Positions 1-64,000 of a stretch of 64,000 bases of DNA are shown one piece after another (position 1 is the stretch's first letter; every line of letters begins with the position of its first letter). This DNA comes from Eubacteriales bacterium (GTDB lineage: Bacteria; Bacillota; Clostridia; Christensenellales; JAWKQI01). The notes beneath the pieces are model-generated. The model was not told the origin of the DNA and ran no database searches. It saw nothing but the letters and a program-made list of their open reading frames with translations. The position numbers were made by a program, and so were the translations under genes. The stretch spans positions 107,558-171,557 of the forward strand of contig JAWKQI010000001.1 in NCBI GenBank assembly GCA_041390245.1, written 5' to 3'.

Positions 1-198
1 TTTAGCGTATGAAACGTTACTGTTTGAAAGGGATTTTTCAACAGCGCTGCCATATAAAGAATCTACGGTATTATCTGTAACTATTGCCGCCTTTTTAAAG
101 CCAAGTTCTAATACGATTTTACCCAGCGCATAAATCAGGTCTTTGCCTATAAGTATGTCATAGTTCCCGTTTACCGCTTTGACACTTACCTTGCTCAT
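1..198 (-). CDS. aroB: 3-dehydroquinate synthase, N-terminal fragment (gene runs off the window start)
   Basis: Own translation from ATG at 198 gives [50 protein letters not shown]..., an AroB-like N-terminus. ATGA start/stop overlap with aroF at 195-198. Confidence 0.7.
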
Positions 199-1208
199 AG
201 TATTTTACCAACCAGTTCAGCCATTTTTTTCACTTTTACCATCATTTTATCAAATTCCTCCGGAGTTAAGGATTGCGGCCCGTCAGACAAAGCTTTTGCC
301 GGGTTGTTATGGACTTCTACTTCAATTCCGTCTGCTCCGGCAGCGACAGCAGCCAATGCCATAGGCTCTATCATGTCCCTCCTGCCTGTGGCGTGAGAAG
401 GGTCTACTATTATCGGCAAGTGGCTTAACTTTTTAACCGCAACGATAGCGCTTAAATCAAGCGTGTTTCTCGTATACGTCTCAAACGTCCTTATGCCGCG
501 TTCACATAGTATGACATTTGAATTGCCCCTCGACATTACATATTCCGCCGACATAAGCCATTCTTGTATAGTAGAAGACATTCCCCTTTTCAGTAATATC
601 GGTTTTCTTGTTTTGCCTATTTCCTTTAACAGGTCAAAATTTTGCATGTTGCGCGCGCCAATCTGTATTATATCTACATATTCCTCGAACATATCTATAT
701 GCCTCGGCGAAATTATTTCAGACACTATTGGCATTCCCGTTCTTTCGCGGACTTCGCAAAGCAGTTTTAAGCCCTCTCGCTTTAACCCCTGAAAAGAGTA
801 AGGAGATGTCCTTGGCTTATATGCCCCGCCACGGATAAACTGCGCCCCCGATGTTTTAACTGCATCTGCTATTAGGTTTATCTGCTCCCTGCTTTCAACC
901 GAGCACGGCCCGGCCATGACAGTAAGCGAACCTCCGCCTATTGATAGGTCGCCGACTTTAACAACAGTATCTTCCGGATGGAATTTACGGTTACTCTTTT
1001 TAAATGGCTCGCTTACAGACATTATCCTGTCTACGCCTTCGCGCATGGAAAGTGCATCGCGATCTAGGCTTGCCGTATCACCTATAACGCCAAGAACGTA
1101 ACACTCTACTCCGGCATTTATCTGGACCTGCATACCTAAGTCTCTTAATTCCTGCACGATATCATTTAAGTGCTTTTCCTCTGTATTTGGCTTCATTACA
1201 ATAATCAT
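195..1208 (-). CDS. aroF: 3-deoxy-7-phosphoheptulonate (DAHP) synthase, type I-beta with N-terminal regulatory domain
   Basis: 337-aa ORF with a KDO8PS/DAHPS-like core ([22 protein letters not shown]). GGAGA RBS before the ATG. Followed by aroB. Confidence 0.9.
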
Positions 1209-1226
1209 TTTGTCTTCTCCTAAATT

Positions 1227-1260
1227 AAAAAAGCCGCCTAAGCCTTAAAAGCTTAGCGGC
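1227..1260 (-). terminator. Intrinsic terminator hairpin inside the aroF leader (candidate attenuator)
   Basis: Minus strand reads GCCGCUAAGC-UUUUAAG-GCUUAGGCGGC followed by UUUUUU. It lies 18 nt upstream of the aroF ATG and 28 nt after the leader ORF stop. Confidence 0.7.
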
Positions 1261-1288
1261 AATCATTGTTTCTGTTATCGATGGCACA

Positions 1289-1390
1289 CTATGCTTTCAA
1301 GGGCATTTTGGTAAAGTAAAAATAGCCGTAGCTGCTAAAGCTAAAGCTTTTAAATCCCCAAAATAAATTATTGACCTTGATATTTGACAT
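1289..1390 (-). CDS. Candidate 33-aa leader peptide rich in Phe/Tyr/Trp
   Basis: Below the ORF-track length cutoff. GGAGA (1401-1397) sits 6 nt before ATG 1390. Translation is MSNIKVNNLFWGFKSFSFSSYGYFYFTKMPLKA*. Confidence 0.5.
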   Translation of the reverse strand: MSNIKVNNLFWGFKSFSFSSYGYFYFTKMPLKA

Positions 1391-1414
1391 TTTGTGTCTC
1401 CAATCTTTAATCAA

Positions 1415-1444
1415 ATTATATCACCGTATAAAATTAATTGTCAA
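1415..1444 (-). promoter_or_regulatory. Sigma-A-type promoter for the aroF leader
   Basis: TTGACA (1444-1439), an 18-nt spacer ending in TGa, then TATAAT (1420-1415). Confidence 0.55.
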
Positions 1445-2354
1445 TAACAGGTTGATTATCAATCTCATAAACCTCTTTGCCGTTCTTTAAATTTAGTATT
1501 ACAATGGATGCAATTACAAGCAAAACACCTAAGGCAGACATAAAGCACATGCTCTCTTTTAAAAATATTACCCCGATAATCGTGGCGACTACCGGTTCTA
1601 TCGATGCCATTATAGATGCGCTGCTGGCTTCTATGCGCTTAAGTCCCATTGTAAAGAAGGTATACGGCAATACAGATATAATAATGCCCATTAAGACAAA
1701 CATTATAATCGAATTTAGGTTTAAATTTAAAAACTTATCTACGATACTCATATCTGTTATCGCCAGTGTACCTACACTTGTGATTATAAATGTATATAGG
1801 ACTATGGTTAAAGGGTGGTACCCTCTTTTATATGCAATCCTGCTGAAAATGCTATAAAGGGAATAACCAAGTGCGGCAAGCAGGCCGGTTATTATAGAAA
1901 GCAGCGATACTTCCTGTTTTTTCGTTATGACCTCAGTTACCAATATGCATCCGATAAGCGCCATGACACATGCTATTAGTTTATTTTTTGTTATTTTTTC
2001 TTTAAAGATAAATATGGACATGATCATAACCATTACCGGAGAAGTATAAAGTAAAACTGCTGAAACAGACAGGGATGTAAGTGAAATAGTCTTAAAATAA
2101 AAGAAGTTAAACAGCATTATGCCGCAGATACCTGTCCCTAAAAAACACCAGCTGTCTTTTAATCTTATCTTTAAAAGTTTTCTGTCGTATATTAGTACTA
2201 CTATAAGCATCAATACCGCAGTAAAAGTTACCCTTAAAGCAACTATCTGCAGTGATCCAAAACCTATGGAAGCGAAATAACGCACAAATACCCCCGTAGC
2301 GCCCCATAAAATTCCCGCTAAAATTATCAACATTGCATCAAGCCTTTTTTTCAA
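1434..2354 (-). CDS. EamA/DMT-family transporter
   Basis: 306 aa with about 10 TM segments. The two-EamA-repeat architecture is recognisable. Confidence 0.85.
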   Translation of the reverse strand: MKKRLDAMLIILAGILWGATGVFVRYFASIGFGSLQIVALRVTFTAVLMLIVVLIYDRKLLKIRLKDSWCFLGTGICGIMLFNFFYFKTISLTSLSVSAVLLYTSPVMVMIMSIFIFKEKITKNKLIACVMALIGCILVTEVITKKQEVSLLSIITGLLAALGYSLYSIFSRIAYKRGYHPLTIVLYTFIITSVGTLAITDMSIVDKFLNLNLNSIIMFVLMGIIISVLPYTFFTMGLKRIEASSASIMASIEPVVATIIGVIFLKESMCFMSALGVLLVIASIVILNLKNGKEVYEIDNQPVIDN

Positions 2355-2518
2355 GTACGGTATCTCCTAAAACGACATAAAAATATAAAATTTGCCAAAA
2401 ACACTATATGATAATATCATATAAATTCTCACTCATCAATAAAAATTTAAATAAAAAATATCACCTGAAATAAAAATAACAAGCGATATATTCCGTAAAT
2501 TTTTATTTTATATATTTT

Positions 2519-3367
2519 TTAATTCAACCTATCCAACCAACCAAATAAATCCCTTAATATTTTACAAGACGAAATTTCTTTAAGAAATATTCCGGCAACT
2601 AAATTTGAATGGTACATGCCCTTACACTTTACAATAATACAGCCCGCCAAACCTGGGTTAAATCTGTTAACTTTATCCGTAAAAAGCACCGAATTTTCAA
2701 ATTCACAAATAGGATCCCTTTTAGAATGTATACATAAGACCTGAATCTTTTCGCTTCCGTCTATCAGCTTAACCGGGTCCGCGGTCTTTCTGTCGTAATC
2801 CTCTTTAAATAACTTATTCAAAAGTGCGGTTATCGATCTGTTTTTGCAGACATCAAGCGCTATCGGCGAACCAAGTAAAATAAGGCCTTTTATACTATTT
2901 GCATCAATTCCATATTCCTGCTGCAATCCTTTATCGTATGCAAGTATCCCTGCCAGATGGCCGCCAGCAGACGAGCCTACCAAAACTATATTTTGAGTGT
3001 CAACGCCTTTTAGCTTCATAACTTCAAGCGCTTTGTTAAACGCGGTGGCTACATCCTGCGCCTGTGCCGGGTATTTGTTTTTAGGAGCATGCCTGTATCC
3101 AAGTGATACAACGTGAAATCCCCTTCGTGCAAATGTATCCCCTATGAATTTAAATTCCTCCGGAGAACCGTTTTTCCAGCCTCCTCCGTGAAGATAAACT
3201 ATCAACTGTTTTTTAAAAGGCCGTTTTGCTTTAAAATATAAAAAATGCTGCTTTGGATCTTCACCGTATTCATATTTATCTGTAGAAATACCTTTATTTT
3301 GTTTAACCATCTTATAGGCAATTCCAGGTATTTTAAGTTGTTCCAGCATAAAATTTTTAAGCCGCAT
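2519..3367 (-). CDS. Alpha/beta hydrolase (HSL-type esterase/lipase)
   Basis: HGGGW oxyanion motif and GSSAGGH nucleophile elbow. Confidence 0.8.
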   Translation of the reverse strand: MRLKNFMLEQLKIPGIAYKMVKQNKGISTDKYEYGEDPKQHFLYFKAKRPFKKQLIVYLHGGGWKNGSPEEFKFIGDTFARRGFHVVSLGYRHAPKNKYPAQAQDVATAFNKALEVMKLKGVDTQNIVLVGSSAGGHLAGILAYDKGLQQEYGIDANSIKGLILLGSPIALDVCKNRSITALLNKLFKEDYDRKTADPVKLIDGSEKIQVLCIHSKRDPICEFENSVLFTDKVNRFNPGLAGCIIVKCKGMYHSNLVAGIFLKEISSCKILRDLFGWLDRLN

Positions 3368-3454
3368 TTAAATAGAACCTCCGGTGTTGTTACTCAAATT
3401 TAAACCTAAATGCCTTTTAATATATTTTTAATTGCCAAGCAGCAAAGTTTTAGT

Positions 3455-4156
3455 TCATGCTTCATCGTTCATGCGGTACCCAACGCCAACATCTGTTAAT
3501 ATATATCTAGGCTGTGCCGGGTCCTTCTCTATCTTTCTTCGTATGTTTGCCATATTTACCCTTAATATCTGGTTATCACTAATATACGGTCCCCATATTT
3601 CCTTTATAATGAAGTCATGAGTAAGAACTTTTCCTACATTTCTGGACAGCAGTAAAAGTATCTTATATTCAACAGGCGTTAAATGCACATCTTTGGTTTC
3701 TATCTTAACTACTCTTTTTCTATAATCTATTTCAAGGCCTTTGATAACTGTCTTCTCCGGTTCCACGGTAGAATTTTCTTTTATCTTTGCGCTATGCCTT
3801 AATTCTACGCGTATCCTTGCTAATAATTCGGCAGTTCCAAAGGGCTTAGTTACATAATCATCAGCACCTAAGTCTAGTGCCCCTACCTTTTCACGCTCAT
3901 GGTCTCTTGCCGATAAAACTATAATCGGGACGTCTGAAAATTTTCTAATGCTTTTTATAACATCAAACCCGTCCATATCCGGCAGCCCAAGATCAAGCAA
4001 TATCAAATCAGGGCAATACGATGTAGTTATTAAGACTGCATCTTTCCCGGTAGAAGATTTCATTGTACTATAGTTGTTTACCTTTAAGACATCAGCAAGA
4101 AAGTTACTAATAACGGTGTCATCTTCAACGATTAAGATCAACGTTTGATTAGTCAT
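3455..4156 (-). CDS. kdpE: OmpR-family response regulator, KdpE-like (no cognate kinase adjacent)
   Basis: Receiver plus winged-helix domains (LIVEDD, DLILLDLGLPDMDG, SARD, YVTKPF). I chose ATG 4156 (MTNQTLIL...) because GGAGAAGG lies directly upstream. The ORF track extends to 4189. Confidence 0.8.
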   Translation of the reverse strand: MTNQTLILIVEDDTVISNFLADVLKVNNYSTMKSSTGKDAVLITTSYCPDLILLDLGLPDMDGFDVIKSIRKFSDVPIIVLSARDHEREKVGALDLGADDYVTKPFGTAELLARIRVELRHSAKIKENSTVEPEKTVIKGLEIDYRKRVVKIETKDVHLTPVEYKILLLLSRNVGKVLTHDFIIKEIWGPYISDNQILRVNMANIRRKIEKDPAQPRYILTDVGVGYRMNDEA

Positions 4157-4571
4157 TTTTCCTTCTCCTCTTCGTTTCAGGCCATACATTAAAAAGCAAA
4201 TTTTATTAGACGATTTTCAAATTATTAGCTGACTCTTTAATACTATAAATCTTTAAATACTAAAAATCCTTAGTTTGAAACTCGTCCATTTAAGAGGTTT
4301 TACAAGAATATTTAAAATCACGGTTTAAGGGTCATTTAAATTTTATTATTCCTTAACAGCTAATGTCTTATAAGAGTCTTTATAATTTTAAGATATTTAA
4401 CGGATAATATTAGCTTACTGCTGTAACTTTATTATTCATCATAATATTTATGTAACAATCTGTCAATCTACAGCAATGCTCATTTTCAAGCTATGCTGAG
4501 GTAAACAAAACCTCTTTAATGTATTAAATATATGGTCCCCAATTTCTCAATTTATATAGTATATAACAAGC

Positions 4572-4604
4572 AGAGGAGAACGATTTTTCAAGCCGTTCTC
4601 CTCT
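4572..4604. terminator. 11-bp hairpin downstream of glnK
   Basis: AGAGGAGAACG-N11-CGTTCTCCTCT. The T-run (TTTTAT) is on the plus-strand side only, so its function for the minus-strand amtB-glnK transcript is uncertain. Confidence 0.4.
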
Positions 4605-4625
4605 TTTATCATAACTAGCTATAAA

Positions 4626-4967
4626 TTAAACGGCTCCTTCGCCTTCTTCTCCTGTACGTATACGGATTACACGTGCCACATCGTACACAAAGATCTTTCC
4701 TTCGCCTTTATCGCTTCCTGTTTTAGCACTATCGAGAATAGCCTTAATTGCTTTATCTTCATCTTTATCATTTACTACTATGTCTACTGAAATTTTAGGC
4801 AGTAAATCAAGTGTAAATTTTTCACCTCTCCACTGCTGAACAATACCGCCCTGTTGTCCGTGGCCTTCAATTTCGGTGACCATAAGTCCATTGCAATCAA
4901 TATCTTTAAGTGCTGTCTTGACTTCTTCAAGCTTTTCGGGCTTAATAATTGCTTTAATATGTTTCAT
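4626..4967 (-). CDS. glnK: P-II nitrogen regulatory protein
   Basis: 113-aa PII fold sequence (MKHIKAIIKPEKLEEVK...). TAATG overlap with amtB. Confidence 0.9.
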   Translation of the reverse strand: MKHIKAIIKPEKLEEVKTALKDIDCNGLMVTEIEGHGQQGGIVQQWRGEKFTLDLLPKISVDIVVNDKDEDKAIKAILDSAKTGSDKGEGKIFVYDVARVIRIRTGEEGEGAV

Positions 4968-6295
4968 TACATATTACCTCCTGAACTTTCTTTTTTTACG
5001 GAATCATCACTGATAAGTGCCGCGTATACTGGCTTACGGGATATGAACTCAGGATATGCAACGTTGCCATGCTCGCCAATATCAAGGCCGACGATTTCTT
5101 CCTCAAGTTTAACTCTGATTCCAATAGTCTTTTTGATAACATACCATATAAGGAGAGATACTGGGAATACAAAAGCAGCAACTGCCAAAACGCCTACTGT
5201 CTGTATTCCTAAAAGTGATGCTCCGCCACCAAAGAGTAATCCATCGGTTGCCGATAAACTGGTTACACCCGCTTTTGCAAAAAGACCTACAGCAAGTGTC
5301 CCGAATATACCGTTTACTAAGTGAACAGATGTTGCGCCAACCGGATCATCTAACCTTAGTTTGTCAAACATCAATACTGCAAATACTACTATAACGCCAG
5401 CGATTGCTCCGATTATAAGTGAGCTTAAAACATCTACATATGCGCATCCTGCCGTTATCGCAACTAAACCTGCAAGGCAGCCGTTTATCGTCATGCCTAA
5501 ATCCGGTTTCCCTAAGAAAATCCACGATGCAGCCGTTGAGGTCAAGACACCAGCGATTGCCGCCGTATTTGTTGTCATGAAAATATGAGCAACTGCAGAT
5601 GGATCTGCCATAGACATTGTAGACCCAGGGTTAAACCCGAACCAACCTAACCAAAGAACAAATAATCCGATGGTTGCAAGAGACAAACTGTGCCCCTGAA
5701 TAGGTCTTGTTTTTCCGTCTTTAGTATATTTCCCAAAGCGCGGCCCTAAGACTATAACACCTGCCAAAGCAGCCCATCCTCCTACGGAGTGAACAACTGT
5801 CGAACCGGCAAAATCTAAGAATCCCAAGCCTCCAAGGAAGCCTCCGCCCCAGATCCAATGGCCTACTATAGGATATACCACTAAGGTCAGCAGGAAAGAA
5901 AATACTATAAACGATATATATTTCACTCTTTCTGCAACTGCTCCTGAAACTATTGTAGCTGCAGTTCCACAGAATACAAGCTGGAAGAAGAACTTTGCCC
6001 AAAAAGGTACGTTAGCGCCAAGCGTATATACACTTTCGTCTATATTTCCGGTTAATATGAACAAACCTTTTGTTCCTATTAACGGATTGTCTCCGCCAAA
6101 CATCAAGCCCCAGCCTAAAAGTAAAAACCCTAATGAAGAGACTGCAAAAACAATAAAGTTTTTGGAAAGAATGTTTACTGTGTTTTTAGATCTTGCAAAT
6201 CCTGCCTCTACGCATCCAAACCCAATATTCATAAAGAATACGAGAGCGCCAGTAAACAATACCCACGTGGTATCAATAGCCATCTGAACATCCAT
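4967..6295 (-). CDS. amtB: Ammonium transporter
   Basis: 442-aa Amt/MEP family protein (DFAGSTVVHSVGG, multiple TMs). GGGGGA RBS. Confidence 0.92.
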   Translation of the reverse strand: MDVQMAIDTTWVLFTGALVFFMNIGFGCVEAGFARSKNTVNILSKNFIVFAVSSLGFLLLGWGLMFGGDNPLIGTKGLFILTGNIDESVYTLGANVPFWAKFFFQLVFCGTAATIVSGAVAERVKYISFIVFSFLLTLVVYPIVGHWIWGGGFLGGLGFLDFAGSTVVHSVGGWAALAGVIVLGPRFGKYTKDGKTRPIQGHSLSLATIGLFVLWLGWFGFNPGSTMSMADPSAVAHIFMTTNTAAIAGVLTSTAASWIFLGKPDLGMTINGCLAGLVAITAGCAYVDVLSSLIIGAIAGVIVVFAVLMFDKLRLDDPVGATSVHLVNGIFGTLAVGLFAKAGVTSLSATDGLLFGGGASLLGIQTVGVLAVAAFVFPVSLLIWYVIKKTIGIRVKLEEEIVGLDIGEHGNVAYPEFISRKPVYAALISDDSVKKESSGGNM

Positions 6296-6337
6296 TATAA
6301 TTCCCCCTTATTTTCTTTAATACTTATTTTTACAAAT

Positions 6338-6360
6338 AAAAAAAGCTGCATACTTGCAGT
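6338..6360 (-). terminator. Short hairpin plus U-run in the amtB leader
   Basis: Minus strand reads ACUGCA-AGUA-UGCAGC followed by UUUUUUUAUUU, about 35 nt upstream of the amtB RBS. A longer alternative GCUGUAUA/UAUGCAGC pairing uses the same 3' arm. Confidence 0.35.
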
Positions 6361-6599
6361 GAAAATACACCTTCAAATATACAGCCCCTTTGCTGAATAA
6401 ATAAGTATTAAAATTTTATATATTATTTTTCCCAATCTATTTTTAACATACAATTGCGTTAATATGCTGTTAAGATACGGCGTTTTAATATTAATATTCT
6501 GTTAAAATGAAATATTTTATGTTAAGAATTGCAAAACTTTCTTATACATTATTTATCTATTTTACTATATTATAAATTATAACGCCTTTGAAATCTTTT

Positions 6600-7343
6600 T
6601 TATGGCATAACTACTCCACCATTTGGCGAAATCGTCTGCCCTGTCACATACTTTGCATTAACCAAGTATTCAACACACTGGGAAATGTCCCCTACTTCTC
6701 CTATTCCTTTAAGCGGTACTGTTTTTCTTTTCTTCTCTATGCCTTCTTCTCCTGCCTTTTTAAGCATATCAGTTAAGATAAAACCAGGAGCAACGCTGTT
6801 AACACGTATATTATATTTCCCAAATTCAAGTGCTAATGACCTTGTGATAGCTATTACGCCGCCTTTTGATGCAGAATAATCCGCTCCGCTTGACACTCCA
6901 ACTAACCCGCCTATCGAAGAGATATTTACTATACAACCCTCGTTAGCTTTTACCATATACGGCATAACTAAATGGGAACAGTGGATACACCCCATAAGAT
7001 TTACGTTTATAAGCCGCGTATACTGTTCCGGTGTCAGTTTTAAAAAGCTAATTCCATTGCTTATAGCGGCATTGTTGACTAAAACGTCTATATTGCTTCC
7101 AAAGTTTTTTACTGCCGTGTCAACTATTCTTTTGCATGAATTATATTCAGCCACATCTGCCTGGACAGCCACGCCTTCAACCCCATATTGACTTTTTATT
7201 TCACTTACTAAATCACTGGCAAGCTTTTGGCTGGTATCGCTCACAAAATCAATTACTACGTTATAACCCATCTTTGCAAGCCTTTTAACTATGTCCCGCC
7301 CGATTCCTCTGGATCCGCCTGTAACAATTGCATTTTTTGCCAC
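6600..7343 (-). CDS. Short-chain dehydrogenase/reductase, FabG-like
   Basis: TGGSRGIG, NNAA and YSASK motifs. Confidence 0.85.
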   Translation of the reverse strand: MAKNAIVTGGSRGIGRDIVKRLAKMGYNVVIDFVSDTSQKLASDLVSEIKSQYGVEGVAVQADVAEYNSCKRIVDTAVKNFGSNIDVLVNNAAISNGISFLKLTPEQYTRLINVNLMGCIHCSHLVMPYMVKANEGCIVNISSIGGLVGVSSGADYSASKGGVIAITRSLALEFGKYNIRVNSVAPGFILTDMLKKAGEEGIEKKRKTVPLKGIGEVGDISQCVEYLVNAKYVTGQTISPNGGVVMP

Positions 7344-7398
7344 GTTAATTCACTCCTTGCTATTTTAAACTTTAGTTTATTTTAACCATTTTAAAAAA

Positions 7399-9932
7399 TT
7401 ACTTGCTCATATGGTTGCTTTTTAATTTAAACCTTTTAATCAGTTTAACAGCTTCGTACCACAAAACCGATACTGCAGCAATTGCAAAAGCAATCAATAA
7501 TTCACCTAAAGTAAGCGGCGAAAGTTTTAAAAAGGTATTGAGCGGAGTGTAAAGTATGATTACTATTCCCGCAATCGTCGCTACATTTATAATCCATATA
7601 ACCTTATCTTTAAAAAGTTTCTTTAAAGACGCAAATATGGAAGTTATATCGGAACTGTTTACCTGCACCAAAAATAAGTTTGCAATCATGATTATAACGA
7701 TACCCATCGTGCGGGCCAACACTGCATTTGAAGGGTCTTTTAAAATAAACCAAAAATAAGTGCCAAAGGACGCCAAAAATATTAAAATCCCCTGTATTAT
7801 ACTCTTTAGTAAAGTGCCCGAATTTAAGATATTTTCCTTTGGGTTCCTAGGGTCCTGTTCATTATATCATTTTCTGCCGGCTGTCGCTCGAGTACTATCG
7901 AACAAGTAGGGTCTATTATAAGTTCTAATAATACAACATGCAAAGGCAGTAGCATGAGTGCTTTAGGGTCTATATGAAGCAGCGGCGCTAATAAAGATGC
8001 AAACGCTATAGGTATATGTATTGTAAATACATAGCCTATTGCCTTTCTTATGTTATCATAAATCCGGCGCCCGTCTCGAATCGTATCCACTATGGTCGTG
8101 AAATTGTCGTCCATAAGTATAAGGTCAGCCGCCTCGCGGGAAACTTCTGACCCGCGCTTGCCCATTGCTATACCGATATCCGCATGTTTTAATGCAGGGG
8201 CATCGTTAACCCCGTCTCCTGTCATTGCAACTACCTTGCCGTTTTCCTTAAATGCCTTAACTATCCTCATCTTATGCTCCGGAATAACGCGTGAAAATAT
8301 GCTAACGTCTTTGACACGCTGCCTTAATTCCTCATCATCCATTGCATCCAATTCGTCACCAGTTATTATCTTGCCGCTATCCGGTATCCCTATCTGTTTA
8401 GCGATGCTTGATGCAGTAATACCGTTGTCTCCGGTTATCATGACAACGCGGACTCCGGCATTAATGCACCTGGCAATATCTTTTTTGACAGAAGGCCTCG
8501 GTGGATCCGCAAGGCCTACGAGCCCGCAAAGTTTTAATTTACAATCTGTAAGGCTTTCCGGAACAAGGGTATCACTTTTAAGTTTAGCCATTGCAACTGC
8601 AATAACCCTTAACCCCTTTTCAGACATTTCGGTAATTTTAATACTTAGGTCTGTCTTTTCATCTTCGTTTAAATCACAAAGGCCCTGAATGCGTTCCGGA
8701 GAACCCTTGGCCGCGATTATTACTTCACCATCGTGCCGCCAGACATGGCCCATCATCTTAAGCTCATTTGTGAAAGCATATTCGTATATGAGTTCTCCGC
8801 CGAATATATGCCCCCTTGGAATCCCTACTCTTTCGCAGTAATCTATCATCGCCTTTTCCATAGGGTCATAAGTTTCTGTTTCACAGGCAAGCCCCATAAC
8901 CTCACATAGGTCATTACTCTCACACCCCGTTGCCCATACTTCGCTGACAGCCATTTTGTTCATGGTTATCGTACCGGTTTTGTCTACGCAAAGCACAGAC
9001 ACTGCACCAAGTGTTTCAACTGAAGGCAACCTTCGAACAAGGGATTGCTTTTTTGCAAGCCTCCATGCTCCCATGGAAAGAAATACAGTTAAAATGACTG
9101 GGAACTCTTCCGGTATCATAGCCATTGCAAGAGTTATACCAGAAAGGATACTTTCAATTATCCTGTCATTAAAGGCATGATCCGATATATTAAACCAAGT
9201 AAGGGTAGTTACAAGTGCAAATAATATAGCCGCGATCCCGGCACTTAGCTTTACCAGCCTGCCCGTTTGCTTTTGAAGCGGAGTTTGTTTTTCTTCTGCC
9301 GAGGCTACGTTTGCGCCGATTTTACCATACTCGGTTGATTTGCCGATTTTATCTATAAGTATGGTTGCGCTGCCCTGTATTACCAATGTGCCTGCATAAC
9401 AATAATCGCGTCTCCAGTAGTCTTGGGTATTATTCCCCTCAGATACTACTTTCCACACGCCTTCTGATTCTCCTGTTAAGGAAGACTCGTCTACGCAAAG
9501 GTCGCTCAATTTTACGATTTCACCGTCTGCAGGAATTTTTATTCCCTCGGAAATAGTAACTAAGTCCCCGGGAACTATATCTGAACTAGCGATCACCGTT
9601 TCTTTTCCATCTCTTAAAACTGTGACCGTAGGTGCTGATAAATTTTTCAATGCGTTTAGTGTTTTATCGGTTTTCCATTCCTGAATTATGTCTACGCCTA
9701 TGATAGCGCTGACAAATACAAGCATTATAGCGCCGTCACGCGGTTCTCCTAAAATGAAGTATATAACTGCGGCAATAATCAATAAGAGGAACATAGGTTC
9801 ACATATGATATGCAAGGATTTTTTTAAAAAGTTTTGTTTTTAGGTGGGATAAGCTCATTTTTGCCATATTGCTCCTGAAGTATTTTGGCTTCTTTTGAAG
9901 TCAGCCCTTTTAAATATTTTACTGTTTGTCAT
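7399..9932 (-). pseudogene. P2-type (Ca2+/cation) P-type ATPase interrupted by three frameshifts
   Basis: ATG 9932 has GGAGG upstream. The protein continues through four pieces in different frames: MTNSKIFK / GLTSKEAKILQEQYGKNELIPPKNKTF* / the 663-aa ORF 7824-9815 (TGES, DKTGT, TGDN, GDGVNDAP) / NPKENILNSGTLLKS... joined to ORF 7399-7776. The breaks fall at homopolymers 9908-9911, 9819-9830 and 7850-7852. Confidence 0.8.
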
Positions 9933-10125
9933 AAAAGTTACCTCCGAATTAGCCTCTTGGCTTTTTTTAAGATAGCTCTATGGCACTTCATATCAACGGC
10001 GTATATACCTTTAAATAAAAATACGCATCTACGAAACATACCACTGTCCCGCAAATGTGCTACATTTGCTGCCGTTGATTACGGCCCGGCCCCACGAACT
10101 TAACATAAGCCCATCGCCTGCTCAG
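9933..10125 (-). promoter_or_regulatory. Structured GC-rich 5' leader of the ATPase (unclassified candidate cis-regulatory RNA)
   Basis: AUCAACGGC (10079-10071) pairs with GCCGUUGAU (10000-9992), enclosing the hairpin GCAAAUGU-AGC-ACAUUUGC (10069-10051). There is a GGGGCCGGGCCG tract at 10093-10082. Confidence 0.3.
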
Positions 10126-10348
10126 TTTGTACTGTATTGTATGCAGTGCAAAGAGATTTTTATATTATAGTTTATGTGCAAAACACTGTCAAGTGTTACT
10201 CAAAACTTCTTTTTTATCAACTTTGCTTAAATATAGCATTATTATATCAAAAAACATGAAATATATTATATAATATACCAATTTTTAAGGCTTTTATCAA
10301 ACTCACTTCTCTTTTCAGTAAAATATATGAGTAAAGGATGTTAAAAAT

Positions 10349-10786
10349 ATGGTCTACAATAGAGAAGCCGCGGCGGCCTATGCGATTCGTTACGCGCTTA
10401 CCCCAAACCCTAATTATATATATTATTCAGCCGATGACTGTACGAACTTTATATCCCAGTGCCTACGCGCCGGCGGAGCAAATAACGATTTTAACAGGTC
10501 ACATCCCTGGTGGTACCTCTATGGAAAAAACTCTGTTTGCTGGAGTGTTGCGCAGTCTTTATTCTGGTATATACGCGTATGTTCAGAGGAAAAACGTTTT
10601 GGCATCAAGGCAGATACTTATTACCTAGACTTAAATAACGAATATGAAAGCAAAATCGAAGGGAAGATCTTCATAGGAGATTTGATCCAATATAAAAATG
10701 CCCATGATAATATCGTACATTCTTCAATAATAACTGGATTTGATTCTATAACAAAAGAGCCGCTTATATCCCAGCACCACTTTTAA
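10349..10786 (+). CDS. Putative amidase-domain protein (Amidase_6-like), possibly frameshifted near the 3' end
   Basis: YNREAAAAYA...DCTNFISQCL motif. An adjacent +1 frame (10773-10856) reads STTFNGRNVTWRKPFKQTIFHHITDIN*. Confidence 0.55.
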   Translation: MVYNREAAAAYAIRYALTPNPNYIYYSADDCTNFISQCLRAGGANNDFNRSHPWWYLYGKNSVCWSVAQSLFWYIRVCSEEKRFGIKADTYYLDLNNEYESKIEGKIFIGDLIQYKNAHDNIVHSSIITGFDSITKEPLISQHHF

Positions 10787-10953
10787 CGGACGAAACGTCA
10801 CCTGGAGAAAGCCTTTTAAGCAGACGATTTTTCACCATATAACGGATATCAACTGAAAAATCCGGAGTTTGACTTTATGATATATAAATGCTAGTATTAA
10901 TAAAGTTTTTGGTTTAACAAAGATTTTTAAGTTCGATAGAGAGTTATTATTAT

Positions 10954-11586
10954 ATGATACTTATATTCTTATCCGCACTTACAATCGGTTTTTCAGGCGC
11001 TATAATGCCTGGTTCACTTCTTACTTATACTATCAAACAGTCTTTATCATTTGGCCCGCGTTCCGGTTTTATAATTACACTTGGGCATGCTTTTTTAGAG
11101 CTCATTTTGCTTGTACTTATATTTTTAGGCTTAGACATAGTACTTAAGTCCGATACAGCCCAAATCGTAATAGGTATATTGGGCGGGATACTCCTTATAT
11201 ACATGGGAATCGACATGATTATTAATTCCATAAAGAACAAAGTGTCTGTAAAGCTCGATAATGAAAAATCAAGTAATAAGAACCTGTTTATTTCCGGGAT
11301 GCTGATAAGTGCCGCCAACCCTTATTTTCTTTTATGGTGGGCTGTCATCGGTTTAGGTTTTGTCATCAACTCTTATGAAACACTTGGCTATATGGGCGTA
11401 GTCGTTTATTACATTGGGCATATCATGGCAGATTTTATATGGTATGGTGTGATATCTATAATAATCGGAACCACGCGTAAATTCATCAAAGACAAACCTT
11501 ACCGCATACTAATAGCTATGCTTGGTTGTTTGCTTGTCTTTTTCGGCGGAAGTTTTTTATTTAACGCTATAAAAAGTTTAATATAG
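10954..11586 (+). CDS. LysE/RhtB-family amino-acid exporter
   Basis: 210 aa, 6 TM, LysE-type N-terminus (GAIMPGSLL). Confidence 0.8.
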   Translation: MILIFLSALTIGFSGAIMPGSLLTYTIKQSLSFGPRSGFIITLGHAFLELILLVLIFLGLDIVLKSDTAQIVIGILGGILLIYMGIDMIINSIKNKVSVKLDNEKSSNKNLFISGMLISAANPYFLLWWAVIGLGFVINSYETLGYMGVVVYYIGHIMADFIWYGVISIIIGTTRKFIKDKPYRILIAMLGCLLVFFGGSFLFNAIKSLI

Positions 11587-11601
11587 TTCCTCTATTAAGC
11601 A

Positions 11602-12360
11602 CTAAAGCCCTGATTTTACTTCACTGTCATATTGTGACTGCTCTCCCGGAGACATGCTTATTGATGCAAGCACTTTTTTCCTCTCAGCGTCATCCTTGAT
11701 CTTATTTGCAGCTTCAATTCTAAAATCATAGTCTTTCGATCTATCCTGTGCTATGGATATTAAGATTTCCCGCTTTATAATATGCTTTAACGCCTCGCTT
11801 CGCACACGATATAATTTAGCATTATTCGCAATGTTTTGTAATAAGGTTTGGTCTTCAATCTCCCCAACTATATCACAGCCCGTTGTTTCGTATATTGCGC
11901 CCTGTGCTTCAAGTGCCCTTTGTTCAAAATAGGTCTTTTTGCTAATATGGCAGTTTATGCAGACATCACCTGCCCATTTATGTGCAATCGGCCTTGTCGT
12001 GCCGCAAATTGAGCATTTCTCAATACATTCGCCTTCTAAAATGTGAAAATCGTGCTCACTTTTTCGTATAGCGCCGCACCGTTCGCATATACATTTATTC
12101 CACTTATGTTCGGCCTTGCCTTTCTCTCCGCAAATCTCGCAATATTTAATACACTCTTTATTAGCTTTATCCCCTACAATCACCCATTTATGTTGCCTAG
12201 GTACTTTTTTCCCGCAAATTGAGCATACCAGCTGACATTTTCCTTCAACAGGAACGTAATGATGATTATTGCTGTGTTGCGACACAAAACCACACCTAAC
12301 ACATTTGCATCCATTCCATTTATGCCCGAATATCGTACAATATAATCCCATTATCTGCAC
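11602..12360 (-). CDS. Cys/His tandem-repeat (zinc-ribbon-like) protein with a helical HEAT-like C-terminus
   Basis: Five complete C-x(1,3)-C-x2-CG-x(6,8)-H-x-[WYF] units plus two partial units. Confidence 0.6.
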   Translation of the reverse strand: MQIMGLYCTIFGHKWNGCKCVRCGFVSQHSNNHHYVPVEGKCQLVCSICGKKVPRQHKWVIVGDKANKECIKYCEICGEKGKAEHKWNKCICERCGAIRKSEHDFHILEGECIEKCSICGTTRPIAHKWAGDVCINCHISKKTYFEQRALEAQGAIYETTGCDIVGEIEDQTLLQNIANNAKLYRVRSEALKHIIKREILISIAQDRSKDYDFRIEAANKIKDDAERKKVLASISMSPGEQSQYDSEVKSGL

Positions 12361-12514
12361 CTCTAAATTTTTGTTTTGCTTTTGCTTATTACAACAACAT
12401 TATATGGTAAAAGGCTGATGTATTCAATAAAATCCATAAGCTATCTGGCTAGATGCCTGCCCTTTATAATAGCCTTCAACATAAATCTTTATCAACACAC
12501 ATAAAAGTAAATGA

Positions 12515-12571
12515 GAATTATGCCGGCGTTTTAAATCATAGAATTTTTAAATACTATAACGCCGGCAATTC
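12515..12571 (+). repeat. GC-rich inverted repeat abutting the RBS of the C45-like gene
   Basis: GAATTATGCCGGCGTT (12515-12530), 27 nt, then AACGCCGGCAATTC (12558-12571). GGAGG at 12575-12579 and ATG at 12587. Confidence 0.6.
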
Positions 12572-12586
12572 TCCGGAGGCAAAGTT

Positions 12587-14269
12587 ATGGAAGACAGTAT
12601 TCAAACAGAATCTCATTTTTCTAAGCTATATAAAGCATTTTCAGCCGATGGATTTAAGGTAAAGAAAAGGGCATATACTGAATCAGGCATGCTTGGTATA
12701 GAGGCTAAACATATGACGGCAGCGGACAGGGATACAGGCAAAATGAAAACCAGCTATTATCTCGAAGGAAATCCCTATGAACGAGGCTACCTATTGGGGC
12801 TGCTTGCGGAACCAGAAATCTCCGATATGTCAGTTAATTTCGTTGACAACATAATCTTTGACTTCATAGGATTGGATTTTTTAAATGTATTTCCATTGCT
12901 TCAAAAATTACTTGTCTCGTTTATTCATGATATTTCCAGAAGTACGTGGGAATCGCAGCCCAAGCACATACGTGATGAAGTTAACGGTATATTAAATGGC
13001 TGCAAAAAGAGCAACCCGAAAACTCCTGTCACACTCTCGCGTTTAAGCATAATGAACGTAGGAATAGATGTGCTATGCGCGCTTGTTTATACCGGCAGTT
13101 TCCTTCGCAAACAGGTGCCGCAGCTTGCCCCTAAAGATATACACCTTGCAATGATGTGCAATGCTTTTTCAATATTCGGCGCTGCAGCATCAGGCGGGCA
13201 TTTCTTTGCCCGTGATTTTATGTTTGCTTCCGGCGGAGTGCTTCAAAAAAACTTGGCACATATCATATGCCTCCCATCTAAGCAGGATAAAGTGCCTCTA
13301 AACCCTCATGTAAGCATAACTGCCCCCGGAATGATCGGCAGCATAAGCGCCATGAACATTAAGGGCGTGGCCGCAGGGCTTAACATGTCGCCTGCTGCCA
13401 ATTGTGATATAGACCATGTCGGAATAAACTCAATGCTGCTTCTCCGCGAAAGCATACTTTATGGCAGCAGCGCCTCTGATTCAGCTGAAGTTGTTAAAGA
13501 TGCCAAACGTGGCGTTTCGTGGAACTACGTATTTTCAGACGGAGTAAGTGACACCGCCTGTACCGTAGAGGCTGGTGCATCTTTAAACAATATAGATTTC
13601 CTAAGCTATCCGCCAGCATCTTTACGCCCTTATTTGCCAGATGATAAATTCCTTTCGTCACATGAACCGGCACCTTTTAAAAACGGTACAATGACGCGCT
13701 GGTACGGTGCGCCTTTCCCAGACATATATTTTAAATTTAACGCCGGGCTTTTTGAATACTATAAAGCAAGATACAACCCTTGGATACGCCTATATAAAGA
13801 TGCCTTCTTACCTGATGGATTTATAAACCGTACGATAGAAGAAAAAAACTGCCCCTCTAACTTTTACTTTGCTCCTCAGCGCACACAGCAAGACGTATTT
13901 ATCACGACTAACCACTTCTTGCTGCCGCATATGCGGCTTTGTGCAATGGACCCATGGGTTGCATTGATAACTATTGGAAAGGTCAATGATCTGCAATGGC
14001 GATATGATGAATTAAACCATCAGGTAAGGCAGGAGCTTATTAAAAACGGCAGCATCAATTATAAAACCGCCAAACACCTGGCAGACTATTTATCTCCATA
14101 CGGAAAGTTCCCTGAGTATTATGAGGATAATCCAAAAAGCAGTGACGGTAAAGATATTCGCATAGAAGGATGTACCTCTTTATTTGATCTTAAGAATTTA
14201 ACAGTAGAAAGCCATTTTGGATATTATAAAGATAAATGGGTAAAAACAACGCTCCCTGCCTATTTCTAA
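12587..14269 (+). CDS. C45-family (acyl-CoA:6-APA acyltransferase-like) Ntn-hydrolase homologue
   Basis: EGNPYERGYLLG motif and a candidate nucleophile context (MMCNAFSIFG...FFARDFMF). 560 aa. GGAGG RBS. Confidence 0.5.
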   Translation: MEDSIQTESHFSKLYKAFSADGFKVKKRAYTESGMLGIEAKHMTAADRDTGKMKTSYYLEGNPYERGYLLGLLAEPEISDMSVNFVDNIIFDFIGLDFLNVFPLLQKLLVSFIHDISRSTWESQPKHIRDEVNGILNGCKKSNPKTPVTLSRLSIMNVGIDVLCALVYTGSFLRKQVPQLAPKDIHLAMMCNAFSIFGAAASGGHFFARDFMFASGGVLQKNLAHIICLPSKQDKVPLNPHVSITAPGMIGSISAMNIKGVAAGLNMSPAANCDIDHVGINSMLLLRESILYGSSASDSAEVVKDAKRGVSWNYVFSDGVSDTACTVEAGASLNNIDFLSYPPASLRPYLPDDKFLSSHEPAPFKNGTMTRWYGAPFPDIYFKFNAGLFEYYKARYNPWIRLYKDAFLPDGFINRTIEEKNCPSNFYFAPQRTQQDVFITTNHFLLPHMRLCAMDPWVALITIGKVNDLQWRYDELNHQVRQELIKNGSINYKTAKHLADYLSPYGKFPEYYEDNPKSSDGKDIRIEGCTSLFDLKNLTVESHFGYYKDKWVKTTLPAYF

Positions 14270-14292
14270 ACGATACTCAAACTCTTTGCTGG

Positions 14293-15150
14293 TTATGGGA
14301 CATATACATACTCCTCAAGGCATAGCCCCATTTCATACATTTCTCTAGCCGCTTCGACTCCTACATACCGATAATGCCACGGTTCATAAATCACACCCGT
14401 AATATGTTCCTTATTCTCTGGGTAGCGGAGAATAAACCCAAACTTATATGCGTTATTTTTAAGCCATTTCCCCTGCTCCGTTTCATCATAATCATCATCA
14501 GCTTCCTTATAATCTTCCGCCAAAATATCAATTGCCAGCCCAGTTGCATGCTCAGTACAATTTCCCGGCATAACTTTAACCGGGTTTGTATAAGGGTCGC
14601 TGCCATAATTTTTATCTTCATTTAACTTTTCCTGGTATAACGTATCCTGATACGAAACACTGCGGTAAGCACTAGTAATAATAAATTGAGTTACACCGTC
14701 TTCTTTAGCTGCCTTAAACATTTCATTTGCCGCTTCGCCTGCCACCTCATTAATAGATGCATGCTCGTTTAATGCTACCAATCCTTTTTCAAAAACAGTC
14801 CCCATTTTTACCATTCCATCCGGGCGTTTATCTGAAGTAAGCGGATGCTCCCAGTTTACCAGCATCAAAAAGCCTTCTGCCTTTTTTTTATTAAATGAAG
14901 CTGCTGGGGTATCAGTGTCTATTTGCTCGGAAGTCACCCCTGCTACTTGGCTATCTAAATCTGTTCTCACAAATCCTATCGCTTCATCAGATACAATTTT
15001 TATCGCTATCACGACGGCTAAAATAAATAATATAATTATGAAAATCAATCTAAATATTACATTCTTTTTAGTGGTCCAGCGTTTTTTGCGCCGGTATCTT
15101 TTTAACAGATTTCTTATTTTAATCCACTCCGTCCTTCTCAAAACCGACAA
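14293..15150 (-). CDS. VanY/M15B-type D-Ala-D-Ala carboxypeptidase, membrane anchored
   Basis: SAYRSVSYQ, EHATGLAIDI and EPWHYRYVG motifs with an N-terminal TM. The start codon is uncertain (TTG, no clear SD). Confidence 0.8.
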   Translation of the reverse strand: MSVLRRTEWIKIRNLLKRYRRKKRWTTKKNVIFRLIFIIILFILAVVIAIKIVSDEAIGFVRTDLDSQVAGVTSEQIDTDTPAASFNKKKAEGFLMLVNWEHPLTSDKRPDGMVKMGTVFEKGLVALNEHASINEVAGEAANEMFKAAKEDGVTQFIITSAYRSVSYQDTLYQEKLNEDKNYGSDPYTNPVKVMPGNCTEHATGLAIDILAEDYKEADDDYDETEQGKWLKNNAYKFGFILRYPENKEHITGVIYEPWHYRYVGVEAAREMYEMGLCLEEYVYVP

Positions 15151-15266
15151 GATATATTGTCTAATTTGCTTTTTTGACCGTATTAAAAAACACCGGCCTT
15201 TTATATCTTAAAAAACCGATGTCATCAAATCTTACTTGAAATGTATACAACTTGTGTTATTTTTAT

Positions 15267-16121
15267 TTACTCTACCATATCATTGGGTATAAACTGTATA
15301 CGATCCCAGTTTTCTCCTAAAATATTTATAGATTTTACGATGCCAAAACCCTGGTCCTCAAGCGGGAAGAACAAATTCAAAGCATTATTTATAATGGTAG
15401 CGCTGCTCTTTTCACTAGTATCATATACGACTTCTTCTTTTGCAAAGTATTGTTCTGCTTCCGCTATTTTAAGCTTATCCTCAAGCCCTATGGTCTTTGC
15501 ATAGGCAGATACCCCGCAAGATTCACTGAAATGTATGAATGAAGAATAATAATAACTTATGCAGTAAGGATTGCCTGTTAGCGTATCACAATAAATTTCC
15601 AAAAAATAAATCGGCCAGTTCTTTACGGTAACAGTTTCATTATAATATGGCTCCCATTGATATGTGACCTGCCAATATGGAATTTTCGTAGAGCCGCTGG
15701 GGCTCTCATATAAAACGGCATCGATCATTGCATATGATAACAAAGTATCCGCCGCAACAGTTGGCAAACCAAGGTTTGCGTAGATTTCAGAATTGAATTC
15801 GTCTATCCAATCGGGCAAATAATCATTTATTTTTTTTATTACTTCTTCTATTGAAAGTTCAGATGAGTAGGCGCTTCTCGTACTCTTTATATTAATATCT
15901 GCGTTGCAGAATATATTTACCCGTTCTTCAAACGAAACCGCCTGGCTTAGATAATTTGTGTCCTCATCTGCTTGCAACGTAAAAACCTTATTTAATGTCT
16001 CTTTTTCCTGAGCCTTTGATAAGGCCACAGGTACAGCAACGCTTATAAATACAAATACCAATACAATTAAAGTCCAAAAAATATATATAAGAAACCTTTT
16101 ATATGCAAGGAACCCTTTCAC
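15267..16121 (-). CDS. Hypothetical N-terminally anchored protein, translationally coupled to the sensor kinase
   Basis: GTGA overlap with the kinase stop (16118-16121). AAGGAGAAGAGGA SD lies inside the kinase 3' end. No recognisable domain. Confidence 0.6.
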   Translation of the reverse strand: MKGFLAYKRFLIYIFWTLIVLVFVFISVAVPVALSKAQEKETLNKVFTLQADEDTNYLSQAVSFEERVNIFCNADINIKSTRSAYSSELSIEEVIKKINDYLPDWIDEFNSEIYANLGLPTVAADTLLSYAMIDAVLYESPSGSTKIPYWQVTYQWEPYYNETVTVKNWPIYFLEIYCDTLTGNPYCISYYYSSFIHFSESCGVSAYAKTIGLEDKLKIAEAEQYFAKEEVVYDTSEKSSATIINNALNLFFPLEDQGFGIVKSINILGENWDRIQFIPNDMVE

Positions 16122-17557
16122 TCCTCTTCTCCTTTCTTCTCTAACTCCTGACGGCTGTTTTTCGTTAGAGGCAGCAAAAATGACACCGTTGTGCCTTCAT
16201 TTAAAACACTCTTAACCTTTAACTTGGAACCATGGATCTCGGCGACACGCTGAGCAATCGATAACCCCAATCCTGCACCGTGCTGTGCACGCGAACGAGA
16301 TTTATCCACCATATAAAACGCCTCAGTGATTCTTTGAGTCTCTTCAGGAGGTATACCCCGGCCAAAATCACGAACGGATATCTGATACTTTTGCCCGACA
16401 GTTTTTCCTGATAGCAGTATTTCCCCACCATCAGAAGCTTTCCTCCCGTTATCTATTAAATTTATTATCAGCGTAACTAAAAGGTCCGGTTCGCAAAATA
16501 CGATCCGTTTTTCTGCAGTCAGTTCAATTTTTATATCGGCCGTAATAAGAAGCGGTGCAACGACTTTAATAACATGCCGTAACAGCGGCTTTATATTAAT
16601 CGGCCTTAAAGTGAAATTCTGGCGTTCTAACACAATCATATCCATCAGCTTTAACGACATGGCTTCCAGGCGTTTTCCCTCACTAAAAATGAAGGAAGAC
16701 GCTTTAAATACATCCTTTGGCTCTAAGTCTTCAGAGCGCAGGAGATCAGCATATCCAATGATAGATGTAAGAGGTGTTTTCAGTTCATGCGAAAAATTCG
16801 CGACGAAATCCTCCTGCTGCTGCGCGTATTTCTTTAAATCGGCAATATTTTGTTCCACAGCCGCCGCCATATGATTGAAGCTAGTCGCCAGCTCTCCTAT
16901 CTCATCTTTTGTTTTAACATCGACCCGCTCATGATACCTGCCTTCTGCAATACGACCTGCCGACTTCTTTAGCTTCCTTATCGGGCGGGTTAATATAAAG
17001 GACAAAGCAGATATAAGTAGCGCTCCAACTGCAATCATAGCCAGATTCAAATATATATAAAACCGTGTCAACTCTTCTTTTTTAGAAAATATTTCTTTTA
17101 CACTGCGGGATAAAGCCAGATAAAGCCTTTGGTCGTTATAAACAAAGCTTCCGACGATTTCCAAAGTATACGCACCTGATGCATCTGATATCTGATATTG
17201 CTGGTCATCATCTCCAATAGAAGTTACAGAAAGTGAAACCGAAAGCGTTTCCGGAACGGACACAAGCTTTGTCCCTGCGCTGTTAAAAACTGCCAGGCTT
17301 TGCCCGCTTGTCATGGCAGCCGTTTGTTTGATAATACTTCCCATCATTTCATCTGTGACATTGCTGTATTGCATTTCTGCACTAAGCAGGCTGGATTCAA
17401 AAGCAAACTGTGTAAGCTGATATTCCTCCAAACCCCTTTCGATTTCCCGATTAACATCCGAATTAAAAGAAGTAGATATCAGCGCATAGCTTCCAATAGA
17501 GCATACTATGGCAATCACTAATGTTGTTAAAATAAACACTTTGAAAAAAAACTTCAT
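16118..17557 (-). CDS. Sensor histidine kinase (TM-sensor-TM-HAMP-HisKA-HATPase)
   Basis: H-box FSHELKTPLT. N, G1 and G2 boxes (NLIDNGRK, DFGRGI, GAGLGLSI). Confidence 0.9.
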   Translation of the reverse strand: MKFFFKVFILTTLVIAIVCSIGSYALISTSFNSDVNREIERGLEEYQLTQFAFESSLLSAEMQYSNVTDEMMGSIIKQTAAMTSGQSLAVFNSAGTKLVSVPETLSVSLSVTSIGDDDQQYQISDASGAYTLEIVGSFVYNDQRLYLALSRSVKEIFSKKEELTRFYIYLNLAMIAVGALLISALSFILTRPIRKLKKSAGRIAEGRYHERVDVKTKDEIGELATSFNHMAAAVEQNIADLKKYAQQQEDFVANFSHELKTPLTSIIGYADLLRSEDLEPKDVFKASSFIFSEGKRLEAMSLKLMDMIVLERQNFTLRPINIKPLLRHVIKVVAPLLITADIKIELTAEKRIVFCEPDLLVTLIINLIDNGRKASDGGEILLSGKTVGQKYQISVRDFGRGIPPEETQRITEAFYMVDKSRSRAQHGAGLGLSIAQRVAEIHGSKLKVKSVLNEGTTVSFLLPLTKNSRQELEKKGEEE

Positions 17558-18213
17558 TATGTATCATCCAATCGGTAACCGACCTTATAGATGGTTTTTA
17601 TACGGCCTTCCCATCCAAGTTTTTTGCGCAAACGCTGTATATGGGAATCTAATGTACGCGTATCGCATGCAAATTCTATTCCCCATACGCGTTCAAACAA
17701 TGTCTCTCTAAATAGTGCGATATTTTTGTTTTGTGCGAGAATTACGAGCAGGTCAAACTCCTTTATCGTAAGCTTGACAGGGTCACCCTGCTTTGTTACT
17801 TTCCGTGCATCCACGTAAATAACTACATCGCCAATCTGAATTAAATCTTTCCCTTTGTGGTAACGCCTTAATACAACTTCGATCCTGGCCATTAGCTCTA
17901 CCATTTCAAAAGGCTTTACAATATAATCGTCGGCTCCTAATTTCAGCCCTTTCACTTTATCTTGGACATCTCCCTTTGCCGTTAAAAATATAACAGGAAT
18001 ATTCATCGGCTGAATATAATACATCAAATCAAAGCCGTTAAAAATTGGAAGCATAATATCTAGAAGAACCAAATCATAATTATTTTTCTCAATAAGATCA
18101 GCTGCCATTTTGCCGTCGTAGGCACACTCACAAAAATAGCCCTGCCGTGTAAGCTTCATCTGAATCAAGCTGGATATAGGCAGTTCATCTTCAACAATCA
18201 ATATTTTCGTCAT
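17557..18213 (-). CDS. OmpR-family response regulator
   Basis: Receiver (ILIVEDE, LLDIMLP) plus winged-helix output domain. TAATG overlap with the kinase. Confidence 0.9.
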   Translation of the reverse strand: MTKILIVEDELPISSLIQMKLTRQGYFCECAYDGKMAADLIEKNNYDLVLLDIMLPIFNGFDLMYYIQPMNIPVIFLTAKGDVQDKVKGLKLGADDYIVKPFEMVELMARIEVVLRRYHKGKDLIQIGDVVIYVDARKVTKQGDPVKLTIKEFDLLVILAQNKNIALFRETLFERVWGIEFACDTRTLDSHIQRLRKKLGWEGRIKTIYKVGYRLDDT

Positions 18214-18463
18214 ATGTTACCCCTCCATATGTGTGAATTGTACCTATTTTATCTCTAAAATGCGGACAAGTTGTGTCTAAGTTAATATTTTTGAAAAAAA
18301 ATTGTAACAATATGTAATTATTATAACAGAAATTTAATATAATAGAAGTTAATTATATTATTAAAAAGGTTAGATAATATTATAAACTCGGAGTATGTTT
18401 ATTATCTTAGAAGTTTTAACTAGTCAAAAAAATTTATAAAATAAAAAGAAAAAACAAATAACC

Positions 18464-18493
18464 AAAAAAACAGCTTGATCAAGCTGTTTTTTT
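18464..18493. terminator. Bidirectional intrinsic terminator
   Basis: A7-ACAGCTT-GATC-AAGCTGT-T7. Confidence 0.7.
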
Positions 18494-18495
18494 GG

Positions 18496-18572
18496 TGGCG
18501 TACCCGGGAGGATTCGAACCTCTGGCCTTAGGAGTCGGAGTCCTACGCTCTATCCAACTGAGCTACGGGTAC
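18496..18572 (-). tRNA. tRNA-Arg (anticodon CCG), CCA encoded
   Basis: Hand-folded cloverleaf: acceptor GTACCCG/CGGGTAC, D arm GCTC/GAGC, anticodon stem TAGGA/TCCTA with loop CTCCGAC, T loop TTCGAAT. Confidence 0.9.
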
Positions 18573-18633
18573 AAGCCGAAGATATTATAGCATCAAAGCT
18601 AAGGGTTAACAACCCATGCAATTTCTGAAAATT

Positions 18634-19302
18634 TTATTTGGCTGAAACAGGTTCGTCGTCTTTTACTTTATTTTTTTTTATTTTTTCCATTATGCCATTC
18701 TTTGAAAGCTTTATCTTAGATTCCTGCCCTTTTAATATGCGCTTTATATTTTCCCTATGCGAGAAAAATGCAGACAATGCCAGCACTATGATAGCTATAT
18801 GAAGATAAGTATCCGAAGGGAAAAACACAAATGCCGTTATAACGTAAATGACAGAACCGGCGAGAGACCCTATCGACACCGTTCTGGTCAAAACCATTAT
18901 TACTATAGCTGCTGCAAATATTATAAGTGTGTGTATGGGCATTATAACTATAAGAGCGCCTAAAGTTACTGCAATTCCCTTTCCGCCTTTAAACTGCAGA
19001 AACACCGGCCAATTATGCCCCAGCATAACGAATACTGCCGCAACGTACATACCGGTCCTTCCAGCGAGCAAATAACCGAAAAAAACAGCCAAACTACCTT
19101 TAAGCACATCGCCTGCGAGCGCTAAAATGCCCCATTTCAAGCCGTAGTTCCTGAGCATGTTGGTAGACCCGGCATTGCCGCTTCCGAGCTCTCTAATATC
19201 CTTTTTATTGATTATACGGCTTAAGATATAAGAAAATATAATACACCCAAGTAAGTACGCCTGAATCGCTGATATTATAAGTTTAAAAATCAAATTGTCC
19301 AA
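18634..19302 (-). CDS. plsY: Glycerol-3-phosphate acyltransferase PlsY
   Basis: GSGNAGSTN motif and PlsY TM pattern, with a Lys-rich C-terminal tail. Confidence 0.9.
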   Translation of the reverse strand: MDNLIFKLIISAIQAYLLGCIIFSYILSRIINKKDIRELGSGNAGSTNMLRNYGLKWGILALAGDVLKGSLAVFFGYLLAGRTGMYVAAVFVMLGHNWPVFLQFKGGKGIAVTLGALIVIMPIHTLIIFAAAIVIMVLTRTVSIGSLAGSVIYVITAFVFFPSDTYLHIAIIVLALSAFFSHRENIKRILKGQESKIKLSKNGIMEKIKKNKVKDDEPVSAK

Positions 19303-19317
19303 TTTTATTCCCTCCTC

Positions 19318-20634
19318 TTATTCGTTCTTCTCCCTAAAGGCTATTCTAATCGGTGTGCCTTTAAAATCAAAGGTTTTCCTCAGATAATTTTCAAGATATC
19401 TCTTATAAGAAAAATGAACCAGCTTCTCGTCATTAACAAATAATACAAAAAACGGCGGTGAAACGGCAACTTGCGTGGCATAGTAAATCTTTAAGCGCCT
19501 GCCTTTGTCCGAAGGGGGCTGTGTCACTGTTATCGCTTCATTTATACAGTCGTTTAACAACCCGGTCGTCAGACGTTTCGCGCTGTTCTTATATGCGTTT
19601 AATGCTTCATCTAACAGCTTATCAACCCTTTGTCCGCTAAGAGCGGATATATATACGATTTGGGCATATTTCATAAAAAGCATCGCACTCATTATTTTAT
19701 CATTAAAGGAGTTTACAGTGTACGTATCCTTATCAATTAAGTCCCATTTATTGACTGCTATAACTACAGGCTTGCCTTCGTCGTCGACAAATCCGGCTAT
19801 CTTTACATCCTGTTCTGTCACCCCATCTGTCGCGTCGATCATTATTATTACTACGTCTGCCCTTTTAACCGCTGCCAGAGTTCTTATAACGCTGTAACGT
19901 TCTATCGTAGCATCTTCTATCCTGGATTTACGCCTCAACCCAGCTGTATCTATTATCATATATTTTTGGTCGTCTCTCGTAAAATAAGAGTCTATAGCGT
20001 CCCTGGTCGTCCCTGGTATGTCGCTTACTATAGACCTGCTTTCGCCTATTATCCTGTTAGCTAAAGATGACTTCCCCGCATTTGGCTTTCCGACGATAGC
20101 TATTTTTATCATATCTTCCTGCTCAGCAGTTTTAAAATCTTTTAAATAAGACACTATCTTATCTAAAAGATCCCCCAATCCTAACCCCTGTGCCGAAGAT
20201 ATGCCAAATATTTCGCCTATACCCAAGCTATAAAAATCATAGACTTCCTGTTCGTCTTTTTTATTGTCTACTTTATTAACTACGACGATGACCGGTTTTT
20301 TAGTATGCCTAAGCATCATGGCAACTTCATAGTCTTCCGGTATAAGGCCCTGCTTTGCATCGGTAAAAAACAGTATCACATCTGCAGTATCGATAGCAAT
20401 TTGGACCTGTTCCCTCATCTGTTTTAAAATCACATCCGAGGTATTTAAATCTATCCCTCCGGTGTCTACCAAAGAAAAAGTGATGCCGTTCCATTCTGCA
20501 TCTGCGTATATACGGTCCCTTGTCACGCCGGGAGTATCCTTAACTATAGCTATCCTTTTGCCAGTTATCCTGTTGAAAAATGTGGATTTGCCTACGTTCG
20601 GACGCCCGACAATCGCTACTATTGGCATCGCCAT
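19318..20634 (-). CDS. der: Ribosome-biogenesis GTPase Der/EngA
   Basis: Two G domains (GRPNVGKST, GKPNAGKSS) plus a KH-like C-terminus. Confidence 0.95.
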   Translation of the reverse strand: MAMPIVAIVGRPNVGKSTFFNRITGKRIAIVKDTPGVTRDRIYADAEWNGITFSLVDTGGIDLNTSDVILKQMREQVQIAIDTADVILFFTDAKQGLIPEDYEVAMMLRHTKKPVIVVVNKVDNKKDEQEVYDFYSLGIGEIFGISSAQGLGLGDLLDKIVSYLKDFKTAEQEDMIKIAIVGKPNAGKSSLANRIIGESRSIVSDIPGTTRDAIDSYFTRDDQKYMIIDTAGLRRKSRIEDATIERYSVIRTLAAVKRADVVIIMIDATDGVTEQDVKIAGFVDDEGKPVVIAVNKWDLIDKDTYTVNSFNDKIMSAMLFMKYAQIVYISALSGQRVDKLLDEALNAYKNSAKRLTTGLLNDCINEAITVTQPPSDKGRRLKIYYATQVAVSPPFFVLFVNDEKLVHFSYKRYLENYLRKTFDFKGTPIRIAFREKNE

Positions 20635-20637
20635 TGA

Positions 20638-21936
20638 TTATATCTCCTTTTGCCCTAAAACCGACAAGACAAAACTTTCTCCATCTGCCTTAACCGGACA
20701 CACCTTAACGTTAAGGCTTTCAGAAAGTTCATCTACGGTAACATCATCTAAAAACGTATCTTTTCTATCCCGAAGCATGCAGTCAGGAATTATAAGCTCC
20801 TTGCCAAGCGGCTTATTTAAAAGCTGGTTATTTAAATCCCCGCCTGTTATAAGGCCGGAAACCGTAATGCTGTCTCCAAAAAAATCATTTTTTATAGGAT
20901 AGATTAAAACGTCTATATCAAAAGCCGATTTTATGTTATTTATACATTCTACCATAAAATCATAAGAATCCATACCTGTTGCAATACTAATTTTTCTTTT
21001 AATCGGTTTTACATCTGAAAAATCCTCTATTGCGTTTTTTACTTCCCGTTCAAAGAGGCGAATCATGCCAACGCCGTTTTCTATCTGGCAAAAATCCTCG
21101 TACTCTTCATATTGCGGCAAAACGTATTTTGCCCTTAAATACATTTCGTCCGAAGGGAAGACAAATCTTGTCCCTCGCTTTTTTAAAATTTCCTTTTGAG
21201 CTATGTTAATAACGTCGATTGCTTTTTCTGCCGATTCTTTATTTAACACGGAAATAGGGTAAAGCCCTTCTCTAAACTTTGTAAGCCCAACAGGGACTAC
21301 CGCAAGCGAAAGGCAGTTTTCAAGAGACGATAAATAACCGATAGTCTCCTTTAAAACTTTCCCGTCGTTTATTCCGGCCATTAAAACGACCTGGGCATGA
21401 AAGTTAATATTATTTTCAAGTAAGATATTCAACGTTTCCTTAATCGGGCGCGCCGTTTCATTTCCCAGTATCTTTTTCCTAAGCCCCTCATCAATCGTAT
21501 GTACCGATATATACAGGGGGCTTGCCCCACGTTTACATATACGGGTAAGCTCTGCATCAGAAATAGAGGACATCGTTATATAATTCCCCATTATAAGGGA
21601 ATATCTCCAATCCTCATCTTTTACATAAAGAGTTTTTCTCAGTCCTTTTGGAAGCTGGCTCACAAAACAAAATATACAGTTATTTAAACAGACTCTTTTT
21701 TTGCCAAAAAGGCTTTCTTTAAATTCTAAAGCTAAAGGAGTGTCTTCATCTTTGTTTATATTTACTGAAATGTGTTTTCCGTTTCTTTTAAGATCTATTT
21801 TTAAGTTTTTTTGGGCACTGAAATAAACGTAATCTACATAATCGATAAAATCCTCATTATTTATCTTTTGGATCTCGTCGCCACTTTTAATTAAATGTTT
21901 AAGCTCCCTATTTACCTTTGAAACGGTAAACCCCAT
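20638..21936 (-). CDS. DUF512-type radical-SAM-like protein
   Basis: CLNNCIFCF (CxxxCxxC) motif. Conserved position upstream of der. Confidence 0.7.
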   Translation of the reverse strand: MGFTVSKVNRELKHLIKSGDEIQKINNEDFIDYVDYVYFSAQKNLKIDLKRNGKHISVNINKDEDTPLALEFKESLFGKKRVCLNNCIFCFVSQLPKGLRKTLYVKDEDWRYSLIMGNYITMSSISDAELTRICKRGASPLYISVHTIDEGLRKKILGNETARPIKETLNILLENNINFHAQVVLMAGINDGKVLKETIGYLSSLENCLSLAVVPVGLTKFREGLYPISVLNKESAEKAIDVINIAQKEILKKRGTRFVFPSDEMYLRAKYVLPQYEEYEDFCQIENGVGMIRLFEREVKNAIEDFSDVKPIKRKISIATGMDSYDFMVECINNIKSAFDIDVLIYPIKNDFFGDSITVSGLITGGDLNNQLLNKPLGKELIIPDCMLRDRKDTFLDDVTVDELSESLNVKVCPVKADGESFVLSVLGQKEI

Positions 21937-21965
21937 AAATTCCCCCGCAAAACCCGTTTTTTATT

Positions 21966-22628
21966 TTAGGCGTTCTTGTGAACTACCTTTAATTCTTCTT
22001 TTCTTCTCCTGAACCATTCAGCAATCGAATGTGTAATATCAGTTAAGATCATAGTAGATGCGGTGGCTGCCGCAGCTCTGGCCAGGCTTAAGTCCATATC
22101 TAGGTATATATATGTATCTCCTATTAGCACATGTTCTAATATATAAAACGCAAGCAGGGACACACTGCAAAAATATGCGGCTGCAGCTGCAATAACAGCA
22201 TCTTTGGACATAATGGATATTATTATCAGTATAATGCCTGTCTCTATATATGCAAGCCCGTTCATAGAATACTCGCTTATATCAAGAGTACGCTCTACCA
22301 TATATATTATCCCCGCCAATAATATCGCGCTTAACATCGCCATAATGCCGTATTTAGGTTTTTTTATTAACGCTGCTATCATAAAAATAAAAGCCAAAGG
22401 TATCGCTAAATTTAAGCTAACCCCGTATATTCCGACTTCGGGCATCAAAACCGCTATGGCAAATAGCACTAAAAATATAATAAAAGTAAGTTTATTTATA
22501 CGTGCCCTAAAAAATGCTTTATTAAAGCAACCGCTAACTGTGAGTATTAATAATACAACTGTTAAAACTATTGATAAATACATAAAACAACCGCACCTTT
22601 TAAGCTTATTTTTAAATAGCTTTCCCAA
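21966..22628 (-). CDS. Hypothetical polytopic membrane protein
   Basis: 220 aa with 6-7 hydrophobic segments. No recognisable motif. Confidence 0.5.
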   Translation of the reverse strand: MGKLFKNKLKRCGCFMYLSIVLTVVLLILTVSGCFNKAFFRARINKLTFIIFLVLFAIAVLMPEVGIYGVSLNLAIPLAFIFMIAALIKKPKYGIMAMLSAILLAGIIYMVERTLDISEYSMNGLAYIETGIILIIISIMSKDAVIAAAAAYFCSVSLLAFYILEHVLIGDTYIYLDMDLSLARAAAATASTMILTDITHSIAEWFRRRKEELKVVHKNA

Positions 22629-22659
22629 AATGCGGCTGATTTATATTTATTTGAAAAAA

Positions 22660-23901
22660 TTATTTATAAAGAGGATGCTTCTCGCAAAGGTCAACAACTG
22701 CCTTTTTTACATCCGGAACAGCGCTTTTCCCTTCTTTTAACAGTTTGGAGATTAGGTTTCCTATTAGGACCATGTCTTCTTCAACCAGCCCGCGTGTAGT
22801 AACTGCCGGCGTTCCTATACGTACGCCGCTTGTTACGAATGGGCTTAATGTCTCAAAAGGAATCGTGTTTTTATTTACCGTAATATTTACTTCGCCTAAA
22901 ATATCCTGTGCATCTTTGCCTGTCATATTTACCGATGCCATTGTATCTACCAGCATAAGATGATTATCCGTGCCGTTTGAAACTAGCCTAAAGCCATGCT
23001 CCATCAAGGTATGCGCCAAAATTTCAGCGTTAACTACGATCTGTTGCTGATATAATACAAAGTCTTCTGTTAATGCTTCCTTAAAACATACTGCCTTGGC
23101 AACTATCGTATGCATAAGCGGCCCGCCCTGTATTCCCGGGAAAATCGCCTTATCTATCGCCTTTGCATATTCTTCACGGCAAAGTATAAGGCCGCCTCTT
23201 GGGCCTCTTAATGTCTTATGAGTCGTAGATGTCACAAAATCAGCATAAGGAACCGGGTTATCGTGTGCACCGGCAGCAACTAATCCTGCTATATGTGCCA
23301 TATCCACCATCAAATAAGCACCGACTTCATCTGCTATTTTCTTGAATTTTGCAAAGTCTATATACCTTGGATATGCACTTGCACCTGCAACTATCATCTT
23401 AGGTTTATTTGCTACTGCAAGGCTCCTTACTTCATCATAATCTATATATTCTGTATCTTTTCTTACCCCATAAGGAACGATTTTAAAATATTTACCGGAG
23501 ATATTTACAGGGCTACCATGAGTCAAGTGGCCACCGTGGTTTAAGTTCATACCTAAAATAGTATCACCGTAGTTTAGCATTGCAAAGTAAACGGCAGTGT
23601 TAGCCTGTGCACCGGAATGTGCCTGTACATTTGCATGCTCTGCACCAAAAAGCAGTTTTGCGCGTTCAATCGCCAGATTTTCCGCTTCATCCATAAACTC
23701 GCAGCCGCCATAATAACGTTTGCCCGGATACCCTTCTGCGTATTTATTGGTAAAGTGAGAACCCATAGCCTGCATTACCGCTTCGGATACAAAATTCTCA
23801 GATGCGATAAGCTCCAAATGCTTTTGCTGGCGGTCCAGTTCTTTCATCATTATTTCATAGATCTCTTTGTCTGTCTGTTTTACAAAGTTAAAATCCAACA
23901 T
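22660..23901 (-). CDS. glyA: Serine hydroxymethyltransferase
   Basis: Full-length SHMT with the [15 protein letters not shown]-Lys motif. Confidence 0.96.
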
Positions 23902-23912
23902 CGCTTTTCTCC

Positions 23913-24647
23913 TTATTTTTCGTTTAAGTTTTCAATTGCGTCGCGCGCTGCTTCCTGTTCCGCATGTTTTTTAGTCTTTCCTTTTCCTCTCCCGATGTTT
24001 TCCCCGTCTGCTCTTAAATAGACATAAAACATCTTGTCATGCTGAGGTCCTTCCTCTTTATATAGAACATAGCGGTATCTTTTTATTCCTTGTTTTTTTA
24101 AGTAATCTGCTATGCTCGTTTTATAATCGTATACAACATTTTGGTTAACGACTTCTTCTATTTTCTCACCTAAGAATCTAAATATAAACTTCTTCGCGCT
24201 TAAGTATCCCCCGTCTAAATAAATGGCCCCAATAAGCGCTTCAAATGCGTTTGCTAAAATAGAAGGCCGCTCCGGGCCTCCTGCCATTAGCTCGCTTTTG
24301 CCAAAATACATATAGCTGCTTAGCTTAATTAAACGTGCAGCTTGGTACAAAGATTCTTTTTTTACAATAAGGGAACGTTTTTGAGACATATCCCCTTCAT
24401 CAAAACTATAATATTTAAAAATATGCTCAGAAATAATAAGCTCTAAAACAGCATCCCCTAAAAACTCCAGCCTCTCGTTAGAGAGTTTTTGGGTAGAGGA
24501 ATGTGATAAAGCTTCCGTCAAGATGTTAGGGTTATGAAAATTATACCCTATTTCATTCTCTATTGAGTTTCCATCTCTACGTTTCTTTTTCCCTAGCATT
24601 TTTAACTCTATTGGATTTTTATTCCTTTGTGCTTTCTGGCCTAGCAT
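23913..24647 (-). CDS. rnc: Ribonuclease III
   Basis: [11 protein letters not shown] signature plus a dsRBD. The start may be the internal ATG at 24599. Confidence 0.9.
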
Positions 24648-24685
24648 TTCTAATTAAAAAGCCCCCTGAAAGAAGGCTTTTTCTC

Positions 24686-24916
24686 CTATTCTAGTTTTGA
24701 TTCTATGTATTTGACGACGTCAGCAACCTTTATTACCTTAGGAAGGTCATCGTCTGGAATTTCTAAATCAAACTCCTGCTCCAAATCCATAATCAACTCG
24801 ACTATGTCAAGAGAATCTGCCTTTAAGTCTTCAATTAAATTGGATTCCATCGTGATCTTATCTTTACTTATCTCAAGCTGTTCAGATAAAATCTTCTGCA
24901 CCTTTTCAAATACCAT
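24686..24916 (-). CDS. acpP: Acyl carrier protein
   Basis: 76 aa with the [12 protein letters not shown] phosphopantetheine site. Confidence 0.95.
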
Positions 24917-24947
24917 TTTTTGTTCCTCCTAAAAATATAAAAATAAA

Positions 24948-25949
24948 TTAGTCCTCTACTTTGGTTATTTCTTCTTTTATAATATTAACCAAATCCCCAA
25001 TAATAAACTCCCGCGCCTGGTTTACTGCACTTTTTATTGCCCGTGCATTAGAACTTCCGTGTGCCTTTATAACACACCCATTTACTCCAAGCAGCAATGC
25101 CCCGCCATATTCAGTATAATCCATTCTCTTTTTTAAACGGCGAAAAGCACCTTTTGCCAAAAGTGCACCGATTTTTGATTTAAAGTTTTTATATAGTTCT
25201 TCTTTTAACATCGAAGTTATAGTCTGTGCAGCGCCTTCCATCATTTTAAGGGCTATATTCCCTGCAAAGCCATCGCATGCAACGACATCATAATCTCCGC
25301 TGTTTACGTTTCTAGCCTCGACATTACCTACAAAATTCAGCGGCATCCCCTTTAAAATAGCATATGCCTCTTTTGTAAGCATATTTCCTTTTTCTTCTTC
25401 CGCACCGTTATTTAAAAGGCCAACCCTAGGGTTTAAGACCCCTTGAGCCTTGCTCATATATATGCTGCCCATTTGCGCAAATTGTGCAAGATAAGATGGC
25501 TTACAGTCTACATTAGCTCCGCAGTCTATAAGCAATACGCCGGTTCCTTTAGTAGTGGGCATAACCGGAGCCAATGCAGGGCGTTTCACCCCTTTGATAC
25601 GCCGTACTATCAGAGTAGCGCCTGCAACGGTGGCACCTGTCGACCCTGCCGTGATGAATGCCTGGCCTTTCCCCTCTTTTAACAGGTTAAAGCCAACAAC
25701 AAGCGAAGAATCGTTTTTTCTCTTTATAGCCTCCACGGGAGATTCTGCCATATCAATGACTTGAGTAGCATTAACGACTTGAATCTTGCTTCTATCGTAA
25801 TTATATAATGCGAGCTCTTCTTTAATAAGCTCTTCTTTTCCGGTAAGTATAACTTTGATATCGCTATATGCATTTACCGCTTGAACGGCCCCTTCAACAA
25901 TTGCCTTAGGAGCATTGTCTCCGCCAAAGGCATCCAGTATTATATTCAA
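24948..25949 (-). CDS. plsX: Phosphate acyltransferase PlsX
   Basis: NIILDAFGGDNAP N-terminus. I place the start at TTG 25949, which has GGAGAAAAA upstream. The ORF-track extension to 26012 is unlikely. Confidence 0.9.
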   Translation of the reverse strand: MNIILDAFGGDNAPKAIVEGAVQAVNAYSDIKVILTGKEELIKEELALYNYDRSKIQVVNATQVIDMAESPVEAIKRKNDSSLVVGFNLLKEGKGQAFITAGSTGATVAGATLIVRRIKGVKRPALAPVMPTTKGTGVLLIDCGANVDCKPSYLAQFAQMGSIYMSKAQGVLNPRVGLLNNGAEEEKGNMLTKEAYAILKGMPLNFVGNVEARNVNSGDYDVVACDGFAGNIALKMMEGAAQTITSMLKEELYKNFKSKIGALLAKGAFRRLKKRMDYTEYGGALLLGVNGCVIKAHGSSNARAIKSAVNQAREFIIGDLVNIIKEEITKVED

Positions 25950-26041
25950 ATTTTTCTCCAAACCACAACTATACTTTAATATAATTATAATAAAACAAAC
26001 AATCGATTTCAACCATATTTAGGTTAACCGCATTTTTAAAA

Positions 26042-26073
26042 GAATTTACACCCCTTAAAAGAGATGTAAATTC
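26042..26073 (-). terminator. Hairpin after rpmF
   Basis: GAATTTACA / TGTAAATTC 9-bp stem followed on the minus strand by CUUUUAAAAA. Confidence 0.45.
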
Positions 26074-26108
26074 ACTTAAGTAATAATCCACTTAAATATT
26101 ATTTATTT

Positions 26109-26294
26109 TTATTTGCCTTCTTCGACTTTCATAGCCTGCCTGCCATTGTAGTATCCGCAAAATTTGCAAACCCTATGAGACAGTTTCGGTTTGTGACACT
26201 GTGGACATTCGTTCACGCTGGGAGCAGTGAGCTTCCAGTTTGCGCTTCTTTTATTTCTACGTTGTTTAGAAGTCTTTCTTTTTGGTACCGCCAT
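26109..26294 (-). CDS. rpmF: 50S ribosomal protein L32
   Basis: [16 protein letters not shown]..., zinc-ribbon form. Confidence 0.95.
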
Positions 26295-26314
26295 TTTATA
26301 ACACCTCCATTGTC

Positions 26315-26803
26315 TTAACTAAATAAATCTTTTAAGGCTCCAAACGCATTTTCCTGCGTCTTCCCTTCTTTATTACAATCACATGTTTTCTTATTAAGGT
26401 TTGCCCCGCACTTAGGGCATATGCCTTTACAGTCTTCCTTGCAAAGCATTCTTTCAGGCAAATTAAATATTATGTTTTCCTCTGCAATCTCAGACAAATC
26501 GACATTATTGTTTACTATCTTAAAATCATCCGGGTTAGTTTTGGATATGCGCTCTTTAAATTCCGCATCTATATCGTAAAATGCATCTTCTAAGCACTTA
26601 ACGCATTCTGATTTAACTTTTGCTTTCAAACGCGCATCAAGAGTTATGCGTTCATCTAAATATACGTACTTCCCAACGATGCTGACAAGGTCTACGACTT
26701 GATAACTGCATCCATTATAACTAATATCAGGAAGAGGAAACTCTACTTCTAGTAAAAAAGTCTCTCCCGGGTTTTTTAAACATTCCGTTACGTCAACAGT
26801 CAT
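26315..26803 (-). CDS. DUF177 (YceD/YlbN) protein
   Basis: C-terminal [13 protein letters not shown]...CDC motif. Sits upstream of rpmF as in most bacteria. Confidence 0.85.
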
Positions 26804-26866
26804 ATTTTACCTCTAAAAAACCAGTTATACTAGATTATATTTTTATTTTACCCGCTTGTCAACTTA

Positions 26867-28060
26867 TTATTTTGATAAAAGCTTAACCGTATCCCTTGCT
26901 ATCATCAATTCTTCATTAGTCGGTATAACGAAAACTTTTACTTTGCTGCTTGACTTTGAGATCTCCATTTTGACACCGCGATGGCTATTTTTTTCAGGGT
27001 CCAGTTCGATTCCTAAAAATTCAAGCCCGTCCATTATGTTTGCGCGCATTTCGGGATCGTTTTCGCCGATACCCGCTGTAAAAGCGATGCAATCAAGCCC
27101 GCCCATTGCAGCTGAATATGCTCCGAAATACTTTTTAACTGAATATGCAAAGGCTTCCAAAGCCATCTTTGCACGTTCATTCCCTTCTTCTGCCGCGCTG
27201 GATAAATCTCTAAAATCGCTGCTTATACCTGAAAGGCCCAAAACACCGCTTTTTTTATTCATATATGTATCCATCTCTTCGATGGTCATATTTTCTCTTT
27301 CCATCATGTACTTAACGATTGCAGGATCTATGCTGCCACAGCGCGTTCCCATGATAACGCCTTCAAGGGGCGTCAATCCCATGCTGGTATCCACACATTT
27401 GCCGTCCTTAACAGCGGATAAGCTGCTGCCGTTTCCCAAATGGCAGGTTATAAGTTTTAAATGCTCAGGGTTGCCCATCAATTCTGCAGCACTCATTGAG
27501 ACATAGCGGTGGGAAGTACCATGAAATCCATAGCGGCGAACTTTGTGCTTCGTATATGCTTCATACGGAAGCCCATATAGATAAGCTCTAGGAGGCATCG
27601 TCTGCCCAAAAGCCGTATCGAAAACAGCGACCTGCGGCACTCCTGGCATAGCCTCGGTGCATGCCTTTATCCCCATCAAGTTGGCCGGATTGTGAAGCGG
27701 CCCTAAGACAATATTGTCTTTAATTGCCTTTAATACAGGTTCTGTAACTATCTGCGAATCGGAAAAATCCGGCCCTCCGTGCAGTACTCTATGGCCTACC
27801 GCACTTATTTCTTTTAAATCTTTTATTACGCCGTATTTATCATCTAGCAATACTTTTAACATAAGCTCGACGGCGACTCTATGGTTACTTAGTTCTTTTT
27901 CAACTATATATTTTTCTTTCCCCTCAGCGGTATGCTTTAAAACAGAATGCGGTATGCCTATCCTCTCTACGATACCTTTTGCCAGAACATTTTCTGAATC
28001 TGCGTCTATTAACTGGTACTTCAATGATGAACTGCCCGCATTGATGACTAATACATCCAT
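26867..28060 (-). CDS. ackA: Acetate kinase
   Basis: VLVINAGSSSLKYQL N-terminus, full length. Confidence 0.95.
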   Translation of the reverse strand: MDVLVINAGSSSLKYQLIDADSENVLAKGIVERIGIPHSVLKHTAEGKEKYIVEKELSNHRVAVELMLKVLLDDKYGVIKDLKEISAVGHRVLHGGPDFSDSQIVTEPVLKAIKDNIVLGPLHNPANLMGIKACTEAMPGVPQVAVFDTAFGQTMPPRAYLYGLPYEAYTKHKVRRYGFHGTSHRYVSMSAAELMGNPEHLKLITCHLGNGSSLSAVKDGKCVDTSMGLTPLEGVIMGTRCGSIDPAIVKYMMERENMTIEEMDTYMNKKSGVLGLSGISSDFRDLSSAAEEGNERAKMALEAFAYSVKKYFGAYSAAMGGLDCIAFTAGIGENDPEMRANIMDGLEFLGIELDPEKNSHRGVKMEISKSSSKVKVFVIPTNEELMIARDTVKLLSK

Positions 28061-28090
28061 TTTATATCCCCTTTAATCCTTTTCTTATTT

Positions 28091-29080
28091 TTATACGCTC
28101 TGTGCCTGAACAGCTGTAATCGCCGTAACAAATACGATATCATCTGCGTTGCATCCGCGTGATAAGTCGTTAACCGGTTTTGCAAGGCCCTGACATATTG
28201 GTCCAAGAGCCGTTGCGCCTGCCAAACGCTCTGTTAACTTGTATCCTATGTTTCCTGAATCTAGGTCCGGGAATACTAAAACGTTTGCGTGCCCTGCAAC
28301 TTTGCTTCCGGGAGCTTTGCTTTCTCCTATTTTCGGGATTAAAGCTGCATCTGCCTGTAATTCCCCGTCTAACATAAGTTCGGGGAACTTTTCTTTAGCT
28401 ATCTTAACTCCTTCGGCCACCTTTTCTACTTTAGCGTGCTTCGCGCTTCCCTTAGTGGAGAAAGAGAGCATCGCTATTTTTGCATCCATATCAACCAATT
28501 CTTTTGCAGTCATTGCCGAAGTCTTTGCTATCGAAGCAAGCTCAGATGCGTTTGGATCAGGGTTAAGTCCGCAGTCTGCAAATACAAGTATACCGTTTAA
28601 GCCAAATTCCTTTTTGGGCACTTCCATTAAGAAGCAGGTTGATACCAATTCTATTCCGGGCCTTGTCTTTATTATCTGGAGAGCTGGGCGAATAGTATCC
28701 GATGTAGTATGCACTGCGCCGGCTACCATTCCATCGGCTTCTCCCGCCTTTACCATGAGTACACCAAAATAAAGAGGATCCTGAGCTTGCTTTTTAGCCT
28801 GTTCCTCAGTCACCCCTTTTGATTTTCTGATCTCGTAGAAAAGTTTTGCGTAAGAATCCAGTTTGTCCGATGTCTTTGGGTCAATTATTTTAACCTCACT
28901 GCTTAAATCCTTGCCTTTTTCACGTATAACTTTCTCGTCCCCAATCAGAACAACATCTGCTATACCTTCCTTAACTATCTTATTAGCAGCAGTAATAGTT
29001 CTAATTTCTTCGCCTTCTGCTAAAACAATTCTTTTTTTGTCTTTTTTAGCTTTTGCAATTAAAATATCCTTTAACGCCAT
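28091..29080 (-). CDS. pta: Phosphate acetyltransferase
   Basis: 329-aa PTA_PTB family protein, adjacent to ackA. Confidence 0.92.
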   Translation of the reverse strand: MALKDILIAKAKKDKKRIVLAEGEEIRTITAANKIVKEGIADVVLIGDEKVIREKGKDLSSEVKIIDPKTSDKLDSYAKLFYEIRKSKGVTEEQAKKQAQDPLYFGVLMVKAGEADGMVAGAVHTTSDTIRPALQIIKTRPGIELVSTCFLMEVPKKEFGLNGILVFADCGLNPDPNASELASIAKTSAMTAKELVDMDAKIAMLSFSTKGSAKHAKVEKVAEGVKIAKEKFPELMLDGELQADAALIPKIGESKAPGSKVAGHANVLVFPDLDSGNIGYKLTERLAGATALGPICQGLAKPVNDLSRGCNADDIVFVTAITAVQAQSV

Positions 29081-29186
29081 CTTGCATACTCCTTTTTATA
29101 TATGTATACTTATATAAAGTTTTGGTATAATTATTTCACCAATGAATTATTATATATCAATTGACCTGAAATGAAAAGAGAATTTT

Positions 29187-30374
29187 ATGAAAATATGCGG
29201 AATTATAGCAGAATACGACCCTTTTCACTTAGGACATGCCTACCATCTGGATGCTGCCCGTAAAAGTTCCGGCGCGGATGCGGTAGCTGTTGCAATGTCT
29301 GCCAGCTTTGTTCAGCGCGGCTATCCTGCAATGTTCGATAAGTGGACACGGGCAAAATGCGCCCTTGCTTCCGGTGCTGATATCGTATTTGAATTGTCTG
29401 CTCTAGGTTCTCTTCAAAGTGCGGAGGGTTTTGCATCTGCCGGCGTTAAACTTTTAAATGAAATAGGCGCAACTTCACTGTCTTTTGGCTGCGAGACGCC
29501 GGACATCACATTTCTATCTTCAGTAGCAGACGTTTTGATAAACGAACCGGAAAATTACAGGGCATATTTAAAGGAAAGCCTGTCTGCCGGTCATAGTTTT
29601 GTCAAATCAAGGGGCGAGGCGCTTAAAAAGTACCTATCTCTTGACAGTGACAAGGTATCTGCTATCAATAAACCAAACAATATCTTGGCAATAGAATACC
29701 TAAAGGCAATAAAAAGATATGCGCCAACGCTTTCCCCGCTTCCTATTAAGCGCAAAGGTAGCGGTTACCATGAAAATAGCCTTTCAGATAAGCTGGCCAG
29801 TGCTTCTGCAATTAGAAAAGGCATTCTTGCCAATTCTGATATTTTAAGTTATGTGCCAAAAGCCTGTTACGAACTTTTAAAAGAGCAGATAGACTTAGGA
29901 AATATACGCGTCTTGAATGATTTCTCAGAAAGTATATTTAATTCACTTATAAAACTCAATAAAGAGGGCATCGCACTTTTACCAGACGTTTCCGAGGGGC
30001 TTGAAAATAAAATTTTCTCAAGCCTAAAATCCCACCCCAATGATCTTGATGAATTTATAAACGCGATAAAGAGCAGCCGGTATACTAAAACGCGAATAAA
30101 CCGGATACTCATAAACGCACTTATCGGGATAACCAAAGAAGCAATACTTAAGTTTAACCAAAGCCCTCCCCAATATATAAAGGTTTTGGGCATAAAAAAA
30201 GCATCTAAACACTTACTATCATATATATCAAAAAAGGCAAGCTGCCCGATAATCTATTCCGCCTCAAACATAAAAAATGAATTTTTGGATCTAGATATAT
30301 TGGCGACGAACCTTTACCTTTTAAAGTCCAAAACTTTTAACCGCGACTATACCGAACGTTTGATCGAAGTCTAA
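29187..30374 (+). CDS. tmcAL: tRNA(Met) cytidine acetate ligase (YlbM/UPF0348 nucleotidyltransferase)
   Basis: IIAEYDPFHLGH HxGH motif. ylb-locus synteny. Confidence 0.8.
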   Translation: MKICGIIAEYDPFHLGHAYHLDAARKSSGADAVAVAMSASFVQRGYPAMFDKWTRAKCALASGADIVFELSALGSLQSAEGFASAGVKLLNEIGATSLSFGCETPDITFLSSVADVLINEPENYRAYLKESLSAGHSFVKSRGEALKKYLSLDSDKVSAINKPNNILAIEYLKAIKRYAPTLSPLPIKRKGSGYHENSLSDKLASASAIRKGILANSDILSYVPKACYELLKEQIDLGNIRVLNDFSESIFNSLIKLNKEGIALLPDVSEGLENKIFSSLKSHPNDLDEFINAIKSSRYTKTRINRILINALIGITKEAILKFNQSPPQYIKVLGIKKASKHLLSYISKKASCPIIYSASNIKNEFLDLDILATNLYLLKSKTFNRDYTERLIEV

Positions 30375-31174
30375 CTATTGCTTTTAATCTCCTCAATCTT
30401 TTCCTTTATCGCATCTATAGAATCAAGTGTCCTTTTATATCCAATGTCGACACACTCTTCAACCTGGCTGTTTGAAAACGGGCTTATTTCCCTGACAGAC
30501 GGCAATATCAAAACGTCTGCCTTATACATCTTGCTCTTGGCGATTTCATAGCTCATTATATTCATAGCCTGCTGCATAAGCTGCATCACATTTTTAGGAG
30601 ATTTCTGGTCCTCACCTCTATACGAAACATCAACCCCTATTACCATATCTGCTCCCATACTCTTGACAGTCTGGACCGGCACTCTTTCGACTATGGCGCC
30701 GTCTACATAAAGCTCCCCGTTTATATCTTTTGGCAAAAATATCCCCTGCATTGAAATACTTGCCCGGACGGCATCATATATTTTCCCTTTGTCAAACACC
30801 TTAAGTTTGCCGTCTCTTAACCTGACGGCCACGCATGTAAATGGTACGCTCGTTTCCTTAAATGTCTTATTTTTTGTGAGTAACCTAATAAGTGTTTCAG
30901 CTTTTTCGCCTTTTATTATCCCCTGCTTATTATTAAAAGAAAAATCACGTATTTTATTCATACCGTAAATGGATATGAGGTTGGCGAGCATGTCAAGGTC
31001 GCTGCCTGTAACATAAAGCGCACCGATAAAAGCACCCATGGAACATCCAGATACCATATCTATCGGTATGTTATTTTCATTAAGCGCTTTTATCACGCCT
31101 ATATGGGCAAATCCGCGGGCGGCACCCGCACCTAATGCTAAACCTATTTTTATCTTGTCCTTCATATCAAACAC
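30371..31174 (-). CDS. Patatin-like phospholipase (YlbK-like)
   Basis: GAGAARG and GCSMG motifs and the DGA dyad region. Confidence 0.85.
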   Translation of the reverse strand: MFDMKDKIKIGLALGAGAARGFAHIGVIKALNENNIPIDMVSGCSMGAFIGALYVTGSDLDMLANLISIYGMNKIRDFSFNNKQGIIKGEKAETLIRLLTKNKTFKETSVPFTCVAVRLRDGKLKVFDKGKIYDAVRASISMQGIFLPKDINGELYVDGAIVERVPVQTVKSMGADMVIGVDVSYRGEDQKSPKNVMQLMQQAMNIMSYEIAKSKMYKADVLILPSVREISPFSNSQVEECVDIGYKRTLDSIDAIKEKIEEIKSNS

Positions 31175-31218
31175 CTATCAAACATATCAATTACATATAT
31201 ACTTCGAGGAGAAAATTT

Positions 31219-32361
31219 ATGCAGAGAATACCAAAGTGTATCCTTATTATATCAGTATTTTTATTTTTACTTCTAGTGGCACTCTTTCCCGAAATAAGCA
31301 TAGATGCCGCGAGCAACGGACTGATGCTCTTTATAGAATCCGTGCTGCCTTCTATACTGCCCTTTTTAATAGGAACCTCCATACTCCTGCAGACCGGCTT
31401 TGTGCCAATTATAGGCGCTATCTTGTCCCCTGTCTTCGGTTTTTTGTTCGGATGCCCTGGCGAATCCGGATACGTATTTTTATCTGCCGGGCTATCCGGA
31501 TATCCAATAGGCGCCAAACTCAGCGCAGAACTATTTGATAAAGGCATATTAACCCGTGACGAAGCGCAACTAACACTTTACTTTACAAGTATAACCAGCC
31601 CTCTTTTTATAAGCGGCGTAGTTGCGATATCCCTGTTTAATGCGCCTTACCTTTCGGGGTACCTCTTATTCTCACACTACATTGCAGCGATTCTAACCGG
31701 AGTTATAATGCGTATCCGCTTTGGCAAAAAGAAAATGGTTTATAGTATACGGGCTGAATTAAAAAAAGCCCTTCATAACTTCCGGCTAAAAAATAATTTC
31801 TTTTCAAAGCAGACAACTATAGGCAATATTTTAAAAAACGCCGTTACTACTTCTCTTATAACTGTTGCAACTATATGCGGTTTTATAATTTTATTTAATG
31901 TTTTAATTAACCTTTTAAACCACCTAGGATTCTTTGAAACCGTATCTAATATACTGTCTCCTCTGCTCACCAAATTTTCAATAAATCCGGCAGTTATAAA
32001 ACCATTAATATCAGGCAGTATAGAAATGACTGTTGGTGTAAACATGGCAAGCAAGATCTCAAGTAAAATATTGATGGCCTACATATCCGCTTTTCTTTTA
32101 GGCTTTGGCGGCTTATCTATAATAATGCAGACATATGCCTTTATATCTCAGTATAAGCTAAGTGCTAAAAATTTTATAGCGGCTAAGTTCATGCAGGGCT
32201 GCTTGTCCTCTCTTATTCTGGCTGCAAGCTTAAAGGTTATTCCTTTAACTGTCACAACATCGAGTTTAAGCGCAAATACACCAAACGTTTACCAATATTT
32301 AGGCCTTATATTCTTCTTGCTTTGCAGCACAACTTTATTAGCAAAGCTGAAAAAATATTAA
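31219..32361 (+). CDS. ylbJ: Sporulation integral membrane protein YlbJ
   Basis: Nucleoside-recognition-type membrane protein in the ylb-locus position. I chose ATG 31219, which has GAGGAG upstream. The ORF track starts at 31135. Confidence 0.75.
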   Translation: MQRIPKCILIISVFLFLLLVALFPEISIDAASNGLMLFIESVLPSILPFLIGTSILLQTGFVPIIGAILSPVFGFLFGCPGESGYVFLSAGLSGYPIGAKLSAELFDKGILTRDEAQLTLYFTSITSPLFISGVVAISLFNAPYLSGYLLFSHYIAAILTGVIMRIRFGKKKMVYSIRAELKKALHNFRLKNNFFSKQTTIGNILKNAVTTSLITVATICGFIILFNVLINLLNHLGFFETVSNILSPLLTKFSINPAVIKPLISGSIEMTVGVNMASKISSKILMAYISAFLLGFGGLSIIMQTYAFISQYKLSAKNFIAAKFMQGCLSSLILAASLKVIPLTVTTSSLSANTPNVYQYLGLIFFLLCSTTLLAKLKKY

Positions 32362-32837
32362 TCTAAATGCACTTCTGGCTCTTTCTTCACAGTTTTTCTA
32401 ACATCTAACTGTGCTGAATCGTCTTTTACTGCGTCTAAATAATCGTTTAAATAATTTTGCACATCCTGCAGTACATCTTTTGCATACTGGTTTGCGCCCA
32501 GCCTTATTTCTCTTGCATTCTTCTTGGCACTTTCAAGTATACTTCTGGCTTTTTCATATGCAAGCTGGGTTAATTCGTGTTCTTCAACCAGTTCGGTTAC
32601 TTTTGAATCTGCCCCCGCTACTATGGAGCTGGCCTCTTCTTGAGCGTCACTTAATATACGGCTTTTTTCCTGCAGCGTACCATCTGCCTCTATAATGCTT
32701 TCCGGAAGAGAGTTTTTTATGTCTTGTATGATCTCCATAACTATGTCTACTTCGATTACTTTCTTTTTAGACAGAAAAGCATTTGGGCTCATATTTATTT
32801 CCTGCTCTAACTCCTCGATAAACTCAAAAACTTTCAT
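32358..32837 (-). CDS. Hypothetical acidic coiled-coil protein
   Basis: 159 aa. 4-nt overlap with the coaD stop. No motif recognised. Confidence 0.55.
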   Translation of the reverse strand: MKVFEFIEELEQEINMSPNAFLSKKKVIEVDIVMEIIQDIKNSLPESIIEADGTLQEKSRILSDAQEEASSIVAGADSKVTELVEEHELTQLAYEKARSILESAKKNAREIRLGANQYAKDVLQDVQNYLNDYLDAVKDDSAQLDVRKTVKKEPEVHLD

Positions 32838-33334
32838 TTCCCCGAAAACCTCTCCTCTTGAATTTTTTTTGTAATATCTGAAACGATCTGCGAAGGGACA
32901 AAATCCTTTATATCTCCTTTATTCCTGGCTATATCTTTAATAAAGCTGCTGCTTAAAAAAGAGTTTTCAGTCCTCGTCATCATGAGTATTGTTTCTATCT
33001 TAGGATACATATGCGCATTCAATGCCGCCATAGAAAATTCATGTTCAAAATCCGACACTGCACGAAGGCCGCGTATGACTATATTGACGTTTTTTTCTTC
33101 AAGATAATGAACTAAAAGCCCCTTGAAACTGTCTACCTCTACATTTGGCAGGTGTTCAGTGCTTTTTCTTATAAGGTCCATGCGTTCTTCCACACTAAAC
33201 ATAGGTGTTTTAGACGCATTCATCAGCACCGCAACAATTATTTTATCAAATATCTTGGAACTACGGTCAATTATATCCATATGGCCGTTTGTTATTGGGT
33301 CGAAGCTGCCGGGATAAATACAAATCTTCTCCAA
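32834..33334 (-). CDS. coaD: Phosphopantetheine adenylyltransferase
   Basis: YPGSFDPITNGH motif. Confidence 0.95.
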   Translation of the reverse strand: MEKICIYPGSFDPITNGHMDIIDRSSKIFDKIIVAVLMNASKTPMFSVEERMDLIRKSTEHLPNVEVDSFKGLLVHYLEEKNVNIVIRGLRAVSDFEHEFSMAALNAHMYPKIETILMMTRTENSFLSSSFIKDIARNKGDIKDFVPSQIVSDITKKIQEERFSGK

Positions 33335-33336
33335 AG

Positions 33337-33872
33337 TTAATTCTCCTTAAAATATGTAACGTATATATTCCCATATTTTTTCTGTTTTACCTTAAAAAGC
33401 CCATTAAAACCATCTAAAACATCAAAAAAGTCACTTTCTACCACAATTATACCATTTTCCGCTAACAAATGGTATTTTAAAATTATTTCTGCTATTTCCT
33501 TATATAATAAAGACTTATACGGCGGATCTAGAAATATTATATCAAACGGCCCATTGACCGTCTTTAATAAACTTATAGCATCGCCTTTTTTTATTATCGC
33601 CAAAGGAAAAAGCTTTGTCTTAATTAAATTCTTTTTTATTATATCTATACATTCGCTGCATTCATCTATGAAAGTACAGCTTTTAGCCCCTTTGATAAAG
33701 CCTCTATCCCAAGAGCCCCTGAACCTGAAAACAAATCCAGTACTCTAGCGGAGGATATTTCAAACTGTATTACGCTAAACATGCCTTCTTTGACTCTGTC
33801 CGTAGTAGGCCGCGCTACTTTTTCCGGTGCTAAAAGCCTTATGCTCCTGGCTGTGCCAGAAATAACCCGCAT
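33337..33872 (-). pseudogene. rsmD: 16S rRNA (guanine966-N2)-methyltransferase RsmD, split by a single-base frameshift
   Basis: ORFs 33666-33872 and 33337-33603 are the two halves. Adding one G to the GGGG run (33687-33690) restores EALSKGAKSCTFIDECSECIDIIKKNL...DPPY. Confidence 0.8.
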
Positions 33873-33884
33873 AGTAATTTCTCC

Positions 33885-34433
33885 TTAATAAAAGATGTTT
33901 TTTTCGGTTATTATTTTGTCCATCTTTATGTCGTTAATATCTTTTATTATCTCTGAAACTTGCTGGCAGGAAAACGCAACACCTAACTTATACGCATGCG
34001 TCCCTGCTAAAAACCTGTCGTAATAGCCTCTTCCATAACCTATCCTGTTAAGATTTCCGTCGAATGCGACCATCGGTACTATAACAAAATCTATATCGCT
34101 CTTTTTAACTTTTTCAGCATCATGCGGATACAATATTCCAAACCTGTCTGCCAAAAGGCTGCTGTTTTCATCATACAGAGCCACATCCATTTGCCCGTCT
34201 CCATCCAGGACGACCGGTAGGCATATGCGTTTGTCCATATCTTTACACACGTTAAATATTTGGGTTATGTCTACTTCGCTATTCGTTGGATAATATGCCA
34301 TTATGGTCTTAGCTTTTTTAAATTCGTCTAATCCCTTGATTTTTCTGCATATAACACTGGAATTATACTTTCTTTCTTGCTCCGTCATGCCGTTTCGCAC
34401 GCAAAGCGCCCCTTGCCTAGCTTCTATTTTCAT
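33885..34433 (-). CDS. 5-formyltetrahydrofolate cyclo-ligase
   Basis: MTHFS family (GYGRGYYDRFL motif). Confidence 0.8.
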   Translation of the reverse strand: MKIEARQGALCVRNGMTEQERKYNSSVICRKIKGLDEFKKAKTIMAYYPTNSEVDITQIFNVCKDMDKRICLPVVLDGDGQMDVALYDENSSLLADRFGILYPHDAEKVKKSDIDFVIVPMVAFDGNLNRIGYGRGYYDRFLAGTHAYKLGVAFSCQQVSEIIKDINDIKMDKIITEKNIFY

Positions 34434-35548
34434 GTCAAGTAAACCCTAAGCATCATCTGCAAAAACGAAAGGACTATTTCATAGCTTATTGTATCGCAAA
34501 GCTCAGCAATTTCGTCTGCCGTTATTTCTTCTTCTCCCTGCTTCCCTAGGCAGACCACTTCATCTCCGACAACTACGCCTTCTATATCCGTTACATCTAC
34601 CATCATCTGGTCCATGCAGACCCTTCCGACTATCGGAGCGCGTTTCCCGTGTATCAGTACGCTTCCCTTACCGGATAGAAGCCTTTTAAAGCCGTCTCCG
34701 TAACCTATGCTTATAGTAGCGATTTTCATAGGGGCGCTGGCTTTAAACGTTTGCCCGTAACTTATCGTGTCCCCTTTGTCTATATCTTTTACAAATACGA
34801 CTTTAGATAAGACCTTCATAGCAGGAGAAAGCTTTACCACTTTATTTTCCATTTCCGGAGACGGGTAAATACCGTACATCGATATCCCAAGCCTTATCAT
34901 ATCTAGCTGCGCTTCATTAAACTTTATGCACGCAGCGGAGTTTGATATATGAAGAAGCGGTGTAAACCCTCTATCCTTTACATACTTTGCAAACTCCAAA
35001 AACTTATCTAGTTGTTTCCTTGTCGTCTCATCGTGCGCAGCTGTATCGGCAGACGGGAAATGTGAAAATATCCCTGCAAGTTCTATATTCTTATGTTTTT
35101 CTACCGAACTAAGGATACTTTTTAGTTCCCCAATTGTCCTTATACCTATCCTGCCCATACCCGTATCTATTTTTATATGTATACGGCAAACCTTGCCCTT
35201 TTTCTTTGCGATTTCAGCTATCTTTTCTATAGCTACACTTGAAAAAACGCACAGGTCAAGGCCTAAATCAATGCACATATCTATCTCATCGTCTTCTATT
35301 GCACCTAGTATAAGTATACGGTTTTTTATCCCCGCATCACGGATGACCTTGCCCTCTTCAGGCGTTGCAACTGCAAGCCACTTAGCCCCCGCTTCAATTG
35401 CTGCCGTAGCACACGGAATACAGCCGTGGCCATATGCATCTGCCTTTACCACAGCCATAATACGCGTATTCTCGGATAGATGGTTCTTAATTTCCCTTAT
35501 ATTATTTTTAATAGCGTCTAAATCGACTTCAACGTAAGCTCGTGCCAA
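34430..35548 (-). CDS. alr: Alanine racemase
   Basis: VVKADAYGHG PLP-Lys motif, full length. Confidence 0.93.
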   Translation of the reverse strand: MARAYVEVDLDAIKNNIREIKNHLSENTRIMAVVKADAYGHGCIPCATAAIEAGAKWLAVATPEEGKVIRDAGIKNRILILGAIEDDEIDMCIDLGLDLCVFSSVAIEKIAEIAKKKGKVCRIHIKIDTGMGRIGIRTIGELKSILSSVEKHKNIELAGIFSHFPSADTAAHDETTRKQLDKFLEFAKYVKDRGFTPLLHISNSAACIKFNEAQLDMIRLGISMYGIYPSPEMENKVVKLSPAMKVLSKVVFVKDIDKGDTISYGQTFKASAPMKIATISIGYGDGFKRLLSGKGSVLIHGKRAPIVGRVCMDQMMVDVTDIEGVVVGDEVVCLGKQGEEEITADEIAELCDTISYEIVLSFLQMMLRVYLT

Positions 35549-35565
35549 TATAATTACCCTGCTTC

Positions 35566-36000
35566 TTAAATATTGTAGACGTCCTTATCTGAAAGTATAT
35601 TGATATTATTATCGGTTAAAACTTTTACCGCCTTATCATTATCGTCTACCCTTTTGAATAAAATGAGCGCTTTATCAGTTCCTCTTCTTACAAACGAGTA
35701 AAGATACTCAACACTTATATCAGCATCGTTTAAAAGCTCTAATACGGCGTTTAAGCCGCCTGGTTTATCGTCTAGTTCAACTGCAAGCACGTATGTAGTA
35801 TTGGCTGTAAATCCTGCATTTTTAAGTACTGTAAGTGCACGTTTGGGGTCGTTAACTATGCAGCGCAAAATACCAAAATTAGTGGTATCTGCTATTGATA
35901 TTGCGATAATGTCTATATCTTCTTTTGCCAATACTCCTGTTATTTTGCTTAACCTGCCCTTTGTGTTTTCGATAAACACTGAAATCTGCTGTGTCAACAT
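35566..36000 (-). CDS. Tandem ACT-domain protein
   Basis: 144-aa ACT repeats. Last gene of the paaK/ior cluster. Confidence 0.75.
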   Translation of the reverse strand: MLTQQISVFIENTKGRLSKITGVLAKEDIDIIAISIADTTNFGILRCIVNDPKRALTVLKNAGFTANTTYVLAVELDDKPGGLNAVLELLNDADISVEYLYSFVRRGTDKALILFKRVDDNDKAVKVLTDNNINILSDKDVYNI

Positions 36001-36022
36001 ATTGTTTCCCTCCTCGCTATAA

Positions 36023-37321
36023 CTAGAATTTTCTGTTGTCTATAACCCTTTTTGCCTTGCCTTCGCTTCTCTGAATCGTTTTCGGTTCAACCAGAGTTAC
36101 AGCTGCGCTTATATTAAGCACAGAATGCAGCTCGTCTGCTATATGTTTTCTAAGCGTCTCCATTCTACGTACTTCGTCGAAGAAGATATCGCTTGAAACC
36201 TCTACCTGAACTTCTAAAGTATCGCTTCCATTAACACGGTCTACCACTATCTGGTAATGCGGCGATGCTTCCGCAATATTTACAAGTACGCTTTCTATCT
36301 GCGATGGAAACACGTTTACCCCACGGATTATAAGCATGTCGTCAGACCGCCCAAGTACTTTGGACATACGTACAAAAGTCCTTCCGCAGTCGCACTTATC
36401 TGCGTTAAGTGCGGTTATATCCCTGGTCCTATATCGTAATAAAGGTATTCCCTGCTTATTTATAGTCGTCATTACCAGTTCGCCCTTTTCACCATAGGGC
36501 AAAACTTCTAAAGTCTCCGGGTCTATTATCTCCGGTATAAAGTAATCTTCGTTTATATGCATGCCCTTTTTGCAGTAGCATTCGCAGGAAACCCCAGGCC
36601 CTGTGACCTCGCTTAAGCCATATATGTCAATAGCTAAAATATTAAGCCTGTCTTCTATCTGTTTGCGCATCTCCTCTGTCCACGGTTCTGCGCCGAATAT
36701 GCCGCTTCTTAGTTTAAGTTCGCTTTTATCTATGCCCATCTCTTCCATGGTCTCTGCCAAAAACAGCGCATAAGACGGTGTGCATGCAATAAGCGTCGTC
36801 CCAAAATCCTTCATAAGCATTATCTGGCGTTTGGTATTGCCGCCGCTTATAGGGATTACAGAAGCACCTATCTTTTCAGCCCCGTAATGCGCTCCTAAAC
36901 CTCCGGTAAAAAGCCCGTATCCAAAAGCGACCTGCACGACAGAATTCTTTGTCCCTCCGGCAGATGTAAGTGCCCTTGCCATCATCTCAGACCAAGAACC
37001 TAAATCACTTTGCGTATATCCGACAACGGTAGGTTTCCCCGTCGTTCCCGAAGAAGCATGGATCCTTACTATCTCGCTTAAATCAACTGCGAACATCCCA
37101 TATGGATATCCGTCCCTTAAATCCTGTTTTGTCGTAAACGGAAGCAGTTTTAAATCTTCCAAAGACCTTATGTCTTCCGGCTTAACGCCTGCTTCCTGCA
37201 TTTTCTTTCTGTATATAGGAACATTCTGGTAAACTCTTTTAACAGTGTCTTCGAGCAAACTAAACTGCAATTTGTTTAGTTTTTCCCTTTCCATACACTC
37301 ATACGTCTCATTCCAATACAT
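36023..37321 (-). CDS. paaK: Phenylacetate-CoA ligase family protein (copy 2)
   Basis: [15 protein letters not shown] and YGLSE motifs. I chose ATG 37321 ([13 protein letters not shown]), which lies 1 nt after the iorB stop. Confidence 0.85.
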
Positions 37322-37322
37322 A

Positions 37323-37910
37323 TTACTTTGTATCCCCCTTAAAAGCATATCCTATATTAAAAGCATCGATATTCATATCTATTAGTTTTGGCTTTACAAC
37401 CTGCTTTAGAGCATCTATAAAACAATCTTTTTCAATGTCCATATATGCAGCCGCCGCCCCTAAAAGAACGGTATTTACAGCCCTTATATTTCCGGCCTCT
37501 TTTGCTAACTTATCCGCCGGAACGAATGTAACGCAACCACACGCCTGCTCTAATCTCGTTTCGATATCGCCCGGGTACTTTTCTTTTCCGGTTATTACCG
37601 GCATAGGGGAAATCTCCTGTGTGTTTACGAACATCTTTCCCTTTGGTGCCAAATACTCTATATACCTTAACGCTTCAAGCTTTTCAAACGCTATTATTAT
37701 ATCTGCCCCACCTAAATCTATAAGAGGCGAGAACACTTTATCACTGCTTATACGTACGTGCGTGACAACGCTCCCTCCGCGCTGTGCCATTCCATGGACT
37801 TCTGAAAGCTTAACGTCCATCTCTTTTATTTCCGCAACTTTACCAAGGATACGGCTTGCAGTAAGAGTTCCCTGGCCTCCAACCCCAACTATCAGTATAT
37901 TCAACTGCAT
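37323..37910 (-). CDS. iorB: Indolepyruvate:ferredoxin oxidoreductase beta subunit
   Basis: GVGGQGT N-terminus, 195 aa, downstream of iorA. Confidence 0.85.
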
Positions 37911-37936
37911 TACTCAATACCGCCTTTCCTATAGCA

Positions 37937-39640
37937 TTAAAAGGACATACCTTTTTTACACAGCCCGCAACCGTTACATAAGGTTTCGTCTATAACCACT
38001 CCGTTGTCTGTATTTATTATCGCAGGGCAGCCAAGCTTTAAACAAAGCCCGCATTGTCTGCAATCAGTTACCTTTAAAGCCTTTCCCCTTGACTTTCCTT
38101 TTTCAAGCAATTCACAGGGGCGTTTGGCTATTATAACTGATATTTCCTTTTTAGCTGTTTCTTCTTTTATCGCTTTTGTCAAATCCTCTATTTCAAATGG
38201 GTCAACGACCCGTACGTTGTTTACGCCTATAGCATTAATAAGCTTAACTAAGTCTAGCTTCGGAGCGGCCTCACCTTTGGCATTTTTGCCTGTCCCCGGG
38301 TGATCCTGATGCCCTGTCATTCCAGTTGTCGAATTGTCTAGTATTATAACTGTCGACGCTTTGGCATTATACACCATGTCGATAAGTCCGGTAATGCCGG
38401 AATGTATGAACGTACTGTCACCTATAACGGCAACTGTATTTTTAGCAAATTCTTCACCGCGTGCTTTTTCTATGCCTGTAGCCATACCAATAGATGCACC
38501 CATGCAGACGCAACTGTCTATACCAAAAAGCGGCGGTAATGCGCCTAGCGTATAACACCCTATATCTCCGCAGGCTACCATGTTTAGCTTGTTAAGCACA
38601 TAGTAAACCGCCCTATGAGGGCATCCGGGGCACAAAACCGGCGGACGCTGCGGCAGCTCCTGTAATTCTTTATGAGAAATATCTTCGTTTAATATCGCCT
38701 TTTTTATCTTGTTTACGCTATATTCGCCCTGAACCGTAAACAAAGCTTTTCCTTCGCACTTGATCCCGTTTGCCTTTAGCTGATCTTCAATGAAAGGCTC
38801 CAGTTCCTCGATTACATACAGCTTTTTGACTTTCTTCGCAAAGTCTTTAACCATATCCATATTTATCGGGTAAACCATGCCCAGTTTTAAAACAGATGCA
38901 TTTGGGAGTGCTTCTTTAACGTAGTTGTAACAGATTCCGGAAGTGACCACGCCTATATCGCCTGATAACATCTCAACGGTGTTTATGTCAAGGCTATTGG
39001 CAGCCTCGGTAAGTTTTTTCATTCTTTCTTCAACTATAATATGGCGTTTCTTTGCCATCCCGGGCATCATGACGTATTTCATTACGTCTTTTTTATATTC
39101 CTTTAAAGGTATTTCCTCTCTCTTGCCTATATTTACTAGGCTCTGTGAGTGTGAAATACGCGTATGAGTACGCACCAAAACCGGCGTATCATATTCTTCG
39201 CTTATATCATAAGCTGCTTTCATTAATTCCTTTGCTTCGGCACTGTCAGCTGCCTCAAGCATGGGCAGATGTGCACTCCTTGCATAAAACCGGCTGTCCT
39301 GCTCATTTTGACTTGAATGCATTCCTGGGTCGTCTGCAACTATTACTACCAACCCTCCGTTGACACCTGTATAAGACGCTGTAAAAAGCGGGTCTGCCGC
39401 GACGTTTAAACCTACATGCTTCATCATGCAAAGTGCGCGCGCACCTCCCATTGAAGCACCAATAGCTACTTCAAGCGCAACCTTTTCATTAGGGGACCAC
39501 TGCGCCTTTACTTCGTCATACTTGACTATACTCTCCAAAATTTCAGTGCTTGGCGTACCTGGATATGCTGCAGCTACAGTTACCCCTGCCTCATATGCGC
39601 CGCGGGCATACGCCTCGTTCCCTAGCATTAGTTTTTTCAT
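37937..39640 (-). CDS. iorA: Indolepyruvate:ferredoxin oxidoreductase alpha subunit
   Basis: TPP-binding domains plus a C-terminal 2x[4Fe-4S] region (CRQCGLC...CNGCGLC). Confidence 0.88.
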   Translation of the reverse strand: MKKLMLGNEAYARGAYEAGVTVAAAYPGTPSTEILESIVKYDEVKAQWSPNEKVALEVAIGASMGGARALCMMKHVGLNVAADPLFTASYTGVNGGLVVIVADDPGMHSSQNEQDSRFYARSAHLPMLEAADSAEAKELMKAAYDISEEYDTPVLVRTHTRISHSQSLVNIGKREEIPLKEYKKDVMKYVMMPGMAKKRHIIVEERMKKLTEAANSLDINTVEMLSGDIGVVTSGICYNYVKEALPNASVLKLGMVYPINMDMVKDFAKKVKKLYVIEELEPFIEDQLKANGIKCEGKALFTVQGEYSVNKIKKAILNEDISHKELQELPQRPPVLCPGCPHRAVYYVLNKLNMVACGDIGCYTLGALPPLFGIDSCVCMGASIGMATGIEKARGEEFAKNTVAVIGDSTFIHSGITGLIDMVYNAKASTVIILDNSTTGMTGHQDHPGTGKNAKGEAAPKLDLVKLINAIGVNNVRVVDPFEIEDLTKAIKEETAKKEISVIIAKRPCELLEKGKSRGKALKVTDCRQCGLCLKLGCPAIINTDNGVVIDETLCNGCGLCKKGMSF

Positions 39641-39655
39641 ATACCATTTCTCCCG

Positions 39656-40948
39656 TTATCTTAAATCTGTTACACGAGAAGCTTTTCCGGTGAAACGTTT
39701 TAAAGTTCCTGGTTCTTTTAACTTTATGTCAACGTTTATATTAAGTACCGTAAAGATATTGTGTTTGATTTTCTTTATCAAGTTTTCAAGGTCGTTATAC
39801 CTGTTTATAAGGCCGGCATCCGTAACTTCAACCAAAACCTCTATTTTATCCATATACCCGTCTTTAGTGACGATTATCTCATAATATGGAGCTATACCGT
39901 CCATGCCAACAAGTACGCTTTCTATCTGTGAAGGGAATACGTTTACCCCGCGGATTATGAGCATGTCGTCTGTGCGGCCTTGTATCTTTCCCATTCTGGT
40001 AGATGTCCTACCGCATTTGCACGGCTCTTCTATAAGCCAGGATATATCCTTCGTCCTGTATCTTAAGATAGGCATTCCTTCCTTTGCAAGCGAGGTTATA
40101 ACTACTTCTCCTTTTTCGCCTGCTGGAAGCGGCTCCAAAGTTTTAGGGTCTATAACCTCAACCAAAAAACAATCTGTTGCTATATGCATTCCGTCTTTAT
40201 ATGTACACTCACCTGCAACCCCAGGGCCAATAATTTCACTTAGCCCGTAATTTTCTGTTGCTATTATGTTCCATCTCTTCTCTATTTCACGGCGCATCTC
40301 ATCCGTATGTCCTTCTCCTCCAAACAGCCCCAACCGCAGAGGCAGTTTTAAAGTATCTATTCCCATTTGTTCTGCAACTTCGGCCATATAAAGGGCATAA
40401 GACGGAGTACATACAAGTATAGTACTCCCAAAATCCTGCATTATATTTAACTGCCTTTCCGTGTTGCCGCTGGATATAGGTACAACTGCAGCGCCTATCT
40501 TTTCAAGCCCATAATGCAAGCCGAACGCCCCGGTGAAAAGACCATATCCAAATGCTATCTGAGCTACGTCTCCCGGTTCCGCCCCTGCACAGCAGACCAT
40601 TCTGGCAACTACCTCAGACCACATATCAAGGTCGTTTTTTGTATAGCCTACAACCGTAGGTTTGCCGGTAGTGCCCGAAGAAGCATGCACGCGCGCCAGT
40701 TTGCTAACCGGCAATGCGAAAAAATTAAAAGGATAATTCTCCCTTAAATCGTCTTTAACTGTAAACGGAATGTTGTGTAAATCGCTAAGTTTCTTTATAT
40801 GAGAAGGTTTTAAACCTATTTCATCGAATTTCTTTTTGTAATGCGGGACATTTTCATAACAGTTTTCAACAGTTTTTTTAAGACGCCCCATTTGTATCTC
40901 GGCTATTTCATCGTTCGTTGCAGTTTCCATTTTAGAGTTCCAAATCAT
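39656..40948 (-). CDS. paaK: Phenylacetate-CoA ligase family protein (copy 1)
   Basis: Paralogue of 36023-37321 with the same motifs. First gene of the cluster. Confidence 0.85.
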   Translation of the reverse strand: MIWNSKMETATNDEIAEIQMGRLKKTVENCYENVPHYKKKFDEIGLKPSHIKKLSDLHNIPFTVKDDLRENYPFNFFALPVSKLARVHASSGTTGKPTVVGYTKNDLDMWSEVVARMVCCAGAEPGDVAQIAFGYGLFTGAFGLHYGLEKIGAAVVPISSGNTERQLNIMQDFGSTILVCTPSYALYMAEVAEQMGIDTLKLPLRLGLFGGEGHTDEMRREIEKRWNIIATENYGLSEIIGPGVAGECTYKDGMHIATDCFLVEVIDPKTLEPLPAGEKGEVVITSLAKEGMPILRYRTKDISWLIEEPCKCGRTSTRMGKIQGRTDDMLIIRGVNVFPSQIESVLVGMDGIAPYYEIIVTKDGYMDKIEVLVEVTDAGLINRYNDLENLIKKIKHNIFTVLNINVDIKLKEPGTLKRFTGKASRVTDLR

Positions 40949-41198
40949 TTCCCTTAAGCACCTTCCCAGTCTTAGATATTACAGCAGGCAAAAAAAATAT
41001 ATACTTATAAGAAAAAGTGCACAACCGTGCTACCATACTGCATCAATATAAGACATTATACAACAAATATAATTAAAAGCAAAGTTATTGAACTTTAAAA
41101 ATTTTTTATATTTTCACAACTTATCCGGAGATGTTTTTTTATTAATTACACATTTTTTTTGTAAATATAAAATACATTTATAATGGAGGACACTTAAA

Positions 41199-42119
41199 AT
41201 GTATATAAGCAATGTTGTAAATGTAACTAAGCCTTATTCCTATCTTAATTTTTTAATAGACTGCGCCAATCTATCTAAAAAATATGGTGAAAACATATCG
41301 GTTACTCACACCGGTTTTTCGGAATACGGGCGGCGTCTCATAATGATAAGGATAGGTACCGGCGACAAAAAACTCCTGTTTACCGGCACAAATCATGCAA
41401 GGGACCATATAACATGCTCTTACTTAATGAAAATGTGCGATGAATATTTAGCATATTTAGATAAACCGACATACTCTATCCCGTTTAATATACGCGAGAT
41501 ACTAAATAGGTGCAGAATATACATTATACCTATGGTTAATCCAGACGGGCTTGAAATTTCACAAAATATAAAGCCGAATTCTAATATAGTTCATATGCTT
41601 CGCAGCCATGATATCAAGGAATGGAAGGCAAACGCACGTGGAGTAGACCTAAGTATGCACTTCCCGTGCTTGTGGGACGAACTTAAATCACAACCTTCAC
41701 CTGGATTCGAAGGCTATAAGGGAAATGCCCCCGGTGTCCAGCGCGAGGCAGTCGCTTTGATGTCACTGTGCCGCCGTGAAAAATTCGACCTTTCGGTTTC
41801 GTTTTATGCAAAAGGCGAGCAAATATACTTTGCAGATGCTTTAACTCAAAACAAGATAAGAAATGCTGGCATCATAGCACGTAAATGCTCACAGTTGACC
41901 GGATATCAAATGATGCCTCCGCAGGAAGACCCACAGACCTATGCCGGAAGTTTTGAAAGCTGGTTCCGGCAGGAATTTGAAAAAATAGCACTTTCAATTA
42001 AAATAGCCCCGAATAATTCAAGCGGTACTCCAGGAGACATTGCAAAATTTGATGATCAAATATGGCCTAGATGCCGCTATCTGGGGCTCTTACTAGCAGA
42101 ACAAGCGATATTTTTATAA
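41199..42119 (+). CDS. M14-family carboxypeptidase homologue with substituted catalytic residues
   Basis: NHARDHIT, NPDG, NARGVDLSMHF, SFYAKGEQIYF, GSFESWF and LSIKIA align by eye to the M14 motifs HxxE, NPDG, DLNRNF, H-S-x-G and T-I-E. Confidence 0.7.
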   Translation: MYISNVVNVTKPYSYLNFLIDCANLSKKYGENISVTHTGFSEYGRRLIMIRIGTGDKKLLFTGTNHARDHITCSYLMKMCDEYLAYLDKPTYSIPFNIREILNRCRIYIIPMVNPDGLEISQNIKPNSNIVHMLRSHDIKEWKANARGVDLSMHFPCLWDELKSQPSPGFEGYKGNAPGVQREAVALMSLCRREKFDLSVSFYAKGEQIYFADALTQNKIRNAGIIARKCSQLTGYQMMPPQEDPQTYAGSFESWFRQEFEKIALSIKIAPNNSSGTPGDIAKFDDQIWPRCRYLGLLLAEQAIFL

Positions 42120-42120
42120 G

Positions 42121-42150
42121 AAAAAAGCACTTTTTAAAAGTGCTTTTTTT
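42121..42150. terminator. Bidirectional intrinsic terminator between the M14 gene and degV
   Basis: A6-GCACTT-loop-AAGTGC-T7. Confidence 0.7.
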
Positions 42151-43012
42151 ATTTTCTAAAATAAACTACCGCTAGTGTTCCCGGGCCTGCATGGCTTCCT
42201 ATAACCGGCCCGACCATCTTTATGCGTACGTCTTTTGCCTGTGTCTTTTCAAGTATTTTATTCTTTAAATCTGCTGCCACATCTTCGCAATCTGCATGCA
42301 GTATATAAACCGGGGAATCCGGGCTTTCAAGAAACTCCGCTACCTTTTCCACCATATAGCGTTTAACTTTATTAAGACCGTTTAATTTATCTATATTTAC
42401 TATTTTGCCTTCCTCATTTATCGTAAGTATCGGCTTAATATCGAGCAGTGTCCCTAGAAATGCCTGAGACCCGGAAAGCCTTCCGCCTCTTTTTAAAAAT
42501 CCAAGGTCATCTACTGCGAACCAGGCCGTAGCTTTATTTTTGTTATCCTCTACCCACTTTAAAACTTCGTCAAGGCTTTTGCCTTGATTCTTCAAATCTA
42601 TTGCTTTCATCACTATAAGCCCAGCCGGCATTGATATGCTCTTTGTGTCTACAACTTCAAGGCGTGCGTCAGGATATTCAGCTAAGATCTCTTCTGCCGC
42701 CATGCAGGATAAGTTATAGTGGCCGGATAACTCGGATGAAAAACAAAGATACAAAATATCCAGGCCTTTGTCTAGCTGTTCTTTATAAAAGTTCGCGATG
42801 TCAACAGGCGGGCGAGTAGACGTTGTAGCGGTTGCACCTTCCCGAAGCTTTTTATAGAACTCCTTTTCCACTTTTTCGTCTTTTCCCAGATCGTAAAGCT
42901 TCTCGTCATTATCAATTGTATATGGCATTAAAAATACCGGTATTTTGTTTTCTTCTGCATATTCGTACGGCAGTTCAGTGTCTGAATCTGTAACTATTAT
43001 ATAGTCTCTCAT
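42149..43012 (-). CDS. DegV-family fatty-acid-binding protein
   Basis: 287 aa with a DegV N-terminus (IIVTDSDTELP). Confidence 0.88.
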   Translation of the reverse strand: MRDYIIVTDSDTELPYEYAEENKIPVFLMPYTIDNDEKLYDLGKDEKVEKEFYKKLREGATATTSTRPPVDIANFYKEQLDKGLDILYLCFSSELSGHYNLSCMAAEEILAEYPDARLEVVDTKSISMPAGLIVMKAIDLKNQGKSLDEVLKWVEDNKNKATAWFAVDDLGFLKRGGRLSGSQAFLGTLLDIKPILTINEEGKIVNIDKLNGLNKVKRYMVEKVAEFLESPDSPVYILHADCEDVAADLKNKILEKTQAKDVRIKMVGPVIGSHAGPGTLAVVYFRK

Positions 43013-43082
43013 ATCTACCCCTCCAAAATTAATATATTATGATATCTATGAGTCCAAGCCATATAGGCTTAACTTAAAACGG

Positions 43083-46000
43083 CTATATTTTTTTTATATT
43101 ATATTCCTCAAATAATTTATCAAGCATATTAAGCGCAAACACTATCTGGTCTTCTTTATGGTCTGCTGCTAAATTAAACCTTAACCTAGACTGGTTTTTA
43201 GGTACTGCAGGATAAACAGCCGCAGGTACAAAAATACCTTTGCTAAGCATCTTCTCACTTAATATATATGCGTCTAAATCACTTCCTACAAGTACCGGTA
43301 TGATTGCGCTTTCACCCGCCAGGCAGATGTTAAAGTTATGGCGCTTCGCCTCTCTTACAAATGTCTTTATATTTTTGTGAAGAGACTTAACTCTGGAATT
43401 ATCTTTAATCATAATTTCGATAGCTTTAAGCGAAGCAGCAGCCAGCGCCGGGCTTAACCCAACCGAGAATACGAACCCCGGCATCGAATACTTAAGATAC
43501 GATATAAGCGAGCTTTTTCCTGCCAGATATCCACCGCATGTCCCGAGGCCTTTAGATAACGTGCCCATTTTTATATCTATGTCATCAGGCGCAAGGTTAA
43601 AATACTCATCTACGCCCCTGCCCGTTTCACCTATTACGCAGCTGGAGTGCGCTTCGTCTACCATCAGGAATGCGCCGTACTTTTTCTTTAAGCGAACAAA
43701 CTCAGGTATCGGCGCGATGTCTCCGTCCATTGAATAAACGCCTTCTACTATTATTAAAATCTTTTCATATTTGGGGCGGGACATTTTAAGCAGGTTTTCT
43801 AAAGCTGACAGATCGTTATGCGGAAAGGCCTTAGTATCGCTCTTTGAAAGCTGGCAGCCCTGTGTAATAGAATTATGAGAAAGCGCATCATATAGTATGA
43901 TGTCATTCTCGCTGCAAAAATTACCTACAAATGTAACGTTCGTGGAATGCCCGCCTACACATACAATAGCATCTTCCGTATGCTTCCACTCTGCAATTTT
44001 CTTTTCCAGCTTACGGTGGAGGGATTTTTCCCCGCCGATCAGCCTTGATCCGCTGGCAGAAGTGCCGTATTTGTCTATAGCTGCTTTTGCCGCTGCCACA
44101 GTCTCGGGATGCCCGGAGAAGCCTAGGTAATTATATGCGCCGAAGTTTATAACTTCCTTGCCGTTGACGATAGAGGTATCCTTTATAACCGATTCATGCT
44201 GGATAAAGAACGGGTCTGCCATACCAGAGTCTTCTATCTCTTTTCTTCTCAATAAGTAAGCCTTGTACTCTTTTGAATCTTCGAACTTAGTAATGGCTTC
44301 AACTTCTTGTTTTTGCCCTTTTACTTCCTCTTCTTCTATGCCTTTTATCCTGTTGTATAAAAGCTTCGATAAATCATATACGCATGTGCATGTAAGATAA
44401 TCGCTTTCGTTTATCGGTATGTTATACATTTCTTCTGCCTTGGTCATAACACTTAAGCTGGAAAGAGAATCTCCACCCAAGTCGTCTATAAAATGGGCAT
44501 TATCAGAGACATTTGCAACTTCTAAACTGAGTACATCTGCAAATATGCTCCTTATAGTTTCTTTTATCTCGACAAACATAGGGTCTTTTATCTGTTCTAA
44601 TAAGTCCTCATGCTTATTTACCATATCGGTTTTTATAGCTTTATTTTTTAAATCTACTTCAACGCACTTTAACTTGCCATCTTCAAGCATATTTCTTAAT
44701 GCCTGGCGTTTTACCTTTATTCCGGAAGCTAGAGGCAGTGCTTCATTAGATATTACCACTCTTGTCAGCTTTTTATATATAGGAAGATATGCGTTTGCAG
44801 AATATATCTCGTCTATTGCCCGCTTAATATCATCTCCGCTTGGGCTTTCGCCCATGTATATTACAAGCGCGATATCCTCATAAGGCCCTTCTTTTGCGGT
44901 CCCGGTAACACAGTAGCTCTCCACTCCGCTTATACTTATAAAAGCATCTTCAACCTCATCAGGATATACGTTTTCTCCGGACTCGTTTACTATAACTTCT
45001 TTTATCCTACCATCTATAAAATATTTTCCATGAACTAGCGAAGCCATGTCGCCCGTTGCAAAACATTCTTCAGTTATATCCCTTTTTTCATACTTACCGT
45101 CTATCATTCTTCCCGAGTGTATAGACTCGCCTTTAACTAAAAGCTCGTTTACTCCGGAAACGTTTTTAAGCGAATACTGCGTTGGGCTGAGTGGGTCTCC
45201 GACGCTTCCAGCAAGCATTGTACCTATATCCTCTGACAGCTCAACAGAATTTATGCCTGTTTCTGTCATCCCATAACCGTTTACCAAATGGTATCCAAGC
45301 CCGTTTACAATCCTTAGCGTTTCAGGTAAAATATGCCCTCCTCCGCTTATCATGAACCTTACGTCGCTCCCAAAAAGTTTAGACTGTATTTCCCTAAAAA
45401 ACAGTTTAGTAGCAACTGCCCTGCCGTATTTTCCAAGCCTCTTTTGCAATGCCAGGCTTCTTGACAAATATTTTTCAAGTTTGTCTACAGTCTCCTGCCC
45501 ACCGAGCCTTGCTTTTTTCAATAAACTAAACGCCACATTGTTCCAAAAAAGCGGTACCGCAAATATATGCGTTACTTTTAGTTTTCGGCAGGTGTGCATT
45601 ATTGTTTCCGGCGTCATATCCTTTATATAAATAACACATTTTGAAAATATCGAACTCCAGAGAAATACGGCGATAAACCCGAAAATATGGTGGAACGGCA
45701 AAAATGCAAGGTTTCTCATATCATCGTCGCTTAATAAATCATTTTTCTTTGATAAAATATCTTTTGTAGCTGAAAGCTGTTTTATAATGGTCTTTTCTTC
45801 ATAGACATTGACCTTTGAAGTGGCTGTGGTTCCCGATGTGCAAATGGCGACTCTGTCTCCAAATTTATCTGAAAAGCTGTAATTATAGTCATACTGTGAT
45901 AGTTTAGCAACCTTTTCCGGATCTATGATTTTTATACCCGGAAGTTTAGCCTCTGCATCCGTTATAATTGCCTTAGCGCCGGCTTGCTTTAAAATATGCA

Positions 46001-46322
46001 TCGTAGCGGTATCATCAGAACGGTAATCTATCAAAACCACATTGTTCCCTGCCGCTAATATAGACCAGAACACTACCGGCCAGACAGGAGAATTTTTTAA
46101 CTTAAGGCCTACGAATTCACCTTTTCCATCGATCTCATTTAAAATTTTTTTTGTAGCGGAGCCAATCATGCCCCTATACTCTTTATATGTGATCTTTTTG
46201 ATTTCATCACTATCCAGCAAATACTCTGCTGCAATATCTTCTGTGCTATATATCATTTCAAAAAGGTCTCTTATCGTACGCTGCTTAACTAAGCGGCTAA
46301 GTTTTTTGTCGCAGTCTCCCAT
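43083..46322 (-). CDS. Tri-domain fusion: acyl-adenylate-forming ligase, acyl carrier domain, and PLP-dependent alpha-oxoamine synthase (AONS/SPT family)
   Basis: - Residues 1-555: TSGTTATSK, GYGMTETG, TGD, GRIKEVIV..GENVYP.
- ACP domain: LGGDS619L (codon 44468-44466).
- Residues 700-1079: NYLGF, GSRLIGGE, DEAHS, TLSK924G (codon 43553-43551). Confidence 0.85.
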   Translation of the reverse strand: MGDCDKKLSRLVKQRTIRDLFEMIYSTEDIAAEYLLDSDEIKKITYKEYRGMIGSATKKILNEIDGKGEFVGLKLKNSPVWPVVFWSILAAGNNVVLIDYRSDDTATMHILKQAGAKAIITDAEAKLPGIKIIDPEKVAKLSQYDYNYSFSDKFGDRVAICTSGTTATSKVNVYEEKTIIKQLSATKDILSKKNDLLSDDDMRNLAFLPFHHIFGFIAVFLWSSIFSKCVIYIKDMTPETIMHTCRKLKVTHIFAVPLFWNNVAFSLLKKARLGGQETVDKLEKYLSRSLALQKRLGKYGRAVATKLFFREIQSKLFGSDVRFMISGGGHILPETLRIVNGLGYHLVNGYGMTETGINSVELSEDIGTMLAGSVGDPLSPTQYSLKNVSGVNELLVKGESIHSGRMIDGKYEKRDITEECFATGDMASLVHGKYFIDGRIKEVIVNESGENVYPDEVEDAFISISGVESYCVTGTAKEGPYEDIALVIYMGESPSGDDIKRAIDEIYSANAYLPIYKKLTRVVISNEALPLASGIKVKRQALRNMLEDGKLKCVEVDLKNKAIKTDMVNKHEDLLEQIKDPMFVEIKETIRSIFADVLSLEVANVSDNAHFIDDLGGDSLSSLSVMTKAEEMYNIPINESDYLTCTCVYDLSKLLYNRIKGIEEEEVKGQKQEVEAITKFEDSKEYKAYLLRRKEIEDSGMADPFFIQHESVIKDTSIVNGKEVINFGAYNYLGFSGHPETVAAAKAAIDKYGTSASGSRLIGGEKSLHRKLEKKIAEWKHTEDAIVCVGGHSTNVTFVGNFCSENDIILYDALSHNSITQGCQLSKSDTKAFPHNDLSALENLLKMSRPKYEKILIIVEGVYSMDGDIAPIPEFVRLKKKYGAFLMVDEAHSSCVIGETGRGVDEYFNLAPDDIDIKMGTLSKGLGTCGGYLAGKSSLISYLKYSMPGFVFSVGLSPALAAASLKAIEIMIKDNSRVKSLHKNIKTFVREAKRHNFNICLAGESAIIPVLVGSDLDAYILSEKMLSKGIFVPAAVYPAVPKNQSRLRFNLAADHKEDQIVFALNMLDKLFEEYNIKKI

Positions 46323-46450
46323 CTAAAGAATTCCTCCGTAATAAAAAATAAAAAAATGATGCCAGTATGGTTATAATATGATTTATAACATAATATCATA
46401 TTTTTGGTATTATAACAACGTAGCATATGTTAATTTCTTACAAATAAATA

Positions 46451-46472
46451 GGGAAGAAAATTTTTCCTTCCC
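46451..46472 (-). terminator. Hairpin after ogg
   Basis: GGGAAG-N10-CTTCCC followed on the minus strand by UAUUUAUUUG. Confidence 0.45.
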
Positions 46473-46486
46473 GTATTTTTACATAT

Positions 46487-47338
46487 TCATATAAACAATT
46501 CTCTATGGTTCCTTGCATAGTGAAAAAGATATTGCTGCGCTATGCCAGCATTCTCTCCGAATTTGTCTTCCAAAAATTTTAAAAGCTGTTTATCCGTAAA
46601 ACAGACCCCGTATGTCTTGGACAAGACCCGTTTCATCCATACGTCTACCGGAAAAGCGTTTGAAAAACCAAGTGAATAAAGCAATACGCAATCTGCAACC
46701 TTGTTACCTACGCCAAACAGCGTATTCAACTTTTTTCTCGCTTCCAAATACTCCATGCTTTTTACACCTTCTAAATCAAACCCATCGCAAATGCTTTTTA
46801 CAGTTTTGGCTAAATATGGTGCCCTGTATCCTGCCCCGCACTCGTAAAAATCTTTTTCCGTAGCTTTTTTAAGCTCCTCAGGCTTCGGAAAAGCATAGTG
46901 CTCCCCATCGATTTCACGCCCGAAACGGCGGCAGACTTCCTTTATAATGCGTGAGATACGGGCTATATTGTTATTTGCAGAGATTATGAACGAAATAAGC
47001 GTTTCGAAAGGTTCTTGATTTAAGACTCTCATACCATCGGCATATTTTATAACTTCCTCCAGCGCTTCGTCTGTTGAAAAAGCACGTTTTAATTCCTCGT
47101 AATCCCTATTTAAATCAAAGTAATTAAACCAGATATTATAAAAATCTTCTTTTGAAACCGGGTACAGTATAATCGAGTCTTTTTTTTCTTCTATCGTTAT
47201 AACGCGCCCGTGAGCAACACCCGTTATCTTTTCCCCTAACTGTTCAAACCTAAACGTCTGCCCGCAAAACAAAGTCTGGCATGGCGAAAAAATTATATCT
47301 TTTAAAATAACTCTGTCTTTATCAAAACAAATTTCCAT
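46487..47338 (-). CDS. ogg: 8-oxoguanine DNA glycosylase/AP lyase (Ogg, HhH-GPD)
   Basis: OGG_N-like N-terminus plus HhH-GPD (GVGNKVADCVLLY...FPVDVW). Confidence 0.75.
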   Translation of the reverse strand: MEICFDKDRVILKDIIFSPCQTLFCGQTFRFEQLGEKITGVAHGRVITIEEKKDSIILYPVSKEDFYNIWFNYFDLNRDYEELKRAFSTDEALEEVIKYADGMRVLNQEPFETLISFIISANNNIARISRIIKEVCRRFGREIDGEHYAFPKPEELKKATEKDFYECGAGYRAPYLAKTVKSICDGFDLEGVKSMEYLEARKKLNTLFGVGNKVADCVLLYSLGFSNAFPVDVWMKRVLSKTYGVCFTDKQLLKFLEDKFGENAGIAQQYLFHYARNHRELFI

Positions 47339-47370
47339 AAGACCGACCCTTTTGTTTAGATAAATTAAAA

Positions 47371-47388
47371 GGCCAATTTACCTTGACC
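47371..47388 (-). terminator. Hairpin after rpmA
   Basis: Minus strand GGUCAA-GGUAAA-UUGGCC followed by UUUUAAUUU. Confidence 0.5.
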
Positions 47389-47418
47389 TTTTAACTTCAA
47401 AATTAATTATACAACCTA

Positions 47419-47667
47419 TTAATAAACACTGGCCTGTTTTTTGTCCCGTCCTTTTCTTTCATAACGGACAGTACCGTCAACCATTGAATAAAGCGTATCA
47501 TCGCTTCCTTTGCCTACGTTTATACCAGGATGTATCTTTGTACCACGTTGTCTTACTAATATGCTCCCTGCGCTAACTACCTGCCCATCTGAGCATTTAA
47601 CACCCAAGCGCTTCGAATGGCTGTCTCTACCGTTCTTGGAGCTTCCCATTCCTTTCTTATGTGCCAT
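47419..47667 (-). CDS. rpmA: 50S ribosomal protein L27 (no N-terminal propeptide)
   Basis: [16 protein letters not shown]... An in-frame TAG lies immediately upstream of the ATG. Confidence 0.95.
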
Positions 47668-47704
47668 CTAAATACACCTCTTTTCAACTAACTAAAACTA
47701 AAAA

Positions 47705-48040
47705 TTACTTTTCTTCCTTAACTTCAGCTTTTTCCTTACCGATGCTTAATATCTTAAGCTGTGTGAAAGGCTGCCTATGTCCCTGTTTCTTTTTATAATC
47801 TTTCTTTGCCTTATGCTTAAATACTATGACCTTTTGGCCTTTCCCTTGTTTTACAACTTCGGCTTTAATCTTAACATCTTTTACAATAGGCGTTCCAACA
47901 GAAACTTTTTTTCCATCGCAGAAAAGCAATGTGTCAAACTCAACTTTTTCCCCAGCTTTAGCTTCGATCTTTTCTACATATACGAAACCATCTGGTTCTG
48001 CTTTATATTGCTTTCCACCTGTTTGAAAAATCGCATACAC
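47705..48040 (-). CDS. rplU: 50S ribosomal protein L21
   Basis: (GTG)YAIFQTGGKQYK... AGGAGG lies 11 nt upstream. Confidence 0.95.
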   Translation of the reverse strand: MYAIFQTGGKQYKAEPDGFVYVEKIEAKAGEKVEFDTLLFCDGKKVSVGTPIVKDVKIKAEVVKQGKGQKVIVFKHKAKKDYKKKQGHRQPFTQLKILSIGKEKAEVKEEK

Positions 48041-48157
48041 TTAAACGTTTACCTCCTCAACCCAGTCTCGCCTCAATGGCAGTGCGCTTGCACATTTAAA
48101 AAGCCATTTTAGTGCGGCTCAAAGCGTATTTTAACATAGTGATCATGTCTTTGTCAA
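48041..48157 (-). promoter_or_regulatory. rplU promoter and candidate L21-leader RNA
   Basis: TTGACA (48157-48152), about 18 nt, then TAAAAT (48133-48128). In the leader, AAUGGC/GCCAUU encloses GUGC-AAGC-GCAC. Assignment to the Firmicute L21 leader family is not verified. Confidence 0.35.
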
Positions 48158-48164
48158 CAAACCT

Positions 48165-49700
48165 TTAGTTAAACATCTGAGACTCTTTTAAAAGCTCTTC
48201 CCTTACACGATCCTCTGCTATTCCACATATATTTATTTCATGAACCAAAAGCGTCTTTATCGGTTTTAAAAAGAATTTCTTGCCCGGTATCACTGGTAGC
48301 CACACGTCGTTTTCATTCTTTTTAGCCATGATAAAATCGAATACAGATGGATGTAACTCTATTATAAAATCGTTAAAAGATGTCTCGTTAACATTTTTTA
48401 TAACTTCCCGCCTAAGCCTTAAAGCAACGCTTTCCTCTGAATCTACGAACCCTGAACCGCCACACAGCGGGCATTCTTTCTTTGTCAGTATAGAGAGCTT
48501 TCTTCTTACCTTCTTTCTTGTCATTTCTACCAATCCAAGCTGCGTTATGCCAAGAACACTGGTTTTTGTCCTGTCTAATTTAAGCGCTACCTTTAAAGTA
48601 TCTAAGACAATATTTCTATTTTCCTCTTTTTCCATGTCTATAAAATCTATTATAATTATGCCGCTTATATCTCTTAACCGTATCTGCTTTGCTATCTCGT
48701 TTGCTGCCTCTACATTTACATTGAGTATCGTATCTTGCAGATCGTTTTCACCTACGTATTTTCCTGTATTTACATCTATTGATGTTAACGCTTCTGTCTC
48801 GTCTACTACTATATACCCTCCGCTTTTGAGCCAGACTTTCCTCTGTAAAATCTTGTCTATCTTTTCATTAATGCCATAATGCTCGAACATGTCATAGTGC
48901 TCATCAAAAAACTTTATACGTTTTTTCATCTCGGGCGCTATGAAACTCGTAAGTGCAAGTACTTTATCATAGTATTCCCTGTCATTTATTACAAATTCAG
49001 ATACATCTGGTGTAAACATATCCCTAACTGTTCTAAATACCATACCTTCTTCAGAATGTATAAGCCGGGGAGCAGAGAGCTTTTCACACCGTTCCTTTAT
49101 CTTTTCCCAAAGCCTTGCCAAAAACTTTATTTCAGATATAAAATCCTCTTCCTGCATCCCTTCAGCGGCAGTCCTTACTATCAAACCCATTCCCTTTGGG
49201 CGAACGCGGTCCACGATCAGTTTTAACCTTTCGCGTTCATTTTCATTTTCTATCTTTCTGGAAACTCCGACGTGGTCTACCGTCGGCATTAAAACCAGCC
49301 TTCTGCCCGGAAGAGTTATATGCGTAGTTACACGTGCACCCTTGCTGCCTCCCGGCTGCTTTAAAACCTGGATCATAATATCCTGGCCTTGTTTTAGCAT
49401 GTCGCTTATTCCCATCTTTTCAAGATCGTTTGATATTATTATCCTGTCGTTTTGAAATACGAAATCCGATTTGTCTACTAGTATATCTCCGGCGTATAGA
49501 AAGGCGTTTTTATTAAGCCCTATATCCACAAAAGCCGCCTGCATTCCAGGCAGTATATTGGCCACCTTTCCTTTATAGATATTGCCTACTAATCTTTCCC
49601 TTTGCGTCCTCTCAGTTTGGAATTCAACCATTTCTCCGTTCTCTAAAAGCGCAATACGAGACTCATGCATGTTAATATCTGCAATAATCTTTCTCTCCAT
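48165..49700 (-). CDS. rng: Rne/Rng-family ribonuclease (RNase G-like)
   Basis: S1 domain (GNIYKGKVANILPGMQAAFVDIG) plus the RNase E/G catalytic core. Confidence 0.85.
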   Translation of the reverse strand: MERKIIADINMHESRIALLENGEMVEFQTERTQRERLVGNIYKGKVANILPGMQAAFVDIGLNKNAFLYAGDILVDKSDFVFQNDRIIISNDLEKMGISDMLKQGQDIMIQVLKQPGGSKGARVTTHITLPGRRLVLMPTVDHVGVSRKIENENERERLKLIVDRVRPKGMGLIVRTAAEGMQEEDFISEIKFLARLWEKIKERCEKLSAPRLIHSEEGMVFRTVRDMFTPDVSEFVINDREYYDKVLALTSFIAPEMKKRIKFFDEHYDMFEHYGINEKIDKILQRKVWLKSGGYIVVDETEALTSIDVNTGKYVGENDLQDTILNVNVEAANEIAKQIRLRDISGIIIIDFIDMEKEENRNIVLDTLKVALKLDRTKTSVLGITQLGLVEMTRKKVRRKLSILTKKECPLCGGSGFVDSEESVALRLRREVIKNVNETSFNDFIIELHPSVFDFIMAKKNENDVWLPVIPGKKFFLKPIKTLLVHEINICGIAEDRVREELLKESQMFN

Positions 49701-49749
49701 ATTAAACTAGCTCCTAAAAAATAAATCTATTTACTAAAGGTAAACTTTT

Positions 49750-50403
49750 CTAACCGATAACTGCATCGATTAAAGGGCATATTTTACCGTTAACAGTAGA
49801 ATACAAACCTTTCCTTAAGATGTTAAACTTAGCTACATCTGTTTTGAAAAGTCCCTTTGTCAAATCTATTGGGTTTAAGTTATTTTCCTGCCCGCTTTTA
49901 AGCATTAAACAAATCCCGTCTTCACACCTGTTTAAGCTTATTATACGGTCCTTTACGTCAATAGTCTTTAAATTGCCTTTTTTAAAAACGTCTATTACTA
50001 CACTTGGCTTTTCAATAAACTCTATCATTTGTTCTATAAAGTTACTTGGAGCTTTGAGCATATACGATGAATGCGTAACCAAAGCCGCTAGTTTTTTTGC
50101 ATTGTCCGGCATATTAACAACGGACTTTGGCGTGACACCGCTTGGGAAAGCTTCTTTTAATGCCGCCAAAACCTCTTCTTTGGAAAAATCCTCCGTAGTT
50201 GAAAACTCAAAATACTCGGATTCGCTGACCAGACCAACCGGCATTGCCGTTGCAAAAGATAATAGTATGTGCGGGTTGAATCCGGCAGAATAGGCAACCG
50301 GAAGACCGCTTCTTTTAAGTGCCCTCATAACTGTCCTTTGTAGGTCCAGATGCGATACATACGTTGCTGGAAAATCCCTTGAAAATTCTACAGCCCATCT
50401 CAT
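49750..50403 (-). CDS. Radical-SAM-linked protein (DUF2344/TIGR03936-like)
   Basis: 217 aa. 4-nt overlap with the upstream radical SAM gene, which is the typical pairing. Confidence 0.65.
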   Translation of the reverse strand: MRWAVEFSRDFPATYVSHLDLQRTVMRALKRSGLPVAYSAGFNPHILLSFATAMPVGLVSESEYFEFSTTEDFSKEEVLAALKEAFPSGVTPKSVVNMPDNAKKLAALVTHSSYMLKAPSNFIEQMIEFIEKPSVVIDVFKKGNLKTIDVKDRIISLNRCEDGICLMLKSGQENNLNPIDLTKGLFKTDVAKFNILRKGLYSTVNGKICPLIDAVIG

Positions 50404-52220
50404 ATGCAGACACCTTTTCCTTCAAGCCCGCAAAGATCACAGCCTGCCCGGCAGTCGCGGGTGGTCGACCCCGACTTTGCTCTTGAAAGTTCCTTAAGCA
50501 GGTATTCTTTGCTGACTCCGCAGCTTATATGGTCCCAAGGGAGCGGCTCGTCTAAATCGCGCACACGGTTAGCATAAAATTTGGGGTCTATTCCCGTATC
50601 TGCAAAAGCCCTCGCCCACAAATCCATGTCGAAGAAATCTCCCCAGCTGTCGAACCTGGCCCCCAGCTCGTATGCACGCAAAAGCGTTTTTGATAGGCGC
50701 CTGTCTCCTCTTGCAAAGACCGCCTCTAAAAAACTTACGTTCGCATCATGGTAATTGTATTTTACCCCGCGTATTTTAAGCTTGCCTTTTAAATAAAGCT
50801 GCTTTTTAACTAAGCTTTCTTTATCTTCCTGCGCTTCCCACTGGAATGGAGTATGCGGTTTTGGCACAAAGCTGGATACGCTTACATGTATGTTAAGTGC
50901 CCTGGCCCTTTTTTCAAGCGGCATAGAATAATAAAGAGACCTTACTTTTAATACCAAGTTTACTATGCCGTCTAAATCCTCATAAGTTTCAAAGGGCAAT
51001 CCTATCATAAAATAGAGTTTAACGCTGCTGATTCCGGCATCAAACGCATCTGATAAATTTGATAATAAATCCTCTTCCGTTATATTTTTGTTGATTATGT
51101 CTCTTAAGCGCTGTGTACCTGCTTCCGGCGCCAATGTAAGCCCCGTGCTTCTGACTTTCGTAGTTTTATTTACTATCTTGGAAAGTTCAGAATCTGCCCT
51201 TAGAGAAGGAAGTGCAACCGATACCCGTTTATTTTCAAATTCCTCTATCATGTCTGTTAAAAGCTTTGCTATTTCAGAATAATCTCCTGAAGAAAGCGAG
51301 CAAAGAGACACTTCATCAAACCCTGTATTTTTTATTATCTCCTTTGCCTGGCAAAATACTGTATCGCTCTTTTTTTCGCGTACAGGGCGGTATATAAACC
51401 CTGCCTGGCAAAATCTGCACCCTTTTGTACAGCCTCTAAAAACTTCTACGACTGCCCGGTCATGGACTATGCTTTGAAACGGTACTATCGGTGCAGTCGG
51501 GAAATACGCACTGTCAAGGTCCTCAATTATACGCTTATTTACTATCTTTGGAGCATTGCCTGTCGGTTTTAGCAACACGCCTTTTTCTAAGTAGTCAACT
51601 TCATATAATGACGGGACATAAACCCCTCTTAACTTTGAAACTCTCTTTAAAAATTTAAGTTTAGTCTCTTTTAAAGCCCTGCTTGCCTTATACTCATCTA
51701 CAAACTCGCTAATTATTTCTTCTCCTTCGCCTATCAAAAACGCATCGAAAATATCTGCTACAGGCTCCGGGTTATATACTGCCCCGCCTCCGCCGATTAT
51801 AATAGGGTCACTATCTTTGCGGTCTTTTGAAAGTGCGGGTATTAAAGATAAATTGAGCATAGTCAATATGTTTGTATAACACATTTCATAGCCTATACTA
51901 AAGCCAAGTATGTTAAACTCGTTTAATGGTGTTTTCGTCTCAAGTGAAAAAAGCGGGATTTTTAACTCTCGCATCCTTTGTTCCATGTCTACCCATGGTG
52001 CGGCGGCGCGTTCACAATAAACATCTGTCCTATTGTTTAAAATGTGATATAGTATGCTTATCCCTAAATTGGACATGGCAACTTCATAAACATCTGGAAA
52101 GCACATGCAAAAACGCACATCCACGTCGGCAGCGTTCTTTACGGCCATGTTATACTCTCCTCCGGTATACCGGGACATATTTTTTACGCCGAATGAAAGT
52201 TCACCAAAAAAGTTGTCCAA
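50400..52220 (-). CDS. B12-binding-domain radical SAM protein (TIGR03960-like)
   Basis: CTKGCRFCQAG CxxxCxxC motif. RYTGGEYN N-terminal motif. Confidence 0.75.
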   Translation of the reverse strand: MDNFFGELSFGVKNMSRYTGGEYNMAVKNAADVDVRFCMCFPDVYEVAMSNLGISILYHILNNRTDVYCERAAAPWVDMEQRMRELKIPLFSLETKTPLNEFNILGFSIGYEMCYTNILTMLNLSLIPALSKDRKDSDPIIIGGGGAVYNPEPVADIFDAFLIGEGEEIISEFVDEYKASRALKETKLKFLKRVSKLRGVYVPSLYEVDYLEKGVLLKPTGNAPKIVNKRIIEDLDSAYFPTAPIVPFQSIVHDRAVVEVFRGCTKGCRFCQAGFIYRPVREKKSDTVFCQAKEIIKNTGFDEVSLCSLSSGDYSEIAKLLTDMIEEFENKRVSVALPSLRADSELSKIVNKTTKVRSTGLTLAPEAGTQRLRDIINKNITEEDLLSNLSDAFDAGISSVKLYFMIGLPFETYEDLDGIVNLVLKVRSLYYSMPLEKRARALNIHVSVSSFVPKPHTPFQWEAQEDKESLVKKQLYLKGKLKIRGVKYNYHDANVSFLEAVFARGDRRLSKTLLRAYELGARFDSWGDFFDMDLWARAFADTGIDPKFYANRVRDLDEPLPWDHISCGVSKEYLLKELSRAKSGSTTRDCRAGCDLCGLEGKGVCI

Positions 52221-52302
52221 TTAATTTGCTCCTAATATTATCTAACAGCTTATTTTACCACATTGACAAATACCTAGTCAAAAATTTTGTAAAAATTAAA
52301 CG

Positions 52303-53178
52303 TCAAATTTTACTTAATATTGTCTTTATTTTTACATCTAAGCCATATTTTAAAACAGCATCCATAACCTGGGTTTCAGAAAGGCTTTTAAGTATCCTCA
52401 TATCATCGTCTAAAATATAAACCACGTTATATTTCCCTGCATCAAATTCCTTTAAAACATCTCTTAAATAGTTATTGTCCATGATCGCAAAACCGCGCAT
52501 CAAGACGGCTTTTTGCGTAGATAAAAGCTTTCTTTTAGAAGATATGTCCCGTATAACCGTATACGGCACATTCTTGATCTCTTTGATTGCAGCATACAGT
52601 AAAAAAACAGCCATAAAAAAAAACGTCCGGTTAAAGTAGCCTTTTATTACCATAAATACGCCGCCCAAAAGCATAATGGAGGAAATAACCACCCCGAATA
52701 TAGCGCATATCTTAGTTGCCTTTTTCTGTCCTATACTTCGGGCAAGCAGCGCACGCACTATATGCCCTCCGTCAAGCGGCAGTGCCGGCAGCAGATTTAT
52801 CGCAGCAATGGTTAAATTTGCCGTTATAAACTGCCTTGCAATTGAAAGCGGCGCGTAATACTTGTCTATAAAAAATATGCCGGCCGCCAAAACTATGTTT
52901 ACAGCGGGGCCGGCAGCTGCAGTAAATACTTCCTTTAGTGCAGATAGTGCCGTAAAGCTTTTGACCTTTGCCGTGCATCCGAAAGGAAGTATTTCAACAT
53001 CATCTATAATAATACCGCAGGCGCCCGCCGCTACCATATGTGCAAGTTCGTGGATAATCAATGCCGGTATATAAAATATCAGCATATCCCACATGCCTAA
53101 AACTATCAATCCTAGCATCACAAAAATAAGTAAAATATTTATCTTAAAGCGTCCGCCTGCAATTCTTATAGTATTCAT
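52303..53178 (-). CDS. spoIVFB: M50 site-2 metalloprotease, SpoIVFB-like
   Basis: HELAHM and NLLPALPLDGGH motifs with a C-terminal CBS-like region. Confidence 0.8.
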   Translation of the reverse strand: MNTIRIAGGRFKINILLIFVMLGLIVLGMWDMLIFYIPALIIHELAHMVAAGACGIIIDDVEILPFGCTAKVKSFTALSALKEVFTAAAGPAVNIVLAAGIFFIDKYYAPLSIARQFITANLTIAAINLLPALPLDGGHIVRALLARSIGQKKATKICAIFGVVISSIMLLGGVFMVIKGYFNRTFFFMAVFLLYAAIKEIKNVPYTVIRDISSKRKLLSTQKAVLMRGFAIMDNNYLRDVLKEFDAGKYNVVYILDDDMRILKSLSETQVMDAVLKYGLDVKIKTILSKI

Positions 53179-53190
53179 TTAATATTATTT

Positions 53191-53904
53191 TCACCCTTGA
53201 TCCATATATGAAAGTGGATCTACAGCTTCACCGTTTACATAGATCTCAAATTTTAAAACGTCACCGGAAAGAGTGCCTATCAAATCTCCCGAATCCAATG
53301 TATCTCCTTCTTGAACAGCCGGTGAAACGCCGTAATAAGAGGCCTCGCTTCCGTCTTCGTTTTTCATAGTCACTATACTTCCATTTAGATCTTCTTCATT
53401 TTTCTCAATTGCATATACGCTTCCAGAGACCGCGTTTATAACATTTGCTCCCTGAGAAGTTTCAATAGAAATGCCTTCACTTCCATCTTCTCCAAACTTA
53501 GCCGTTATTTTGCCTTCCACGGGAAATACAAATACATTGGCATCGGTCGAAACAGAGATATCCCCCTCTGTATTTTCCACGAATTTAAGTTTCCCAATAT
53601 CCTCGTCTATCGTAGTATTTTGATCAGCATTGTCTATACCTGCTATAACTCCGCTGGTAAGTGGCGTATCTATACTTCTAAGCACGAGTATGGAAAGAGC
53701 AATCACTGCAAAAACCGCCGTCTTTAGCATAAGTCCGCGTATTTTCTCCTCATTTTTATCATTTTTTATATTAGCCGTACTTTTAACGGGATAATTTAAG
53801 CGTATCCCCCTATAGTTTCTTATCTCTTCAACAGACTCAAAACCAGCCAATTCAATTTTATCAAGCGAGCTTTTATCACGCATAATATACAATTCTCCCT
53901 TCAA
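53191..53904 (-). CDS. spoIVFA: SpoIVFA-like protein (degenerate M23/LytM C-terminal domain)
   Basis: One TM plus a LytM-like C-terminus lacking the HxxxD/HxH metal motifs. Sits upstream of spoIVFB. Confidence 0.55.
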   Translation of the reverse strand: MKGELYIMRDKSSLDKIELAGFESVEEIRNYRGIRLNYPVKSTANIKNDKNEEKIRGLMLKTAVFAVIALSILVLRSIDTPLTSGVIAGIDNADQNTTIDEDIGKLKFVENTEGDISVSTDANVFVFPVEGKITAKFGEDGSEGISIETSQGANVINAVSGSVYAIEKNEEDLNGSIVTMKNEDGSEASYYGVSPAVQEGDTLDSGDLIGTLSGDVLKFEIYVNGEAVDPLSYMDQG

Positions 53905-53947
53905 TAGTCCTTAAAAGATTATATTTTTTTTTTGCAAAAAAAATACC

Positions 53948-53980
53948 GCATATAAATACTTTGAAAAGGTATTTATATGC
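53948..53980 (-). terminator. Intrinsic terminator after rodA
   Basis: 12-bp stem GCATATAAATAC/GTATTTATATGC followed on the minus strand by GGUAUUUUUUUU. Confidence 0.75.
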
Positions 53981-54021
53981 AGTATCAAAAACATTCTTAG
54001 TTTTATATATATTAACTGTTT

Positions 54022-55182
54022 TTAAGCCAAACTCCACCTAAACCGTCTCGCGTTGACGTTTAAAATCAAGCCGACCGCTATCATGTTTGCAAGCATGCTA
54101 GAGCCTCCATAGCTGAAAAACGGCAGAGGTATACCCGTAACCGGCATTATGCCCATATTCATCCCTAGATTTTCAAATATATGGAATAGAAGCATACAAA
54201 CTACCCCTGACACCAAAAACATCCCTTGGTCGTCCTTTGCTTTGCTCGCAATATATAGCGCTCTTAAAAGCAGAGCAAGATAAAGCCCCATTAAGAAAAA
54301 CGCACCGATAAACCCAACTGCCTCAACAGTTACACCGAAAATAAAATCTGTATGGCTGTCTGGCACGTAGTTTAATTGCCCCAGTGCACCAGCGGAGAAA
54401 AAGCCTTTGCCGGCAAACTGACCTGCACCTATAGCTATCTTAGCCTGGGAGACCTGATATCCGGTCCCTTGAGTATCCGCCCCTGGATTTAAAAAGGATA
54501 CGATCCGGGCCTTCTGCGTAGAGTTCATAACCAGCCACGCCAGAGGTAGCATGATTATTCCTACCAATAGGATCATTCCTATTATCTTTAAATTTGTCCG
54601 CCCGACAAACAGCATGCCAAAAAATATAACCAAAAATACTAACGCAGTCCCGATATCTTTTTGTAAAACTATAAGCCCAAACGGCAATGCAAACAAAAGT
54701 GCCACCGGAAAAACATCTTTTATCCTTTCGATCCTATGGCCGCCTCTCGTGCTTTCACTCATTTTTTTTGCCAAAACTATAATAAGCGATATCTTGGCAA
54801 CCTCACTTGGCTGAAACCCACGGCTGCCGAATTTGAACCAGCCCTGCATCCCACGTACCTCAGTAGTTAAGAATACCAGCAATAGCAAAGCAATATTAAA
54901 CCAGTATATCCACCGGGAATAATCGCATATGACAGAATAATCTGGTATAAGTACTATTGTAACGGCTATCAAGCCTACCAATACCCACATCAACTGAAGC
55001 TTTACGTAACTGAAATTTAGTTTGCTTAAATAATCGCTTAATGTGCTTTCATCACCCGTAAACGGTGAACTCGTTGCATTTATTATCGCAACTAAACCAA
55101 ATAAACATATAGCAAAAACTATCGATACAGTAACCCAGTCTATATGCTTTAAAAACCTTATATTTATAAAACGAAACCTCAT
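54022..55182 (-). CDS. rodA: SEDS glycosyltransferase RodA (FtsW/RodA/SpoVE family)
   Basis: 386-aa SEDS protein (PDSHTDFIF, PLPFFSYGGSS). Confidence 0.88.
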   Translation of the reverse strand: MRFRFINIRFLKHIDWVTVSIVFAICLFGLVAIINATSSPFTGDESTLSDYLSKLNFSYVKLQLMWVLVGLIAVTIVLIPDYSVICDYSRWIYWFNIALLLLVFLTTEVRGMQGWFKFGSRGFQPSEVAKISLIIVLAKKMSESTRGGHRIERIKDVFPVALLFALPFGLIVLQKDIGTALVFLVIFFGMLFVGRTNLKIIGMILLVGIIMLPLAWLVMNSTQKARIVSFLNPGADTQGTGYQVSQAKIAIGAGQFAGKGFFSAGALGQLNYVPDSHTDFIFGVTVEAVGFIGAFFLMGLYLALLLRALYIASKAKDDQGMFLVSGVVCMLLFHIFENLGMNMGIMPVTGIPLPFFSYGGSSMLANMIAVGLILNVNARRFRWSLA

Positions 55183-55291
55183 ACGTTTCTCCGTTAAGAA
55201 TCTTTTATTTTGCTTTTAATTATATCATTAAACTCAATTTAATACAAAGTTATAAACATGGTTTTTTATAACATAATTTTGTAAATAAAAA

Positions 55292-55307
55292 ATGCCGTAT
55301 ACGGCAT
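55292..55307 (-). terminator. Intrinsic terminator after minE
   Basis: ATGCCGTATACGGCAT palindrome flanked by A5/T5 runs. The minus strand continues UUUUUUAUUU. Confidence 0.75.
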
Positions 55308-55316
55308 TTTTATTCT

Positions 55317-55592
55317 TTATTTGTTTTTACCCATACACTTTACGTTTCTTATGGGAACATTTACTAGAAGCTTTGTCGTATCACTATCCAAACCGTTTTG
55401 TTCCCGGGTTATCTTTACCTCTACATCATCATCCGATATATCTATGTAGTTTTCCAATACCTTCATAATATCACGCTGTAAACTCTTTATAAAATTATTA
55501 TCAGTTGAAGTACCATTACGGTCATGAATTAAAACTAGTTTTAACCTCTCCTTAGCAACCTGATTGCTTTTCTTCTTCCCAAAAAAGCCCAT
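55317..55592 (-). CDS. minE: Cell division topological specificity factor MinE
   Basis: 91 aa with KERLKLVLIHDR. Confidence 0.9.
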   Translation of the reverse strand: MGFFGKKKSNQVAKERLKLVLIHDRNGTSTDNNFIKSLQRDIMKVLENYIDISDDDVEVKITREQNGLDSDTTKLLVNVPIRNVKCMGKNK

Positions 55593-55604
55593 CTTGGTAC
55601 CTCC

Positions 55605-56399
55605 TTAACTATTACTGCCAAAAATATTTTTGATTTTCCCAAAAAACGTCTTTTTATTTAGATCCATAAACGGAACTTCTTCACCTAAAATTCTCTTTGT
55701 AATGTTCTTATAAGCTTGTCCTGCAGGTGCTTTTTTATCACTAATAAGCGGTTCACCTAAATTAGTCGCACGAATAACCTCTTCATCGTCTGGCACCACA
55801 CCTATTAAATCTAATCCGAGCACTTCAAGAGTATCGTCAATACCCAGCATATCCCCCTGGTTTACCAGGCTTTGCCTTATGCGGTTTATAAGCAGATATA
55901 CGTCGTCTATGCCTTCCGCAGACAAAAGGCCGACTATCCTATCCGCATCGCGAACAGAAGACACCTCGGGCATAGCCACGACTATCGCAGACTTTGCCCC
56001 CGCAATAGCGTTTTTAAATCCCTGCTCTATGCCGGCAGGACAGTCTATCAATATATAATCAAACTCCTTTTCAAGATCGGATATTAAACTTCTCATCTGG
56101 TCCGGAGTGACGGCATTTTTATCCCTTGTCTGAGCTGCCGGCAAAAGAAACAAGCCGCTAAACCTCTTGTCCTTTATAAGCGCTTGCTTTAATCTGCATG
56201 TTCCTTCTATAACATCTACCAAGTCATACACAATCCTATTTTCAAGCCCCAAAACTACGTCTAAATTTCTAAGCCCAATATCCGTATCAACTAAAACGAC
56301 TTTTTTCCCCTCTATTGCCAATCCTGCACCTAAGTTAGCTGAAGTGGTCGTCTTGCCTACCCCGCCTTTACCAGAAGTTACTACGATTACATTGTTCAT
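55605..56399 (-). CDS. minD: Septum site-determining ATPase MinD
   Basis: SGKGGVGKTT deviant Walker A. Confidence 0.95.
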   Translation of the reverse strand: MNNVIVVTSGKGGVGKTTTSANLGAGLAIEGKKVVLVDTDIGLRNLDVVLGLENRIVYDLVDVIEGTCRLKQALIKDKRFSGLFLLPAAQTRDKNAVTPDQMRSLISDLEKEFDYILIDCPAGIEQGFKNAIAGAKSAIVVAMPEVSSVRDADRIVGLLSAEGIDDVYLLINRIRQSLVNQGDMLGIDDTLEVLGLDLIGVVPDDEEVIRATNLGEPLISDKKAPAGQAYKNITKRILGEEVPFMDLNKKTFFGKIKNIFGSNS

Positions 56400-56429
56400 C
56401 TTAATATTTCCCCCCTCAATACTATAATG

Positions 56430-57158
56430 TTAATGTTGTTGCTTCATAGGAAAATGTTTTTGATTTACGTCTGTTATGGTTATATTCCCATCCTCTATCT
56501 TAGCAATTTCCGGTACTAAAGAAGAAGCACCTTCTGGGAAAATAGCAATTTTAGCATTTATCCTTAACTGCTTCGGGCAAAGTTTATTTGCTGCTATAAC
56601 AACTCCTGCCCTTCCAGTTGCGCCTGCATGTGCAAGCCCCCTTAATGCACCTATTACTATTATGCTTCCTCCGGCAACTATTTCAGCGCCGTTATTTACA
56701 TCTCCTAATACTACAACGTCTCCCTCACACTCGACACGCTGTCCATTTCTTAAAGTGTGCGAGATAATTATAGAGCGTGCATCAAAATAATCATTTGACA
56801 CAAGTTCTATACCGGATTTACTACTCTTTTCAGCCGAATCCCTTTTGTCATTTTCCGTTTTGATATCTTTTATTTTCTTCTCTGTGTGTTTTGGGGCAGT
56901 TTTTGAACTGGGTCCTTTAAAGACCACATTTAATAACCCGAATCTCCTTAGAAAAATCTCTTTTATCTCATGCATTTCAGTTTCTTCAAAGTTACGTCCG
57001 GCTATTAACACTTTAGATGTTGCGCCCCGAAAAAAATTATCATTTTGCTCTATTCTTTTGACAAGAGCTTCTTTAATGGCATTATATGATTTTACCTCGT
57101 CACACAAAATCTCTAAGCAGCCAGATGATATCCCCTTAAATGAGACTATATTCTTCAT
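56430..57158 (-). CDS. minC: Septum site-determining protein MinC
   Basis: C-terminal beta-helix repeats (GDVNNGAEIVAGGSIIVIGALRG). Confidence 0.88.
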   Translation of the reverse strand: MKNIVSFKGISSGCLEILCDEVKSYNAIKEALVKRIEQNDNFFRGATSKVLIAGRNFEETEMHEIKEIFLRRFGLLNVVFKGPSSKTAPKHTEKKIKDIKTENDKRDSAEKSSKSGIELVSNDYFDARSIIISHTLRNGQRVECEGDVVVLGDVNNGAEIVAGGSIIVIGALRGLAHAGATGRAGVVIAANKLCPKQLRINAKIAIFPEGASSLVPEIAKIEDGNITITDVNQKHFPMKQQH

Positions 57159-57211
57159 AAAAATGCCTCTTTTTTGCTAAATTTGTCGTTTTAATTATAT
57201 ATTATAAAAAA

Positions 57212-57236
57212 ACACATGTAAATACCATACATGTGT
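57212..57236. terminator. Bidirectional intrinsic terminator after pbp2
   Basis: ACACATGTA-AATACCA-TACATGTGT flanked by A7/T5 runs. Confidence 0.7.
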
Positions 57237-57267
57237 TTTTAATTTATTGATTTATAATACTGTTCCT

Positions 57268-59796
57268 TTAAGAATCTCCTACCAAAGTATTAGAATCCGG
57301 TATATCTACCTCGGCAGTACGAGCCTTTTCATCTAAATAATAAGTAAATACGTCTTTTGCAACGAGTGAAGAAAGGCCACCGGACAAACCATGCGGTACA
57401 TATACGACAACCACTATCTCAGGGTTTTCATACGGAGTGAATCCAACGAACCAACTGTTGTTTTCTATGTCTATGTTAGAAACCTGCGCAGTTCCGGTTT
57501 TTCCGCCTATTTCATCGATATACTTATAATTTTTAAAGTAAGAGGATGCAGTTCCTTGGTCTTCTTCAGACACAACCTCCCTCATGCCTTCTTTTATCGC
57601 AGCTAAATATTCCTCCGGAATATCCAGCTGTTTATATACAGACGGTTCAATCTCCTCCAAAACAGTACCCGAGGAAGATGCTATTTTATCAACAATGCTT
57701 AAATCATATACGGTGCCTCCATTCAATATAGCCGCTACGTATCTCGAAACGCCAACCGGTGTAACAGCCGCAACTCCTTGGCCGATACCAGTAAGTATCG
57801 TCCTCGTTGGATTCCACATTAGTTCTGTTAAAATACTTGCAACTGTCTTATCCCATCCCTTTGAACTGGAAATGGTCTTTGAAATACCTAAATTCTCACT
57901 TAAAATAGTCCTTATCTTAGGCCCCATTTCCTCTTCGTCATTAGATGCTAGTTTAAGCAAGGCTTCTGCTGCATTATCTAATTCCTCATCTGTATATTCT
58001 ACCGAACGCTCTTGCCCAAAATTCTTTAGTTCGCTTATCAAAAGCCTTTTAACCAATATTGGTATAGCAGTCTTTTGGTTTGATGCGTCCTTTGTATTAT
58101 CATAAAGTACTTCTTGGCCTCCGACCTGGCCGACTGCCTCTGCCGGAAGCTGTATGCCGGTCTTTTCGGTAAGCCCAAAGTTATCTGCCCATTTGGTAAG
58201 GTTTGAAATACCCAGCCTGTACGCCACCGTAAAGAAATAATAGTTACAGGAGTTCTTAATAGCAAGAACAACGTTTTGATCTTTATGCTTTGAAAAATTC
58301 GGGCGTACCCAACAAGAAGGGCAGCTTTTAATTTCCTCTTCTGTCGCCGTATCGGCATCCTCGCCTAGTACAGCGGTGAAATACCCTCCGTCACTTATCG
58401 TTGTATTTACGGTAATGCCTGTCGTATCGTATTCCATTAATCCGGCCGTTGCCGTTACCATCTTGAAGATTGACCCAGGCGTACCTTTTGAAGACACTGC
58501 TTTATTAAACAGCGGTGTCGTATCTTCATCTGTTAAAGCCTCATAATCTACTTCTGATATGCCGTTGGTAAACAGATTAAGGTCGAAAGAAGGATAACTC
58601 GCCATAGCCAAAACTTTTCCACTATTTATATCAATAACGACTGCCGCTCCGGTTGTAGCAAATTTTATTTCATCAGTACGGCCGTCTTCAAGCATTTGGT
58701 CTTCATAATCGCTCTTATTTGCAGTGTATTCCTCCTGCTGCTTTTTATATATCTCGGCAATATTATTTTCAAGTGATTCCTCAAGAGCCTCCTGCAGCCC
58801 TAAATCTATTGTTAGAACTACGTTATTGCCAGATTTAGCCGATGATGTTGAAAGGGTCCTTATTATCTGTGAGAACTGTTTACTGACTTCCTGTTTGCCC
58901 TGCCGTTCAATAGTATTCGCAGTCAAAACAGACTCCATTGTAGATTCTATACCCGCTATACCTATTAAATCGTCCGAAGAATATCCTAATGCCTGCATTT
59001 CCGCAATGGTATCATTATCTTGCATTTTGCCCATATATCCTATTATGTGGGCCGCTGTACTCTGTTTAGGGTATACCCTTACAGTTCCTTCTGATATATC
59101 TACACCCTCAAGCTCCTCGCTCCTTGCCTTTAACTCCGATACGGTATTTATATTAACATCTTTGGCAATGGTTATAGAAAGATACCCGGAACTATTGTTT
59201 AACTGTAACTGCTGCCATATAGATAAAAGTTTAACAGCGTCGTCGTATGAGAGCTCGTCAGGTATCTGATACCTTAATCTGAGCTGATTATAAATTTCTT
59301 CAGCATCGTCCATGCCTGTTAAATACATGTTTGTTTTCCAGCTGCTTAAACGTTTTTCAAAAACAGTTTCGTCTGTGGTATTAAAATCAAAGTAAAAATC
59401 GCCGTTGTCATCTCTTTTTATCGAAAATTCGTTCTCTATCGTGCCGCTGTTTTCCTCTATTATATCTATTGTCTTCATCAGTATCCCCGTATAATATGCA
59501 CGATCGTCTGAGGAAGTCTTTGTCTGGTCTTTTTTAAAGACAACATCATAGCTCTTTTCATCATAAGCTAAAACTATACCGCTTGAATCGAGAATGGAGC
59601 CCCTTGACCCCGAAACCGTTATAGTACGTATAGAAGTATTTTTTGATTTTTCTGAATAGCTGGTACCTTGAACAATAGTCAAGTTAACTAGCTGCATTAC
59701 CAATATCAAAAACAAAAATACTATAATCGCAGTTAATATAAACATTCTTTTGTCAGATTTCCCGGAAAAAACGTTTGAGTTAAATATCGATTTCAT
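57268..59796 (-). CDS. mrdA: Penicillin-binding protein 2 (class B transpeptidase)
   Basis: GSIFK (SxxK), SCN (SxN) and KTGTAQ motifs. N-terminal TM plus dimerisation domain. Confidence 0.88.
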   Translation of the reverse strand: MKSIFNSNVFSGKSDKRMFILTAIIVFLFLILVMQLVNLTIVQGTSYSEKSKNTSIRTITVSGSRGSILDSSGIVLAYDEKSYDVVFKKDQTKTSSDDRAYYTGILMKTIDIIEENSGTIENEFSIKRDDNGDFYFDFNTTDETVFEKRLSSWKTNMYLTGMDDAEEIYNQLRLRYQIPDELSYDDAVKLLSIWQQLQLNNSSGYLSITIAKDVNINTVSELKARSEELEGVDISEGTVRVYPKQSTAAHIIGYMGKMQDNDTIAEMQALGYSSDDLIGIAGIESTMESVLTANTIERQGKQEVSKQFSQIIRTLSTSSAKSGNNVVLTIDLGLQEALEESLENNIAEIYKKQQEEYTANKSDYEDQMLEDGRTDEIKFATTGAAVVIDINSGKVLAMASYPSFDLNLFTNGISEVDYEALTDEDTTPLFNKAVSSKGTPGSIFKMVTATAGLMEYDTTGITVNTTISDGGYFTAVLGEDADTATEEEIKSCPSCWVRPNFSKHKDQNVVLAIKNSCNYYFFTVAYRLGISNLTKWADNFGLTEKTGIQLPAEAVGQVGGQEVLYDNTKDASNQKTAIPILVKRLLISELKNFGQERSVEYTDEELDNAAEALLKLASNDEEEMGPKIRTILSENLGISKTISSSKGWDKTVASILTELMWNPTRTILTGIGQGVAAVTPVGVSRYVAAILNGGTVYDLSIVDKIASSSGTVLEEIEPSVYKQLDIPEEYLAAIKEGMREVVSEEDQGTASSYFKNYKYIDEIGGKTGTAQVSNIDIENNSWFVGFTPYENPEIVVVVYVPHGLSGGLSSLVAKDVFTYYLDEKARTAEVDIPDSNTLVGDS

Positions 59797-59827
59797 TTAG
59801 GTTTAAAAGGCCTCCTTTCACGTATAA

Positions 59828-60373
59828 TTATTTCCTGCGGTACTTTTCCATTTTATCCACAACTCTGAATTCACTGAATTTAACAGATTTTAGAAAGTGG
59901 GTATAATAAAGCTTCCGCATGAGCAAATGTATAAACGGCATTAAAATAACAGTATACAGTGCACTTAATAATGTGCATTTTATAAATACAACGCCGTATG
60001 ATACATTAATCGCAACTATATTAGCCGTTATAAACGCAGTAAAATCCTTTATCAAGAAAACCGCAAGGCATATAATTGTCGGCACTATATAATTGTCTAT
60101 ATAAGAAACGCGCCTTACCGCAATCATAGCTAAAAACCCTGCTACCACATAAGGTATAGAATAAAACCCCACAGCCGGACCGTATAAAATATCCAGCAAT
60201 ATGCCGCCCGAAAGGCCAAGCCACATCCCAGATAAAGATTTTTCTGCTATTGCTATCGAAACTATACATATTAAAAGCAAATCCGGAGCTGCACCAAACA
60301 TCGATGCATTTCCGGCTGCTCCAAGTATCAAAGTATTTATTACGCATATGAGGGCAAGAATAAGGTATCTCAT
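59828..60373 (-). CDS. mreD: Rod shape-determining protein MreD
   Basis: 181-aa polytopic protein, after mreC. Confidence 0.8.
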   Translation of the reverse strand: MRYLILALICVINTLILGAAGNASMFGAAPDLLLICIVSIAIAEKSLSGMWLGLSGGILLDILYGPAVGFYSIPYVVAGFLAMIAVRRVSYIDNYIVPTIICLAVFLIKDFTAFITANIVAINVSYGVVFIKCTLLSALYTVILMPFIHLLMRKLYYTHFLKSVKFSEFRVVDKMEKYRRK

Positions 60374-61215
60374 TCTTCAGTATCCCCCGTTTGTGAATCA
60401 TCTTGCAAATTGCTTATTACTACCATTACTTCTTCCATATGCTGAAAATCTACTTTAGGCTTTACACTTGCAGATTTCTCAGTATTCTCTTCTCCAGTAG
60501 CAACTTCAGTAACTTCACCTATAATTATGCCTTTTGGGAATATGCCATCTAGCCCAGACGTTATAACAACGTCGCCCGGTATTATATCTGTATCAAAAGG
60601 CAGATAGCTCATGGTCAGCAAATTGGTACCTTCCGTATTAATATTTCCCGATAAGATACCGTTATCTCTCGTGCGCTCTACCAACCCGGCCACACTGCTG
60701 TCGCTGTCTATTATAGGGGTGACAACGCTCCATGTAGCATATGCCTCCGTTATACGGCCTATCAGCCCGTCTTGATTTATAACAGCCATGTTTTCTTTAA
60801 CGCCGTCAACTATACCTGCTGAGATAGTAAAGCTGTTAAACCATGCCCCAGGGCTCTTGCTTATTACTTTCGCCGTCACATAACTTAGGTTTTCATTTTG
60901 TTGTGCAAAATTTAAAAGGTCTTTTAGCCTTTCATTTTCCTTTAAGGTTTCATCATAGTACTGTATTATGCTTTCTTGTTCCTCCAACTGTTGCTTAAGC
61001 GCGTCTATATCATCTTGGTCCTCAGTGCCGCTAAATATATTAGAGAAAAACCCGGCAACCGATCCTGCAGCATCATAAAAAAATCCTTGGACCGGTTTTA
61101 ACAACCCGCCAATGACACTTTTAGACCCAAATATGTTACCGCTGGCTGTAGTAACAAGTAGCACAAGCAGTATTATTACTATGATTAATGTTATTAAAAG
61201 CGGCCTATCTTTCAA
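60370..61215 (-). CDS. mreC: Rod shape-determining protein MreC
   Basis: TM, coiled coil and beta-barrel domains (GLIGRITE, GDVVITSGLDGIFPKG). Confidence 0.9.
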   Translation of the reverse strand: MKDRPLLITLIIVIILLVLLVTTASGNIFGSKSVIGGLLKPVQGFFYDAAGSVAGFFSNIFSGTEDQDDIDALKQQLEEQESIIQYYDETLKENERLKDLLNFAQQNENLSYVTAKVISKSPGAWFNSFTISAGIVDGVKENMAVINQDGLIGRITEAYATWSVVTPIIDSDSSVAGLVERTRDNGILSGNINTEGTNLLTMSYLPFDTDIIPGDVVITSGLDGIFPKGIIIGEVTEVATGEENTEKSASVKPKVDFQHMEEVMVVISNLQDDSQTGDTEE

Positions 61216-61346
61216 AAAAATAACTCTCCTGAAATAATAACTGCGTTTTAAAACTTCCTCTTTAATTTTATGTATATAAAAATAAGAATTTAGCCTTTTT
61301 ACGCTTTTTAATTATTATAGCATGTTTAAGTTTTTTTTCAAATATA

Positions 61347-62366
61347 TTAAGCCGTTTCGAAATTACTTCTTAAGCCTTTTTTACCAATTCTTTCAATCGA
61401 CATATAAAGCCCATCTATAACTGCATCAGCCGTATTGTCAGATATACACGTTTTGATCCCTGTGTTCTCCGATATAAATTCCGCTATACCCTCTAGCAAT
61501 GCCCCTTTACCGGTCAATAATATGCCGTTATCTATTATATCGGCCGCAAATTCAGGAGGTATCTGGCTTATAACCTCTTTTATGTCTGTACAAAGTTTAT
61601 CTGCCACGTTTCTCATGCCCTGTACTATCTCTAAATTACCGACTTGTACTTCCATAGGCATTCCGTTTTCAATACTTCTTCCGCGGACGTTGATTATCTT
61701 AGTGTTTTTACTGCTGTTGACTCCACCAATTTCTACCTTTATATGTTCGGCAGTGTTTTCTCCAACTATTACTCCAAGGCTATCACGCATATAATTTAAA
61801 ATAACTTCGCTGAATGTGTCTCCGGCAACCTTTGTCGTACCGCCGTACACAAGGCCTCCTAAAGATACCATTCCTATGTCGCTTTTTTGCGCGCCTATAT
61901 CCACTACCAAAACTCCGGAATTAGAAAATATATCCACTCCGGAGCCAAGTGCGGCCGCTATTGGCGTTTCAATAAGATAGACTTCTCTAGCGCCTGCATG
62001 AAAACCTGTACTTTCCATTGCGGCTTTCTCAAGTTCGTTTGAATCGCATGGTATCGCCATTGTCATTTTCGATATACCTTTTGTTATGGATGTTTTAAGG
62101 GTGTTTTTAAGAAAATATTTGATCATGACTTCGACCAGCTCGGTATCCGTTATTACGCCATTTTTAATAGGCCTTTTAACGACTATGCCGCCGAGCAGCC
62201 TGCCGGTTAAACTCTTTGCCTCTTCTCCAACAGCTACGATTTCGTGCCCATCGGCACTAACTGCTACATAAGAGGGCTGAGTAATAAGTTCCCCCTCTGG
62301 GGTCGCACGGACAGAAGTGCTCACAGAACCTAGATCTAAGGCTGCATTCAATGAAAATATTGCCAC
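61347..62366 (-). CDS. mreB: MreB-family actin homologue with atypical nucleotide-binding loops
   Basis: Overall MreB collinearity (RPIKNGVITD, GAREVYLIETPIAAALG, VSLGG). The phosphate loops read DLGSVST, DIGAQKS and LTGKGA. Confidence 0.8.
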   Translation of the reverse strand: MAIFSLNAALDLGSVSTSVRATPEGELITQPSYVAVSADGHEIVAVGEEAKSLTGRLLGGIVVKRPIKNGVITDTELVEVMIKYFLKNTLKTSITKGISKMTMAIPCDSNELEKAAMESTGFHAGAREVYLIETPIAAALGSGVDIFSNSGVLVVDIGAQKSDIGMVSLGGLVYGGTTKVAGDTFSEVILNYMRDSLGVIVGENTAEHIKVEIGGVNSSKNTKIINVRGRSIENGMPMEVQVGNLEIVQGMRNVADKLCTDIKEVISQIPPEFAADIIDNGILLTGKGALLEGIAEFISENTGIKTCISDNTADAVIDGLYMSIERIGKKGLRSNFETA

Positions 62367-62477
62367 CTTTTTATCCTCCTAATATCATATATATATTGCA
62401 ATTGTGCCAATATATATGATATTTTATACATCTATATAAACAGGCGGGGTTTATATTGCAATGCCTACTATCAAAAA

Positions 62478-62528
62478 AGATATTACTTTGACATAAATAA
62501 ATACTTAAAAATTATCCAAGTAATATCT
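62478..62528 (-). terminator. Long-loop inverted repeat after sigF
   Basis: AGATATTACTT-N29-AAGTAATATCT followed on the minus strand by UUUUUGAU. Confidence 0.35.
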
Positions 62529-62554
62529 TCAATATAAAAACCAAATAAATGCAT

Positions 62555-63286
62555 TCATTCGGAAAAGGATTTTATCTTTTTCAATGTCTTGGTAATAAGC
62601 CTTGAAACCTGCACCTGTGATATACCAATTATTTCCGCTATTTCCGTCTGCGTCTTGTCCTTAAAGAAGCGCAGGAAAATAAGTTTCCTCTCTTGTGGTT
62701 CGAGCCTTGACAGGATCTCCTTTATAGCTATCCTGTCTATCATTTCGCCCATATCTCCAACTACTGTATCCATAATTAAAGTCTTTGAATTATCCTCGTC
62801 AAATGCAGGCTGGTAGATAGAAAGCGGCGCTTTTACCGCCTCTGTTGCTACGGCTATGTCCTCTGCGGATATCCCCGTCCTAGATGATATTTCTTCAACC
62901 GTAGGGTCCCTTCCCAGCTCCTTTTTCAATGTATCGTTAGCGGAAAAGACTATTGCAGACTTTTCTTTAACGCTCCTGCTGACCTTTATCATTCCATCAT
63001 CTCTAAGAAAGCGTTTAATCTCTCCCGCAATCATAGGAACAGCATATGTGGAAAATCTTACGTTAAAAGAGCTATCATAATTTTTTATTGCTTTTATAAG
63101 CCCCAAACAGCCTATCTGTATCAAATCTTCCGCTTCTATACCCCGCCCAAAGAACCTTTTGGCTATACTTTTAACCAGTGCATAATTTCTTTCAACAAGT
63201 TCAGCGGTCGCTTTTTCGTCCCCTTCTTTGGATTGCTTTATATATTCAAGAGTCTGCTCATGGCTTAATAGCTCTTTATTGGGCAT
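62555..63286 (-). CDS. sigF: Sporulation sigma factor SigF
   Basis: Sigma-70 regions 2-4. Third gene after spoIIAA-spoIIAB. Confidence 0.9.
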   Translation of the reverse strand: MPNKELLSHEQTLEYIKQSKEGDEKATAELVERNYALVKSIAKRFFGRGIEAEDLIQIGCLGLIKAIKNYDSSFNVRFSTYAVPMIAGEIKRFLRDDGMIKVSRSVKEKSAIVFSANDTLKKELGRDPTVEEISSRTGISAEDIAVATEAVKAPLSIYQPAFDEDNSKTLIMDTVVGDMGEMIDRIAIKEILSRLEPQERKLIFLRFFKDKTQTEIAEIIGISQVQVSRLITKTLKKIKSFSE

Positions 63287-63710
63287 CCTCTCCTATATCC
63301 TTTCTCATTATAACGGTAGTCCCTTTGCCGACTTCGGATATTACGTTTACGCTGTCCATAAACGTCTCCATAACGGTAAAGCCCATTCCTGAGCGTTCCT
63401 CTCCTCCTACCGTAGAGAAAAACGGCTGTCTTGCCTGTTCTACATCCTCTATTCCGCGTCCTAAATCCGATATTTCAATAGTTATGCTTCTTTTGTCTAT
63501 ATATGCGCGTATCTCAATATAGCCTCCTCTGCCCTTGTACGCGTGCACGATGCAGTTCGTAACAGCTTCTGAGACCGCTGTCTTTATATCTGCTATCTCC
63601 TCAATAGTCGGGTTAAGCCTTGCGGCAAATGCACCGACCACCACACGCGAGAAGCTTTCGTTTTCAGACAAACTTGGAATTTTTAAAACCATGCTGTTTT
63701 TTTGATTCAT
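63276..63710 (-). CDS. spoIIAB: Anti-sigma F factor / serine kinase SpoIIAB
   Basis: HATPase_c with AVSEAVTNCIVHAY and GMGF. 11-nt overlap with sigF. Confidence 0.92.
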   Translation of the reverse strand: MNQKNSMVLKIPSLSENESFSRVVVGAFAARLNPTIEEIADIKTAVSEAVTNCIVHAYKGRGGYIEIRAYIDKRSITIEISDLGRGIEDVEQARQPFFSTVGGEERSGMGFTVMETFMDSVNVISEVGKGTTVIMRKDIGEDAQ

Positions 63711-63733
63711 ATTATTATCCCCCTTTATTTCGC

Positions 63734-64000
63734 CTATTTCTTTTCGATAACTTTATAAAGGCCAGCAATCCTAAACACCTTGTCCACTTGTTTGCTGGCG
63801 TTTTTAACGCTTATGCTTCCGCCGGCTGCTTTTACCCTTTGATACCGTCCAAGCAGCACTCCTATACCGGAACTATCCATAAACTTAAGTCCGGATAAAT
63901 CTAAAATTAACTTTGTCGCACCTGAGGAAATAATGTCATCAAGTCTTCGTTTAACGGCAGCTGCGCTATGATGGTCCAGTTCTCCCGACAGCCAGATTTC
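63734..64000 (-). CDS. spoIIAA: Anti-anti-sigma factor SpoIIAA (STAS), C-terminal part (gene runs off the window end)
   Basis: Own translation gives EIWLSGELDHHSAAAVKRRLDDIISSGATKLILDLSGLKFMDSSGIGVLLGRYQRV...KVIEKK*. Confidence 0.88.
   Translation of the reverse strand, partial: EIWLSGELDHHSAAAVKRRLDDIISSGATKLILDLSGLKFMDSSGIGVLLGRYQRVKAAGGSISVKNASKQVDKVFRIAGLYKVIEKK

Follow-up and report, generated by a model that had tools for sequence, protein, structure and literature searches.

The aroF operon of Corynebacterium glutamicum is preceded by the leader peptide aroR (Neshat et al. 2014, as reported in PMC11802643; predicted in PMC4046766), and in the account given in PMC11802643 its read-through rises under Phe limitation only, Tyr availability having no effect. 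The uORFC-13-1 motif was described from 24 sequences, found in Acholeplasma and environmental DNA only (Brewer et al. 2021, PMC8632094). Antibiotic-sensing ribosome-mediated attenuators are known for Bacillus bmrCD and vmlR (PMC4191407, PMC9226507). In the yxjB leader, which tylosin induces, ribosome stalling is linked to NusG-dependent pausing (PMC6851288). Of these systems, aroR and uORFC-13-1 are the nearest known analogues of the locus described here. In Bacillus subtilis, RNA polymerase outruns ribosomes, so that ribosome-mediated amino acid attenuators are unexpected in Bacillota.

The window analyzed here is a stretch of 64,000 nt from a Christensenellales genome (contig JAWKQI010000001.1, positions 107,558 to 171,557), and all coordinates refer to it. 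Judged from its sequence and from comparison with related genomes, the aroF leader in this window would be a classical four-region leader-peptide transcription attenuator that controls aroF-aroB by the supply of charged aromatic tRNA, a reading to which we assign a probability of about 0.85.

Promoter, leader ORF and terminator upstream of aroF-aroB

Direct reading and a promoter scan located the −35 hexamer TTGACA at 1444-1439 on the minus strand, overlapping the final codons of the upstream EamA gene (stop at 1436-1434), and the extended −10 element TGaTATAAT at 1423-1415 after an 18-nt spacer. The promoter scored 12/12 with the TG and was the sole perfect site within 3 kb; from its spacing, transcription is predicted to start near 1408. 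The SD sequence GGAGA (1401-1397), whose duplex with the 16S 3′ end was calculated at −6.4 kcal/mol, lies 6 nt upstream of the ATG at 1390, which opens a minus-strand ORF of 33 codons and UAG (1390-1289; MSNIKVNNLFWGFKSFSFSSYGYFYFTKMPLKA). Codons 10-26 (1363-1313) form a putative sensor cluster of 6 Phe, 3 Tyr and 1 Trp in 17 codons (F10, W11, F13, F16, F18, Y21, Y23, F24, Y25 and F26). Ten aromatic residues in 17 were reached by none of 20,000 shuffles of the leader and by just 2 of the 696 window ORFs of at least 20 aa, the leader ORF being one of the two. The other, at 18420-18482 on the minus strand, was rejected as a chance product of a tRNA-Arg terminator and T-rich DNA and lacks an SD.

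An intrinsic terminator hairpin, found by reading and by scan, begins 28 nt past the ORF stop (1260-1233, minus strand). It consists of the arms GCCGCUAAGC (1260-1251) and GCUUAGGCGGC (1243-1233) around the loop UUUUAAG (1250-1244), is followed directly by a U6 tract (1232-1227) and was calculated at −16.5 kcal/mol with its tail. The ATG of aroF (1208) stands 18 nt past the U6 tract behind its own SD (GGAGA, 1220-1216). The gene (195..1208, minus strand) encodes a DAHP synthase with an N-terminal FXD domain, as identified by the DAHP_synth_1 and FXD domains, and the protein is 100% identical to the NCBI entry '3-deoxy-7-phosphoheptulonate synthase [Eubacteriales bacterium]'. Its stop overlaps the start of the 5′ part of aroB (3-dehydroquinate synthase; 1..198, minus strand) in ATGA. 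The aroB fragment itself gave merely a weak Fe-ADH_2 match; the assignment is backed by synteny with the related locus L081, where the gene downstream has a DHQ_synthase domain. These elements, from the promoter and SD through the 33-codon ORF with its ten aromatic residues in 17 to the terminator, the U6 tract and aroF-aroB, had been recognized in the initial annotation, and each was confirmed on the minus strand.

The same annotation had seen no T-box consensus, and the Rfam check agreed in that known RNA classes were not matched. cmscan returned no match at gathering score in the whole window and none convincing at the leader with E up to 10; the best match there, the trpB motif (20.8 bits, E = 2.6, with a gathering score set at 59), lay mainly over the terminator. 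The Phe_leader, Trp_leader and leu/phe leader families gave no match at the leader with E up to 10. The T-box (RF00230) was absent from the leader at E up to 10, from the window at gathering score and from the ORF-bearing leaders of relatives. Among 20 related loci searched against Rfam, the sole match was a T-box of 121 bits upstream of an Erysipelotrichaceae aroF (L036), showing that the model works; it occupies the same place, and the upstream aromatic ORF is absent there. As T-boxes also sense tRNA charging, this locus offers a functional parallel in favor of the attenuator reading. As for TRAP, whose leaders were taken to carry 9-11 (G/U)AG triplets spaced by 2-3 nt, direct reading of 1408-1227 found just three UAG triplets (1342-1340, 1336-1334 and 1291-1289) and no array. 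A description of the family in Clostridia was not found in the full-text literature searched, most subscription journals lying outside it.

Conservation of the aromatic ORF in related aroF leaders

The window leader was compared with those of 80 related aroF loci. In 55 of the 81 aroF leaders, a short ORF reached at least 7 aromatics per 17 residues, and a terminator followed the leader ORF in 54 of these 55. With the threshold raised to at least 9 aromatics in 17, such ORFs were found upstream of 34/74 aroF homologues, compared with 1/74 on the opposite strand and 10/1,540 in other sequence windows, indicating that the enrichment is specific to strand and place. A strong SD accompanied 70% of 61 homologous leaders vs 15% of background ATGs. 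The ORF is kept in L081 and in Christensenellales relatives, the leader is conserved before aroF beside many different upstream genes, and all three database homologues of the leader peptide (3/3) precede DAHP synthase. Comparison of the aroF upstream regions showed that both the ORF and its aromatic bias persist in near as well as remote relatives. The window leader is one of a family that is widespread among Clostridia and related groups and carries no name in the databases.

These comparisons bear on the simplest reading, in which the leader is an AT-rich spacer that by chance holds a TTT/TAT-rich ORF and the hairpin is the terminator of the EamA gene. The genome has a G+C content of 39%, one further ORF of the window equals the aromatic count by chance, and the stretch from the EamA stop to the promoter contains no terminator, all of which would suit it. 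The shuffles (0/20,000), the strand-specific enrichment, the conservation before aroF with varied upstream genes and the perfect promoter between the EamA gene and the leader all argue against it; we regard chance as already refuted by the comparative data and give it a negligible probability.

The closest comparison was with L081, whose AroF is 92% identical to that of the window. Every comparable aromatic residue of the leader is kept there, Tyr codons are changed synonymously, G-U pairing accommodates the changes in the antiterminator, and an insertion in the terminator is compensatory. Across 52 leaders the clusters are 56% aromatic, and any Trp codon occurs in 20 of the 52; the window leader has one. 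Both this single Trp codon and the Phe-only response of C. glutamicum aroR weigh against the attenuator reading. Of the earlier proposal of a three-amino-acid attenuator on aroF, the attenuator is supported by conservation, the lack of a match to known RNA classes, the terminator, the co-evolving antiterminator and C. difficile (see below), whereas the signal would be mostly Phe/Tyr and not all three amino acids.

Mutually exclusive pairings and their co-evolution

Folding of the minus-strand RNA placed an antiterminator across the end of the ORF. Region 2, its 5′ strand (CCUUGAAAGCAUAGUGUGCC, 1302-1283), straddles the stop codon UAG (1291-1289) and begins 10 nt after F26 (1315-1313), the final aromatic codon. 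Its 3′ partner, region 3 (GAU-U-GC-CGCUA-A-GCUUUUAAGG, 1264-1243), spans the 5′ arm and loop of the terminator (regions 3:4) and the first base of its 3′ arm. The antiterminator hairpin (1302-1243) was calculated at −22.1 kcal/mol vs −16.5 kcal/mol for the terminator. Region 1 (1404-1372), the 5′ strand of a putative anti-antiterminator, contains the SD, the start codon and codons 1-6; in the MFE fold of the leader from ~1408 (−46.6 kcal/mol), 1404-1372 pairs with 1302-1280 through the segments AUUGG, CACA, AUGU, UCAAGG and UC. Over the full leader, the terminator and antiterminator states had energies of −46.6 and −45.9 kcal/mol, respectively, and one fold run gave the antiterminator in the MFE structure and the terminator in the centroid.

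The effect of ribosome position was computed by folding the RNA 3′ of the ribosome. In the window leader, the probability of the terminator was 0-0.3 with the A site at codons up to T27 and 0.8-0.9 from K28 through the stop, and sequestration of the terminator 5′ arm fell from 0.9 before the T27/K28 boundary to 0.2-0.3 after it. A ribosome stalled at any of the aromatic codons leaves region 2 free, and one positioned anywhere from codon 28 through the stop covers it.

The initial annotation had placed the antiterminator strand within codons 14-20. That pairing with the terminator 5′ arm does exist (−13.9 kcal/mol by RNAduplex) and forms a perfect 8-bp match in L081 (GCUUUAGC/GCUAAAGC), but it is without counterpart in L007 or L033, gives a weak family-wide signal (z = −2.8) and would be hidden by most stalled ribosomes; it was rejected as the conserved antiterminator and retained at most as a possible auxiliary interaction. 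What is conserved is the antiterminator formed by the stop-straddling strand 1302-1283 with the terminator 5′ arm and loop, which provides the clean stall-to-read-through logic that the first reading had not derived.

Whole leaders of the relatives were aligned with MAFFT and folded with RNAalifold, which recovered only the hairpin P1 inside the codon cluster; ORF tails and terminators could not be aligned, and alignment-free tests of cognate against non-cognate duplexes were therefore used. The mean energy between ORF tail and terminator 5′ arm was −12.85 kcal/mol for cognate and −8.82 kcal/mol for non-cognate pairs (n = 58 leaders), and none of 20,000 permutations reached the cognate mean (z = −12.0). 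The corresponding test of region 1 gave z = −5.2 in 50 leaders. The parts of the proposed attenuator, the mutual exclusion of their pairings and the co-evolution of these pairings are direct results of the computation. Equilibrium folding gave no switch in most relatives, the terminator being thermodynamically stronger than the antiterminator, so that the argument there rests on co-transcriptional kinetics. Sequestration of the terminator 5′ arm served as a co-transcriptional proxy; in 50 leaders it was 0.70 with the ribosome on the cluster vs 0.44 with the ribosome at the stop (Wilcoxon P = 1 × 10−11). In 18 of the 58 leaders, that of C. difficile among them, the stop is so far downstream of the antiterminator strand that a terminating ribosome would not cover the strand.

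From this arrangement we infer leader translation, ribosome stalling and a response to amino acids as follows. RNA transcribed from the consensus promoter would start near 1408, and a ribosome would load at GGAGA and the AUG at 1390 and translate the 33 codons. With ample Phe-, Tyr- and Trp-tRNA it would reach the UAG (1291-1289) and mask region 2 (1302-1283), allowing the terminator (1260-1227) to form and transcription to stop before aroF. When aromatic tRNA is scarce, the ribosome would stall within codons 10-26 (1363-1313) and leave region 2 free, because, even for a stall at the final aromatic codon, this region starts just past the front of the ribosome. Free region 2 would then pair with 1264-1243, and the antiterminator (−22 vs −16.5 kcal/mol) would permit read-through into aroF-aroB. 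In untranslated RNA, 1404-1372 (SD, start and codons 1-6) would pair with region 2 and the terminator would form by default.

Published mapping in C. difficile 630 is consistent with such premature termination. The 5′ UTR of aroF2 was mapped to 2105557 to 2105883 with a termination site at 2105845 (−38), 38 nt before aroF2, and the authors reported premature termination without similarity to known riboregulators. Position 2105845 falls in the U-tract predicted for the homologous terminator. Premature termination of this homologous leader in vivo supports the attenuator reading.

The ORF could also encode an independent small aromatic-rich protein co-transcribed with aroF, the hairpin being an ordinary terminator or a stabilizer. 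Gene callers mark homologues as hypothetical proteins in many genomes, and public annotations of the homologous peptides read "hypothetical protein". Leader length, however, ranges from 18 to 60 aa across the family with the aromatic run as the sole part common to all, Pfam and NCBIfam hold no family for the leader peptides, and a terminator between operon partners, together with a co-evolving antiterminator that overlaps the end of the ORF, marks a regulator. We consider a protein function very improbable.

Hairpin P1 and relation to known leaders

Within the codon cluster lies the hairpin P1 (1348-1324, minus strand), formed by AGCUUUAGC, the loop UUUAGCA and GCUACGGCU and followed by AUUUUU; an outer stem around the cluster joins UUUGG (1362-1358) to CCAAA (1311-1307). 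Its fold in the window differed from codon shuffles by z = −2.34. P1 is almost invariant within the subfamily, with 22 invariant columns in a set of genomes that share just 60-73% AroF identity, and all ten metagenomic matches to the P1 core (10/10) precede DAHP synthase. Its synonymous sites are biased, with AGC for Ser at 73% vs 22% in aroF, and its helix covaries between subtypes (UGG-GGC/GCU-GG, CAG-GGC/GUU-GG and CUG-AGC/GCA-GG). The conserved Ser, Gly and Trp residues of the leader peptide are explained by the P1 hairpin overlying their codons.

This explanation matters for the possibility of a TnaC-type arrest peptide, in which the motif FWGF..FS..GYGYF, within the ribosome exit tunnel, would respond to free aromatic amino acids and not to codon supply. 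A recognizable peptide motif is indeed common to phylogenetically distant leaders. Its conserved non-aromatic residues, however, coincide with the P1 strands and covary as RNA, and Ser and Gly have exchanged positions in the leader of L081, the 92% relative. Stalling by ligand would, moreover, presumably activate a biosynthetic operon just when its product is plentiful, the wrong direction for aroF. An arrest peptide thus seems highly unlikely.

A structured RNA is the somewhat better placed, though still improbable, alternative: the P1 core would bind a protein, tRNA or small ligand that chooses between terminator and antiterminator, the ORF being secondary or incidental. The 22 invariant columns, the codon bias at synonymous sites and the compensatory helix variants are in its favor, as is the row for the C. 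difficile aroF2 5′ UTR in supplementary file 6 of the C. difficile mapping paper, taken with headers unchecked as the Hfq RIP-seq table, which holds positive values and small P values. Against it, short subtypes that lack P1 (e.g., MKLFSANFAYNYYYYYRNVR) still combine the aromatic ORF with a terminator and a cognate antiterminator. SD and reading frame are conserved, synonymous and Phe/Tyr changes leave the aromatic identity intact, and no Rfam family was matched; P1 may add an input but cannot substitute for the ORF. Under the attenuator reading, near-invariance that extends to synonymous sites exceeds what the classical model needs and hints at an extra input. P1 may be a candidate RNA polymerase pause hairpin that holds the polymerase until the ribosome catches up, or it could be a docking site for some second input. 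More tentatively, and less likely than not, the leaders might form an uncatalogued attenuator family across Bacillota in which P1 is a programmed pause forcing transcription-translation coupling at the leader; such a family would reach across Clostridia, Negativicutes, Tissierellia and some Bacilli.

If this reading is right, the common aromatic pathway would gain a simple, annotatable regulator in many Clostridia of the gut and the environment, C. difficile among them, where databases now show just a 'hypothetical protein' or an unexplained premature terminator. Leader peptides that sense amino acids would join the T-boxes, riboswitches and TRAP-like proteins on which the phylum is thought to rely. 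The leader would also be a natural reporter for asking if, and by what means, ribosomes keep up with RNA polymerase in Clostridia, with P1 as the candidate enabling pause; if the pause reading is true, coupling would occur in a phylum where it is generally thought absent. Removal of the leader should de-repress aroF in strains engineered for aromatic compounds.

Among known systems, E. coli pheL, trpL and pheM share the four-region logic, with regulatory codons, a stop beside the antiterminator strand, a terminator upstream of the first gene and default termination of untranslated RNA, but they are proteobacterial, each responds to one amino acid through a short tandem run, and cmscan found no similarity to them with E up to 10. 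T-box leaders serve the same purpose, sensing tRNA charging for aromatic genes of Bacillota, yet bind tRNA directly and have no ORF. That control by a ribosome stalled in a leader ORF works in Bacillota, sometimes aided by a pause, is illustrated by the Lactococcus leu/phe, bmrCD, vmlR and yxjB leaders, although these control other genes through other signals, the signal in Bacillus being a drug-stalled ribosome. As described in the available passages, C. glutamicum aroR resembles the window leader in being a ribosome-mediated attenuator before a DAHP synthase gene with mixed aromatic codons (Phe-Tyr-Phe). It belongs to Actinobacteria and has three regulatory codons compared with about ten in 17, a comparison drawn from its description only, and those passages report no embedded conserved hairpin, whereas the window leader has P1. 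The uORFC-13-1 motif, likewise compared by description only, occurs in hosts that are relatives of Bacillota; unlike the window leader, it is described as a U run that encodes one Phe or more. In common with the window leader, it is a predicted Phe-codon uORF that immediately precedes an intrinsic terminator, and it occurs exclusively upstream of aroF and carries an additional conserved base-paired substructure (PMC8632094).

Leader anatomy and gene neighbourhood

The elements that the initial annotation had listed before aroF-aroB, from the promoter to the DAHP synthase ATG, were all read directly on the minus strand. The promoter (TTGACA at 1444-1439, an 18-nt spacer and TG-a-TATAAT at 1423-1415) was, in a promoter scan of the window's first 3 kb, the sole site to match 12/12 with a TG upstream. 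The Shine-Dalgarno (SD) sequence GGAGA (1401-1397) is followed after 6 nt by the ATG at 1390 of a 33-codon leader ORF, MSNIKVNNLFWGFKSFSFSSYGYFYFTKMPLKA, ending at the UAG stop 1291-1289; codons 10-26, here called the cluster, include 10 aromatic codons (6 Phe, 3 Tyr and 1 Trp). The terminator hairpin GCCGCUAAGC / UUUUAAG / GCUUAGGCGGC (1260-1233) begins 28 nt past the leader stop and is followed by a U6 tract (1232-1227), 18 nt and the aroF ATG at 1208.

The aroF gene (1208-195, minus) encodes a DAHP_synth_1 domain with an N-terminal ferredoxin-like FXD domain (residues 1-67), and its product is identical to an NCBI 3-deoxy-7-phosphoheptulonate synthase from an 'Eubacteriales bacterium' MAG. 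The aroB gene starts at 198 on the same strand, overlapping the aroF stop. Through the FXD domain, DAHP synthases of this class undergo allosteric feedback inhibition, so the pathway entry would be under double control, by attenuation and feedback. Upstream of the leader, an EamA-family transporter gene (2354-1437, minus) ends 2 nt inside the -35 box and lacks a terminator of its own; read-through transcripts from it would likewise encounter the attenuator. Aromatic amino acids are exported by certain EamA proteins, E. coli YddG among them, and a functional link to the aroF leader is possible. Further along (3455-6295, minus), ORF translations inspected by eye suggested an OmpR/KdpE-type response regulator (3455-4189), a P-II protein (4626-4967) and an ammonium transporter (4967-6295), all unrelated to the leader finding.

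A density of 10 aromatic residues in 17 was reached by 2 of the 696 window ORFs of at least 20 aa, the leader included, and by none of 20,000 shuffled leaders; a chance origin of the cluster is hardly credible. The other such ORF (18420-18482, minus; LIKLFFWLFVFSFYFINFFD) was rejected as chance: it starts inside the terminator hairpin aaaaaaacagcttgatcaagctgttttttt of the adjoining tRNA-Arg(CCG) (18496-18572, minus), lies in T-rich DNA and lacks an SD.

In agreement with the initial observation that no T-box consensus is present, cmscan of the leader region with E values up to 10 gave no match to a known RNA class above noise, the best being the trpB motif (20.8 bits vs a gathering score of 59), mainly over the terminator. 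Among 20 related aroF loci, the sole Rfam leader family was a T-box, in an Erysipelotrichaceae contig without an upstream ORF. Across the whole window, Rfam returned only one tRNA and a nickel/cobalt (NiCo) riboswitch, whose aptamer at 10042-10135 (minus) reached 77 bits (gathering score 37).

Leaders in related genomes

Scanning one genome per species yielded 80 aroF loci, whose best AroF was 63% identical to that of the window, indicating that the source species is absent from the scanned collection. Within 450 nt before aroF, 55 of 81 leaders (the 80 loci plus the window) contained a short ORF reaching 7 or more aromatic residues in 17, and a hairpin with a U run lay 3' of the ORF in 54 of the 55. 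At the threshold of at least 9, such ORFs occurred in 34/74 aroF upstream regions, compared with 1/74 on the opposite strand and 10/1,540 other windows of the same loci. Median distances were 39 nt both from stop to hairpin and from hairpin to aroF ATG, and a strong SD preceded 70% of leaders vs 15% of background ATGs. By record title, the hosts were Christensenellaceae, Oscillospiraceae, Clostridium, Clostridioides difficile, Tissierellaceae, Pelosinus, Megasphaera, Phascolarctobacterium, Vulcanibacillus and some spirochaete-labelled contigs. On two of the latter, labelled Brachyspira, a short aromatic ORF (…SIYAYYF(L/F)YYGV) before aroF has its stop codon inside a small hairpin, GGCGUUUAAGRCGCC, 3' of which no clear U-tract terminator was seen; this variant may act on translation instead of transcription.

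The ORF and its aromatic bias, on whose presence in close relatives the initial proposal hung, were retained there. A protein-database relative with 92% identical AroF (L081), whose contig starts inside the leader, encodes FWGFKSFSFSGYSYFYFTKMPLKV*, in which all comparable aromatic residues are kept, two Tyr codons are changed synonymously and Ser and Gly trade positions; Christensenellales relatives with about 73% AroF identity encode MRKFGKENTFFGFTSFSFCGYGYFSLAQ..., MAIQGMDNRFFGFMGFSFFGYGYFCL... and similar peptides. A profile of 24 leader peptides matched 117 small proteins in a 5.8-billion-sequence database, and the peptide might accordingly be taken for a functional micro-protein. Every named match was a 'hypothetical protein', none carried a Pfam domain, and Pfam and NCBIfam hold no family for the leader peptides; we consider the micro-protein reading very unlikely. 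All three homologues with checked context, one of them from Trichococcus (Lactobacillales), lay 120-160 nt before a DAHP synthase gene.

In C. difficile, aroF is listed as a gene whose transcription terminates prematurely within its 5' UTR, a UTR without similarity to known riboregulators (Fuchs et al., bioRxiv 10.1101/2020.08.10.244764). The supplementary tables place the aroF2 gene at 2105883-2106896, its 5' UTR from 2105557 (start at -326) and the termination site at 2105845, or -38 (bioRxiv 10.1101/2020.08.10.244764). Our C. difficile loci place the beginning of the leader ORF at -300 (-285 when counted from the ATG with SD support) and the end of the predicted terminator stem at -44, followed by UUUUUAUU; the 3' end mapped in vivo thus coincides with this predicted terminator. 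The aroF2 5' UTR of strain 630 (2105557-2105883) is homologous to two of the scanned loci, L046 and L080. Supplementary file 6 of that study is presumably its Hfq RIP-seq table. Its aroF2 5' UTR row reads 2.2, 4.4 and 3.6 with small p-values (bioRxiv 10.1101/2020.08.10.244764). Hfq binding might give the terminated aroF2 leader RNA a second life as an sRNA.

Terminator and antiterminator pairing

Folding of the leader, suggested with the initial annotation, returned two alternative states. In the minimum-free-energy fold, CCUUGAAAGC-A-UAGUG-U-GC-C-AUC (1302-1280) pairs with GAU-U-GC-CGCUA-A-GCUUUUAAGG (1264-1243), that is, the terminator 5' arm, the loop and the first 3'-arm base; the centroid fold has the terminator in place of this antiterminator. 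The antiterminator hairpin alone has -22.1 kcal/mol and the terminator alone -16.5 kcal/mol, and the full transcript from about 1408 has -46.6 kcal/mol in the terminator state and -45.9 kcal/mol in the antiterminator state. In the former of these two states, the antiterminator strand is base-paired to 1404-1372, a stretch made up of the SD, the start codon and codons 1-6. The antiterminator strand spans the stop codon and starts 10 nt past the last aromatic codon, one base past the leading edge (first base of the A-site codon + 12) of a ribosome with that codon in its A site. When only RNA 3' of the ribosome was folded, terminator probability was 0-0.3 as long as the A site lay at or before codon 27, then 0.8-0.9 for codon 28 through the stop; in RNA cut before the terminator 3' arm, 5' arm sequestration dropped from 0.9 to 0.2-0.3 at the codon 27/28 boundary.

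For each leader, the ORF tail was paired with the cognate terminator 5' arm and loop and with those of all other leaders, since tails and terminators are unalignable between genera. Mean duplex energy was -12.85 kcal/mol for cognate and -8.82 kcal/mol for non-cognate pairs (n = 58; z = -12.0; 0/20,000 permutations as extreme). Cognate pairs included CCUUGAAAGC with GCUUUUAAGG in the window, AAUGAGU with ACUCAUU in Clostridium, GGUUUGGCUG with CAGCCAAACC in Oscillibacter and, via G-U pairs, GGUUGGGCUG with CAGCCUAAUC in a second Oscillibacter locus (L043). The same test, applied to the antiterminator strand and the 60 nt preceding the cluster, gave z = -5.2, which supports a putative anti-antiterminator in the family.

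The antiterminator strand starts a median of 17.5 nt past the last cluster codon (at least 9 nt in 86% of leaders) and overlaps the terminating-ribosome footprint in 40/58 leaders. In 50 leaders, 5' arm sequestration was 0.70 with the ribosome on the cluster vs 0.44 at the stop (Wilcoxon p = 1e-11). Under equilibrium folding, the terminator prevails in most relatives wherever the ribosome stands, so the switch must be kinetic, as in classical systems.

A different antiterminator, codons 14-20 against the terminator 5' arm and loop, had been put forward initially. It has a perfect 8-bp form in L081, but across the family the cluster reached only z = -2.8 against the terminator arm, vs -12.0 for the ORF tail. 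Compared with the window terminator (1260-1233), that of L081 has one more A in the 5' arm and one more U in the 3' arm (CUAAAGC/GCUUUAG); these insertions make the 5' arm perfectly complementary, over 8 bp, to the ORF repeat GCUUUAGC, and the sensor region thus mimics the terminator 3' arm in this lineage, where it may act as a second antiterminator for early stalls.

Hairpin P1 and relation to known attenuators

Ten aligned leaders of the window subfamily, with AroF only 60-73% identical, share 22 invariant columns in AGCTTTAGCTT...GGCTACGG(C/T)TATTT, a stretch folded by RNAalifold into a 9-pair hairpin, P1, within the cluster (window 1348-1324). Other subtypes keep the helix with different inner pairs: AGCUUUACC / GGUAAGGCU, AGCUGGGGC / GCGCUGGCU, AGCUUUGUA / UACAAGGUU and GGCCUGAGC / GCGCAGGUU. 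A strict helix test was passed by 23/59 leaders vs 8.5% of codon-shuffled controls, and clusters folded more stably than their codon shuffles (mean z = -0.98, p = 4.5e-7; window z = -2.34). Ser was encoded by AGC in 73% of cluster codons vs 22% in aroF, and Tyr codon usage was unchanged. The conserved Ser, Trp, Gly and Ala are therefore explained by the RNA and not by the peptide, and an arrest peptide sensing a free amino acid appears highly improbable.

A metagenome exact-pattern scan for the P1 core gave 10 sites, every one located within an aromatic ORF upstream of an AroF homologue, at a distance of 170-225 nt from it. Such conservation could also mark a factor- or ligand-binding RNA centred on P1; short subtypes (e.g. 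MFKNIFAYAYYFYYYYF...) lack P1 and keep the ORF, terminator and cognate antiterminator, and we regard this as an unlikely main mechanism. AUUUU(U) directly follows the P1 helix, which may act as a pause hairpin, delaying RNA polymerase until the ribosome draws level.

The initial proposal of an attenuator is backed by the conserved ORF, the terminator in 54/55, the co-evolving antiterminator and the premature 3' end in C. difficile. On this evidence, we place at roughly 85% the probability that the element is a leader-peptide attenuator responding to aromatic tRNA charging. It is well supported, widespread and easily testable. In open-access full-text literature the family was found nowhere described, and it bears a name in no database; it appears uncatalogued, as do its range across Bacillota and its embedded hairpin.

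The mechanism is familiar. In Corynebacterium glutamicum, control of aroF by leader-peptide attenuation is established (PMC11802643, PMC4046766); there the leader aroR contains Phe-Tyr-Phe and responds to Phe limitation, not to Tyr availability. In Acholeplasma, aroF leader-peptide attenuation has been predicted (uORFC-13-1 motif; PMC8632094), and drug-responsive genes of Bacillus are known to be under ribosome-mediated transcription attenuation, with RNA polymerase pausing involved in some. By computation, the window leader would follow a logic like that of the E. coli trp attenuator, with region 1 as SD, start and codons 1-6, region 2 as the antiterminator 5' strand and regions 3 and 4 as the terminator arms: 1:2 would form without translation, 2:3 with the ribosome stalled and 3:4 with the ribosome at the stop. 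The window element, read in this way, would be an attenuator of classical mechanism in a new family of known kind.

Follow-up and report, generated by a model that had tools for sequence, protein, structure and literature searches.

A single clostridial gene probably encodes a self-loading, carrier-dependent alpha-oxoamine synthase, whose product would be a long-chain alpha-amino ketone resembling 3-ketosphinganine. The gene (43083-46322, minus strand) lies in a window of 64,000 nucleotides, the whole stretch of DNA analysed here, and was delimited by ORF call, Pfam matches and a motif check. Its product of 1079 aa is 100% identical to NCBI entry MEZ4357154.1 from an Eubacteriales MAG. The three modules that a sequence-only reading had placed on this ORF were all recovered above Pfam cutoffs, as AMP-binding (aa 37-398, 127 bits), PP-binding (aa 588-655, 43 bits) and Aminotran_1_2 (aa 723-1060, 166 bits), and each motif it had quoted was found at the position given. 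The ANL adenylating domain (aa 1-560; 44643-46322, minus strand) displayed TSGTTATSK at aa 162, GYGMTETG at 349, TGD at 423, GRIKEVIV at 438, SGENVYP at 448 (GENVYP from 449) and Lys536. The phosphopantetheine carrier domain (aa 581-660; 44343-44582, minus strand) carried the motif FIDDLGGDSLSS from aa 611, which includes the attachment residue Ser619 (codon 44466-44468) within DLGGDSL. The condensing domain, an alpha-oxoamine synthase (AONS/SPT-like, PLP fold type I; aa 680-1079; 43086-44285, minus strand), displayed GSRLIGGE at aa 758, DEAHS at 889 and GTLSKGLG at 920, with His816, Asp889, His892, the PLP lysine Lys924 (codon 43551-43553) and Arg1046 as key residues. Its fold and catalytic residues were those of bacterial SPT; in an AF2 model of the fusion (mean pLDDT 84) the C-terminal domain matched Sphingobacterium SPT with a TM score of 0.94 and an rmsd of 1.8 A. 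As judged from the sequence, the presence in cis of three catalytic modules with intact catalytic residues was supported.

In the following scheme, both substrates (acyl donor and amino acid) and the product are inferred, as are the roles of neighbouring genes. The ANL domain would adenylate a free carboxylic acid, a fatty acid being the likeliest substrate, and would move the acyl group from acyl-AMP to the carrier domain in cis, onto the phosphopantetheine arm at Ser619; this arm requires a phosphopantetheinyl transferase encoded elsewhere. The PLP domain, with its Lys924, would then take up an amino acid, for which L-serine is the best candidate, as external aldimine, and its decarboxylative Claisen condensation with the acyl-S-carrier would release the amino ketone and a free carrier thiol. 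The 3-keto group may be reduced to an amino alcohol by the KdsR-like short-chain dehydrogenase (SDR) encoded next to the fusion in many relatives; in some of them, nearby acyltransferases or a CDP-alcohol phosphatidyltransferase could convert this alcohol to a membrane lipid.

The fusion belongs to a large family of full-length proteins in Clostridia. Ser619, Lys924, His816, Asp889, His892 and Arg1046 were invariant in 119 full-length homologues, as were the adenylation core motifs; the carrier serine and PLP lysine, on whose retention in orthologues the earlier reading had been made to depend, were thus kept throughout. No paper on the tri-domain protein was found in the literature searched.

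Together with its clostridial relatives, the condensing domain formed a clade of its own (100% bootstrap) in a neighbour-joining tree from which Sphingomonas SPT and the SgaB sequence were left out. This clade grouped at 86% bootstrap with PKS-terminal, PKS-adjacent and FAAL-ACP-fused synthases, which act on carrier-tethered acyl chains, while BioF, KBL/ThAOS, CFB-type SPT and ALAS all branched apart. None of BioF, KBL, ALAS and canonical SPT describes the condensing domain. It also failed all three SPT equivalog cutoffs and scored about equally against SPT (232 bits), KBL (223 bits) and the promiscuous ThAOS (228 bits). Ordinary biotin chemistry, in which a pimelate-activating ligase fused to BioF would deliver 8-amino-7-oxononanoate, could be suspected because bioF was the best single NCBIfam model (356 bits) and because a natural BioW-BioF fusion exists. 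However, that score lies below the bioF cutoff of 426, and ALAS and sister-clade proteins score about as high on this broad model; identity to BioF was only 26-29%, BioF formed a separate clade (87% bootstrap), as the sequence-only reading had left to be checked, and bioA, bioB, bioD and bioW were not seen in the annotated neighbourhoods of related loci. The fusion BioWF of Corynebacterium amycolatum (PMC9544090) likewise joins an acid-activating enzyme to an alpha-oxoamine synthase, but BioW is not an ANL enzyme, needs no carrier domain and has none, and the intermediate of biotin synthesis is a CoA thioester. The missed cutoff, the separate BioF clade and the lack of nearby bio genes already contradict the biotin assignment, which is extremely improbable.

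The nearest sister clade contains SgaAB-like synthases that are either PKS-terminal or PKS-adjacent and share with the clostridial domain the signatures GH(S/A)TN, HNS and CGG(Y/F); where its genes are standalone, a PKS was a neighbour in 17-20 of the 33 long loci. In Pseudomonas fluorescens MYb115, SgaAB comprises an iterative PKS and a KBL-like PLP enzyme which are reported to produce sphinganine, with incorporation of labelled serine (10.1101/2024.02.06.579051). Both systems would employ a condensing enzyme taking a carrier-bound acyl chain and not an SPT-type substrate. They differ in that the SgaAB chain is built by the PKS, whereas the adenylating domain of the fusion would load a free acid, and in that SgaB is a separate protein; moreover, identity between the clostridial domain and its sister clade was just 40-50%, with the SgaB sequence itself outside the comparison.

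This PKS connection bears on the possibility that the fusion is a starter enzyme of secondary metabolism, loading a short, branched or aromatic acid and giving an amino ketone destined for a pyrazine, pyrrole or similar compound instead of a membrane lipid. Alpha-oxoamine synthase domains terminate several PKS and NRPS lines (PMC3870968), and among plasmid records the terminal domain of a PKS from Planktothrix was the closest homologue, at 50% identity. The best solved relative of the adenylating domain was the fatty-acyl-CoA synthetase FadD13, which speaks for a fatty acid as substrate. The match gave 64 bits; this divergence leaves room for a substrate other than a fatty acid, and is too large for a chain length to be assigned. 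Such a role is nevertheless improbable: the gene stands alone amid housekeeping genes (L21, L27, OGG and RNase G) and not in a biosynthetic cluster, its condensing domain is 59-72% identical among distant Clostridia, as is more typical of core metabolism, and lipid enzymes recur as neighbours in relatives.

A FAAL-specific insertion, raised earlier as a feature to look for, was absent from the adenylating domain, which contained a helical insertion of ~45 aa (within aa 257-315). The domain order itself has precedents in the Synechococcus PCC 7002 AMP-binding/AONS protein B1XHP8, listed in a 2013 survey (PMC3870968), and in a separate family of FAAL-ACP-AONS proteins from marine and lake metagenomes. 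The latter share the domain order of the fusion, and their condensing domains fall in the same broad clade. Their adenylating domains are of FAAL type, with an A5-to-A7 spacing of ~113 aa and a DIP2-like C-terminal subdomain, whereas the clostridial spacing is 73-78 aa and the helical insertion lies at another place; BLASTP between the two sets of adenylating domains detected no similarity at E 1e-8. The clostridial fusion thus looks to have arisen independently. Our literature searches, which were aimed at other subjects, returned no paper on the function of FAAL-ACP-AONS proteins.

Some gene neighbourhoods in relatives would suit the synthesis of amino lipids. Of 24 related loci, 11 had an SDR immediately beside the fusion, in three types of arrangement (upstream, downstream and overlapping, or divergent); Caloramator quimbayensis and Clostridium thermarum are among the carriers of both genes. 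The best or, in some loci, only joint-best NCBIfam model for these SDRs was the 3-ketodihydrosphingosine reductase KdsR, with 214-350 bits, always below the equivalog cutoff of 400; in three cultured Clostridia KdsR came first with 320-350 bits, the next model scoring 60-80 bits lower. An aldo-keto reductase occupied the place of the SDR in locus L016. A 2-oxoacid_dh-type acyltransferase and an acyl ligase were found nearby in L016, L018 and L020, PlsC in L018 and L025, a CDP-alcohol phosphatidyltransferase in L026 and an MBOAT in L004. Within the window's own subclade the adjacent SDR was missing altogether, and the window contained no reductase, acyltransferase or head-group gene; as noted from the sequence before, neither a reductase nor a ceramide synthase adjoins the fusion there. 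The suggestion of a 3-keto-sphingoid-like product is favoured independently by the frequent KdsR-like neighbour, which lay beyond the reach of the sequence-only reading, and by the PKS-linked sister clade of SgaAB type.

The same chemistry with an amino acid other than serine (alanine, glycine, cysteate or another) is a less likely reading, although one of some weight; its product, instead of a sphingoid base, would be a sulfonolipid precursor resembling capnine, a 1-deoxy-sphingoid base or a diffusible signal, an amino ketone like CAI-1. The condensing-domain sequence does not reveal which amino acid is used, serine included, and is nearly equally far from SPT, KBL and ThAOS. Homology links the KdsR-like SDRs with 3-ketocapnine reductases (PMC11211663), and a subclade without reductase fits a product used as a ketone. 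Against this, CqsA-type models scored far lower (175 bits), the sister system SgaAB takes serine, and the domain retains the Ser preceding the PLP lysine, which is present in SPT and absent from E. coli KBL, BioF and ALAS; this residue is only weakly indicative, as it also occurs in ThAOS and one Bacillus KBL. In the sulfonolipid pathway of Bacteroidota, SulA/CapB (cysteate acyl-ACP transferase) is also an AONS-family enzyme using acyl-ACP and is followed by a KdsR-like SDR (3-ketocapnine reductase). Unlike the fusion, it is standalone and relies on the housekeeping ACP; the condensing domain of the fusion matches it less well (166-171 bits, versus 232 for SPT), and its pathway needs a cysteate synthase, of which no gene was seen in the annotated neighbourhoods of related loci.

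For the preferred 3-ketosphinganine-type reading, close counterparts are the ceramide loci of the Caulobacter/Sphingomonas type, where the same three activities reside in SPT, a separate ACP and an acyl-ACP synthetase. Here they occur in one polypeptide, in Firmicutes, with a condensing domain below SPT equivalog cutoffs and outside the SPT reference branch of the tree. No Firmicutes were known as sphingolipid producers in the literature searched. Because of the domains of the fusion and its frequent ketosphinganine-reductase-like neighbour, sphingoid-type amino lipids are possible in Clostridia, and this group may make them via an undescribed one-protein route.

A DegV-family gene (fatty-acid-binding, FakB-like; 42149-43012, minus strand; Pfam DegV 241 bits, TIGR00762 258 bits) starts 70 nt past the fusion stop codon on the same strand, as described before, and is possibly co-transcribed with it. 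The gap contained only a 5-bp hairpin without T-run, in agreement with the reported lack of a terminator, and a bidirectional terminator-like hairpin of 14 pairs flanked by A and T runs (42120-42150) was confirmed 3' of DegV and of a convergent M14 peptidase gene. It had been proposed that DegV passes exogenous fatty acid to the adenylating domain, making a functional pair. The closest relative (L101, 62% identical) indeed displayed the same order with a gap of 141 nt, and L005 had a DegV orthologue 7 kb downstream of the fusion. Five unrelated genes intervene in L005, however, and ~20 other family loci lacked DegV within 8 kb, the sole exception being L014, which has a copy on the opposite strand, 4.5 kb upstream; a weak promoter-like match (43123-43096) also precedes DegV in the window. 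DegV proteins are known to act with the kinase FakA (Fak system) and are not known to partner adenylating enzymes. The pairing is accordingly doubtful: the fusion was kept across Clostridia and the degV neighbour only in its closest relatives, with degV as the very next gene in the window and L101 alone, a pattern consistent with inherited local synteny. The DegV link is lineage-restricted synteny and no conserved pairing.

The fusion gene also displayed upstream signals of its own, which the sequence-only reading had missed. A terminator-like hairpin (46451-46472, minus strand) parts it from the upstream OGG gene, a promoter-like site (TTGTTA, 17 nt, TG-TATTAT; 46390-46418, minus strand) matches the consensus only, and a GGAGG ribosome-binding site (46333-46337, minus strand) stands 10 nt ahead of the ATG.

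The gene under study (43083-46322, minus strand), with GGAGG 10 nt ahead of its ATG, encodes a 1079-aa fusion of an adenylating (ANL), a carrier and an alpha-oxoamine synthase (AONS) domain, the last hereafter called the condensing domain. Pfam recognised AMP-binding at aa 37-398 (127 bits against a cutoff of 30), PP-binding at aa 588-655 (43 bits against 21) and Aminotran_1_2 at aa 723-1060 (well over its cutoff). With the codons of the carrier Ser619 at 44466-44468 and of the PLP Lys924 at 43551-43553, both on the minus strand, the sequence-only reading of three modules in one polypeptide was borne out, every motif that it quoted being located as stated.

An identical sequence is deposited as MEZ4357154.1 (Eubacteriales MAG). 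The homology search returned 1420 homologues, and all of the 120 listed displayed the same three domains, with 46-62% identity and, except for P0054 (995 aa), a query cover of at least 96%. Named sources among those listed were nearly all Clostridia (Christensenellales, Oscillospiraceae, Clostridium thermarum, Caloramator quimbayensis, Clostridium sp. 19966); one carried a Burkholderiales MAG label. In the alignment of the 119 full-length members, Ser619 and Lys924 were invariant, as were His816, Asp889, His892, Arg1046, Arg1048, the adenylation motifs TSGTT, GMTE, GD, GR.K and SGEN.YP, and Lys536. The loss of the carrier serine or PLP lysine in orthologues, which would have spoken against the earlier reading, was thus not encountered. 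Within the family, the condensing domain was 59-72% identical, against 33-51% for the adenylating domain.

The N-terminal domain belonged to the ANL superfamily, displaying motifs A3 (TSGTT), A5 (GYGxTE), A7 (TGD), A8 (GRxK) and the A10 lysine. Its closest solved relative was the fatty-acyl-CoA synthetase FadD13, with just 64 bits, followed among the PDB matches by MenE and malonyl-CoA synthetases, NRPS adenylation domains being close to noise. None of the 46 PDB matches was a FAAL structure. FAALs are recognised by a specific insertion of ~20-30 aa between A5 and A7; this spacing was 73-78 aa across the fusion family, 83 aa in a plain ligase and ~113 aa in FAAL-type tri-domain proteins. The FAAL-type insertion raised in the earlier note was therefore not found, and FAAL identity was rejected on motif spacing. 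Between A3 and A5, the family had ~45 extra aa, for which the model shows four helices (257-315). The carrier domain, expected to be a four-helix unit with a conserved Ser in GxDS(L/I), was recognised by its invariant serine in DLGGDS619L and by model helices at 581-660, Ser619 being the predicted phosphopantetheine attachment site.

The condensing domain displayed the characters of the AONS family, namely PLP Lys924, the stacking His816, Asp889-x-x-His892 and the carboxylate-binding Arg1046. Three solved enzymes were about equally similar to it: SPT of Sphingobacterium with 232 bits, ThAOS, a promiscuous enzyme of Thermus, with 228, and KBL of E. coli with 223. Similarity was lower for E. coli BioF (174), ALAS (168) and CqsA (87, obtained with the whole fusion as query). 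All NCBIfam equivalog cutoffs were missed, both those of bioF (356 vs 426) and KBL (328 vs 460) and those of SPT (NF047600, 314 vs 640; NF047599, 293 vs 500; NF047603, 264 vs 670). In the AF2 model (mean pLDDT 84.4), the C-terminal domain superimposed on SPT 8guh with a TM-score of 0.94 and an rmsd of 1.8 A, and TM-scores to SPT, KBL, ThAOS and BioF structures ranged from 0.90 to 0.94; Foldseek with the whole model retrieved matches to the condensing domain only. A function in biotin synthesis is highly improbable: the BioF reading was rejected by the HMM cutoff, the separate BioF clade (see below), an identity of 26-29% and gene context, no bio genes being found in the annotated neighbourhoods of the fusion family.

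A simple neighbour-joining tree (393 columns, 300 bootstraps) included as references solved SPT, ThAOS and KBL and annotated plasmid-borne KBL, BioF and ALAS; Sphingobacterium represented SPT, and SgaB and alpha-proteobacterial SPTs were left out. Clostridial tri-domain and di-domain proteins formed one clade (100% bootstrap), which joined, at 86%, PKS-terminal domains, standalone proteins of ~440 aa and FAAL-ACP-AONS proteins. BioF (87%), KBL/ThAOS, the CFB-type SPT and ALAS remained outside this carrier-linked group, so that the condensing domain stood apart from the Sphingobacterium enzyme as well, and the clustering with BioF that would have turned the sequence-only reading into ordinary pimeloyl chemistry did not appear. 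The signatures YNY, GTSxSxSR, GH(S/A)TN, HNS, CGG(Y/F) and PGF were common to the whole carrier-linked clade and absent from the references. A Planktothrix protein of the PKS-terminal group (KS-AT-DH-ER-KR-ACP-AONS) was 50% identical.

Standalone members of the sister clade had PKS KS or AT neighbours in 17-20 of 33 long loci. This PKS-adjacent arrangement is that of SgaAB, the PKS and KBL-like pair of Pseudomonas fluorescens MYb115, which, as reported, makes sphinganine, incorporates labelled serine and is commonest in Burkholderia (10.1101/2024.02.06.579051); the Caballeronia locus L012 agreed with the same pattern. The fusion differs from an SgaAB-type system in lacking a paired iterative type I PKS, adjacent PKS genes being confined to the sister clade: no PKS domains were found in the fusion or beside it, in the window or in 24 family loci. 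That the fusion would be a starter enzyme of secondary metabolism, as its kinship with PKS-terminal domains might suggest, is improbable.

Two further architectures were observed in the carrier-linked group. A FAAL-ACP-AONS family from marine and lake metagenomes (L030 6792-10253; L031 6474-10184; L054 7668-11102; L059 4931-8389) possessed the FAAL insertion, and its tri-domain proteins (L030-L033, L054, L059) carried a DIP2-like C-terminal subdomain. Their adenylating domains displayed no BLASTP similarity to the Clostridial ones at E 1e-8; together with the DIP2-like subdomain, this suggests that the same domain order arose at least twice, the FAAL-type family looking like an independent invention. 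An AMP-binding/AONS protein of Synechococcus PCC 7002 already figured in a 2013 survey (PMC3870968). Within the Clostridial clade, two-domain ACP-AONS proteins of 504-525 aa (L024 7968-9482; L026 7926-9503; L027 7971-9485, the last from a human gut metagenome) had no adenylating domain in their locus. A KdsR-like SDR lay 5' of the ACP-AONS gene in L024 and L027, and a CDP-alcohol phosphatidyltransferase directly 5' of it in L026.

The comparison of neighbourhoods covered 24 distinct Clostridial loci of the family. A classical SDR directly adjoined the fusion in 11 of them, either upstream on the same strand (L001, L002, L014, L015, L017, L019, L024, L027), downstream and overlapping the fusion stop codon (L009, Caloramator) or divergently oriented (L018, L020). 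Nine of these 11 SDRs were scanned against NCBIfam (all but L015 and L018), and for each the top model, in some as joint-best, was NF049977 (3-ketodihydrosphingosine reductase, KdsR), a model that goes back to studies of Bacteroides BT_0972 (PMC9278070). All scores remained under the cutoff of 400, among them 349.5 (L009), 348.6 (L002), 319.5 (L001), 233 (L020), 228 (L024, joint-best) and 214 (L019); in three cultured Clostridia, KdsR scored 320-350 bits, 60-80 bits over the next model. The SDR position was occupied in L016 by an aldo-keto reductase carrying an Fe-S domain. L016, L018 and L020 also harbored a standard acyl ligase together with a 2-oxoacid_dh-type acyltransferase; further lipid genes were a PlsC-type acyltransferase (L018, L025) and an MBOAT (L004). 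The SDR in several arrangements and the lipid-modifying genes provided the strongest evidence that the product would be a long-chain 3-keto amine going on to lipid.

The gene set divergent from the fusion (L016 328-4213; L018 369-3823; L020 4429-7921) consisted of the KdsR-like SDR (in L016 the aldo-keto reductase), a 2-oxoacid_dh-type acyltransferase of 296 aa and an acyl ligase of 569 aa; with the downstream PlsC-type gene (L018 7273-8010; L025 1647-2417), the set has the appearance of a full module for amino-lipid acylation. L017 carried a copy of the 2-oxoacid_dh-type acyltransferase (29% identity) 6 kb upstream. The extended SDR directly downstream of the fusion in L005/L006 and L103 was considered as a CerR-like ketoreductase and rejected as a clear GalE (TIGR01179, 440-443 bits vs cutoff 262; L103 11260-12237, 4 nt past the stop codon; L005 11324-12364; L006 7110-8087). 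It could hint at a galactosylated product or be a coincidence.

In the proposed mechanism, the ANL domain would adenylate an acid, a thioester would form on the fusion's own carrier, and a PLP-dependent decarboxylative condensation would follow. This order is very probable, as it follows from how the three domain families are known to work and from catalytic residues that are all intact. Judged by the neighbourhoods and the sister clade, the product is on balance probably an amino ketone of the long-chain, sphingoid type. For the putative amino acid, serine is the first candidate: L-serine and a long-chain acyl thioester would give 3-ketodihydrosphingosine, as indicated indirectly by the KdsR-like neighbours and by analogy with the serine use of SgaAB. 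Another amino acid is rather unlikely. Neither a riboswitch nor a T-box offering a clue to the amino acid was found 5' of the gene, either in the window or among 16 relatives; the glycine riboswitch of L010 and the T-box of L001 belong to other genes.

Bacteria are known to reach sphingoid bases by two routes, SPT, which operates in Caulobacter with a separate ACP and ACP-synthetase, and SgaAB; the route proposed here would be a third, distinct from both canonical SPT and PKS-dependent SgaAB. Current lists of sphingolipid producers comprise Bacteroidetes, Chlorobi, some Alpha- and Delta-proteobacteria and a few Actinobacteria, Firmicutes being absent. We tentatively suggest that many Clostridia (among them Christensenellales, Oscillospiraceae, Clostridiaceae and human-gut lineages) may be cryptic makers of sphingoid bases or sphingolipid-like lipids, one protein leading a free fatty acid over its own carrier to condensation with serine. 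The parts and the chemistry were already known, but descriptions are lacking for this specific fusion, the separate clade that it forms, the range of its hosts and the role it probably plays. Our literature search retrieved no paper on a Clostridial adenylation-carrier-AONS protein, which is absence of evidence only, most subscription journals lying outside its coverage.

Firmicutes are plentiful in guts and anaerobic habitats. If true, the proposal would extend sphingoid-base synthesis to this phylum; searches for spt genes would miss these Clostridia, and finding spt would no longer suffice as a marker of producers. Bacteroides sphingolipids were reported to enter host metabolism and to modulate immunity (PMC9278070); a second, unrecognised Clostridial source would alter the attribution of gut sphingolipid pools. 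The fusion would also be a compact CoA-free route from free acids to amino ketones, of potential interest as biocatalyst (cf. ThAOS, BioWF).

The fusion of the window grouped with L003, L005 and L007 (83% bootstrap), other close relatives being L013 and L101-L103, in a subclade without adjacent SDR. As noted earlier for the window, no reductase adjoined the fusion; no KdsR-like SDR was present in the window, whose single SDR (6600-7343) was FabG-like, nor were acyltransferases of the relatives' kinds (2-oxoacid_dh-type, PlsC, MBOAT). In this subclade, a PHP-domain phosphoesterase gene (~240 aa; PRK09248, 264 bits) lay directly 5' of the fusion (L003 7177-7890; L005 7082-7816; L007 5688-6419; L013 2452-3276; L101 2164-2886; L102 7151-7876; L103 7121-7846). 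It occurred in two upstream contexts, after the 8-oxoguanine glycosylase (OGG) gene or after MetH, which indicates that the PHP-fusion pairing outlasts the surrounding synteny. It was absent from the window, where OGG abutted the fusion and tblastn gave no match.

The downstream arrangement described from sequence was confirmed: a DegV gene (42149-43012) followed on the same strand 70 nt past the fusion stop codon, the gap held no terminator-like site, and a bidirectional terminator-like hairpin of 14 pairs (42120-42150) lay past DegV. The protein belonged to the DegV family (TIGR00762, 258 bits vs cutoff 100) and was not a FakB1 equivalog (149 vs 350). The adjacency was shared with the closest relative, L101 (62% identity; L21-L27-OGG-PHP-fusion-DegV-PaaK). 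In L005 (58%), GalE, an ABC transporter, a GH16 enzyme and an amidohydrolase intervened between the fusion and a 61%-identical DegV orthologue, which lay 7 kb downstream, and no DegV was found within 8 kb in L003, L007, L103 or more distant loci, except for an opposite-strand copy in L014. Such a distribution points to inherited local synteny rather than to a conserved functional pair. The fatty-acid hand-off from DegV to the fusion suggested earlier, although possible, gained no support from the neighbourhood pattern, and functional coupling of the two proteins is improbable.

Upstream of the fusion, a promoter-like site (46418-46390, minus strand) followed a terminator-like hairpin between OGG and the fusion (46472-46451, minus strand). 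Further upstream on the same strand, rplU (L21) and rpmA (L27) (47419-48040) were adjacent, separated by 37 nt without an intervening gene, and an L21-leader RNA match preceded rplU (48054-48129, minus strand; 34.2 bits vs a gathering score of 36, E 0.0005). Many Firmicutes trim an N-terminal extension of L27 with the Prp protease; the L27 start in the window, judged from translation only, lacked this extension.

Convergent to DegV and sharing its terminator was a zinc carboxypeptidase gene (Peptidase_M14; 41199-42119, plus strand). In L101, a same-strand ORF of 30 aa and, after it, a PaaK-like ligase gene followed DegV, an order by which the M14 peptidase of the window looks like a local insertion or rearrangement. 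Beyond it, a PaaK-like ligase (AMP-binding + AMP-binding_C_2) followed by two ORFs occupied 37323-40948 (minus strand). In translation, the ORFs resembled indolepyruvate ferredoxin oxidoreductase subunits; with the ligase, they would form a module for fermenting aromatic amino acids that has no relation to the fusion.
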